From positions 1 through 21,560 of the forward strand of contig JAGLOH010000003.1 in assembly GCA_023139025.1 (NCBI GenBank): DNA of 21,560 nucleotides, written 5' to 3'. Made by a program: the position numbers and the translations under genes. The notes below the pieces were generated by a model. That model made no database searches. It saw only the letters and a list, made by a program, of their open reading frames with translations, and was not told the origin of the DNA. The stretch comes from Candidatus Heimdallarchaeota archaeon. Its GTDB lineage: Archaea > Asgardarchaeota > Heimdallarchaeia > Heimdallarchaeales > Heimdallarchaeaceae. Positions 1-21,560 of the stretch are shown here, piece by piece; the first letter of the stretch is position 1, and each line of letters begins with the position of its first letter.

Positions 1-657
1 CATAATACTTGTCTATGAATTCCATAATGGAAATTTGACCTGAAAATCCAGCTAATAAATGACCTGTATCAAAACAGATACTCAAATCCATCTGTTGAAT
101 GATTGGATACATTAGATCAAATGGATATTCTATGTTTTCCACAGCAAGTTTTCTTGATGGAATATTTGTCCTTTCTAGAGTTTCCTTTATGGTATTTGCA
201 GCATAAGAAGTGAATTGCTGCATCATCATTCCTTGAGCAAATTCTGGCAGATTCATGTTCATAAATTCAACTGTTAAAGCTCCTGTAGGATGTAATACCC
301 AGCATAAAGGATCTAAAGCTTTTGTTATCTCAATAACATCTACAAAACTATCAACTGATGCTTTTCTAATATGGGGAGAAAATGCTGCTGGCTCTATTGC
401 CCACAAGGGTAAATGAACGGAATAGGAAACGTTTTTTCTTGTTTTAGCTCTATTAACCGAGAAATTGTTTCAGGGGATAAAATTCCTGGCAGAACATAAA
501 TAAGATCTCCAGTTATTTCGATGTGCTTGAAACCTGCTTTAATATTCTTATCTACAATCTTGATATAGTTAAGTTTAGACATATCAAATTGTCCATCTTG
601 AAATAGAGAGAAGAAGTCAGAAAATTCAAAAGGTCTATTCCCAAATAAAAGAGCCAT
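1..657 (-). pseudogene. Sugar phosphate isomerase/epimerase (xylose isomerase-like TIM barrel), apparently frameshifted. The 3' end runs off the window.
   Basis: ORF 394..657 gives only the N-terminal part (...AGFKHIEITGD...LIELKQEK). A second minus-strand frame has no stop from about 470 down to position 1. It reads NVSYSVHLPLWAIEPAAFSPH...CWVLHPTGA...KLAVENIEYPF...ICFDTGHLLAG, which carries the VHLP / LHP / VEN / FDTGH hallmarks of this fold. The two frames meet at a T6 run (plus 432..437). Confidence 0.65.
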
Positions 658-729
658 TTATTCACCTATCGATGAATCTTTAGATTAAGGTAATTATAAA
701 AGAGTTTTGAGAAAAAAAGGAGAAATTAA

Positions 730-1731
730 TTATCTCATTTTATCTTTATAGTAATAGTTTGGTTTGTATGTTAAAGGCCATTCAGGTTCATTATCCAATA
801 TTTCTTCTATCTGAGCAAGTGTATCCTTTGATAGTTCTACATCTGAAGCTTTCACATTTTCAATAACATGTTCTGGTTTAGTGGCACCGATTATAGCTGA
901 AGAGATTTCTGGTCTTCGTAGAATCCAAGCAAGAGCTAATTGACCTATGGATATATCAAGCGATGTAGCAATTTCACCAAGTTTTTTCACTTTTTCAATT
1001 GTTTCTTCTGTAAGATTTTTCTTCAGAAATTCTGATTTATCAGCTCTGCTACCTTCTGGAATACCATCATTATATTTTCCAGTTAAAAGACCTTGAGCTA
1101 GAGGAGACCAAACTGTGAATCCCATTCCGTGAGTTTTAGCTACAGACATGATTTCCATTTCTATGTATCTTACCAACATATTGTATAGGGGCTGTTCAAC
1201 AACAGGTTTATGTGCTCTAATATCTTTAGCAATTGCGTTTGCTCTTTCTAACTGTGCAGCAGTCCATACCGAAGTTCCCCAGTATCTAACTTTGCCATCT
1301 CTTATCAAATCATCTAGAATTTCTACAGTTTCTCTTAGAGGTGTCATGTAATCATATCTGTGCATAAAGTAAATGTCAATATAATCCATATTCAATCTAT
1401 CAAGAGTACCTTCAATTGCATTCATGATATTTTTACGACTTAATCCCCAATCATTAACATCATAATCGTTCATTGCCCAAAAGACCTTACTAGAAATGAC
1501 TAGATCTTTTCTGTTGAAAGTTTCTTCAGCGAGGAAATCAGCTATTACCATTTCTGCTCCTCCCTTTGCATAAATTTCAGCTGAATCTATAAAATTGATA
1601 CCATTTTCAATCGCAGCAGTCATACATTTTTTTGCTACTTCATTTTCTACTGAACCACCATATGTTAACCATGAACCTAAGGAAATTTCACTAACTTTTA
1701 ATCCCGATTTTCCAACTTTTCTATATTTCAT
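730..1731 (-). CDS. Aldo/keto reductase (Kv-beta / Tas-like AKR family)
   Basis: MKYRKVGKSGLKVSEISLGSWLTYGG, GINFIDSAEIYA, RKDLVISSKV and MHRYD are typical AKR motifs. I prefer the ATG at 1731 (M42 of the listed ORF). The 41 upstream codons (MGNCFCRPTKK...) look like non-coding read-through. Confidence 0.9.
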   Translation of the reverse strand: MKYRKVGKSGLKVSEISLGSWLTYGGSVENEVAKKCMTAAIENGINFIDSAEIYAKGGAEMVIADFLAEETFNRKDLVISSKVFWAMNDYDVNDWGLSRKNIMNAIEGTLDRLNMDYIDIYFMHRYDYMTPLRETVEILDDLIRDGKVRYWGTSVWTAAQLERANAIAKDIRAHKPVVEQPLYNMLVRYIEMEIMSVAKTHGMGFTVWSPLAQGLLTGKYNDGIPEGSRADKSEFLKKNLTEETIEKVKKLGEIATSLDISIGQLALAWILRRPEISSAIIGATKPEHVIENVKASDVELSKDTLAQIEEILDNEPEWPLTYKPNYYYKDKMR

Positions 1732-1871
1732 AAAATCACTTACTTTGAAACTTAACCTAATACAACAAAAATATTCTAAAATAAAAAGTATGTGGATTTT
1801 CAAAAAATGCACTAAACCTCGCTTTTTTGTAGGTCTACAAAAACAATTCCCCAACTCACAGGTTCTGTCAT

Positions 1872-3662
1872 TTAGATAAACACTATCTCTTTGAAGAAAT
1901 TCAGCTCCTCTGATGACAACCTATTTGGATACTTGAATTTCTTGATGTAGGTACGAAATCTTTTATTCATGACATCATTTTTTATCAGGTGTTCTGTTTT
2001 ATTTTCTGGAAAAATCACAGATACTAGATAGTACTGTTTTCCTTCAAATCGCGGATCTGATTGCCCATCATCTTTGCCCCAGAATGTAAAAATTATCATG
2101 CTGTGGCCGATAATTGAAGGTGCTGGAAGCGGTCCATAAACACCAGTTTCATATCTATGACCTTGACCAACTGTAACATAGCAGAAACCTATGAATTCAT
2201 CCAAGTTTACATCAAAGGATTCCAAATCTGCTTTAACAACTTCTCCTCCTTTCATTCCAAATCGAAATAGTCCGACCCCAACTTCTTTGCTGTAAGCAAT
2301 TTTTCTTTTAAAATAGATATAGTCTGATGTTTCCTTTGTGTAACGAGCGAACCCAACTCTCCGTTTTTTACTGAAAAATGAAATAATATAGATCAGAACT
2401 CCTAATGGAAGTATAATGACTATTATATAATAATACCAATTTTGTTTTTCTATTTCAATTCGTGGTATTTTTACAGGCTCTTCTAGTGGGTACAAATCAA
2501 ATTCTCCCCAGAACCCCTCAATAGAATAATCACCAGTTCCCAACCACTCATTCCAGAAATTACCTTCTTCCATTTCATCTTCATACCAGAAATTATTGAT
2601 TCCATTTTTTGAATATGCTTGGCTTAATCCCCCAAGATTATTTTGAATAAAATTATTGTGATGAATCAAATTACTTGAAGAGTAGTTTAAGGTTATACCA
2701 TATCCAGTATTAAGCTCTATAAAATTGTAGGTTATTTTACACTCATTTGAGTTAAAAAAGTAGATTCCTTTATTTTTATTGTTTGAAATGCTGTTATTAT
2801 AGATTTCAAAATAATGTGATTCATCCAAATAGAATCCTATCGTGTTGTTTATTACTTCATTTTCTTTGAGATGAACAACTTCTGAATCCTTAAAGTGAAA
2901 AGCTGGACCTAAATTTCTATATAGTTGATTTCGTTTAATTTCACCCATATTAATCTCCCAAAGATAAATTCCTGATTTTTTGTTATCAAAACAATAATTC
3001 TGTTCTACAATTGGAGAACGGCTAAAATACACCTCTATTCCAACCTGGTTTTGCTCACAAATATTATTTGAGATAGTAATATCATCACTAAATCGGATAG
3101 AAACACCATTTTCTTTATTTAGAGAAAGTATATTATTCGAAATAGTTACATCATCTGAGTCTATACAATTTATACCGTTTAAACTATTAGAAGTAAGAGA
3201 ATTATTATCTATTAACGTTCCCGGCGCATCCCAGAGGTCTATACCATAGGTGTCATGTTCAATACAAGTATTATTTCTTATTTCTGCTGTACCATGAGAA
3301 ATCCATGATATCCATATCCCTACTTGTTTAACTTTAATGAAGCAGTTCTGAATAACAAAATACTTAGTTGTATCGCTGATGTTTATTCCGAAATTTTGAA
3401 TTTCAGATGATATATTGTAGTTCTCTAATCTATAGGGATCTGCTATTGTTCCATTTCCTGGGAAAACTAAAAATTCATTATCATTGGTAATATGAATTGG
3501 ATCACTTTGTATCAAAAATGTTTGAGGTTTTGTTATCATAGTGAATTCATTTGTTTGAACATTTGGACCCTCTCCAAAAATTGCAGTTGAGGGACTATGA
3601 AAACCTATGCCAAGTAATATGGTTAGCAAAAACATAATCTTATAGATTTTCCCCAGAGACAT
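1872..3662 (-). CDS. Single-pass membrane protein: signal/anchor, extracellular parallel beta-helix (NosD/pectin-lyase-like) repeats, one TM helix, then a ~165-aa cytoplasmic domain of unknown function
   Basis: N-terminal hydrophobic stretch IMFLLTILLGIGF. Repeated ~22-aa units with the N-x-I/C-x-x-N pattern (ISNNILSLNKENGVSI, ISNNICEQNQVGIEV, VEQNYCFDNKKSGIYL, ISNNKNKGIYF). TM segment YYYIIVIILPLGVLIYIISFF is followed by KKRR (positive-inside). The C-terminal domain is not recognised. Confidence 0.7.
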   Translation of the reverse strand: MSLGKIYKIMFLLTILLGIGFHSPSTAIFGEGPNVQTNEFTMITKPQTFLIQSDPIHITNDNEFLVFPGNGTIADPYRLENYNISSEIQNFGINISDTTKYFVIQNCFIKVKQVGIWISWISHGTAEIRNNTCIEHDTYGIDLWDAPGTLIDNNSLTSNSLNGINCIDSDDVTISNNILSLNKENGVSIRFSDDITISNNICEQNQVGIEVYFSRSPIVEQNYCFDNKKSGIYLWEINMGEIKRNQLYRNLGPAFHFKDSEVVHLKENEVINNTIGFYLDESHYFEIYNNSISNNKNKGIYFFNSNECKITYNFIELNTGYGITLNYSSSNLIHHNNFIQNNLGGLSQAYSKNGINNFWYEDEMEEGNFWNEWLGTGDYSIEGFWGEFDLYPLEEPVKIPRIEIEKQNWYYYIIVIILPLGVLIYIISFFSKKRRVGFARYTKETSDYIYFKRKIAYSKEVGVGLFRFGMKGGEVVKADLESFDVNLDEFIGFCYVTVGQGHRYETGVYGPLPAPSIIGHSMIIFTFWGKDDGQSDPRFEGKQYYLVSVIFPENKTEHLIKNDVMNKRFRTYIKKFKYPNRLSSEELNFFKEIVFI

Positions 3663-3795
3663 TTGATTCTATTAAATATAATGTAATGACTACTTATAAA
3701 ATTCTACTATTTGTTTTGAATATGTATAATTTTCCTCTAATGATACACAAATAAATTCTTAATACCCATCATTCAATTGTCCAACGGGTAGTTAG

Positions 3796-4968
3796 ATGAA
3801 TTCTGAAATAGAAGATATCGCTTATTTTGAAACACCTCGGAATCCTTTGCCATTGAATTATATTGCTAAGGGTGTTGAGGGAGTAGAAACTATTATTGCT
3901 GCAATAAATCCTCGAGCTACTGAAGAAGTTATCAGTGGAATATTAAGAGCTGCAAAACAATCAAAATCTGTAGTTATATTTGAACTAGCTTTAAGTGAAA
4001 TGTCACTCAGTGGTGGATACACTGGTTATACTCCTGAGAAATTTGCTCAACGCTGTAAATCTGCCGCAGAAAAAGAGAAATGGTTTGCCTACTCATTACA
4101 TGCTGATCATTTAACCTTAAAGAAAGGTACTGATGAAGAAACAGCTAATTTAATGAAAGAAATCAAAGCTCGAGTTGAAGCAGGATTTACTGGTTACGCC
4201 ATTGATACATCTTTTCTCTTTAACAGAGATGAAGATACAGTAAATGGTCAATTGAGTGATATTTTATCAAAAGGCCTTGTATTATTTGAGTTCCTAAAAG
4301 AACTGATGGGTGAAAGACCATATGGGCTTGAAGGAGAAGTTGGGGAAATCGGAATTACAGAGTTTACAACAGTTGAAGAAGCTGTTCACTATGTTTCATC
4401 TTTAATTAAGAATGACGTCATAATAGATTATCTAGCAATAGCAAATGGCTCCACACATGGTGTGAGTGTCGATACTGAAGGTATAGTCGTTCCACAGCTA
4501 GGGATTAATGTTCAGAGAACTGTTGAGATAGTAAATGAATTCAAGAAACAGGGAATAAGAACAAGAATAGCCCAGCATGGAATCACAGGCACCCCAGTCG
4601 AGGTAATAGCCTCAACTTTTCCACATGGAATTATAACAAAAGGGAATATAGGTACTTTCTGGCAAAGACTAGTACAAGATATTCTCGAAGAACGTGAACC
4701 TGAACTATTAACCAAAATACGTACTTGGGTGTTAGATAAATATGGGAAACCTGATGTAGACGAGCATAAAACATTCGCAAAGAATTCTAAATATGCTTGG
4801 AAAGAATTCTTTGAAGAAGTTGAGAATATTAGTGAGGTTACCAAACAAGCAATAATTGTGAAAGCTGAATCAGATATGAATGATTTTATCAAAGCCTTGA
4901 AAATGGAAAATACTGCAACTCTTTGCCTTAAATATATGTTAGATAATTTTCTAACAAATACATACTAG
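3796..4968 (+). CDS. Class II (metal-dependent) ketose-bisphosphate aldolase superfamily protein, GatZ/KbaZ-like
   Basis: By-eye alignment to GatY/FbaA-type motifs: LHADH (cf HLDH), AIDTS (cf MIDGS), LEGEVGEIG (cf VEAELGxLGG), IANGSTHG (cf AIGTAHG), AQHGITG (cf LHGASG). SGGYTGYTPEKF resembles the GGYTGMTPADF signature of GatZ/KbaZ. Confidence 0.6.
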   Translation: MNSEIEDIAYFETPRNPLPLNYIAKGVEGVETIIAAINPRATEEVISGILRAAKQSKSVVIFELALSEMSLSGGYTGYTPEKFAQRCKSAAEKEKWFAYSLHADHLTLKKGTDEETANLMKEIKARVEAGFTGYAIDTSFLFNRDEDTVNGQLSDILSKGLVLFEFLKELMGERPYGLEGEVGEIGITEFTTVEEAVHYVSSLIKNDVIIDYLAIANGSTHGVSVDTEGIVVPQLGINVQRTVEIVNEFKKQGIRTRIAQHGITGTPVEVIASTFPHGIITKGNIGTFWQRLVQDILEEREPELLTKIRTWVLDKYGKPDVDEHKTFAKNSKYAWKEFFEEVENISEVTKQAIIVKAESDMNDFIKALKMENTATLCLKYMLDNFLTNTY

Positions 4969-4979
4969 GATCTGAAAAA

Positions 4980-5897
4980 ATGTCTATAATAAAATATCAT
5001 ACACTGGAAGCATATCTTGAGGAAATTCAACCTGAATCTCTAAGAGAAATACTAAGAGAGATTATCAATATAAGTTTGGATGTACCAAAACAGATTCTAA
5101 CATTTCTTCTAGGAGAAGATGATTATTCTGGTATCATTAATGTGTCTGGAGATGAACAGCTAAGCCTAGATGTTGCCACACAAGAACTATTTATGCAAAG
5201 AATTCCCAATAATCTTTACTCTCTCTTATTAGGTGAAGAAACAGATGAAAATAATATAATGGAAGGAACAGGTGAATTTATTATTTTAGGTGATTTTATT
5301 GATGGTTCTTCTATTATTAGAACACGAAGTCCAGGAGCAATTGTTAATGTAATTGATCAAGAGGGATATACTATTGCTGCTTTGACAGTAAGTTACACAT
5401 TATTCTTGCGATTTGATTTAGCTACAGATCTGGGGTTCATTCAATTTATTTATGACGGAGAATCGTTTCGAATAGTAAGAGATACTCTAGATATTAGCCC
5501 TAGTAAAAATCCAGTGTTCGGGCTTGGTGGGAAGTATAATGACCATTCAGCAAAGCAGAAACTTTTCGTTGACGCATTAGATATTAAAGGAAAGAACAGA
5601 TATGGTGGCTGTATGGTCCAAGACATGAATAATGTTTTTGAAAAAACAGGTGTTTTTGGTTATTTCGCACCTAAACTTAGGTTCTGTTATGAAATCCTTC
5701 CTTATCTTTATATTCTGTCTAAAGTTAATGGAGAAGGATTCTACATAACTGCCGATGGACACGAAATTAAGTATAAGGATATAAAACCCTTAGACGTAAA
5801 CAAACTTACTTCGATGCACTATCTGCACCAAAGAACTGGTTTTGTTGGCGGTTCTAAAGATTTAATCAAATTATGGCATAAAATAGAAGATTTGTGA
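4980..5897 (+). CDS. Class I fructose-1,6-bisphosphatase-like sugar bisphosphatase
   Basis: By-eye alignment to eukaryotic/bacterial FBPase I: NVSGDEQLSLDV (cf NVTGDQVKKLDV), LGEETDE (cf VSEED), GDFIDGSS (cf FDPLDGSS), RYGGCMVQDMNNVF (cf RYVGSMVADVHRTL), KLRFCYEILPYLYI (cf KLRLLYECNPMAYV), HQRTGFVGGSKDLI (cf HQRAPVILGSPEDV). An 11-nt gap to the upstream aldolase-like gene suggests co-transcription. Confidence 0.7.
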   Translation: MSIIKYHTLEAYLEEIQPESLREILREIINISLDVPKQILTFLLGEDDYSGIINVSGDEQLSLDVATQELFMQRIPNNLYSLLLGEETDENNIMEGTGEFIILGDFIDGSSIIRTRSPGAIVNVIDQEGYTIAALTVSYTLFLRFDLATDLGFIQFIYDGESFRIVRDTLDISPSKNPVFGLGGKYNDHSAKQKLFVDALDIKGKNRYGGCMVQDMNNVFEKTGVFGYFAPKLRFCYEILPYLYILSKVNGEGFYITADGHEIKYKDIKPLDVNKLTSMHYLHQRTGFVGGSKDLIKLWHKIEDL

Positions 5898-5917
5898 ATA
5901 TTTTCCAACTCTTCTCC

Positions 5918-5926
5918 TTTTATTTT
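5918..5926 (+). terminator. Oligo-T tract downstream of the FBPase-like gene (possible archaeal intrinsic termination signal)
   Basis: ccTTTTATTTTctg lies about 20 nt after the stop at 5897. Archaeal RNAP terminates at oligo-T. No experimental support. Confidence 0.3.
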
Positions 5927-6010
5927 CTGTTGAAACTATTGAGTAAAACTTTTAATTAAGTAATTATAATATGTATTAGCGACCCGTATTATTTTGCTTA
6001 GGTGATTTAT

Positions 6011-7108
6011 TTGGTCAAAACAACTATAAGTTTACTCAAAGCTGATATAGGATCATGTCCTGGTCATGTAACTGTTTATGAGCCTTTAATGGTTAGAGCT
6101 GAAGAACTGATGGAAAAAGCTAAGGATGAAAATGTCATTCTTGATTTCGTTGTGTTCAATGCTGGCGATGATACTGAACTCCTTTTATCACATTCTAAGG
6201 GAGTTGACAATGAAGCGATACACAAGCTTGCTTGGGATACTTTTATGACACTTGGAAAGGAAGCTAGAGAGATAGGACTCTATGGTGCTGGACAAGATCT
6301 GTTGAAAGATACTTTCACAGGAAACATAAAGGGAATGGGTCCTGGATGTGCTGAATTTGAATTTGAGGAACGTCCAGCAGAGCCTTTACTTGTTTTTGCG
6401 ATGGATAAAACAGAACCAGGGGCATTTAATTATCCTATTTTTCAAATGTTTGCTAATCATTTCAATACAGCTGGTTTGATTATAGATCCAAAACTGCATG
6501 AAGGGTTTACTTTTTCTGTTATGGATGTCTATAAGAACAAAATTGTTGATTTAAGCTGCCCAGAACAGATGTATGATCTTCTTGCGTTAATTGGTGCTCC
6601 AGGAAAATATGTTGTTAAGTACGTTTATAGCAAAACTCCAGATCTTGGAATAGCAGCAGCTATTTCAACAGATAAATTATCCCTTATAGCCGGTAAGTAT
6701 GTAGGAAAAGATGATCCTGTTGCAGTGATTAGGAGTCAAAGTGGTTTTCCAGCTGTAGGAGAGATAGTTGAGGCTTTTACTTTGGGTCATTTGGTTTCAG
6801 GTTGGATGCGAGGTTCCCATCGCGGACCACTTATGCCTGTTTCACTTGAATATAGTCAATGTGTCCGATTTGATGGTCCCCCTAGAGTTGTTGCACTAGG
6901 TTTTCAATTGAAAAACGGCATATTCAAAGGAGGTGTAGATTTATTCGATGATCCATCTTTTGATTCTACACGAACAAGAGTCAATGAAATTGCTGAATAT
7001 ATCCGTAGGCATGGACCTTTCGAACCTGGTCGTCTTCCTTTGAGTGAAATGGAATATACAACATTACCCGGTGTGCTTAAGAAATTGGAGGATAAATTCC
7101 ACGATTAG
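6011..7108 (+). CDS. fbp: Bifunctional fructose-1,6-bisphosphate aldolase/phosphatase (class V FBPase, FBPA/P)
   Basis: (M)VKTTISLLKADIGSCPGH matches the characteristic N-terminus MKxTxSxIKADxGS..GH of this archaeal-type family, and length (~365 aa) fits. I prefer TTG 6011, preceded by AGGTGAT (6000..6006, SD-like), over the listed GTG 6002, which lies inside that SD. Confidence 0.9.
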   Translation: MVKTTISLLKADIGSCPGHVTVYEPLMVRAEELMEKAKDENVILDFVVFNAGDDTELLLSHSKGVDNEAIHKLAWDTFMTLGKEAREIGLYGAGQDLLKDTFTGNIKGMGPGCAEFEFEERPAEPLLVFAMDKTEPGAFNYPIFQMFANHFNTAGLIIDPKLHEGFTFSVMDVYKNKIVDLSCPEQMYDLLALIGAPGKYVVKYVYSKTPDLGIAAAISTDKLSLIAGKYVGKDDPVAVIRSQSGFPAVGEIVEAFTLGHLVSGWMRGSHRGPLMPVSLEYSQCVRFDGPPRVVALGFQLKNGIFKGGVDLFDDPSFDSTRTRVNEIAEYIRRHGPFEPGRLPLSEMEYTTLPGVLKKLEDKFHD

Positions 7109-7551
7109 TCTTGAATTTCATCTCTTTTTCTTTCTTCCTCTCTTGTTTTTTCAAGTCGTATCTCTTTTTCACTTAAAAGCATGTAAATAAAATATCTTAT
7201 TGGTTCATGAAGTGGTTGATAGATACTTGGATTAAAATCATGAAGATGAGTACATAGATCGTCAATAACAAATTCATCTGTTTCAAGGTCGTAAATCAAA
7301 GGATAGTATCTACACCCTTCTGGTCTATCCTCATAGATAGAACATCTTTTATCATTTAGAAAGAAACATCGACCATCTATGTTTCTTAAAACCATAAATC
7401 CTTCTTTTTCTACTAGAAACTCATCAATTTGGAATCCTAATTTTTCAATTCTTGTTATGTCTTTTTCTCCTAGAGGCATTTCTGTTTCTAGACAGCATTC
7501 ATAACAATTGTCTGCATATGGACAATAGAATTCTAAATCTGGAAGAGTCAT
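7105..7551 (-). CDS. YkgJ/UPF0153-family cysteine-cluster (putative Zn/Fe-S) protein
   Basis: Cys cluster FYCPYADNCYECC plus downstream DGRCFFL..KRCSIYEDRPEGCRYYP is typical of the CxxCxxCC family. The ATG at 7551 (M10) avoids overlap with the upstream gene. Its stop codon overlaps the convergent fbp stop (7105..7108). Confidence 0.75.
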   Translation of the reverse strand: MTLPDLEFYCPYADNCYECCLETEMPLGEKDITRIEKLGFQIDEFLVEKEGFMVLRNIDGRCFFLNDKRCSIYEDRPEGCRYYPLIYDLETDEFVIDDLCTHLHDFNPSIYQPLHEPIRYFIYMLLSEKEIRLEKTREEERKRDEIQD

Positions 7552-7555
7552 TTTT

Positions 7556-8941
7556 TCACCTTCGTGCTTGAATCTCAATTACTGATTCCATAAGTTTTCC
7601 TTTAAATTCAATTGCTAGTTCTTCTATTGTTTCCTCATTATCTGCTTCAATTGTCATTCTAATTACAGGTGAAGTATTAGATGGCCTAATTAGAACCCAG
7701 CCTTCTTTCAAGTTGATTCTAACACCATCCATAGTATTAATATCCTCATATTTTGATAGTAATTTCTTCTTTAGTAAATCTACTGCAGCAAATTTGATAT
7801 CATCTTCGCAATGAATTTCTTCCTTTCTTAAGGGATACGTTGGGATTTTATCTACTAAAGTTGACAATCTTATCTTCTCTTTATTAAGTATTTCTGCAAT
7901 CTTAAGAGGTGTAACAAGTGCATCATCAAAGAGAAAATATTCAGGTAAAATAATATGACCACTAGATTCAACACCCAAGGGCGATTTTTCGTTTTTTGCC
8001 TCGATTGTCAAAAAGGTGTGTCCAACAGGAATCTGTTTTACTCGATAACCTAAAGGTTCAAGTTGTTCGGCTACAGATTTTGAACATTCTACGTTTGCAA
8101 TAATTGTCCCTTCTTTTTTAGATAAGCCATAAAGACCAATAATTATTCCTGTTTGATCTGCAGAGAGAATTCTCCCCAAATCATCTACGATTACAGCTCT
8201 ATCTCCATCTCCATCAAATGCTACTCCAAAATTACATCCTTTCTTTGTAACTGCTTTAACCAATTCAGTCAGATTTTTTGGTTTTGGATCAGATGGTCTT
8301 CCTGAGAAAGTAGGATCAGTATCACAATAGATTCGTGTAATTTCAATTCCCAAGGATGAAAAAATTTTTGGAGCTGATAATGTGGTGCTACCACCACCGC
8401 AATCTAGTGCAACTTTCATTTTTTCTGTGAATTTGAATTTTTGTTTAAAAAACTCCTCATACTTATCCTTAATCTCATAGGAAATTGAACTTCCAATTTC
8501 TCTCCATCCCACAAGTAAATATTTTTCATCTATAGTTATATCTCTAATCTTCATTAATTCTTCTTCTGAAAAACCAACACCGTCTGAATGATAGAATTTT
8601 ATGCCGTTCCATTCAGGTGGAAGATGGCTTGCTGTTACAAACGCTGTTGCTGTTTTTTCTAAAAACCACCCCGCATAAAGGGTTTGCCCGAATGCTGTTG
8701 TACCTACGTAAACTACATCAATTCCAGTTGCTGTTACCCCAGAAATAAAAGAATAAACTAATGGGATACTAGACTGTCTAATTTCATTGCCCACAACAAC
8801 TTCTTTGCCTTTTAATGTTTCTTTAACATATGTCCCAAAGGCTAAACCTATTTTATACATTAATGGTGGAGAGATATCCTTATTGTAAATTCCTCGTATA
8901 TCATATGCTCGAAATATATTTGGGGAGATATCTTTGTTCAT
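7556..8941 (-). CDS. Phosphohexomutase family (phosphoglucosamine mutase / phosphomannomutase / phosphoglucomutase)
   Basis: IFRAYDIRGIY at the N-terminus, phosphoserine loop TASHLPPEWNGIKF (variant of TASHNP), Mg site FDGDGDRAV, sugar-binding GVESSGH. Substrate is not assignable from sequence alone. Confidence 0.9.
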   Translation of the reverse strand: MNKDISPNIFRAYDIRGIYNKDISPPLMYKIGLAFGTYVKETLKGKEVVVGNEIRQSSIPLVYSFISGVTATGIDVVYVGTTAFGQTLYAGWFLEKTATAFVTASHLPPEWNGIKFYHSDGVGFSEEELMKIRDITIDEKYLLVGWREIGSSISYEIKDKYEEFFKQKFKFTEKMKVALDCGGGSTTLSAPKIFSSLGIEITRIYCDTDPTFSGRPSDPKPKNLTELVKAVTKKGCNFGVAFDGDGDRAVIVDDLGRILSADQTGIIIGLYGLSKKEGTIIANVECSKSVAEQLEPLGYRVKQIPVGHTFLTIEAKNEKSPLGVESSGHIILPEYFLFDDALVTPLKIAEILNKEKIRLSTLVDKIPTYPLRKEEIHCEDDIKFAAVDLLKKKLLSKYEDINTMDGVRINLKEGWVLIRPSNTSPVIRMTIEADNEETIEELAIEFKGKLMESVIEIQARR

Positions 8942-9019
8942 TGGTTTAAGGGTAAATTAGATGTATAAAAATTTGCTTACACGTAAATCTTTTATTCAAG
9001 CTAGAGCGATTTCAAAGTT

Positions 9020-9757
9020 ATGCACGTTTCAGTTGTATATATTCTTGTTTTCTTGAGTTCATATTTGATTGGATCAATTCCTTTTAGTTGGATAATTACT
9101 AAGATTAAGACTGGAGAAGATTTAAGAAAAATTGGTTCAGGTAACGTTGGTGGGAGAAATGTATATCGAGCTACAAAATCTAGAAATTGGGCATTGTTTG
9201 CAGGTTTTCTAGATGTTGCTAGATCAGTAACAGCTGTAGCTTTACCATTTTATCTATCAAATATCTTGTACTTCCAAAATTTTCCACAATATAACATACC
9301 TCTTACAGATTTTTTCCCAGATACAGCACTCGGATTTAGTCTTACCGTTGCTGGAGTAGCAGCTATTTTTGGACATAATTGGTCAATCTATCTTCTCCCT
9401 GGCCATGCAGGAAGAGGAATTACTGTAGTTCTTGCATCAATGTTATATGCTAATCCAATAATGATTGTATTTTGGATTATTTTGTGGCCTATTGTCATAA
9501 CTATTGTAGGTTACTCTTCGATTACCTATATTATTACTACTGCATTAGTTGGGGTCATTGCATTGTTCTTCCCAGTAGTAATGCCTTGGGCACCCTATAA
9601 TTTGGCAGTAGCTATTATTCTCTTCAGTGTAGCAATTATTATGATTAGCAGACAAAAGGACAACATTAGAAAAATCAGAACAGGTGAAGCAAAAAAAATG
9701 AAAATATGGAAAGCTCTGAGAGGTAAAAAGAAGCTTTCCGAAGAAATATTGAAATAA
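9020..9757 (+). CDS. plsY: PlsY-family (COG0344) polytopic membrane protein, putative glycerol-phosphate acyltransferase
   Basis: YLIGSIPFSWII and GSGNVGGRNVYR (cf GSIPF and GSGNxGATN), FGHNWSIYL...GRGITV (cf HxxP...GGKGVAT, here diverged). Multiple hydrophobic helices throughout. Confidence 0.75.
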   Translation: MHVSVVYILVFLSSYLIGSIPFSWIITKIKTGEDLRKIGSGNVGGRNVYRATKSRNWALFAGFLDVARSVTAVALPFYLSNILYFQNFPQYNIPLTDFFPDTALGFSLTVAGVAAIFGHNWSIYLLPGHAGRGITVVLASMLYANPIMIVFWIILWPIVITIVGYSSITYIITTALVGVIALFFPVVMPWAPYNLAVAIILFSVAIIMISRQKDNIRKIRTGEAKKMKIWKALRGKKKLSEEILK

Positions 9758-9761
9758 AAGA

Positions 9762-9781
9762 GGGTAAGAAAAATCTTACCC
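9762..9781. terminator. Perfect 8-bp stem / 4-nt loop hairpin between convergent plsY and arsM
   Basis: GGGTAAGA aaaa TCTTACCC lies in the 35-nt gap between the two stop codons (9757 and 9793). It could act in both directions. Function is inferred only. Confidence 0.45.
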
Positions 9782-9792
9782 CTAACACTCTA

Positions 9793-10635
9793 TCAGTTTT
9801 TTTTCGCGGTAACAGTTATGCTTTGAATAGATTCTCCAATGCTCATAACATCTTCAATGTCTACATCGATATCTTCCAAATCTACCTCTTCACCACCAAT
9901 AATCAGCTTAGATTTTGGTTCTACCTCTTTCTTCTCCCCTTTTACTTCGTGTTTGAGGTTAGTTCCTTTTTGCTGGACTTGGATATCTTTAAAACCTGCA
10001 TTTTCAATCATTTCCAAATATCTGTTCTTCAATTCAGCACCAGATACACATGCAGCAAGAAGCTTTTTGTTATCTCGAATTGCTTCAGGAAGCGGTTTAA
10101 GAAGAACAATATCTGATATTGCGATTCTTCCTCCTGGTTTAAGAACACGATATGCTTCATCAAATACACGTTGTTTTTCAGGTGAAAGATTAATAACACA
10201 ATTAGAAATTATTATATCAACAGAATTATCAGCAACTGGAAGATTTTCGATCTCTCCAAGTCTGAATTCGACGTTTGTAAAGTTGTTTTTTTCTGCATTA
10301 TCGCGTGCTAAATCAATCATATCAGGAGTCATATCAACACCAATTACCTTTCCAGTTGGACCTACTTTTTGCGATGAAAGAAAGCAGTCAAGCCCACCAC
10401 CTGCTCCAAGATCAAGTACTACTTCACCTTCTTTGAGCGAAGCTATAGCTGTTGGGTTTCCACAACCTAATCCCATATTAGATGCATCTGGGATTGATAA
10501 TAGTTCTTCTTGAGAATACCCGATTGCTTTGCTTACATCTGTTGATTTTGAACTATCTCCACAACAGGAAGAACCTCTTCTAGCTACTTTTGCATAACTA
10601 TCTCTTACACTTTTTTTTACTTCTTTAGATTTCAT
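9793..10635 (-). CDS. arsM: Arsenite S-adenosylmethionine methyltransferase (ArsM/AS3MT family)
   Basis: VRDSYAKVARRGSSCCG N-terminus, GLGCGNP, SAM motif VLDLGAGGGLDCF, GVDMTPDMIDLAR, IISNCVINLSP and LLAACVSGA. These cover the conserved As(III)-binding cysteine positions of the family. Confidence 0.9.
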   Translation of the reverse strand: MKSKEVKKSVRDSYAKVARRGSSCCGDSSKSTDVSKAIGYSQEELLSIPDASNMGLGCGNPTAIASLKEGEVVLDLGAGGGLDCFLSSQKVGPTGKVIGVDMTPDMIDLARDNAEKNNFTNVEFRLGEIENLPVADNSVDIIISNCVINLSPEKQRVFDEAYRVLKPGGRIAISDIVLLKPLPEAIRDNKKLLAACVSGAELKNRYLEMIENAGFKDIQVQQKGTNLKHEVKGEKKEVEPKSKLIIGGEEVDLEDIDVDIEDVMSIGESIQSITVTAKKN

Positions 10636-10668
10636 TTAAATCATCCTTTTTGTTCTTGTAATTCCTGT

Positions 10669-10788
10669 TCAACAACAGGTTTGTTTCTTTTTCTCTTGTT
10701 CAGAGCTTTTCTCATTGCTTTCTTCACAACAATTCTCGTTGGAAGTTTCTTCATATTTTTCTTCATATCTTTCTTCATCCATTTTCAT
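10669..10788 (-). CDS. Unannotated 39-aa acidic micro-ORF with two vicinal Cys pairs (MKMDEERYEEKYEETSNENCCEESNEKSSEQEKKKQTCC)
   Basis: Hand translation of the 172-nt gap between the AbrB-like gene and arsM. GGAGGT (10795..10790) sits upstream of ATG 10788 and of a second ATG at 10782 with better spacing. Same strand as both neighbours. It is below the length cut-off of the ORF track. Coding status is unproven. Confidence 0.4.
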   Translation of the reverse strand: MKMDEERYEEKYEETSNENCCEESNEKSSEQEKKKQTCC

Positions 10789-10807
10789 TACCTCCTTATT
10801 GGTGAAC

Positions 10808-11089
10808 TTAATCTTCTACTAACTCCTCCATTATGGGTTTAAGGGCAACTTTGACCATACCATCTATTTTGTCAGCTTTCATTAGAGAAATACTAGACAA
10901 TACTCCTTTTTCTCGCATACTGATAACAATCAACCTGTCTCCTTCACTAATTTTCATTTTGTCTCGCAAAACTTTGGGTAGAACTATTTGCCCTCTACTA
11001 TCCACATGAACAACACCTTCAATGTGACAGCATCCTAAATCTTCTGTACTAGAAGGGCAACAAGGTTCTGTTTTCTTCGTTGTATTCAT
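10808..11089 (-). CDS. AbrB/MazE/SpoVT-type DNA-binding protein with Cys-rich N-terminal extension (CC-x8-CC)
   Basis: VDSRGQIVLPKVLRDKMKISEGDRLIV is the swapped-hairpin SpoVT/AbrB signature. It is preceded by TEPCCPSSTEDLGCCHIEG. Confidence 0.8.
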   Translation of the reverse strand: MNTTKKTEPCCPSSTEDLGCCHIEGVVHVDSRGQIVLPKVLRDKMKISEGDRLIVISMREKGVLSSISLMKADKIDGMVKVALKPIMEELVED

Positions 11090-11118
11090 TGTTCTCAGAA
11101 TATGTGAAAATACGGAGA

Positions 11119-11126
11119 TATATAAA
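11119..11126 (-). promoter_or_regulatory. TATA-box candidate (TTTATATA on minus strand) for the AbrB-like / micro-ORF / arsM unit
   Basis: Matches the archaeal TATA consensus. Its centre is about 33 nt upstream of ATG 11089, implying a very short leader. Confidence 0.45.
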
Positions 11127-11132
11127 TCTTCC

Positions 11133-11158
11133 GAAATTTCAGAAATTTCAGAAAAATC
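11133..11158. promoter_or_regulatory. Tandem palindromic repeat GAAATTTC-a-GAAATTTC-a-GAAAAATC (9-bp period), candidate operator
   Basis: Two perfect copies of the self-complementary octamer plus one degenerate copy. They sit directly upstream of the minus-strand TATA/BRE position, between the two divergent promoters. Confidence 0.4.
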
Positions 11159-11185
11159 TACAACGTCTTCTATCTTTTGTAAATG

Positions 11186-11193
11186 CTTTTAAT
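11186..11193 (+). promoter_or_regulatory. TATA-box candidate (CTTTTAAT) for the Fap7-like gene
   Basis: It ends 23 nt before ATG 11216, consistent with a leaderless transcript. It also argues against the listed ATG at 11183 as the start. Confidence 0.35.
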
Positions 11194-11215
11194 CATACTG
11201 ACAAACACTAGTACA

Positions 11216-11710
11216 ATGAAGCAAGCTCATATTCTAACTGGAACACCTGGTACTGGAAAATCTACTGTTGCAGATCTTCTAGAGGCTAGAGGCTATTCAG
11301 TAATGAATGTTGGAAATTTAATCAAAGAAGAGATGCTTTATGATTCCTATGATAAAAAACGAGATAGTTTTGTAATAGACGATGACAAACTTAATGCTGC
11401 CTTAACTAAATTAATTGAAGAAAATTCCTCACCTTTCCCTCTTGTGCTTGATGGACATGTAGTGCGACTCCCTCCCCTGTTGGTATCAAAGTGTATCGTT
11501 TTTCGTTGCTCGATTCGTAACCTTCGACAGAGACTGGTGGTACGTGGTTATAGTGAATCAAAGATTGATGAGAACATCGAAGCAGAAATAATGGAAGTTA
11601 TTTTGACCGACATGATGCAACTATATGGTAAAGATCTTGTTAGAGTTGTCTCCACAGATGTTTCCATTGAGAAAACATTTGAGGAAGTTTTAGCAAATTT
11701 AGCAGATTAG
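11216..11710 (+). CDS. Fap7/AK6-type adenylate kinase-like NTPase (ribosome small-subunit maturation factor family)
   Basis: MKQAHILTGTPGTGKSTVADLLEARGYSVMNVGNLIKEEMLYDSYD parallels ILITGTPGxGKTT...INVGDLAxEExLYDGYD of Fap7/hCINAP. Size (164 aa) fits. Start moved to M12 of the listed ORF. Confidence 0.8.
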   Translation: MKQAHILTGTPGTGKSTVADLLEARGYSVMNVGNLIKEEMLYDSYDKKRDSFVIDDDKLNAALTKLIEENSSPFPLVLDGHVVRLPPLLVSKCIVFRCSIRNLRQRLVVRGYSESKIDENIEAEIMEVILTDMMQLYGKDLVRVVSTDVSIEKTFEEVLANLAD

Positions 11711-11720
11711 TGTTAAGAAT

Positions 11721-12071
11721 CTATCCACTTATTCTTATGGATAAGATACCTCTTTTATCTTTAATTACTGACACTGCTTCATTTGGTGCTACTACAGTAA
11801 ATCCTTTGTTCTTGGTTCCTTTACCAAAAAGTTTTGCCCATTTAAAGTCTTCTCCGCTCTCGAATGAAAACATCTTGATACCTATGAAGTTTCCGTAATC
11901 AATTTTACTCATAGTTCTTTCAATAAGATTAAGCTCTTCACTGTGAGAGAGTCCATCTTCGAGAACCAATATGCTGTTCCTCATTACTTTGGATAAGATG
12001 TAACTGATTTTCTCTTCAGATGACAGATCATCAGTCTCAGAAAAAGGTATAAAATCTACTCTGTACTTCAT
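11721..12071 (-). CDS. DUF2073-family archaeal protein (partner of Era-like GTPase)
   Basis: Small protein directly downstream of, and coupled to, the GTPase gene, the arrangement I recall for archaeal DUF2073. ATG 12071 is preceded by AAGGTGA, which includes the GTPase stop codon. The listed GTG 12080 is an alternative. Family call is from memory and context, not from a strong motif. Confidence 0.55.
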   Translation of the reverse strand: MKYRVDFIPFSETDDLSSEEKISYILSKVMRNSILVLEDGLSHSEELNLIERTMSKIDYGNFIGIKMFSFESGEDFKWAKLFGKGTKNKGFTVVAPNEAVSVIKDKRGILSIRISG

Positions 12072-12076
12072 TCTCT

Positions 12077-12691
12077 TCACCTTACCTTCCTAGCCAATTC
12101 GGCTATTTTATCATATAATTGTTCTATACCATAACCCTGTAGCGCAGATACGGGGATTACATGATACTCGCTGAACACATCTTTAACTTCTCGAATGTCC
12201 ACATCAGGTAAATCAATCTTATTTGGAACTAGTATGAATGGCTTCTTTTGGTGCTCCAAATTACCTATAATTGTAAAGTTTACTTGATCAAACGGTGATT
12301 TTGCTGCATCTATAATTACTAGAGCTACATCTACATTTTCAAGGAACTTTATTGCTTCCACTATTCCTCTAGTTGCTTCCTTGGCTCTTTGCATTGCTTC
12401 TCCAGCTGTAAGTCCATGTTTCATGAACTCCTTTGGATTGACTGAGGATGCTATACCAGGCATATCGATTAATGTAAGATCCAAGGTAGTTCCTTTAGAA
12501 GAGAAGTTAACCTTCTCAAGCTTTTGAATTGTTCTTGTTTCGTGTGGAATTTCGCTTACAATCCCAACTTCTTGGTCAGCCCAATCCACACCAATTTTGT
12601 TTGCGAGAGTGGTCTTACCAGCATTTACTTCACCGTAGAACCCCAAATTAATTGATTTTGGCTTTGATTTTAGCCATAATCTCCATGACAA
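12077..12691 (-). CDS. Era-like small GTP-binding protein (archaeal GTPase partnered with DUF2073)
   Basis: G1 GEVNAGKT, G2-region PHETRT, G3 DMPG, G4 NKID, G5 SAL. TTG start at 12691 is preceded by AGGTGA with a 5-nt spacer. Confidence 0.85.
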   Translation of the reverse strand: MSWRLWLKSKPKSINLGFYGEVNAGKTTLANKIGVDWADQEVGIVSEIPHETRTIQKLEKVNFSSKGTTLDLTLIDMPGIASSVNPKEFMKHGLTAGEAMQRAKEATRGIVEAIKFLENVDVALVIIDAAKSPFDQVNFTIIGNLEHQKKPFILVPNKIDLPDVDIREVKDVFSEYHVIPVSALQGYGIEQLYDKIAELARKVR

Positions 12692-12898
12692 TTATTTCAC
12701 CTGACCAAGCTTACTCTCTGGTTAACTTAAAAAGCAATATTATGGACGTCACACGGTCGTATTACGATTGCCAATTGACTTATAGTAATCTTTAGAAATA
12801 TGTGGGTCAAATGGTCATCTAATAAGGTTTATTAAGCCTAAAAAAAAGAAACTCGAAACAAGGATTTTCAAATTTAGGTCGTGATTTAAATTTTCATT

Positions 12899-13966
12899 AT
12901 GGGTGCTAGTCTAAAAGTGTGGTTAAAATTACTCTGGGATAATAAATTCAACATCAGTTGGAAATATATTCCAAGAACTCTTGCAATAACATTAGTTACA
13001 GCTTTATTTACTCCTCTAACCATCTATGAACATTTACGATTTAATAGAAAGGTCAGAAAAACAGAAATCAAGGAAGATCCCATATTCATAATCGGTCATT
13101 GGCGGACAGGAACTACTCATTTACAAAATCTTTTACTTCTTGATGAAAAATATGGCTATTTGGATTTAATTGAAGCTACATTTCCTCATCTAATGCTTGG
13201 TAGCTTCAAACTAATCTCTATGCTAATGAAACCCCTTATTCCTGAAACTAGACCCATGGACAACATGTCCATGGATATAACCACACCTCAAGAGCATGAT
13301 TTTCCAATAGTTGATCTTTGCTTGCTTTCTCCACAAACTGGTTTGTTTTTTCCAAGTAACAGAGAACGATATCTTAAGTACGGTACTTTCGAGAAAGCGA
13401 CTGAAACTGAAGTTACCAAATGGAAAGAAACCTTCTTGTTTTATCTAAAAAAACTGACATTAAAAGAAGGAGGAAAACAGCTTTTACTCAAAAATCCTCT
13501 GGATACTCATAGAGTTAAGCTTATCTTAGAAATCTTTCCTAATGCTAAATTTATCAATATTTACAGAAATCCATACAAAATCTTCTTTTCAACCGTTAAA
13601 CTCCATAAAACTAATACTCACTTGTTCTGGTTACAAAAACCAGAATATATACTGGAAGATTTTATTTTCGATTTGTATTTAGAGATGTATGAAAAATATT
13701 ACAAAGACTTTGATTCTATTCCCAAAGAACAATTAATAGAAGTTAAATACGAAAGTCTAATTTCGGACCCAATGGGAGAATTAGTGAAATTATTTGATCA
13801 ACTTAATTTGGGAGATTTTGAACTAGTAAGAGAAAAAATTCAAATTTATTTGGATTCCCTAAATGATTATAAAGTAGGGAATTACAAAATTTCGAAGAAA
13901 GATAAAGAACTCATCTACTCAAAATGGCATGAAACAATCGATCGTTGGGGTTATGAGAAACCTTAG
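12899..13966 (+). CDS. Sulfotransferase-family protein (PAPS-dependent, Sulfotransfer_3-like)
   Basis: PIFIIGHWRTGTTHLQNLL resembles the 5'-phosphosulfate-binding loop region of this family. The N-terminal hydrophobic segment LAITLVTALFTPLTIY and overall length are typical. Confidence 0.7.
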   Translation: MGASLKVWLKLLWDNKFNISWKYIPRTLAITLVTALFTPLTIYEHLRFNRKVRKTEIKEDPIFIIGHWRTGTTHLQNLLLLDEKYGYLDLIEATFPHLMLGSFKLISMLMKPLIPETRPMDNMSMDITTPQEHDFPIVDLCLLSPQTGLFFPSNRERYLKYGTFEKATETEVTKWKETFLFYLKKLTLKEGGKQLLLKNPLDTHRVKLILEIFPNAKFINIYRNPYKIFFSTVKLHKTNTHLFWLQKPEYILEDFIFDLYLEMYEKYYKDFDSIPKEQLIEVKYESLISDPMGELVKLFDQLNLGDFELVREKIQIYLDSLNDYKVGNYKISKKDKELIYSKWHETIDRWGYEKP

Positions 13967-13986
13967 AAAAGATAAAAAGAAAGAAC

Positions 13987-15132
13987 TCATAAACATACGA
14001 TATCTTTTGGTGTGTTTGAAAGTCTTATTACTCCCTCTTTTATCACAATACAATCATCTTCTAGACGTACGCCAAATTCACCAGCAAAGTATAACCCTGG
14101 TTCTACAGTAATTACTGAATTCTCTAGTAAGTTTTGAGCTGGTCTCTCTGGATAGGACTTTCTAATGCCTACACCGATATCATGAGTCTCAATACCAATT
14201 GGATGTCCTGTAGAGTGAATGTATAACTTTTCATGGTCATAACCAAATTCTTCAAATTTGTCTCTTACAGCTTGTTCAACGATATCTGAAGGAATTCCTG
14301 CTTTGATTTTAGTATAAGCCGCTTCCTTTGCTTCATGAACAGCTTCATAAGCTCTAAGAACTTCCTCGTTCGGATTGCTACCTATCCAGTATGTATGCGT
14401 AATATCAGAATTGGACATATCATAAGCAACTCCATAATCAATTAGAAGAACTTGATTTTCTTTGATTTTACCAGTTCCTGCTTTATGATGAGGTATAGCA
14501 GCATTGGGCCCTGAAGCTATTATAGGTTCAAAGGCTACTCCTCCTCTTTTATTACACTCAAATTCAATTATTGCTGCTAATTCCTTTTCTATCATGCCAG
14601 GTTTAATTAATGGTTCAACAACATCTTCCATCAACTCTTCTGCAAGTTTAGCTGAAATTTTATGATTTTCAATTTCTTTCTTGGTTTTGACAGCTCTTAC
14701 ATCATAGATAATCTCATTAGCTGAAATATAATTCAGATTTTTATTCTGATTAGTTAGAGCTTTGAAAGCCCCACTAGTTAAAATATCGTAATTTAGTTTC
14801 GTAAACACTTCTTTCTCTTCAACAAAATTAAGTGCAATTGTTGAGTTATCTGAGATATCATTGAATAGTTTACTTACTAATTCTGTAAGTTCATTCCCTT
14901 GCTTGTAAGCTTTAATATCATAGGTTTTTTCATCCACAAGCATTTCTTCCATTCTTGATGTGATAACAGAGGGTTTTCCTGTTTTTGGAATAAGAGTTAA
15001 AGTAGCTGATGAAATCCATTTTTCATGTAAATATTTTTGATGAATATCATGAGAATGATGACAGAAAATTATCCATCCATCAACATTATGTTTATCTAAA
15101 ATCGCTTGAATTCTTTCTACTTTTTCATTCAA
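13987..15132 (-). CDS. M24-family metallopeptidase (Xaa-Pro aminopeptidase/dipeptidase, creatinase-N + pita-bread fold)
   Basis: Metal ligand context: PHHKAG, LLIDYGVAYDMSNSDITHT, HSTGHPIGIETHD, TVEPGLY, VRLEDD. TTG start 15132 overlaps the cofC stop by 8 nt. Confidence 0.85.
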   Translation of the reverse strand: MNEKVERIQAILDKHNVDGWIIFCHHSHDIHQKYLHEKWISSATLTLIPKTGKPSVITSRMEEMLVDEKTYDIKAYKQGNELTELVSKLFNDISDNSTIALNFVEEKEVFTKLNYDILTSGAFKALTNQNKNLNYISANEIIYDVRAVKTKKEIENHKISAKLAEELMEDVVEPLIKPGMIEKELAAIIEFECNKRGGVAFEPIIASGPNAAIPHHKAGTGKIKENQVLLIDYGVAYDMSNSDITHTYWIGSNPNEEVLRAYEAVHEAKEAAYTKIKAGIPSDIVEQAVRDKFEEFGYDHEKLYIHSTGHPIGIETHDIGVGIRKSYPERPAQNLLENSVITVEPGLYFAGEFGVRLEDDCIVIKEGVIRLSNTPKDIVCL

Positions 15133-15745
15133 AATCTACACATTCCTTAATTATTTGTTTTATATTTTCTGGAATAGAATTATTTTCCATTATTTCTAAC
15201 AAATCCTTAAATTTGTCTATATCTCTGTAAATGTCCTTACTTTCTAAAATCTCATAAGATATGGCTTCTTTTTCAAAGACATCTCTAAATCTTAAAGCTG
15301 AATTCTTTCCAAAGACCAATGGAAAAGAGTTATTCTTATTGAAAGTTAATATGCTTGTTCCATTATCAGGTGTTGGACCTAGCAATATTTTTTTCTCGAT
15401 TTTGTGTTTGTAAAGAATTTCCTTAATTTCTTTAGATTTAATCAAAGGTAAATCGGCCATAATTATTGTGATTATATCTTCTTTTATCTCTTTGAAAGCA
15501 TTAGTTAGTGATTCATTTAACTCATTTCCCTTATCTGACAGCAAAGTAAATTTTCCTGAAAAACTAAGATTATTTTTCTTTGTTAATATGTATAAGTTAA
15601 CATCTGTTTCGATCATAGATACTTCATTTATAAGATTCTGAGTCATATGATAGAGCAGTTTTCCAACAGAAGTTTCATTCAGATCAGACCTTAATCTGCT
15701 CTTATCACTCGCTGTTCCTCTATAAGGAATTATTATTGCTTCCAT
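15125..15745 (-). CDS. cofC: 2-phospho-L-lactate (or PEP) guanylyltransferase CofC, F420 biosynthesis
   Basis: MEAIIIPYRGTASDKSRL matches the CofC N-terminal signature (xIPxKxxxxAKSRL). IIMADLPLI and GPTPDNGTSIL match the MobA-like nucleotidyltransferase core. cofD lies two genes upstream. Confidence 0.8.
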   Translation of the reverse strand: MEAIIIPYRGTASDKSRLRSDLNETSVGKLLYHMTQNLINEVSMIETDVNLYILTKKNNLSFSGKFTLLSDKGNELNESLTNAFKEIKEDIITIIMADLPLIKSKEIKEILYKHKIEKKILLGPTPDNGTSILTFNKNNSFPLVFGKNSALRFRDVFEKEAISYEILESKDIYRDIDKFKDLLEIMENNSIPENIKQIIKECVDFE

Positions 15746-16538
15746 GGTTTTTCTGTCCGGTATAATCTCTAATTAATCTTTGAATAAACTTTGGATCTCG
15801 AATCAATGGTCTAGCAACAGATACCGCTTTTGCTCCTGCTTCAAGCATTGTCTTAATGTCGCTTATAGTTTGAACAGAGTTATTTCCGATAATTGGTATA
15901 TCAGTTGAATTAACGAGGTTATGGATTATTTTAATATTTGCTCTATTGTGCCCTGGTAGCATAGCATCAGAATGAATGAAACTAATTGAAAATTCATCTA
16001 AAATTCTTACAAATTTTTGATACTCATTAACTAAATATCCTCGAATTTTTATTCCTAAAGGAAATGTAGGAAGTATTGCTCGTATATTATTAAGTAAGAG
16101 TTCCAAACTTTCTAGGTTAATAAGTAAACTTTGTCCCCCGTTGGTGTTGATAATTTCTTCTTGACGACAATGAGCATTTATTTCTATAAAATCAACAAAT
16201 TCAGTAAATTTCTTCAACCACATTTTAGTTAGATTATCAATTCTAGAAAATCTTATGTTAACATTTATGGATTGATGTTTGTAAAGTTTCACAAGATCTA
16301 GATTCTTTATGCACCACAGTCTAGCATCCTTCTGTTTTGTTGGAAGAACAAACTCCCTTCTCCCTCTTTCAATCATTTTAATTGTTGCTTTATGAGATTC
16401 ATAATCTATGGAAAATCCCCCCAAAGTTACCATACTAGCACCATATCTCAGAATTTCTTGGCAAAAATTTCTATTTGAAATACCAGCTAAGGCAGATTGA
16501 ACAATTGGTGGTCTAAATTTAAAACCAAAATCTATCAT
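15720..16538 (-). CDS. Dus/NifR3-related, DHODH-like flavin TIM-barrel protein (archaeal family, function unassigned)
   Basis: PPIVQSALAGISNRNFC (cf LAPMAGVTDxPFR), EINAHCRQEEI..GGQSLL (cf DINxGCPxxKV..GxGSALL), LGIKIRG (cf VKIR), IPIIGNNSV (cf ANGGI), AKAVSVARPLI (cf GVMIGRGAL). The start is 4 nt after the cofD stop and the end overlaps cofC by 26 nt. Confidence 0.65.
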   Translation of the reverse strand: MIDFGFKFRPPIVQSALAGISNRNFCQEILRYGASMVTLGGFSIDYESHKATIKMIERGRREFVLPTKQKDARLWCIKNLDLVKLYKHQSINVNIRFSRIDNLTKMWLKKFTEFVDFIEINAHCRQEEIINTNGGQSLLINLESLELLLNNIRAILPTFPLGIKIRGYLVNEYQKFVRILDEFSISFIHSDAMLPGHNRANIKIIHNLVNSTDIPIIGNNSVQTISDIKTMLEAGAKAVSVARPLIRDPKFIQRLIRDYTGQKNHGSNNNSL

Positions 16539-16542
16539 CGGA

Positions 16543-17469
16543 TTATCTCCTATTTAGAATGAAAGAGGAAAGCTTCTTGGGGATAGTTTCATCACTAAAG
16601 AGAATGTTTTGTGTAAGAACTTCTAAACCTGTTTCTTTTTCAATTTCCTCAATATAATTCTTGTCTGTTTCATGAATTATTATAGTGCTACATATGTCCT
16701 TATACAGCTTTGCCACACCTACAGGAGATATCTCAAAACCTTTAGTTTTCATCAACTTACCTGTCGGTCCACTAACAGGTGCTTCACCAATAATTGGACT
16801 TATAGATATACATCTGCTTTTGTTTTCTTCAAGCTTTTTTCTAATGGGTTTAATGTCAATAATAGGGCCAATACTGGTGATTGGGTTACTAGGACCAATT
16901 ATTATTAATTCTGAAACATCCAATTCATTTAGAGCCAAGTTTGGAACTATTGCTTTTTCAAGATCTTTAACATAAATATCCTTAATTTCGATTTCTCCTT
17001 TGTTTTTCACCCAAAATTCTTGGAAGTGAATATTTCTATCATCCTCAGTAATAATACGCGTTTCAATATGAGTTTCTGAACTTGGAAAAATCTTTGCTCC
17101 AATGCCTAGTTTCTCTCTCAAATTATTGATTATTACAGATTGATTTACTCCTTTTTGCATTTCATTTGTCCGAAAAACTTGCATCCCTAGGTCTTTGTCT
17201 CCTAACTGGAACCAAGTGTTTACCCCATACCTGTTTAGGAAGTCTAGAGTATTGTAAGTTTCATTTAGTACACCCCAGTATTTTTCTGTATCTAATAGAT
17301 TACTAAAGAGATAAAGAATTGTATCAATATCTGGAGAAACATAGTAACCATACACCCAGAAATTGTCTGCAGAATTGGCAATTATAGATATCTGTTCTTC
17401 TGGAATATTACTTCTAAAACCTTGAATTAGCTTTGGGGTTCCTGTTCCTCCAGATAGGAAAGTTATCAT
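16543..17469 (-). CDS. cofD: 2-phospho-L-lactate transferase CofD (LPPG:FO transferase), F420 biosynthesis
   Basis: MITFLSGGTGTPKLIQG is the CofD/YvcK N-terminal signature. IIIGPSNPITSIGPI is the conserved C-terminal motif. GAGGGT SD-like sequence upstream of ATG 17469. Confidence 0.85.
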   Translation of the reverse strand: MITFLSGGTGTPKLIQGFRSNIPEEQISIIANSADNFWVYGYYVSPDIDTILYLFSNLLDTEKYWGVLNETYNTLDFLNRYGVNTWFQLGDKDLGMQVFRTNEMQKGVNQSVIINNLREKLGIGAKIFPSSETHIETRIITEDDRNIHFQEFWVKNKGEIEIKDIYVKDLEKAIVPNLALNELDVSELIIIGPSNPITSIGPIIDIKPIRKKLEENKSRCISISPIIGEAPVSGPTGKLMKTKGFEISPVGVAKLYKDICSTIIIHETDKNYIEEIEKETGLEVLTQNILFSDETIPKKLSSFILNRR

Positions 17470-17502
17470 TTTGAACCCTCATGATTTTGAAATTTAAAGA
17501 AA

Positions 17503-18414
17503 TTATTTAGCTGATTTTTTTGAGGTTTTTGCTTTAGATTTTGTAGCTTTTTTACTTGGTGTTTTCTTTGGTTTTGCGGCTGTCTTACTTGGTGTTTTCT
17601 TTGGTTTTGCGGCTGTCTTACTTGGTGCTGTTTTTGGTTTTGCGGTTGTCTTACTTGGTGCTGCTTTTGGTTTTGCGGTTGTCTTACTTGGTGCTGCTTT
17701 TGGTTTTGCGGTTGTCTTACTTGGTGCTGCTATAGTTTTATCTTCAACTGGTTTTTCAGGTGTTTCTTTAGGCTTTTTTGGAGGGGTTTTTCTTGTTGTT
17801 TTCTTTTTAATAGTTCCTGTTTCTACTAAACGAAGTCTCGATGTTGACTTTATAACGACTCTATAATAAGATCCATTTTCTCCCATATCTGGATTTCGAA
17901 CGATTTTGATAACATCACCAGGTTTTGCTTGAATAGCTTTCACAGCTGCATCACTTTCTAGGATTTTAGGTATTTGATGTTTTTCAATTTGGTATCTCTC
18001 TAAGAAGTACTTTATTTCCGGTGATTTAAGCATAACATGTTGACGAACCATTGCATGATCAAAGATGTTAAACAGTGGATTGTTACTACTTATAATTTCA
18101 ATACCCAGTTTAATTGACTCTTTCTTTGCATAATGAGTTAAAGGTGATTCTGCAATAAGGAGGGCTTCACCAAGCTTTTCTTCCTCTTGTAGTTTTCCTA
18201 AAAGTCTAATTAATTTTACTCCAATTTGAGGATTTTTTGGAAATCGTGCAATTGCTGTTATCTTTTCTTTTTTTTCAGAAATTTTATCAGCATAAATGTC
18301 TAGGAAATCGTCATCTTCTTTGGTATTTTTAATTTGAAATCCTCTAAATTCAAGAATTTCTTTAACACCATCCATTATCCTCTTTTCCTTAGCCTTTTGT
18401 TCTTTAGAAGACAA
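17503..18414 (-). CDS. rpoH: RNA polymerase subunit Rpo5/RpoH, full-length Rpb5-like (N-terminal Rpb5 domain + H domain) with a Lys/Pro/Ala/Thr-rich repeat tail
   Basis: C-domain: NIFDHAMVRQHVMLKSPEIKYFLERYQIEKHQIPKILESDAAVKAIQAKPGDVIKIVRNP...YYRVVI (cf human [60 protein letters not shown]..YRLV). N-domain: RFPKNPQIGVKLIRLLGKLQEEEKLGEALLIAESPLTHYAKKE (cf [43 protein letters not shown]). TTG start 18414 has GAGGT 7 nt upstream; ATG 18375 is an alternative. Confidence 0.8.
   Translation of the reverse strand: MSSKEQKAKEKRIMDGVKEILEFRGFQIKNTKEDDDFLDIYADKISEKKEKITAIARFPKNPQIGVKLIRLLGKLQEEEKLGEALLIAESPLTHYAKKESIKLGIEIISSNNPLFNIFDHAMVRQHVMLKSPEIKYFLERYQIEKHQIPKILESDAAVKAIQAKPGDVIKIVRNPDMGENGSYYRVVIKSTSRLRLVETGTIKKKTTRKTPPKKPKETPEKPVEDKTIAAPSKTTAKPKAAPSKTTAKPKAAPSKTTAKPKTAPSKTAAKPKKTPSKTAAKPKKTPSKKATKSKAKTSKKSAK
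17549..17731 (-). repeat. 33-bp tandem repeat, ~5.5 copies, in frame within the rpoH-like tail (11-aa unit APSKTTAKPKA)
   Basis: The anchor TTACTTGGTG recurs at plus-strand 17552, 17585, 17618, 17651, 17684 and 17717, an exact 33-nt period. The three central copies are almost identical. Confidence 0.9.
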
Positions 18415-18447
18415 ATAAGTTACCTCTGCCCCATTAATAATCAGTTA

Positions 18448-18455
18448 ATTTAAAA
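18448..18455 (-). promoter_or_regulatory. TATA-like element upstream of the rpoH-like gene
   Basis: The minus strand reads ATTTTAAATT about 35-40 nt upstream of TTG 18414, inside the 70-nt gap after the Zn-ribbon gene. Confidence 0.3.
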
Positions 18456-18484
18456 TCTTTTGACAAGTGAGAGGTTTTTAAAAG

Positions 18485-18841
18485 TTATTTTTCTTCCTCT
18501 TCTGTTTGAAATTTGATATAGTAAGAACCATCTTTATTCCTGCTTACTATTGGTTTATTATCACTACTATCTGAAAGCAATTTTTCAATATCTACTTCAA
18601 AAACTCCATCACTTGTAAGTCTGATCTCTTCAACACCCTCTTTTATATCTGTTTGGTGGATCTCTTTTTCTACAATAAGTTCAAGTTCTTCTTCCTTTTT
18701 CTGATCTGAAGACTTTTCTCTATAAGTTTTGAATTTGAAGGATCCACAGAAAGGGCATCCATTAAGCAGGATTTGACTATTCAACTCAAGTTTCTTATCA
18801 CACAGTGCGCACAGTGTTATTTTATTAGATGGTTTTGACAT
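18485..18841 (-). CDS. Zn-ribbon protein of the archaeal DUF2072/COG3364 type
   Basis: LCALCDKKLELNSQILLNGCPFCGSFKF (cf xCxxCGxxFxDGSxExLxGCPxCGGxKF). The C-terminal EEIRLTSDGVFEVDIEKLL...KDGSYYIKF resembles the family's conserved tail as I recall it. I prefer ATG 18841 (M13); the listed start 18877 would overlap the upstream gene. Confidence 0.6.
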   Translation of the reverse strand: MSKPSNKITLCALCDKKLELNSQILLNGCPFCGSFKFKTYREKSSDQKKEEELELIVEKEIHQTDIKEGVEEIRLTSDGVFEVDIEKLLSDSSDNKPIVSRNKDGSYYIKFQTEEEEK

Positions 18842-18869
18842 ATAATCACTTGACTCCAGATTGGTTTTT

Positions 18870-19730
18870 CTATTCAATTTTTATACTTGAATTATATAAG
18901 AAAGGACCTTTATGATTACATTTTGGACATCCTTTGTTTTCTAGTTCATCAATGGAATTGAATTCACCCTCAGATCCTACATTGAAGCTTTCTCCACATA
19001 TTGTTTTGCACTTATATAGTTGTAAATGACTATTGCTTTCTCTATAATACATTGGCCCATAGTAATGATTTGCTATGGTTTCTTTAGAATTTTGCTTTAC
19101 TTTAATTATGTATAAGTCTGAGACTGTTTTGTTCAGAGGAGTTTTGTACTCATAGCTGTTGAAATCAGTTTTCTTTTCTTCTATTTCCAAATTCATTGTT
19201 TTAATTAGTTCTTCCAGAATGTCTTCTTTTTCACTTTCAATATCAAAAGATAGAAAGATTTTTGATGATGATTCCTTGTTGGCACATTGCACAGCTCTTG
19301 TTAAACCAACCTCTAATCCCTCCTTTGTCATAGGAGGTTCAACAAAAATATAGTCAAATTGATTTTTTAGAATAAGTATCATTCGAACCCGGATATCATG
19401 ATTTACATATCGTATGGTTCTAATCTTTTGTTTAACTTTCATATTAAAAACAATTTCAGGAATTCTTTTGTCTATATCTAGGACTGCTAAATCCTTTGGT
19501 TTTGAAAGAATACCTAATGGTAAAGAAGAAAGATCCATATCCCCTAGAAAAATAATTCTCTTTCCATTATAATCATCAGGATGTTCTAAGAGGACTCTTT
19601 CAATACTAGATGTCTTTGAAACATAATATTGATCATAATCACTATTTGGAATTCCACGTAGCTCTTGTAGTTCAAAATAAGCTTTGTCAATTCTTTCAAA
19701 AAGTTCTTCCTCAGTAGGAATTGTTTTCAT
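18870..19730 (-). CDS. DUF43 / BpsA-like class I methyltransferase-fold (aminopropyltransferase-like) protein with C-terminal Zn ribbon
   Basis: YDQYYVSKTSSIERV, GKRIIFLGDMDLSSLPLG, VLDIDKRIPEIV and FDYIFVEPPMTKEGLEVGLTRA follow the DUF43 order (QxxxTxET..R, GDDDLxS, DIDxR, FxTDPPxTxxG). The C-terminus has CKTICGE...CPKCNHKG. I prefer ATG 19730 over the adjacent TTG 19733. Confidence 0.55.
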   Translation of the reverse strand: MKTIPTEEELFERIDKAYFELQELRGIPNSDYDQYYVSKTSSIERVLLEHPDDYNGKRIIFLGDMDLSSLPLGILSKPKDLAVLDIDKRIPEIVFNMKVKQKIRTIRYVNHDIRVRMILILKNQFDYIFVEPPMTKEGLEVGLTRAVQCANKESSSKIFLSFDIESEKEDILEELIKTMNLEIEEKKTDFNSYEYKTPLNKTVSDLYIIKVKQNSKETIANHYYGPMYYRESNSHLQLYKCKTICGESFNVGSEGEFNSIDELENKGCPKCNHKGPFLYNSSIKIE

Positions 19731-19751
19731 CAAGAAGGGCTAATTTTACTA

Positions 19752-19759
19752 ATTTAAAA
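19752..19759 (-). promoter_or_regulatory. TATA-like element (TTTTAAAT on minus strand) upstream of the DUF43-like gene
   Basis: Its centre is about 26 nt upstream of ATG 19730, consistent with a leaderless mRNA. Confidence 0.3.
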
Positions 19760-19775
19760 AAGATTCGTTGCCATC

Positions 19776-21554
19776 TTAGGAAAGAAAAGTAAGTTGTTTG
19801 AGAACGTTGAATAACTCATCAATAGGCAGTTTTTGTAATTTTTCATTATCTCTTGTTTTTCTTTCTAGCTCTTTTAGTAAAATACTATATTCATAAGCTG
19901 ATTTAGCTAGTTTTGCAAAGGTTGAATCAAATTGTGCAACAGATTGTAAATGATCACTTGCATCTTTTGCTGCCTTTGCTCCATCGTTAAAGTGAGAGGC
20001 AGCTTTGTAATTTTCCTTATTAGTATCTGCACCAATTCCAAAGATTGCTTTCTTTGTTGCTTCTAAGAAATCGGTTAAAGCAAGAGATAATATCTTCTTA
20101 ATTTCAATTGCATTCCAGTTGATATTTGAATCCTCTAAATCAAACATTTTTTTATGATTCAATAGTTCTGAACAGTTTTCAGCAATTCGTTTGTTTATTA
20201 TATCAAATAGAGCAAAATGATTGAAGTTGTGATTTATAATTGTAAAATAATTTTCCTTTATAGAATCTTCTGCTGATAGTGAGTATCTATATCCCTTAGC
20301 AATTTTATCTATTACAGTATTTAAAAACAGATACTGTCTGGATAGTTCAAATAAACGTAATTCTACGTCCTGCCCTAGAATGAATGTTTGACTATACCTG
20401 TGTTCTACCCATTCCTTATTTATATTTGATTCACTGCTCAATTGAGATATTTCTAGTGCTTTTGTTGAATAATAATGAGCTTTAGCATGATATATAATAT
20501 CTAAAACTTCATTTTTTTCTTTTTCAACGAGATTCTGTTCTAAATACACAGAGTTAGCCAAATACTCAAGACATTCAATATCTTTTACAATGTAAACTTT
20601 CTTTTCTGTTTTAGGAAGGAAATAAGCCGATATCTTTATTGTTTCTATATTTTCTAGTAAAGGTTGTATATCTTCAGATTTTATTTTTGTATCTGCTTTT
20701 TCTATTTCTATCAATTGAGTAGAGATATCGTTGATTGTGTATTCTAATCTCTCAATAAAACGAACTAAGTTTTGTTCTGCTCTTACCATTGCATCTTTGA
20801 AGGGTATATTTTCAAGTAAAGCAATTTTTAACTCTTGAACAAAGTTTAGGTAAACAAATGGGAGACTACTTACATAATTGATATTTACCTTTAAACCTGG
20901 TTTATTTACTATTTCTTCTATTTGTTCTACGATGCTCTGGATTTCTTCTTTCTTCTCATCAGCAATTATATTGTACAGCATTGAAGTTTTAGCAGCAAGC
21001 TCTGCAATTCCATGAAAGAAACCATGAATTATTTCTTCTTTTTTGATAGTTTCTTTCAATTTCACAGTTCTTTCGTTCGTTTCCACATTGGAATCTAAGG
21101 TTTTCAAAGCCTCTTCCTCTAGTCCTAGAACGAGATTCAGATATTCAACACTTGCAATGAAACTATCACTTTTAGCTGCTTCGAAACTCAATCTGAGATA
21201 ATGGTCAATAAGCTCTTTATTTCTTTGAGCTTGATTTAAAGAGATATGACTTATTTCAATTTGATTTCCTTTTAATTCTGGATCTTCAGGTATTTGTTTA
21301 TAATAATCTAGTGCTACCTCAAGATGACTTAGGCTTCTTTCAAAAGCAAAATGTGTAGCTATTGAATCTTTCCACCACCAATCTTCTCCCACTCTTTTTA
21401 GAAATTGTGCAGTGAAGGTAACATCAAATTCTGCCATTATTAGTTCATAAGCACCCTTTTCCTCGATCAATTTTTCCTTGCTATATCCATTTGGTGATTC
21501 TTCTAAAAGTCGTATAATTTGTTTTTTTTGGTTAAGTAATAGAAAGGTCAACAT
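19776..21554 (-). CDS. Hypothetical 592-aa all-alpha protein, no family recognised. The N-terminus may extend beyond the window.
   Basis: Long uninterrupted ORF with coding-like composition and helix-favouring, heptad-like segments throughout. The N-terminal KQIIRLLEESPNGYSKEKLIEEKG is reminiscent of a winged-helix segment. There is no in-frame stop between ATG 21554 and the window edge. Confidence 0.6.
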   Translation of the reverse strand: MLTFLLLNQKKQIIRLLEESPNGYSKEKLIEEKGAYELIMAEFDVTFTAQFLKRVGEDWWWKDSIATHFAFERSLSHLEVALDYYKQIPEDPELKGNQIEISHISLNQAQRNKELIDHYLRLSFEAAKSDSFIASVEYLNLVLGLEEEALKTLDSNVETNERTVKLKETIKKEEIIHGFFHGIAELAAKTSMLYNIIADEKKEEIQSIVEQIEEIVNKPGLKVNINYVSSLPFVYLNFVQELKIALLENIPFKDAMVRAEQNLVRFIERLEYTINDISTQLIEIEKADTKIKSEDIQPLLENIETIKISAYFLPKTEKKVYIVKDIECLEYLANSVYLEQNLVEKEKNEVLDIIYHAKAHYYSTKALEISQLSSESNINKEWVEHRYSQTFILGQDVELRLFELSRQYLFLNTVIDKIAKGYRYSLSAEDSIKENYFTIINHNFNHFALFDIINKRIAENCSELLNHKKMFDLEDSNINWNAIEIKKILSLALTDFLEATKKAIFGIGADTNKENYKAASHFNDGAKAAKDASDHLQSVAQFDSTFAKLAKSAYEYSILLKELERKTRDNEKLQKLPIDELFNVLKQLTFLS

Positions 21555-21560
21555 TACTTC

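Follow-up and report, generated by a model that had tools for sequence, protein, structure and literature searches.

The locus described here raises the question of how a gene for arsenite methylation is controlled when no ArsR-type repressor is encoded in its surroundings. How anaerobes induce arsM and the mercury methylation genes hgcAB is an open problem. A functional ArsM is often not enough for arsenic methylation in anaerobic cultures, possibly for want of arsM induction (PMC9213503), and the regulation of hgcAB is known only for the ArsR-like protein of a single bacterium (bioRxiv 10.1101/2022.10.17.512643). In the window, by which we mean the whole Heimdallarchaeota stretch of 21,560 nt that was analysed, three consecutive minus-strand ORFs encode an AbrB-like protein, a micro-ORF product and ArsM (Table 1), and an earlier note on this DNA had drawn attention to the adjacent Cys-Cys (CC) pairs in all three. 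These features are indeed all present in the sequence. The three ORFs hold 5 CC pairs in 412 aa, against 0.047 expected by chance from the 1.07% Cys content of the window proteins, and the remaining 6228 aa of window proteins contain 2; in both small ORFs (93 and 39 aa) every cysteine (8/8) lies within a CC pair. Across the 21.5-kb window, an ArsR-type HTH is matched by none of the ORFs of at least 90 aa, and neither HgcA (CdhD/HgcA) nor an HgcB-type ferredoxin is encoded there. The absence of ArsR, which had also been remarked upon, therefore holds for the window but is not a trait of the family: one related bacterial locus has the gene order AbrB-like, ArsM, ArsR, thioredoxin, ArsP. The terminator-like hairpin listed in Table 1 is probably the end of the operon.

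Table 1. Features of the abrB-like/arsM locus (window positions)
Feature	Position	Strand	Basis and remarks
Operator-like array, three pentamers, 9-bp period, AATT spacers	11130..11152	-	Sequence, Tandem Repeats Finder, comparison
TATA-box-like element TTTATATAT	11118..11126	-	Sequence; directly after the operator array
93-aa SpoVT/AbrB-fold protein, NF040962 ('HgcC') family	10808..11089	-	Pfam and NCBIfam matches, AlphaFold2, Foldseek
Shine-Dalgarno-like GGAGGT	10790..10795	-	Sequence; conserved ATG (10782) of the micro-ORF 7 nt downstream
Acidic CC micro-ORF, 39 aa when read from the first ATG and 37 aa when read from the conserved one (10782)	10669..10788	-	Sequence
ArsM, SAM-dependent arsenite methyltransferase homologue, 280 aa	9793..10635	-	NF008823 match, PDB matches
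Terminator-like hairpin GGGGTAAGA-TTTT-TCTTACCCT	9751..9782	-	Sequence; T-rich tail after the hairpin

The last gene of the operon encodes a protein that scores 347.3 bits against NF008823 (cut-off 263) and matches the PDB entries 5evj (5.6e-36) and 4fs8/4kw7 (1.7e-30). Its cysteines lie in the motifs SSCCG (C24, C25), GCGNP (C58), SNCVINL (C146) and CVSGA (C197), the last three of which align with the catalytic-cysteine motifs of structures 5evj and 4fs8. The N-terminal CC aligns, loosely, near the first conserved cysteine of solved ArsM proteins. The earlier description of SSCCG as coming on top of the canonical cysteines needs a small correction: the motifs are there, but one Cys of the pair is probably the canonical first cysteine and not an extra one.

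The first gene encodes the 93-aa protein, which begins with MNTTKKTEPCCPSSTEDLGCCH followed by a SpoVT/AbrB domain, so that the proposed arrangement of a CC-bearing N-terminus ahead of an AbrB DNA-binding domain is confirmed. It matches Pfam PF04014 (32.4 bits; cut-off 24.7), TIGR01439 (43.2 bits; cut-off 28.3) and NCBIfam NF040962, 'HgcAB-associated protein HgcC' (87.0 bits; curated equivalog cut-off 70), with residues 20-89 covering profile positions 1-70 of 70; no match to the ArsR-type HTH_5 or HTH_20 was obtained at E<=1 in Pfam or NCBIfam. The protein consists of a disordered N-terminal tail (residues 1-22), which carries C10, C11, C20, C21 and H22 (codons 11027-11062), a DNA-binding core (23-70) and a C-terminal helix (72-91). 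In the AlphaFold2 monomer the core (residues 20-70) has pLDDT values of 83-92 and the tail values below 50. The predicted fold has two beta-hairpins and a connecting helix, like solved AbrB-N and SpoVT, and the best Foldseek matches are SpoVT 2w1t, AbrB-N 1yfb/1z0r/2k1n, Sso7c4, 2l66, 5itm and MazE, with probabilities of up to 1.0 but weak E-values (about 0.03) because the domain is small. Residues D30, G33, Q34 and R42 are invariant, and K39 is nearly so; the basic and polar ones among them (R42, K39, Q34), together with the promoter array described below, lend indirect support to a dimer that would bind DNA, as expected for this superfamily.

The family is large, comprising at least 3873 protein clusters at 90% identity. 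The suggestion that the protein belongs to an uncharacterised type is right in one respect and wrong in another: the family is already catalogued (as NF040962 'HgcC'), but the searchable literature contains no experimental characterisation of it. Literature searches for 'HgcC' returned only unrelated acronyms, and those for a link between arsM and AbrB, SpoVT or MazE gave nothing relevant, the hits on 'MazE' referring to Methanosarcina mazei. Zhang et al. (2023) noted an AbrB/PrlF/MazE gene upstream of hgcA and proposed it, without tests, as an archaeal hgcAB regulator (PMC10349881). We found no publication in which the cysteine pairs of this family, its operator or its link to arsM had been described before.

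What, then, does the AbrB-like gene accompany in other genomes? Related loci were gathered by an unannotated genome scan and a metagenome scan. In this sample, which is skewed toward relatives of the window protein and whose members are phylogenetically non-independent, an arsM homologue lies directly downstream of the AbrB-like gene in 109/117 informative loci (93%), on the same strand within 100 nt in 97/117 and at 100-1000 nt in 12 more, bearing out the suspected association with arsenic genes; hgcA takes this position in 4/117. The gap between the AbrB-like gene and its partner is -4 to about 40 nt in most loci. The loci are distributed over archaea (Heimdall- and Promethearchaeota, Bathyarchaeota, Methanomicrobiaceae, Methanomethylicia, Thermoplasmata) and bacteria (Spirochaetota, Dehalococcoidia, Deltaproteobacteria). 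In a few cases (L115, L053 and L059) the AbrB-like gene stands alone or before other genes. ArsC, ArsR, ArsP or thioredoxin is present at some related loci, but the genes past arsM are heterogeneous, and we therefore rejected the idea of further operon members beyond arsM. The window protein has its size, fold, cysteine pairs and TCWGA-W4 operator in common with the hgcA-linked members of NF040962 'HgcC'. Contrary to what that name implies, however, the window is without hgcAB and the usual partner among the sampled relatives is arsM; proteins labelled HgcC by NCBI are likewise found beside arsM and not hgcAB. For many members, then, the name given in the database seems to mislead.

The cysteine pairs are a feature of the family as a whole. 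At least one CC is present in 135/150 family representatives (50%-identity set) and at least two in 84/150. One pair is usually placed just before strand 1 (49/72 diverse members) and one at the start of strand 4 (62/72). The Heimdall proteins have Ser-Ser at the strand-4 site (Ser65-Ser66 in the window protein) and a second Cys pair in the N-terminal tail; among 18 close homologues, no change is seen at C10 or C11, and the conservation of C20, C21 and H22 is at least 90%. Judged by these alignments, the sensing site of the window protein, if it has one, is built differently from that of the family, the internal CC (at least 86% conserved) being absent. It should be noted that both N-terminal CC pairs of the window protein fall in the segment predicted to be disordered.

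A repeated motif lies at the promoter of the cassette. The array in the window consists of TCTGA (11152-11148), TCTGA (11143-11139) and TCGGA (11134-11130). According to Tandem Repeats Finder, 3.3 copies with a 9-nt period span 11124-11154, a second repeat search agrees, and at 0 mismatches the pattern has this sole location in the window. Its third unit overlaps the expected BRE position. The first base of the TATA-like element lies 37 nt before the start codon of the AbrB-like gene, and TTTATA[AT]AT is present at the equivalent position in 12 Heimdall loci; by analogy with archaeal promoter architecture, we infer that it acts as a promoter element. Allowing up to 2 mismatches per three-unit array, a (TCWGA-W4)x3 array (unit consensus TCWGAWWWW) is found upstream of the AbrB-like gene in 104/124 loci (84%) versus 20/3867 background windows (0.5%), and TCNGA-N4-TCNGA occurs in 65/114 upstream regions versus 4/3650 background windows (Fisher p about 1e-103). 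In archaea the array adjoins the TATA box; in bacteria it overlaps the core promoter, with pentamers that overlap or come after the -35/-10 elements. Systematic extra operator copies were considered and rejected, as only 5 off-target arrays are present in about 0.8 Mb of loci. The operator-like TCWGA-W4 motif is new in the present analysis. An array positioned directly upstream of a TATA box could equally serve an activator.

The gene pair, the family-wide CC pairs and the promoter repeat together give comparative support to the regulatory part of the earlier proposal: on this evidence, the AbrB-type protein is linked in function to arsM, whose transcription it seems to control. Our preferred reading, to which we assign a probability of about 0.58, is that the 93-aa protein is a DNA-binding autoregulator, probably a repressor, of a self-contained abrB-like/arsM two-gene cassette, and that it is probably released by a thiophilic ligand such as As(III). 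Starting from the fold and family membership, the gene pairing, and the conservation of the cysteines and of the operator and its position, we infer that the protein binds the TCWGA motif, that it represses rather than activates, and what its ligand is. Dimers or tetramers of the swapped-hairpin SpoVT/AbrB domain would bind the three TCWGA pentamers, spaced by four A/T. Since the pentamers run into the BRE/TATA region, as in the window, or overlap or follow the -35/-10 elements, as in bacterial relatives, the bound protein would block transcription initiation. Thiolates of the vicinal cysteine pairs would bind a thiophilic ligand, for which the substrate of ArsM, As(III), is the most plausible candidate, and ligand binding would lower the affinity for DNA so that arsM is derepressed. 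The pairing with arsM in more than 100 loci and the repeated motif make it probable that the protein is a hitherto uncharacterised switch that senses metal(loid)s and acts on genes for the methylation of arsenic and, in some cases, of mercury. Both types of operon appear to be under the control of the family, because the close relatives L068, L091 and L123/L124, with cysteines and operator as in the arsM-linked members, precede hgcAB.

The same relatives also bear on the identity of the ligand. The protein could be a regulator of arsM whose Cys pairs sense redox state (thiol/disulfide), Hg(II), Cd(II), Zn(II) or MAs(III) instead of As(III), and the presence of identical cysteines and operator before hgcAB, whose substrate is Hg(II), would fit such a ligand, as would the conservation of H22 beside C20-C21 in the Heimdall clade. 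For MAs(III) only two thiolates are needed, and in a Shewanella ArsR the MAs(III)-selective site is formed by a vicinal Cys pair alone. Moreover, the ArsR-like regulator of hgcAB also responds to SAH (bioRxiv 10.1101/2022.10.17.512643). However, the prevailing partner of the family is arsM, whose substrate is As(III), some of the loci lie inside ars clusters with ArsC, ArsR or ArsP, and the monomer of most members, with its two CC pairs, could supply the three thiolates that typically make up an As(III) site. We consider a ligand other than As(III) unlikely.

Still less likely, in our opinion, is that the 93-aa protein is mainly a metal(loid) chaperone or delivery partner, with CC tails from which the N-terminal CC of ArsM would receive As(III), or HgcAB would receive Hg(II), and an AbrB domain that serves only as a dimerisation scaffold. 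Such a role would agree with the tight coupling of the genes, with an NCBIfam name that makes the family the third Hgc component, with the predicted flexibility of the CC-bearing tail, and with the presence of CC also on the N-terminus of ArsM and on the N-terminal tails of neighbouring HgcA proteins. A pure chaperone, however, would have no need for an AbrB-type array, which is present at 84% of the cassette promoters in both domains of life, and the most conserved part of the protein is the DNA-contacting core with its invariant residues. The roles of regulator and chaperone are not mutually exclusive. Finally, a MazE/PrlF-type antitoxin of a type II toxin-antitoxin pair, as suggested by the name of PF04014 ('MazE_antitoxin'), by the JGI label 'antitoxin PrlF' on several homologues and by the discussion of the gene as TA-related by Zhang et al. 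(PMC10349881), is hardly credible and was rejected because no toxin gene lies beside the family members at the sampled loci, the downstream gene being arsM or hgcA in the numbers given above and no MazF, YhaV or Doc family member occurring among the neighbours examined, and the conserved cysteine pairs are without counterpart in the matched MazE/PrlF structures.

The proposed repressor of the abrB-like/arsM cassette resembles the ArsR/SmtB proteins in several aspects. It is a small regulator encoded by the first gene of the operon that it is predicted to control, its candidate ligands for As(III) are clustered cysteines, some of them in vicinal pairs, and its family, like ArsR/SmtB (arsR-arsM pairs and the hgcAB regulator of P. 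mercurii ND132), is linked to both arsM and hgcAB. The position of the putative sensing cysteines varies between lineages, as in ArsR proteins, whose sensing sites have independent origins at several positions. A precedent is the ArsR-like regulator whose gene is co-transcribed with hgcAB and which responds to arsenic (bioRxiv 10.1101/2022.10.17.512643). Unlike the winged helix of ArsR/SmtB, however, the 93-aa protein is predicted to form a swapped-hairpin AbrB barrel without HTH_5/HTH_20, and the putative operator of the cassette is a tandem pentamer array instead of an ArsR-type inverted repeat. The protein shares with AbrB, Abh and SpoVT of B. subtilis the N-terminal DNA-binding fold (Foldseek probability 1.0, about 30% identity), and the predicted TCWGA array, like the B. 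subtilis AbrB sites, in which pairs of TGGNA pentamers are joined by 4-5 A/T bases (PMC3025583), is made of degenerate-centre pentamers joined by A/T tracts. The B. subtilis proteins regulate globally, lack metal-sensing cysteines and multimerise through a different C-terminal domain; the 93-aa protein, by contrast, is proposed to be dedicated to its own locus and has CC pairs, one C-terminal helix and TCWGA as its predicted pentamer.

A wider claim may be put forward tentatively, at somewhat less than even odds: that these proteins are transcription factors of a structural class new among metal(loid) sensors, in which an AbrB swapped-hairpin fold with vicinal Cys pairs, present in anaerobic Bacteria and Archaea, would act through a shared (TCWGA-W4)n operator on arsM and hgcAB, the sensing cysteines having moved in Heimdallarchaeia from strand 4 to the N-terminal tail and one sub-clade having added a CC-rich micro-protein. 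The known metalloregulator families include ArsR, MerR, CsoR, Fur, NikR and others. If the claim is true, the AbrB fold would join them, and the control of arsenic methylation would be linked to that of mercury methylation, both of which govern toxic methylated species in rice paddies and sediments. The family offers a concrete and widespread candidate regulator, and since its operator and sensing residues are predicted, EMSA, reporter and mutant experiments can be designed directly.

The micro-ORF lies between the two cassette genes in the clade of the window. All that had been claimed of its sequence is present: a 39-aa ORF with NCC, a terminal TCC directly followed by the stop, and GGAGGT upstream. 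Its distribution rests on 7 loci, namely the window, L001-L004, L116 and L117, all from a single Heimdall sub-clade; it is missing from the sister lineages L005-L011 and L118 and from all other arsM cassettes examined. The second ATG (10782) is the start kept in the relatives. This start and the internal CC are conserved, and the stop comes right after the terminal CC in 6/7 loci, the micro-ORF of L001 ending in CY. The spacing between GGAGGT and the ATG is found also in L004 and L117, and the Shine-Dalgarno sequence is degraded in L002 and L003 (GGAAGT and GAAGGT).

Could the micro-ORF encode a small As(III)-binding buffer or chaperone that feeds ArsM or, in a weaker form, a translated Cys-rich leader peptide? 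The conserved features just described persist where the AbrB proteins are only 73% identical and the peptide has otherwise diverged. Three CC pairs are present in L117, one of them replacing the SS of the window, a Cys codon shows a synonymous TGT/TGC change, and gene callers called the ORF in two assemblies. The narrow distribution and the CY terminus in L001 argue against either reading, as does the fact that the codons differing from the window are mostly non-synonymous (synonymous/non-synonymous 1/4, 2/1, 0/4, 5/8, 3/9 and 4/14); by this count there is no clear purifying selection. A second reading frame is also open because the DNA is AG-rich. Neither Pfam nor NCBIfam contains a family match, and an exact look-up of six micro-ORF variants in the protein collection found none present. 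ArsD, to which the earlier note had likened the peptide, has about 120 aa, a thioredoxin-like fold and a Cys12-Cys13-Cys18 site, and its partner is the ArsA ATPase. The micro-ORF shares with it vicinal cysteine pairs, which are potential As(III) ligands, and a place inside an arsenic operon; unlike ArsD, it encodes a low-complexity acidic peptide of 33-39 aa without homology to ArsD or another family, its distribution is very narrow, and no ArsA is present in the 21.5-kb window. The comparison with ArsD is therefore not upheld, and we regard a buffer, chaperone or leader peptide as doubtful.

Three further observations on the micro-ORF were set aside. Two 12-nt in-frame indels were not accepted as evidence of coding, since the ORF contains a 12-nt tandem repeat (10746-10778; Tandem Repeats Finder) and the indels are therefore changes in its copy number. 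A hairpin at the stop (10664-10679) was dropped, its conservation being limited to the closest relatives. The micro-ORF was also rejected as a feature of the family, as the other long gaps between the AbrB-like gene and arsM hold unrelated insertions, which are an enoyl-CoA hydratase, an AhpD-like ORF and a hydrophobic peptide.

Three co-oriented minus-strand ORFs span 11089 to 9793 and encode the AbrB-like protein, an acidic micro-ORF product and a methyltransferase (see the table). The earlier note had described all three as carrying adjacent Cys-Cys (CC) pairs, and this description is accurate throughout: their 412 residues hold five CC pairs versus 0.047 expected from the 1.07% Cys of the window proteins, the two small ORFs have eight cysteines, every one of them in such a pair, and the remaining 6228 window residues contain two. 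Its statement that ArsR is lacking holds within the window, where a Pfam and ORF survey found neither an ArsR-type HTH protein nor HgcA, but not family-wide, as one relative locus has ArsR after ArsM. By its Pfam content (RNA polymerase Rpb5, CofC/CofD, FBP aldolase/phosphatase and OapB/OapC) the window is archaeal, and an identical 93-aa protein is on record in Candidatus Heimdallarchaeota MAGs.

Positions of features in the window and in related loci (L numbers)
Feature	Stretch	Position	Strand	Sequence
AbrB-like protein, 93 aa	window	10808-11089	-	
acidic micro-ORF, 39 aa	window	10669-10788	-	
methyltransferase (ArsM), 280 aa	window	9793-10635	-	
terminator-like hairpin + T-run, 3' of arsM	window	9782-9751		
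repeat array	window	11152-11130		TTCTGAAATTTCTGAAATTTCGGAA
TATA-box-like element	window	11126-11118		TTTATATAT
conserved block (minus-strand reading)	window	11180-11193		ATTAAAAGCATTTA
12-nt tandem repeat, 2.8 copies (coding strand)	window	10746-10778		GATATGAAGAAA
CxxCxxCC-domain protein, 157 aa	window	7105-7578	-	
three-part ORF, 303 aa	window	17503-18414	-	
33-nt tandem repeat	window	17552-17731		
CC pair in HgcA tail	L068	~5950-6100		GGGCCAPASGKAAPCCGGG
CC pair in HgcA tail	L091	~760-900		GSPCCGT
distal three-unit array	L012	1138-1164		
AhpD/CMD-like ORF	L125	3323-3625		

Judged by its matches, the 280-aa protein is a genuine homologue of ArsM: it scores 347 bits against NCBIfam NF008823 'arsenite methyltransferase' (cut-off 263), its closest solved structures are the Chlamydomonas and Cyanidioschyzon ArsM (5evj, 5.6e-36; 4fs8/4kw7, 1.7e-30), and its GCGNP (C58), SNCVINL (C146) and CxxGA (C197) motifs align with both. 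The SSCCG pair (C24, C25) is present as well. It sits in the N-terminal part, where the alignment is loose, close to the position of the first conserved cysteine in CmArsM; probably, therefore, one of its two cysteines is the canonical first one and not, as had been claimed, an extra.

Relatives of the AbrB-like gene were collected from one genome per GTDB species (33 loci), from a metagenome scan by broad alignment (the best 80 of at least 597) and through individual protein look-ups, giving 126 loci besides the window. An arsM homologue lies downstream on the same strand within 100 nt in 97 of the 126 and at 100-1000 nt in 12, which bears out the association with arsM; hgcA, called by the cap-helix motif NVWCAAGK or by Pfam CdhD followed by ferredoxin, takes this place in four loci, four have another context and nine have too little downstream DNA to judge, and since the sample is biased to relatives of the window protein, the arsM and hgcA counts may not mirror the whole family. 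The hosts include archaea (Heimdall- and Promethearchaeota, Bathyarchaeota, Methanomicrobiaceae, Methanomethylicia, Thermoplasmata) and bacteria (Spirochaetota, Dehalococcoidia, Deltaproteobacteria/Syntrophia). The identities of AbrB-like and ArsM proteins to those of the window are correlated (Spearman 0.43, p = 7e-6), consistent with their joint inheritance, and the genes beyond arsM are heterogeneous and often convergent, which makes the unit a two-gene cassette. Heimdall loci share the order OapB, kinase, AbrB-like, ArsM, PlsY, PGM. Some loci lie in arsenic clusters, among them one with ArsR, thioredoxin and ArsP after the cassette, one with ArsC divergent from it and one with thioredoxin after ArsM. 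Two proteins that NCBI labels HgcC or 'HgcAB-associated' adjoin arsM, with no hgcA within 3-5 kb, and a third is stand-alone. HgcA encoded directly after the AbrB-like gene has CC pairs in its N-terminal tail (L068, L091), which thus recur on regulator, ArsM and HgcA. In the bacterial relative L125 (also in L126), the AbrB-like gene and arsM are separated by an AhpD/CMD-like ORF. This ORF is interrupted by an in-frame TGA (VGCYP*ME) that might encode selenocysteine in a CxxU motif, and it ends in KACCE. NCBIfam models named 'ArsM/AhpD domain selenoprotein (UU)' match the window ArsM weakly.

The AbrB-like protein has a SpoVT/AbrB domain (PF04014, 32.4 bits, cut-off 24.7; TIGR01439, 43.2, cut-off 28.3) and passes NCBIfam NF040962 'HgcAB-associated protein HgcC' with 87 bits (cut-off 70). 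In an AlphaFold2 model that draws on 72 diverse homologues, residues 20-70 form a core predicted with confidence (pLDDT 83-92), residues 72-91 a C-terminal helix and residues 1-19 a disordered tail. Foldseek matches this core to SpoVT, the AbrB N-domain (2k1n, a DNA-bound form, among its structures), archaeal Sso7c4 and MazE. Among 1.84 billion cluster representatives, a profile search gave 702 relatives at E <=1e-3 and 165 at E <=1e-10, and a word-indexed search at least 3873 clusters (90% identity) at E <=1e-5, named 'AbrB family', 'antitoxin PrlF' or, in a few NCBI records, 'HgcC'. One or more CC dipeptides occur in 135 of the 150 top-ranking representatives, and two or more in 84. In the 72-sequence alignment, D30, G33, Q34 and R42 are invariant, and CC occurs directly before strand 1 (CC-[KRS]-VE) in 49 sequences, at the start of strand 4 (G-x-V-CC-I-x-L-x-K) in 62 and further upstream in 21. 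The window protein and its Heimdall relatives have Ser-Ser (or Ala/Thr-Ser) at the strand-4 site, an additional invariant CC placed ten residues closer to the N terminus and a conserved His directly after the proximal pair. The number of pairs is thus kept while their position has shifted, which argues that the cysteine pairs themselves are the selected feature.

Upstream of the AbrB-like gene lies an array of the pentamers TCTGA, TCTGA and TCGGA separated by AATT, directly followed by a TATA-box-like element that begins 37 nt before the ATG. Tandem Repeats Finder independently reports the array as a 9-nt repeat of 3.3 copies, and a second repeat search agrees. It is kept in Heimdall loci despite divergence of the flanking intergenic sequence and is also found in distant archaea and in bacteria, with the unit consensus T-C-W-G-A-W-W-W-W. 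The 200 nt upstream were compared with background windows of equal length from the same loci: TCNGA-N4-TCNGA occurred in 65/114 versus 4/3650 (Fisher p ~1e-103), the strict three-unit version in 25/114 versus 0/3650, and three units with at most two mismatches over 12 informative positions in 104/124 (84%) versus 20/3867 (0.5%). As the loci are related, none of these counts represents independent events. Archaeal loci have the array right against the TATA box, its last unit at the expected BRE site; bacterial loci have it between TTGACA-type -35 and -10 elements or shortly behind them. The hgcA-linked L068, L091 and L123 carry the same array, and the AbrB-like gene is the sole regulator-like gene common to all these loci. 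Genome-wide sites of the mostly repressing Bacillus subtilis AbrB are pairs of TGGNA pentamers, tandem or inverted, with 4-5 A/T bases between them (PMC3025583); the predicted array has the same architecture but another pentamer. In the Heimdall locus L012, a high-scoring array 2.2 kb ahead of the AbrB-like gene may mark a second regulated promoter, and the remaining off-target matches resemble coding sequence. Between the array and the divergent AAA_18 kinase-like gene, a block kept in all Heimdall loci is probably the TATA region of the latter, whose start would then likely be the ATG at 11216 and not that at 11183 given by the ORF finder.

An AbrB fold with conserved DNA-contact residues and vicinal cysteine pairs, paired with arsM or sometimes hgcAB, and a conserved AbrB-type array overlapping core promoter elements are established by the analysis, and we consider it likely (about 0.8) that the protein binds DNA and regulates the cassette locally. 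The bound form would be a dimer or tetramer that occupies the array and represses its own operon until a thiophilic ligand on the cysteine pairs releases it; this full model, with a thiophilic metal(loid) as the signal, seems to us somewhat better than an even bet. Comparative genomics strongly backs the regulator half of the As(III)-responsive repressor proposed in the earlier note, whereas As(III), the ArsM substrate, is the most economical candidate for the ligand. The signal for this regulator might instead be Hg(II), Cd(II), MAs(III) or a change in redox state. That the protein serves the methylating enzymes as a chaperone is a poorer account, as it leaves the conserved array unexplained, and an antitoxin is the poorest, no toxin gene having been found among the neighbours.

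The family itself is already catalogued (NF040962), and its hgcA-linked members have been proposed as an archaeal hgcAB regulator (PMC10349881). In the searchable literature we found neither experimental work on the family nor any link between arsM and an AbrB/SpoVT/MazE-type gene. What is new here is arsM as the dominant partner among the relatives sampled, the conserved, relocatable cysteine pairs, a shared putative (TCWGA-W4)3 operator, and a Heimdall-specific variant with the micro-ORF. The AbrB-like family would be an analogue, on a different fold, of the bacterial ArsR-like regulator that is co-transcribed with hgcAB in P. mercurii ND132 and responds to arsenic and SAH (bioRxiv 10.1101/2022.10.17.512643). 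The proposed function is of a known kind, local repression, responsive to a metalloid, of an operon for resistance or transformation, and the result offers a specific, testable handle on the control of arsenic and mercury methylation in anaerobes. No metalloregulator is known to use an AbrB-type fold.

The micro-ORF is found between the AbrB-like gene and arsM in seven loci (the window, L001-L004, L116 and L117) and is absent from the sister Heimdall loci L005-L011 and L118 and from every other cassette examined. Several features favour a real gene: an ATG lies 7 nt after GGAGGT (in the window the second ATG, 10782), the internal CC is invariant, a Cys codon shows a synonymous TGT/TGC change, and the stop directly follows a terminal CC in six of the seven, L001 ending in CY. 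In L117, whose AbrB protein is just 73% identical to that of the window, it likewise has three CC pairs in a repeated KCCEQEK unit, with CC at the SS position of the window. Against a gene speak, besides its narrow distribution, the mostly non-synonymous codon differences and the AG-rich DNA, which leaves a second frame open as well. A 12-nt tandem repeat encodes its RYEE/KYEE repeat, and varying copy number accounts for the length differences among relatives; 12-nt 'in-frame' indels were accordingly ruled out as coding evidence. We put the odds of translation at roughly even. The product has no Pfam or NCBIfam match and no database record in exact look-ups. It is not an ArsD, and the ArsD-like role as As(III) buffer or chaperone that the earlier note suggested is possible but unsupported.

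A CxxCxxCC-domain protein (PF03692, putatively Zn/Fe-chelating) is encoded by one of just two further CC-containing ORFs of the window. This ORF is 2.2 kb away from the arsM cassette, to which we saw no link. Elsewhere, the 303-aa ORF combines a restriction-endonuclease-like (Mrr_cat) N-terminal domain (residues 15-109, E 3e-4), an RNA polymerase Rpb5 C-terminal domain (115-187, E 1e-21) and a Lys/Pro/Ala-rich tail with 5.5 copies of the 11-aa unit APSKTTAKPKA, encoded by the 33-nt repeat; archaeal RpoH is normally just the C-terminal domain.

Follow-up and report, generated by a model that had tools for sequence, protein, structure and literature searches.

Why should a gene for a protein that resembles the dihydrouridine synthases (Dus) lie between two genes of F420 biosynthesis? 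This coenzyme plays a central part in methanogenesis, in anaerobic methane oxidation and in many archaeal and bacterial redox reactions, and it is also sought for biocatalysis. To our knowledge, the route by which archaea build its lactyl linker has had no settled answer since 2001, and one step has been without an enzyme for more than 20 years. In bacteria, the reduction occurs at the dehydro-F420-0 stage, is FMNH2-dependent and is carried out by the nitroreductase (NTR)-fold C-terminal domain of FbiB; stand-alone NTR enzymes of Thermomicrobia are also dehydro-F420-0 reductases (PMC6450877). The same study postulated in 2019 an archaeal reductase, ‘CofX’, looking only for NTR folds near cofE, and Lokiarchaeum has an FbiB-type nitroreductase fusion (PMC6450877). 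The classical model has 2-phospho-L-lactate (2-PL) made from lactate by a kinase (reviewed in PMC8498797) and, if right, makes reduction of a C=C unnecessary; this lactate kinase, ‘CofB’, has never been found in any F420 operon (PMC8498797, PMC6450877). The in vitro data on the substrate of CofC and CofD conflict. The archaeal enzymes are reported to prefer 2-PL/LPPG in vitro (PMC8764529), and MjCofC plus MjCofD in yeast give dehydro-F420-0 only, with the archaeal reductase termed ‘yet-unknown’ (PMC10949242, published in 2024). The first-pass annotation of this DNA had thus described the literature correctly, in that archaeal ‘CofX’ and ‘CofB’ are still without an assigned protein in the papers searched (PMC6450877, PMC10949242, PMC8764529, PMC8498797).

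The window, a stretch of 21,560 nucleotides from a Candidatus Heimdallarchaeota genome, carries the following features, with the three genes in the order cofD, TIM-barrel gene, cofC on the minus strand:

16543..17469, minus strand: cofD, 308 aa (ORF call, TIGR01819 and PF01933)
16547..16550, minus strand: GGAG, Shine-Dalgarno-like (read from the sequence)
15720..16538, minus strand: MJ0144-family Dus/DHODH-like TIM-barrel gene, 272 aa (ORF call, TIGR00736, Pfam Dus and DHO_dh)
16155..16184, minus strand: codons of the catalytic loop EINAHCRQEE, residues 119–128 (translation)
15125..15745, minus strand: cofC, 206 aa (ORF call, TIGR03552 and PF01983)

The cofD product, a 2-phospho-L-lactate (or enolpyruvyl) transferase that yields F420-0 or dehydro-F420-0 from FO, scores 296.6 bits against TIGR01819 (cutoff 257) and 141 bits against PF01933. 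The cofC product, a 2-phospho-L-lactate/PEP guanylyltransferase, scores 106.8 bits against TIGR03552 (cutoff 105) and also matches PF01983. With both curated-family scores above cutoff, the identities that had been assigned to these genes hold. The ORF listing also reproduces exactly the gene coordinates, the 4-nt gap from the cofD stop to the TIM-barrel start and the 26-nt overlap between the TIM-barrel stop and cofC, whose start codon sits within the 3′ end of the TIM-barrel gene. The GGAG lies 9–12 nt 5′ of the TIM-barrel ATG, within the final codons of cofD, a placement that is consistent with coupled translation of the two genes. Tight spacing in a single genome proves little by itself.

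The arrangement is not confined to the window. Of 487 species loci, the 80 with the highest similarity were inspected. In 27 of the 29 Asgard-type loci among them, representing at least eight lineages, cofD lies no more than 60 nt upstream of the TIM-barrel gene, and in 24 of the 29 cofC is found downstream at a distance of at most 70 nt. The lineage labels of these loci are Heimdall, Hod, Baldr, Borr, Frey, Sif and Promethearchaeota, and the linkage in Kariarchaeaceae was found independently, starting from CofD. The outer flanks vary among Asgard classes and the core persists. Four loci hold the full side-chain set cofE-cofD-TIM-cofC; since their CofE is a single-domain protein of about 250 aa, as are the 120 closest CofE relatives, there is no FbiB-type reductase domain at these loci. 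A divergent family member in Odinarchaeota, likewise reached by way of CofD, stands head-to-head with cofD. In Methanobacteriales, where the TIM-barrel proteins are 28–34% identical to that of the window, the order is cofE-cofD-arfA-TIM in all 24 loci with enough upstream DNA, and arfA, for GTP cyclohydrolase IIa, adjoins the TIM-barrel gene in 26 of 27 loci. In both groups cofC is separated or absent, as it also is in Borr, which keeps cofD. Because the packing recurs in 27–28 of the 29 Asgard-type loci with differing flanks, and again in the Odinarchaeota and Methanobacteriales forms, it goes far beyond chance. The gene is therefore genomically linked to cofC/fbiD, cofD/fbiA and cofE/fbiB, and the linkage to cofC and cofD does not have the uniqueness to this genome that the first-pass annotation had named as fatal to its proposal; it is conserved across Asgard classes, with a separate cofE-cofD link in Methanobacteriales.

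The linkage has its limits. At 24 other loci, in Archaeoglobi, Methanocellales, Methanoperedens and Hadarchaeota, there are no cof genes within 6 kb; in one Archaeoglobus arrangement the gene is followed by a NUDIX gene, a CinA/FAD-synthase-like gene, RibD_C and a DHH phosphoesterase. Conversely, the TIM-barrel gene was not found locally in the F420 gene clusters of Hecatellales, Hadesarchaea and other archaea, and in one thermophile F420 operon two unrelated genes of no known function occupy its place.

What kind of protein is encoded? The 272-aa product matches TIGR00736 (the MJ0144 family, nifR3_rel_arch) at 165.3 bits (E = 1.6e-48) over 228 of 231 profile positions, below the curated NCBIfam cutoff of 218.7 bits, so the Asgard proteins form a divergent branch of the MJ0144 family. 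Methanocellales and other members likewise fall under the cutoff (94–195 bits), and the model seems to have been built around a narrow core of methanogen sequences. Proteins that carry the name ‘MJ0144 family’ (P0049, P0051, P0075 and P0113) match the window protein at between 1e-26 and 1e-31, with about 85% of the query covered, and share with it full-length homology and the active-site signature. The family that had been suggested, the nifR3-related archaeal TIM barrels, is thus upheld by the TIGR00736 match, albeit a match below cutoff. Pfam Dus (PF01207) scores 42.9 bits (cutoff 20.4), confined to profile positions 79–226 of 311, and DHO_dh scores 33.4 bits; no Pfam or NCBIfam match to the nitroreductase family was obtained. 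In an exhaustive search the MJ0144 family stands sharply apart from Dus as a cluster of its own; it is a small family that falls into 67 clusters at the 50% identity level. NCBIfam of June 2026 names it only ‘RNA dihydrouridine synthase-like’, some database records label its members tRNA-dihydrouridine synthase, and no paper on the family was found in the searchable literature.

The AF2 model of the protein is a TIM barrel (pLDDT 93.4) whose best Foldseek matches are DusB, TM0096, Thermus thermophilus Dus and DHODH, which bears out the Dus/DHODH-like fold class claimed for it. DHODH, DPD and the OYE ene-reductases form a second tier of nearest solved folds. The family profile finds DusB as its best sequence match (E = 4e-19) and runs in register with Dus along the barrel: N-A-H-C on N-x-G-C, K-I-R on K-I-R, I-H on I-H, G-N-N on N-G and A-R on G-R. 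The AHCRQ motif singled out in the first-pass annotation is real, as it lies within EINAHCRQEE at residues 119–128, and the loop aligns to ‘DINMGCPAKK’ of DusB and ‘DLNAGCPVRK’ of TM0096, with NAHCRQ on NMGCPA, so that Cys124 occupies the catalytic position. The Dus features of an FMN-type TIM barrel, a Cys in the N-x-G-C-P loop and the conserved Lys and His are all present. Where Dus touches FMN, the chemistry of the residues is preserved (Gln replaced by Asn94; Lys164, His189, Asn219 and Arg243); the β7/β8 phosphate motif occurs also in non-flavin barrels such as HisF. From homology, FMN binding by the family is predicted, and we propose that Cys124 serves as proton donor.

About 22 residues are invariant across the 83 homologs aligned, and these signature positions are kept in 75–82 of the 82 locus copies; a set of 29 signature positions varies little or not at all across the 82 loci (65–82 of 82). 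In the alignment of homologs, E119, N121, H123, C124 and Q126 never vary and E128 hardly does, and 81 of the 82 locus copies have each of them; the Odinarchaeota copy is the only one with another residue in place of R125. In the model, every invariant residue sits at the C-terminal end of a β-strand. Four invariant arginines, R58, R60, R96 and R125, are specific to the family.

Dus (PF01207; DusA/B/C, TM0096 and T. thermophilus Dus) is thus the closest known system, an FMN-type (β/α)8 barrel that gives the best match in both sequence and fold, with the N-x-x-C loop, the K-x-R on β5, the His on β6 and the β7/β8 phosphate-binding motifs all in register; by analogy, the TIM-barrel protein would be expected to reduce a C=C that is conjugated to a carbonyl, a Cys donating the proton. 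Unlike Dus, the MJ0144 family has its own invariant H123, R125, Q126, E128, R96 and D191, and its β2-α2-RGRxEF segment (residues 34–69), including the RGRxEF loop, has no alignable counterpart there. It also lacks the C-terminal helical tRNA-binding domain: after β8 the model has one helix only (residues 250–269), and members are 236–277 aa long (236–250 aa in methanogens) versus 300–330 aa for canonical Dus. Its genes lie in a setting of F420 biosynthesis and not of RNA modification. DHODH, DPD and OYE are FMN TIM barrels that reduce or oxidise the α,β C-C bond of a carbonyl or carboxylate compound, and class 1 DHODH uses a Cys as base; their similarity is low and mainly in the β7-β8 phosphate-binding region, and their substrate-binding residues differ. 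The FbiB C-domain and the Thermomicrobia NTR share with the window protein the proposed reaction, dehydro-F420-0 to F420-0, and the operon logic of a gene beside CofC, CofD and CofE homologues; the fold is unrelated, a TIM barrel against the α+β NTR fold, and there is no nitroreductase homology. A TIM barrel in place of an NTR would be a non-orthologous replacement, any shared function being one of analogy, not of family. Chemical precedent is also offered by MurB (UDP-N-acetylenolpyruvoylglucosamine reductase), a flavin-dependent enzyme that converts an enolpyruvyl ether into a lactyl ether. This precedent is by analogy only, since the FAD-binding fold of MurB is unrelated, and MurB came up in none of the searches.

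Taking fold, active site and gene order together, we lean towards the 272-aa protein being a flavin-dependent (probably FMN) ene-reductase of the Dus/DHODH type that was recruited to F420 biosynthesis. It is the best available candidate for the missing step because the gene sits between F420 genes here and in dozens of distant archaea. With similarly guarded preference, we suggest that the MJ0144 family is the archaeal ‘CofX’, a Dus-derived enzyme without the tRNA domain that would saturate the enolpyruvyl group of dehydro-F420-0, or that of PEP. In this scheme, CofC would activate phosphoenolpyruvate using GTP, and CofD would move the enolpyruvyl-phosphate onto FO to give dehydro-F420-0. The TIM-barrel enzyme would then deliver a hydride from N5 of its reduced flavin to the terminal methylene carbon while Cys124 of the NAHCRQ loop gives a proton to C2, forming the L-lactyl group of F420-0, which the single-domain CofE would glutamylate. 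The enzyme would be the non-homologous archaeal counterpart of the FbiB C-terminal domain. Methanogens may feed in the reducing equivalents through a Cys-rich module, methanogenesis marker 9 (Mmp9), which is fused or adjacent to the enzyme. The first-pass proposal of such a reductase therefore stands in part: the fold, the Cys position, the family, the state of the literature and the synteny agree with it, whereas the methanogen copies beside Mmp9 and MCR component A2, the Archaeoglobi copies near no cof gene, the several F420 clusters without the gene and the in vitro preference of archaeal CofC and CofD for 2-PL/LPPG (PMC8764529) tell against it.

The substrate could instead be PEP, reduced directly to 2-phospho-L-lactate, so that the enzyme would replace the lactate kinase ‘CofB’. 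The chemistry and synteny would be the same, the preference of archaeal CofC and CofD for 2-PL/LPPG (PMC8764529) and the lack of a lactate kinase in any F420 operon would be explained, and R58, R60, R96 and R125 with the RGRxEF loop would suit a small tri-anionic substrate. We find this doubtful, as no such enzyme is known, the bacterial reduction acts on dehydro-F420-0 (PMC6450877), and the split clusters of Borr, Odin and Methanobacteriales keep the gene with cofD/cofE, not cofC. That cofD and cofE are the most persistent partners favours dehydro-F420-0, which is the more likely substrate. CofD makes, and CofE consumes, (dehydro-)F420-0.

Other explanations move the enzyme out of side-chain synthesis altogether. 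The TIM barrel is repeatedly fused to Mmp9, the only fusion partner found, in several divergent members, and both Methanobacteriales and Methanocellales have an A2-TIM-Mmp9 neighbourhood (A2 being MCR component A2). The family might therefore serve a redox process tied to methanogenesis, for example in cofactor or MCR maturation, to which the cof linkage would be secondary. It seems unlikely, given that the Asgard copies and most of those in Archaeoglobi lack Mmp9 and A2 with the active-site signature unchanged, and that the Asgard link is specifically to cofD, cofC and cofE; moreover Mmp9, in which eight Cys and one His are invariant, could do no more than feed electrons into the same reductase. 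An earlier step in the shared riboflavin/FO pyrimidine pathway, with a ribitylaminopyrimidine 5′-phosphate perhaps in the FMN-like site, might account for the adjoining arfA in Methanobacteriales, for the Archaeoglobus arrangement with RibD_C and for a β7/β8 phosphate-binding motif that is common to non-flavin barrels such as HisF. It is quite improbable: all archaea need riboflavin, yet the family is small; the lineages that appear by name among the matches are known F420 users or carriers of cof genes; the partner genes in Asgard archaea are specific to F420; and we know of no redox step missing from that pathway. Finally, Dus as the best Pfam and PDB sequence match, the conserved catalytic Cys, Lys and His positions and some of the database labels would fit a genuine RNA dihydrouridine synthase lying among cof genes by coincidence. 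The missing tRNA-binding domain and short length, a TM-score against Dus of only about 0.65 at 15–20% identity, the separate clustering, and operon membership with cofD, cofC and cofE in several phyla, unexpected for a tRNA-modification enzyme, make this very improbable.

What is new is comparative gene-order evidence, from Asgard archaea to Methanobacteriales, behind a concrete, cloneable candidate for the side-chain reductase. If the proposal is true, archaea too would build the side chain from PEP, a question that would thereby be settled, the last gap in F420 biosynthesis would be closed, and a compact archaeal reductase would be at hand for heterologous F420 production; should the PEP variant hold, the enzyme would be the first known PEP reductase, making 2-phospho-L-lactate. 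A TIM barrel would stand where bacteria use the nitroreductase fold, a case of non-orthologous displacement within one pathway step. The family, whose present annotation is that of a tRNA-modification enzyme, would gain a function, and so perhaps would methanogenesis marker 9, which in methanogens would be a dedicated electron-input module.

The gene considered here encodes a 272-aa protein of the MJ0144 family (TIGR00736), which we call the TIM protein. Its gene (the TIM gene) lies between two F420 genes in a part of the genome with a window G+C of about 32%:

16543-17469, minus strand: cofD, 308 aa (F420_cofD, TIGR01819, 296.6 bits, over the curated cutoff)
15720-16538, minus strand: TIM gene, 272 aa (ORF call)
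15125-15745, minus strand: cofC, 206 aa (F420_cofC, TIGR03552, 106.8 bits, over the curated cutoff)

ORF calling returned exactly the coordinates of the first-pass annotation: three co-directional ORFs, in which cofD and the TIM gene are 4 nt apart and the TIM gene overlaps cofC by 26 nt. On reading the sequence, the TIM ATG is preceded at 9–12 nt by GGAG, within the final cofD codons, and the 3′ end of the TIM gene contains the cofC ATG. A shared function had been deduced from this tight packing. We reject packing alone as an argument and rely instead on the conservation of gene order across lineages. No further F420 genes occur in the window, the rest of which encodes unrelated housekeeping functions (gluconeogenesis, PGM, PlsY-like, methyltransferase, GTPase and sulfotransferase). 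In the database, the TIM protein is closest to a protein of a Heimdallarchaeota MAG (94% identity).

With each species represented by a single genome, a scan gave relatives in 487 species, and the best 80 of these 487 species loci were inspected by ORF calling, HMM searches and clustering. Twenty-nine are of Asgard type (Heimdall, Hod, Baldr, Borr, Frey, Sif and Promethearchaeota labels, plus one ‘Thermoproteota’-labelled MAG). In 27 of the 29, cofD lies within 60 nt upstream of the TIM gene, the other two having a split cofD and a contig edge, respectively; cofC follows at no more than 70 nt in 24 of 29. The outer flanks vary by Asgard class and the cofD-TIM-cofC core stays, flanks of rpoH-like and M24 peptidase genes being confined to Heimdall and Borr. 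In four Asgard-type loci the series begins with cofE (cofE-cofD-TIM-cofC), whose product is about 250 aa long and has a single domain. Sampling outward from CofD revealed cofD-TIM-cofC also in Kariarchaeaceae and another contig and, in Odinarchaeota, a divergent family member head-to-head with cofD. The 27 Methanobacteriales-type loci have the order cofE-cofD-ArfA-TIM-A2-Mmp9 (ArfA, GTP cyclohydrolase IIa; A2, MCR component A2; Mmp9, methanogenesis marker 9), seen in all 24 loci with sufficient upstream sequence, and their TIM proteins share just 28–34% identity with that of the window. Since the Asgard, Odin and Methanobacteriales orders differ, linkage of the TIM gene to F420 side-chain genes takes at least three separate forms, found in phyla as far apart as Asgard and Methanobacteriota. 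Where the clusters are split (Borr, Odin, Methanobacteriales), the TIM gene remains with cofD and cofE, not with cofC. The first-pass annotation had read the gene as a candidate F420 side-chain reductase and made that reading depend on synteny with cofC/cofD beyond the source genome. The synteny is conserved across Asgard lineages, with linkage in Methanobacteriales; the reading itself we keep as a proposal.

Regarding the flanks in the window, an M24 (prolidase/creatinase-like) peptidase gene (13987-15132, minus strand) overlaps the cofC stop by 8 nt. Eighteen Heimdall and Borr loci have such a gene after cofC, and in Borrarchaeum it stays beside cofC although cofC has parted from cofD-TIM; the pairing could reflect lineage synteny or a functional link, for example F420 tail trimming. 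Upstream of cofD (17503-18414, minus strand) is a gene for RNA polymerase subunit H (Rpb5 C-domain), whose product carries an N-terminal Mrr-like or inactive restriction-endonuclease domain fused to the Rpb5 C-domain, and a long, repetitive tail rich in Lys, Ala and Pro (PSKTTAKPKAA repeats). Many Heimdall loci, and Kariarchaeaceae as well, have a gene of this architecture ahead of cofD. Just upstream of it (18485-19733, minus strand) are genes for OapC-like origin-associated zinc-ribbon and BpsA_C (branched-chain polyamine synthase C-domain) proteins. These genes, together with an OapB gene in related loci (L095), suggest that a replication origin may be close by.

The TIM protein matches TIGR00736 (MJ0144 family, nifR3-related archaeal) over its full length (E = 1.6e-48); its 165 bits fall under the cutoff of 218.7, which places it in a divergent branch of the family. 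It also matches Pfam Dus and DHO_dh. The Dus/DHODH-like fold claimed earlier is borne out by AlphaFold2, which from an alignment of 83 sequences models a confident (β/α)8 barrel (pLDDT 93.4, pTM 0.91), and by Foldseek against the PDB, which ranks DusB, TM0096 and T. thermophilus Dus at the top, followed by DHODH, DPD and OYE ene-reductases; TM-scores are only about 0.65, at 15–20% identity. No MJ0144-family member has a solved structure. In the family profile alignment, the invariant E-I-N-A-H-C-R-Q falls on D-I-N-M-G-C-P-A of DusB and D-L-N-A-G-C-P-V of TM0096. Cys124, in the AHCRQ motif singled out in the first-pass annotation, is thereby aligned with the Dus cysteine that serves as catalytic acid. 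The FMN-holding K-x-R, H, N-G and G-R positions of Dus are matched by K164-x-R166, H189, N219 and R243, and residues 34–69, including an invariant GG and RGRxEF, have no alignable Dus counterpart in this alignment. Twenty-two residues are invariant across the 83 sequences, at identities down to 29%, and the signature is kept in 81–82 of 82 locus-derived TIM proteins; on the AlphaFold2 strand map, all these residues sit at the C-terminal ends of β-strands, the catalytic face. When 1.84 billion representatives were searched exhaustively with the family profile, only 67 clusters reached E ≤ 1e-30, beyond which scores fall to ordinary Dus proteins of 300–330 aa. Judged by sequence, the MJ0144 family is small and sharply bounded.

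A 2021 review names the presumed source of 2-phospho-L-lactate (2-PL) as CofB, a lactate kinase still unidentified (PMC8498797). Bashiri et al. (2019) reported that Mj-CofC uses PEP and that the reductase domain of FbiB is missing from archaeal CofE. They postulated an as yet unknown reductase, which they called ‘CofX’; their search covered nitroreductase folds near cofE only, and Lokiarchaeum, alone among archaea, had an FbiB-like fusion (PMC6450877). Archaeal CofC/CofD accept PEP and prefer 2-PL/LPPG, and Hasan et al. (2022) concluded that the in vivo substrate is not decidable from assays (PMC8764529). In a 2024 study, MjCofC and MjCofD in yeast yielded dehydro-F420-0 only, the archaeal reductase being ‘yet-unknown’ (PMC10949242). 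In the literature readable without subscription, we found no paper on the MJ0144 family or assigning the reductive step, and NCBIfam of June 2026 names the family by similarity only. Among the matches listed from a CofE search started at a Frey locus, every CofE (sources: Frey, Jord and Bathyarchaeia) has a single domain, and none is an FbiB-type fusion to a nitroreductase fold like that of Loki; the bathyarchaeial cofE stands alone.

Dus and class 1 DHODH enzymes catalyse the reduction of a C=C conjugated to a carbonyl, or the reverse oxidation; flavin N5 and the β-carbon exchange the hydride, Cys and the α-carbon the proton. Enolpyruvyl phosphate is a suitable acceptor, its terminal CH2 being β to the carboxylate, and MurB is a flavin precedent for the conversion of enolpyruvyl to lactyl. 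Because this enzymology fits enolpyruvyl phosphate and has that precedent, we propose that reduced FMN would donate a hydride to C3 of the enolpyruvyl group and Cys124 would protonate C2, with the family-specific arginines R58, R60, R96 and R125 as putative holders of the carboxylate and phosphate. We favour dehydro-F420-0 as substrate, at slightly better than even probability, since the TIM gene pairs most tightly with cofD and cofE and bacterial reduction takes place at the dehydro-F420-0 stage. The main variant, reduction of PEP to 2-PL, seems rather unlikely.

There is also counter-evidence to the linkage. No cof gene lies within 6 kb of the TIM gene in 24 of the 80 loci (Archaeoglobi, Methanocellales, Methanoperedens, Hadarchaeota), and the gene is locally absent from the F420 clusters of Hecatellales, Hadesarchaea and two further contigs. 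The Hadesarchaea cluster (L087:430-7434) is near-complete without it, comprising an FrhB-like gene, a luciferase-like oxidoreductase gene, cofE, cofD, a ferredoxin gene, cofH, cofG and cofC; another Hadarchaeota genome (L029) has an MJ0144-family gene elsewhere. In a thermophile F420 operon, cofD-cofC-X1-X2-cofE, X1-X2 take the slot that the TIM gene has in Asgard operons, on contigs encoding reverse gyrase:

L088:6576-8682: X1-X2 region
L089:6576-8682: X1-X2 region
L090:6564-8676: X1-X2 region

X1 and X2 (about 352–362 aa) are paralogs at 30% identity, unrelated to the TIM barrel and with no PDB relative. Each contains GISGS...SDIDL, a motif characteristic of nucleotidyltransferases with the Pol-β fold, and matches PF01909 only weakly; they may be an alternative solution to the missing F420 step, for example 2-phospholactate supply.

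There are three main rivals. One is a role early in the flavin/FO pathway. Archaeoglobi loci are mostly pyrF-dapF-TIM. In one Archaeoglobus arrangement (L046:6768-9639), a NUDIX hydrolase gene follows the TIM gene with a 4-nt overlap. Next are genes for a protein with a CinA/FAD-synthase middle domain, for RibD_C, which is the pyrimidine reductase in riboflavin/FO synthesis, and for a phosphoesterase (DHH/DHHA2). The group is possibly a cluster for flavin/deazaflavin precursors. A methanogenesis-linked role with Mmp9 and A2 is a second rival. The barrel carries a fused Mmp9 domain in Methanocellales, Methanoperedens and some Archaeoglobi; Mmp9 is its sole fusion partner in the family search, which found no fusions to CofC, CofD or CofE. 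The Mmp9 domain (TIGR03277) is either fused at the barrel C-terminus or encoded two genes downstream, past A2:

L076:6017-6493: Mmp9
L059:8485-8964: Mmp9
L050:6730-7104: Mmp9, fused

In the last of these, a Methanocellales locus, A2 precedes the fusion gene and a triphosphoribosyl-dephospho-CoA synthase (CitG-like) homologue of weak score follows at 7107-7955. Mmp9 has no Pfam family, and its AlphaFold2 model (4 sequences) is too poor to interpret (pLDDT 61). It has two C-x(n)-CC-x5-C repeats, whose eight invariant cysteines, with one histidine, suggest a metal or redox module, which may feed the TIM barrel. The remaining rival, that the TIM protein is a true Dus, would agree with the Foldseek ranking. 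However, the defining helical tRNA-binding domain of Dus enzymes is absent, since the TIM protein stops one helix past β8 and methanogen members have just 236–250 aa.

What goes beyond fold, motifs and gene order we infer. Taking both substrates together, a C=C-reducing role of the TIM enzyme in F420 side-chain synthesis is probable, and the gene is a specific, easily tested candidate for a step that specialists call missing.

What the first reader, a model, noticed from the sequence alone, without database searches (positions are those of the whole stretch)
17503..18414. RNA polymerase subunit H carrying the eukaryote-type Rpb5 N-terminal domain, encoded away from rpoB/rpoA
Seen: besides a clear H/Rpb5 C-domain, the ~115 N-terminal residues align by eye to the eukaryotic Rpb5 N-terminal (jaw) domain. 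Compare RFPKNPQIGVKLIRLLGKLQEEEKLGEALLIAESPLTHYAKKE with human [43 protein letters not shown], and RIMDGVKEILEFRGFQI with KIRKTIMQLCHDRGYLV. Established: classical archaeal subunit H (~75-85 aa) corresponds only to the C-terminal domain of Rpb5, and rpoH normally heads the rpoH-rpoB-rpoA operon. Here the gene sits between a Zn-ribbon gene and cofD. Inference: this is either an Asgard-type eukaryotic signature version of Rpo5 or a paralogue. I cannot say from memory whether it is already catalogued.
Basis: partly seen in the sequence, partly recalled or inferred. Interest (0 to 1): 0.7.

Follow-up and report, generated by a model that had tools for sequence, protein, structure and literature searches.

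The report
Archaeal RNA polymerase subunit with eukaryote-like jaw
A Heimdall-group archaeon encodes its small RNA polymerase subunit H with an extra N-terminal module homologous to the 'jaw' module of eukaryotic Rpb5 (long regarded as eukaryote-only) plus a long lysine-rich tail, and database annotations often clip this module off, which probably helps explain why I found no report of it.

Summary
Window 17503-18414 (minus strand) is an intact 303-aa gene from a Heimdallarchaeota MAG. Residues 115-187 are a canonical RpoH/Rpb5 C-terminal globe. Residues 1-111 are a confidently modelled PD-(D/E)XK (Mrr-like) fold lacking the nuclease catalytic motif.

Tested alone, this N-module matches eukaryotic Rpb5 N-modules best:
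- PDB profile search: only RPB5 chains, E 2e-7.
- 1.84 billion representative proteins: 35 hits, of which 11 are eukaryote-type Rpb5 and 2 are Mrr nucleases.
- hhalign: score 88.7 to Rpb5_N against 62.3 to Mrr.
- Foldseek: TM 0.70-0.75 to Rpb5 against 0.57 to nucleases.

It shares the invariant Arg of the Rpb5 DRGY motif and the same domain-junction length. Pfam's Rpb5_N model misses it; Mrr_cat scores higher.

Two-domain forms are intact in all 36 loci examined (Heimdall and Hodarchaeales labels). All four 'short' annotated RpoH genes I checked were clipped long ORFs. Separation from rpoB is a known Heimdall genome trait.

Not settled: whether a second short rpoH exists, and vertical descent to eukaryotes versus independent fusion. 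I found no published report. Interest 0.7.

The parts
17503..18414 (-). Complete gene for a three-part Rpo5/H-Rpb5-like protein (303 aa plus stop codon), TTG start
   Evidence: ORF listing. 100% identical to NCBI protein P0001 from a Ca. Heimdallarchaeota MAG. N-terminal residues are conserved in homologues.
18082..18414 (-). N-module, aa 1-111: an inactivated PD-(D/E)XK (Mrr-like) fold homologous to the eukaryotic Rpb5 N-terminal 'jaw' module
   Evidence: AF2 N-only model has pLDDT 91 and pTM 0.81, with topology alpha-beta-beta-beta-alpha-beta-alpha-beta. The N-only profile hits only RPB5 chains in PDB. hhalign to eukaryotic Rpb5_N gives 98.6%, E 1e-15. Foldseek TMq is 0.70-0.75 to Rpb5. Pfam Mrr_cat E 3.9e-5. 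dN/dS is 0.05-0.20.
17854..18072 (-). C-terminal globe, aa 115-187: the canonical RpoH/Rpb5_C domain, which is the part that binds the largest subunit in solved polymerases
   Evidence: Pfam PF01191 E 1.1e-21. P. furiosus Rpo5 E 2.1e-15. Foldseek to 8cro_H gives TMt 0.85, rmsd 2.0 A, 49% identity.
18037..18057 (-). HAMVRQH: this clade's variant of the near-universal HxLVPxH motif (Pro replaced by Arg)
   Evidence: Sequence comparison. Only the window's closest relatives (P0001-P0010) carry Arg.
17506..17844 (-). C-terminal tail, aa 191-303: low-complexity Lys/Pro/Thr/Ala-rich segment with net charge about +31 and pI about 11
   Evidence: Composition and charge. K/R-rich tails of differing repeat sequence occur in L001-L022, with a few acidic variants elsewhere.
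17552..17731 (.). Tandem DNA repeat, 33-nt period x 5.5 copies, 96% matches, encoding the 11-aa unit APSKTTAKPKA
   Evidence: Tandem Repeats Finder.
18422..18426 (-). GAGGT Shine-Dalgarno-like sequence 8-12 nt upstream of the TTG start
   Evidence: Read directly from the sequence. Function is inferred.
18448..18455 (-). TTTTAAAT, a candidate TATA-like element in the 70-nt spacer after oapC (a second A/T-rich candidate lies at 18475-18483)
   Evidence: Read directly from the sequence. Not tested, and co-transcription with upstream genes is equally possible.

Best explanation
The gene encodes this archaeon's RNA polymerase subunit Rpo5 (H) in an extended, three-part form.

1. The C-terminal globe (aa ~112-190) is the ordinary RpoH/Rpb5_C domain. 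In all solved archaeal and eukaryotic polymerases it docks on the largest subunit at the lower jaw.
2. The N-terminal 111 residues are a restriction-endonuclease-fold (PD-(D/E)XK, Mrr-like) module that has lost the catalytic (D/E/Q)xK motif. It is homologous to the N-terminal 'jaw' module of eukaryotic Rpb5, and it is fused in the same order with the same junction length.
3. By analogy with Pol I/II/III, this module would extend the lower jaw and line the downstream-DNA channel.
4. A lineage-specific ~113-residue lysine-rich disordered tail (+31) probably adds non-specific contacts to downstream DNA or chromatin. This would resemble histone H1 tails or the DNA-binding subunit Rpo13 of Sulfolobales.

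Shown here: domain identities, homology, fold, loss of the catalytic motif, purifying selection, and conservation across Heimdall and Hodarchaeales lineages.

Inferred: incorporation into the polymerase, position at the jaw, DNA contact by the module and by the tail, and evolutionary continuity with the eukaryotic Rpb5 module.
For: - C-globe: Pfam Rpb5_C E 1e-21. Solved Rpo5/H chains match at E 2e-15 and TMt 0.85, rmsd 2 A.
- N-module homology to Rpb5_N, tested without the C-domain:
  - PDB profile search: top 11 hits are all RPB5, best E 2.3e-7, and Arabidopsis NRPB5A aligns over positions 4-97.
  - Search of 1.84 billion representatives: only 35 hits. By my reading 22 are archaeal forms, 11 are eukaryote-type Rpb5 and 2 are Mrr nucleases.
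  - hhalign scores: 88.7 to Rpb5_N, 62.3 to Mrr; eukaryotic Rpb5_N to Mrr scores only 44.1.
  - Foldseek TMq: 0.70-0.75 to Rpb5 against ~0.57 to EndoMS/AF1548. In the viral library, 0.74-0.75 to giant-virus RPB5 against ~0.60 to phage restriction enzymes.
- The two-domain model aligns over ~200 columns to 36 Rpb5 chains.
- Shared derived features:
  - An invariant Arg (R24, xRG[YF]) sits at the position of the Rpb5 DRGY motif, whose R26E mutation is lethal in yeast (PMC1802627). The Mrr proteins have LGY/LDY there.
  - The R(F/I)P versus (F/Y)FP strand is shared.
  - The junction from IE.. to H.LVP.H is 16 residues and ungapped in both.
- Constraint: dN/dS is 0.05-0.20 with no indel in 110 residues over 24 orthologues, equal to the C-globe.
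- N and C lie in one reading frame in 36 of 36 loci.
- Synteny with cofD is kept at 37% identity.
- Tail.
Against: - Pfam Rpb5_N does not list this protein. Relatives reach only E 1.8e-4, below the 27-bit cut-off, while Mrr_cat and NA-iREase1 score up to 1e-9.
- Foldseek E-values for the N-module alone are marginal (about 6e-4) and similar for Rpb5 and EndoMS.
- The eukaryotic insertion is absent.
- The C-globe shows no special affinity to eukaryotic Rpb5_C: 58-76 bits against ~87 for typical short archaeal RpoH.
- The NCBIfam subunit-H equivalog score is 81, just under its cut-off of 83.
- The predicted inter-domain orientation differs from Rpb5 (TM ~0.45), although pTM is only 0.55.
- There is no direct evidence that the protein is in the polymerase.
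- I could not scan a whole genome for a second rpoH.
Confidence: 0.8

Rival explanations
1. Independent (convergent) fusion. A Mrr-type nuclease domain was fused to RpoH within Heimdallarchaeia separately from the event that created eukaryotic Rpb5, so the resemblance reflects a common Mrr-like source rather than shared ancestry of the fusion.
For: - All 17 N-domains score better against Pfam Mrr_cat and NA-iREase1 than against Rpb5_N.
- The Asp equivalent to the nuclease motif II is retained in the window family.
- The lineage clearly duplicates and adds such modules: P0063/P0215 carry three in tandem.
- The C-globe has no special eukaryotic affinity.
Against: - The N-only profile ranks Rpb5 above Mrr in PDB and in 1.84 billion proteins, even though Mrr nucleases are presumably far more numerous there.
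- hhalign scores 88.7 to Rpb5_N against 62.3 to Mrr.
- The RG[YF] arginine, the FP strand, the domain order and the junction length are all shared.
- Pfam Rpb5_N covers only part of the module, which explains its weak score.
Confidence: 0.12
2. Paralogue with a non-polymerase role. The genome keeps a normal short rpoH, and this long protein is a chromatin-associated or DNA-binding factor that merely reuses the Rpb5_C fold.
For: - The gene is not next to rpoB or rpoA in any of 36 loci.
- The H1-like tail suggests a chromatin-type role.
- The NCBIfam equivalog score is just under its cut-off.
- The window clade has Pro replaced by Arg in the HxLVPxH motif.
Against: - There is one long-form locus in each of the 31 genomes the scan matched.
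- Every Heimdall- or Hodarchaeales-labelled 'short' RpoH among the top 120 C-domain hits is of the long type. Four of four tested were clipped annotations of intact long ORFs, including one in a complete 4.94-Mb genome.
- Dispersal of the RNAP cluster is a known trait of Heimdallarchaeum genomes (PMC10833476).
- The C-globe is 49% identical to P. furiosus Rpo5 in the structural alignment and is under purifying selection.
Confidence: 0.1
3. Acquisition from a eukaryote or giant virus, or contamination of the assembly. The two-domain gene is a transferred Rpb5.
For: - Giant-virus and eukaryotic RPB5 are the best structural matches for the N-module.
- Lateral transfer between proto-eukaryotes and Heimdallarchaeia has been proposed in the literature (PMC12395588, listed; only title and abstract seen).
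Against: - The neighbours are archaeal (cofD, cofC, OapB/OapC, BpsA), and the synteny is kept between lineages only 37% identical.
- The C-globe is closer to archaeal RpoH than to eukaryotic Rpb5_C.
- The module lacks the eukaryotic insertion and is more Mrr-like than any eukaryotic Rpb5. That fits an ancestral state better than a derived one.
Confidence: 0.03

Closest known systems
Eukaryotic Rpb5 / RPABC1 (shared subunit of Pol I, II and III; PDB 1dzf and many polymerase structures)
   Same: - Two-domain order: a PD-(D/E)XK-fold N-module followed by the Rpb5_C globe.
- Collinear alignment over both domains.
- Invariant Arg of the DRGY motif, the FP strand, the VG(V/I)K and T..A(K/R) blocks, and identical junction length.
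- Loss of the nuclease catalytic motif.
   Different: - Lacks the ~15-20-residue eukaryotic insertion after the first strands.
- Retains more Mrr-like sequence, including Asp39.
- Does not reach Pfam Rpb5_N's cut-off.
- Carries an extra 113-residue basic tail.
- Comes from an archaeon with a single polymerase.
Classical archaeal Rpo5 / subunit H (about 75-85 aa; e.g. 8cro_H, 4qiw_H, 2waq_H)
   Same: The C-terminal globe matches: 49% identity, TMt 0.85 and rmsd 2 A to P. furiosus Rpo5.
   Different: Classical H has no N-terminal module. [quoted passage not shown] Here 111 residues precede the globe and 113 follow it.
Mrr-type restriction endonuclease catalytic domain (Pfam PF04471) and NA-iREase1 (PF22722, an inactive restriction-endonuclease domain)
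   Same: Same fold and detectable sequence similarity: Mrr_cat E 3.9e-5 for this protein and down to 7e-9 in relatives. hhalign gives 97%.
   Different: - No (D/E/Q)xK catalytic motif on the third strand.
- No restriction-modification context.
- Fused to a polymerase subunit.
- Closer to Rpb5_N by profile-profile score.
Rpo13 of Sulfolobales RNA polymerase
   Same: A possible functional analogue for the basic tail. Rpo13 sits beside the N-terminal part of Rpo5 and contacts double-stranded DNA (as summarised in PMC13257274; PMC3479171 abstract).
   Different: It is a separate small subunit with no sequence relation. The analogy is inference only.
Giant-virus (Nucleocytoviricota) RPB5 homologues
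   Same: They are two-domain Rpb5 proteins. The N-module of this protein superposes at TMq 0.74-0.75 on Marseillevirus and Tunisvirus RPB5 models.
   Different: They are viral proteins with eukaryote-type sequences, and the gene context here is archaeal.

Membership tests
RpoH/Rpb5 C-terminal domain family (Pfam PF01191) | Profile match above the curated cut-off | tested here: met
   76.8 bits against a cut-off of 23.5, covering the full 73-position model.
RpoH/Rpb5 C-terminal domain family (Pfam PF01191) | Fold matches solved Rpo5/H chains | tested here: met
   TMt 0.82-0.86 and rmsd 2.0-2.3 A to 8cro_H, 4qiw_H and 7oqy_H.
RpoH/Rpb5 C-terminal domain family (Pfam PF01191) | Conserved HxLVPxH motif | tested here: inconclusive
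   The window clade reads HAMVRQH (Pro to Arg). All other long forms keep the Pro.
NCBIfam NF007129 'DNA-directed RNA polymerase subunit H' (equivalog) | Score at or above the curated cut-off of 83 bits | tested here: not met
   81 bits. The miss is marginal and probably explains the 'hypothetical protein' label on P0001.
RNA polymerase subunit Rpo5 | Physically part of the polymerase, bound to Rpo1 at the lower jaw | not testable with these tools
   Needs purification with mass spectrometry or cryo-EM. Complex modelling was not available.
RNA polymerase subunit Rpo5 | Sole Rpb5_C-containing gene in the genome | not tested
   Whole genomes could not be scanned. Circumstantial support: one long-form locus in each genome the scan matched, and all tested 'short' Heimdall RpoH are clipped long ORFs.
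Two-domain Rpb5 (eukaryote-type) | N-module homologous to Rpb5_N by sequence, tested without the C-domain | tested here: met
   PDB profile search E 2.3e-7 with only RPB5 chains. hhalign 98.6%, E 1e-15. 11 Rpb5 clusters against 2 Mrr among 35 hits in 1.84 billion proteins.
Two-domain Rpb5 (eukaryote-type) | Pfam RNA_pol_Rpb5_N (PF03871) at or above its 27-bit cut-off | tested here: not met
   Not listed for this protein even at E <= 10. It appears in 14 of 17 relatives, best E 1.8e-4. The model spans only human residues 4-94.
Two-domain Rpb5 (eukaryote-type) | PD-(D/E)XK fold with the nuclease catalytic motif lost | tested here: met
   AF2 model pLDDT 91 with alpha-beta-beta-beta-alpha-beta core. 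No (D/E/Q)xK on strand 3. Rpb5_N is classed as a PD-(D/E)XK fold in PMC3424549.
Two-domain Rpb5 (eukaryote-type) | Invariant Arg of the DRGY motif at the end of helix alpha-1 (R26E is lethal in yeast) | tested here: met
   R24 is invariant in alignments A2 and A3. Motif census. Yeast data from PMC1802627.
Two-domain Rpb5 (eukaryote-type) | Eukaryotic insertion between the first strands of the module (module length ~140) | tested here: not met
   The archaeal module is ~111 residues, and the insertion appears as a gap in all archaeal forms.
Two-domain Rpb5 (eukaryote-type) | Module occupies the lower jaw and contacts downstream DNA | not testable with these tools
   Known for yeast from structures and cross-linking (PMC1802627). 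Here it is inferred only.
Mrr-type restriction endonuclease (PF04471) | Profile match above the cut-off | tested here: met
   21.3 bits for the whole protein and 24.2 bits for the N-domain alone, against a cut-off of 21.
Mrr-type restriction endonuclease (PF04471) | Catalytic D...(D/E/Q)xK residues | tested here: not met
   The strand reads AIARFPK where Mrr has LIQVKK. The exact residue correspondence depends on the aligner, but no (D/E/Q)xK is present or conserved.
Histone H1 / HC2-like basic tails | Lys/Ala/Pro-rich low-complexity region matching a curated profile | tested here: inconclusive
   The composition fits (33% K+R, net +31). This protein hits no such profile above threshold. Precomputed PF07382 hits exist for relatives P0031 and P0035.

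The most novel reading that the evidence does not exclude
The Rpb5 jaw module was not a eukaryotic invention. It arose in Heimdallarchaeia, including Hodarchaeales, when an inactivated Mrr-type nuclease domain fused to RpoH, and eukaryotes inherited it. This would make it a rare genomic change (a domain fusion with a fixed junction) that links eukaryotes specifically to this Asgard group. It would also remove the last 'typically eukaryotic' structural feature shared by Pol I, II and III. It has probably gone unnoticed partly because deposited annotations clip the gene to the expected ~80-aa length.
Probability: 0.5. Interest if true: 0.82.

Novelty: new variant of a known kind. Interest (0 to 1): 0.7.

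Why it matters
- Textbook and primary literature treat the Rpb5 N-terminal module as eukaryote-specific. Zaros et al. call it, with Rpb8, one of two typically eukaryotic features shared by all three nuclear polymerases (PMC1802627). The 2012 PD-(D/E)XK survey lists it as 'Eukaryota' only (PMC3424549).
- Rpb8 has since been found in archaea, so an archaeal Rpb5 N-module would close the remaining gap.
- The archaeal form sits between Mrr nucleases and eukaryotic Rpb5_N in sequence. This gives a concrete origin story for the jaw module.
- It is a discrete character bearing on whether eukaryotes branch within or beside Heimdallarchaeia, which is currently disputed.
- It makes testable predictions for archaeal transcription: an extended lower jaw, downstream-DNA contacts, and a basic tail.
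- Practically, it exposes a systematic annotation error. Long ORFs are clipped to the classical subunit H length, or labelled 'hypothetical' or 'restriction endonuclease'.

Tried and rejected
- The diverse N-domain alignment A3 was too variable for the genome scan. The tighter A4 worked, but only through the pattern [LFY]THY[AT][KR]KE[AS]. The 31 loci therefore undercount the family; for example the complete genome CP070695.1 has YTHYAKREA and was missed.
- I first read the alignment as 'catalytic Lys replaced by Pro in both archaea and eukaryotes'. I withdrew this because MAFFT and hhalign place the Mrr QxK differently. Only the absence of the motif is claimed.
- I tested whether the C-globe is specially eukaryote-like. 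It is not: it scores lower than typical short RpoH.
- I considered the 'short' Heimdall and Hodarchaeales RpoH proteins as evidence for paralogues or for lineages lacking the module. I rejected this after reading the DNA: four of four are clipped long ORFs.
- Walking out of the window through its terminal gene failed, because no exact protein is on record.
- Liu et al. 2021 (the Asgard ESP catalogue) is not held.
- Nine full-text searches and the supplementary tables of Eme et al. 2023 gave no report of an Rpo5/Rpb5 N-module in Asgard archaea.
- The antisense 59-aa ORF at 17556-17735 is a by-product of the tandem repeat, not a gene.
Full report
**What is there.** The window has about 33% G+C. 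The finding's coordinates hold a 303-codon ORF on the minus strand (17503-18414, TTG start). The protein is 100% identical to an NCBI 'hypothetical protein' from a Candidatus Heimdallarchaeota MAG. That model is called from Met14 and is 290 aa long. The upstream TTG is the better start. The SKEQKAKEKRI segment is conserved in homologues that start with M, L or V codons, and a GAGGT Shine-Dalgarno lies 8-12 nt upstream. The gene sits in a co-directional run on the minus strand: unknown 592-aa ORF, BpsA_C, OapC zinc ribbon, this gene, CofD, Dus-like, CofC.

**The C-terminal globe.** Residues 115-187 match Pfam RNA_pol_Rpb5_C over the whole model (E 1.1e-21). They match solved archaeal Rpo5/H chains (P. 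furiosus, E 2.1e-15). In the AlphaFold model this part superposes on 8cro_H at TMt 0.85 and rmsd 2.0 A with 49% identity. The NCBIfam subunit-H equivalog scores 81 bits against a cut-off of 83, which probably explains the 'hypothetical' label. One oddity: the window's closest relatives read HAMVRQH where nearly all RpoH and Rpb5 proteins have HxLVPxH.

**The N-terminal module: sequence tests.** I tested it on its own so that the C-domain could not carry the result.
- A profile of 17 N-domains (aa 1-111) searched against all PDB sequences returned RPB5 chains as its top 11 hits. The best is E 2.3e-7, and Arabidopsis NRPB5A aligns over positions 4-97. No nuclease came below E = 10.
- The same profile against 1.84 billion representative proteins returned only 35 hits at E <= 1e-3. 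By inspection and Pfam checks I classify them as 7 close-family sequences or fragments, 15 divergent archaeal forms, 11 eukaryote-type Rpb5 and 2 true Mrr nucleases near the threshold.
- Profile-profile comparison gives 88.7 (98.6%, E 1e-15) between the archaeal N-module and eukaryotic Rpb5_N. It gives 62.3 between the archaeal N-module and the two Mrr nucleases, and 44.1 between eukaryotic Rpb5_N and Mrr. The archaeal module therefore lies between the two and is closer to Rpb5_N. The Mrr set is only two sequences, chosen because they were the best Mrr hits, so the comparison if anything favours Mrr.

**The N-terminal module: structure tests.**
- The N-only model is confident (pLDDT 91, pTM 0.81) and has the alpha-beta-beta-beta-alpha-beta-alpha-beta PD-(D/E)XK topology.
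- Against PDB it superposes best on Rpb5 chains (TMq 0.70-0.75, ~3 A, ~135 columns). EndoMS, AF1548 and NucS reach 0.50-0.57. E-values are marginal for both groups.
- Against viral models, giant-virus RPB5 reach 0.74-0.75 and phage restriction endonucleases about 0.60.
- The two-domain model aligns over ~200 columns to 36 Rpb5 chains before any short archaeal H chain appears.

**Why Pfam disagrees.** Pfam's Rpb5_N model does not list this protein even at E <= 10. It reaches only E 1.8e-4 in relatives, whereas Mrr_cat and NA-iREase1 reach 1e-9. The Rpb5_N model covers only human residues 4-94. It therefore stops before the last beta-alpha-beta ([15 protein letters not shown]), which is where the archaeal and eukaryotic sequences are most alike. 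Eukaryotic Rpb5 itself still hits Mrr_cat weakly (7e-4 for P0072). This fits the published classification of Rpb5_N as a PD-(D/E)XK fold (PMC3424549). I read the Pfam result as a property of the models, not as evidence against homology. It remains the main support for the convergent-fusion rival.

**Shared and differing features.**
- In a collinear alignment of archaeal long forms, human and yeast Rpb5 and the two Mrr nucleases, the archaeal forms have an invariant Arg (R24, xRG[YF]). It sits at the position of the Rpb5 DRGY motif, whose R26E mutation is lethal in yeast (PMC1802627). The Mrr proteins have LGY or LDY there.
- The third strand reads (A/V)R(F/I)P in most archaeal forms and (F/Y)FP in eukaryotes, where Mrr has the catalytic QxK. 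No (D/E/Q)xK is present, so nuclease activity is unlikely. Which residue replaces the lysine depends on the aligner, so I claim only the absence of the motif.
- The junction from the last strand (IE..) to the HxLVPxH motif is 16 residues, ungapped, in the window protein, the other long forms shown and human Rpb5.
- Differences: the archaeal module lacks the ~15-20-residue eukaryotic insertion, and in the window family it keeps the motif-II Asp (D39).

**Constraint and distribution.**
- Across 24 orthologues the N-module has no indel in 110 residues. Its mean identity is 0.79 against 0.80 for the C-globe, and its dN/dS is 0.05-0.20, as low as or lower than the globe.
- A scan of one genome per GTDB species with the motif [LFY]THY[AT][KR]KE[AS] found 31 loci in 31 assemblies. 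Of these, 25 are labelled Heimdallarchaeota and six carry other or unspecific labels. Labels in one MAG series are inconsistent.
- More divergent two-domain forms (177-248 aa, 29-40% identical) carry Heimdallarchaeota, Hodarchaeales and occasional Thor or Promethearchaeota labels.
- In all 36 loci fetched, the N and C parts are in one uninterrupted frame, and there is no second Rpb5_C within 10 kb.
- One lineage only 37% identical keeps the BpsA_C - rpo5 - cofD - Dus synteny.

**Hidden by annotation.** A C-domain profile search listed many ~80-100-aa 'DNA-directed RNA polymerase subunit H' proteins from Heimdall and Hodarchaeales MAGs. At first these looked like short paralogues. Reading the DNA showed otherwise in four of four cases. 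In each, a gap of ~385-520 uncalled nt precedes the short call, and the intact ORF is long:
- L032: 207 aa.
- L033: 180 aa, in the complete 4.94-Mb chromosome CP070695.1.
- L034: 187 aa.
- L036: 196 aa.

 The N-termini of the other 'short' proteins (MITSKDPRF..., MFPVSFPFF..., MDVELLHRRF...) likewise correspond to the end of the N-module in long forms. One N-domain fragment is annotated 'restriction endonuclease'. This clipping, together with the sub-threshold Pfam score, probably helps explain why I found no report of the module.

**Location.** No rpoB or rpoA motif occurs in any fetched locus. This is not special to the gene. In complete Heimdallarchaeum genomes the whole rpoH-rpoB-rpoA/str cluster is dispersed (PMC10833476).

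**The tail.** Residues 191-303 are 87% K/P/T/A/S with net charge about +31. They are encoded by 5.5 copies of a 33-nt repeat. Basic tails with different repeat units occur in L001-L022. A few sub-lineages have acidic tails, and the ~180-200-aa forms have none. Composition is conserved rather than sequence, which points to a disordered, charge-driven function. The most plausible role is non-specific nucleic-acid binding near the downstream-DNA channel. This is inference only, by analogy with H1 tails and with Rpo13.

**Mechanism proposed.**
- Shown: the domain identities, the homology, the loss of the catalytic motif, and the selective constraint.
- Inferred: the globe anchors the protein on Rpo1 as in all solved polymerases. 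The N-module extends the lower jaw along downstream DNA as in Pol I, II and III; yeast cross-links place it ~15 nt ahead of the bubble (PMC1802627). The tail adds electrostatic DNA or chromatin contacts.

**What remains open.** I could not scan whole genomes, so a second short rpoH is not excluded. The C-globe is not specially eukaryote-like. That argues against recent transfer from eukaryotes, but it gives no support for sisterhood either. Vertical inheritance by eukaryotes versus independent fusion needs a proper phylogeny.

**Novelty.** Nine full-text searches, the supplementary tables of Eme et al. 2023, and recent papers on archaeal polymerase subunit evolution and on Asgard biology (PMC13257274, PMC13556214, PMC13545438, PMC12993045) contain no mention of an Rpo5/Rpb5 N-module in Asgard archaea. 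The library is incomplete: Liu et al. 2021 is not held. I file the finding as a new variant of a known kind.

Noticed in passing
L032:9680-10303; L033:9701-10243 (complete genome CP070695.1); L034:9701-10264; L036:4718-5308: Deposited annotations call only the last 80-100 codons as 'RNA polymerase subunit H' and leave a gap of ~385-520 uncalled nt upstream. The intact ORFs are 207, 180, 187 and 196 aa and include the N-module. This looks like a systematic clipping of the gene to the expected family length.
   Followed up: yes
Proteins P0063 (481 aa) and P0215 (498 aa), Ca. Heimdallarchaeota; no window coordinates: A variant with three tandem N-like PD-(D/E)XK modules (about aa 38-107, 149-246 and 255-367), followed by Rpb5_C (370-442) and a charged tail. 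In effect, a 'triple-jaw' subunit H.
   Followed up: partly
window 18037-18057 (-): The window's closest relatives (P0001-P0010, L001-L005) have HAMVRQH instead of the near-universal HxLVPxH motif of RpoH/Rpb5. The significance of the Pro-to-Arg change is unknown.
   Followed up: partly
window 18485-18877 (-) and 11721-12080 (-): Homologues of the 'origin-associated proteins' OapC and OapB flank the region. The order BpsA_C - OapC - rpo5 - CofD - Dus-like - CofC - M24 peptidase - GTPase - OapB is conserved in L032. No Orc1/Cdc6 gene or origin was looked for.
   Followed up: no
window 19776-21554 (-): A 592-aa ORF with no Pfam match at useful E-values. A 759-aa gene without Pfam hits occupies the same position in L032.
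   Followed up: no
window 17556-17735 (+): A 59-aa antisense ORF (LVLRLSYLV repeats) that is simply the reverse reading of the tail's 33-nt tandem repeat. Not a gene.
   Followed up: yes
Proteins P0043-P0046 and P0058; loci L025 and L031: Some sub-lineages carry an acidic (D/E 30-43%) tail in place of the basic one. This charge reversal at the same position is unexplained.
   Followed up: partly
Proteins P0049, P0057, P0051: P0049, an N-module fragment, is annotated 'restriction endonuclease'. P0057 is an N-module-only ORF that departs from the family sequence right at the domain junction (frameshift or assembly error). P0051 joins the first ~87 N-module residues to an MgtE_N/FliG_M-like sequence and is probably chimeric.
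   Followed up: no
window 15125-17469 (-): cofD, a Dus/DHO_dh-like TIM-barrel gene and cofC lie directly downstream and co-directional. These are coenzyme F420 biosynthesis-type genes in a Heimdall genome, in conserved linkage with the polymerase subunit gene (also seen in L027 and L032).
   Followed up: no
window 3796-7108 (+): A class-II aldolase-like gene, a classical FBPase and an archaeal FBPase_3 (bifunctional aldolase/phosphatase type) lie side by side, giving two different fructose-1,6-bisphosphatase types in one cluster. The same set of genes is present in L032.
   Followed up: no
Proteins P0068, P0077 and P0216 (JGI label 'RPABC1'; one contig of 444 kb): Rpb5 proteins of only ~180-187 aa that pass Pfam Rpb5_N yet lack most of the eukaryotic insertion. 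They look like a short eukaryote- or virus-type Rpb5 and could help bridge archaeal and eukaryotic forms. The organism is unknown.
   Followed up: no
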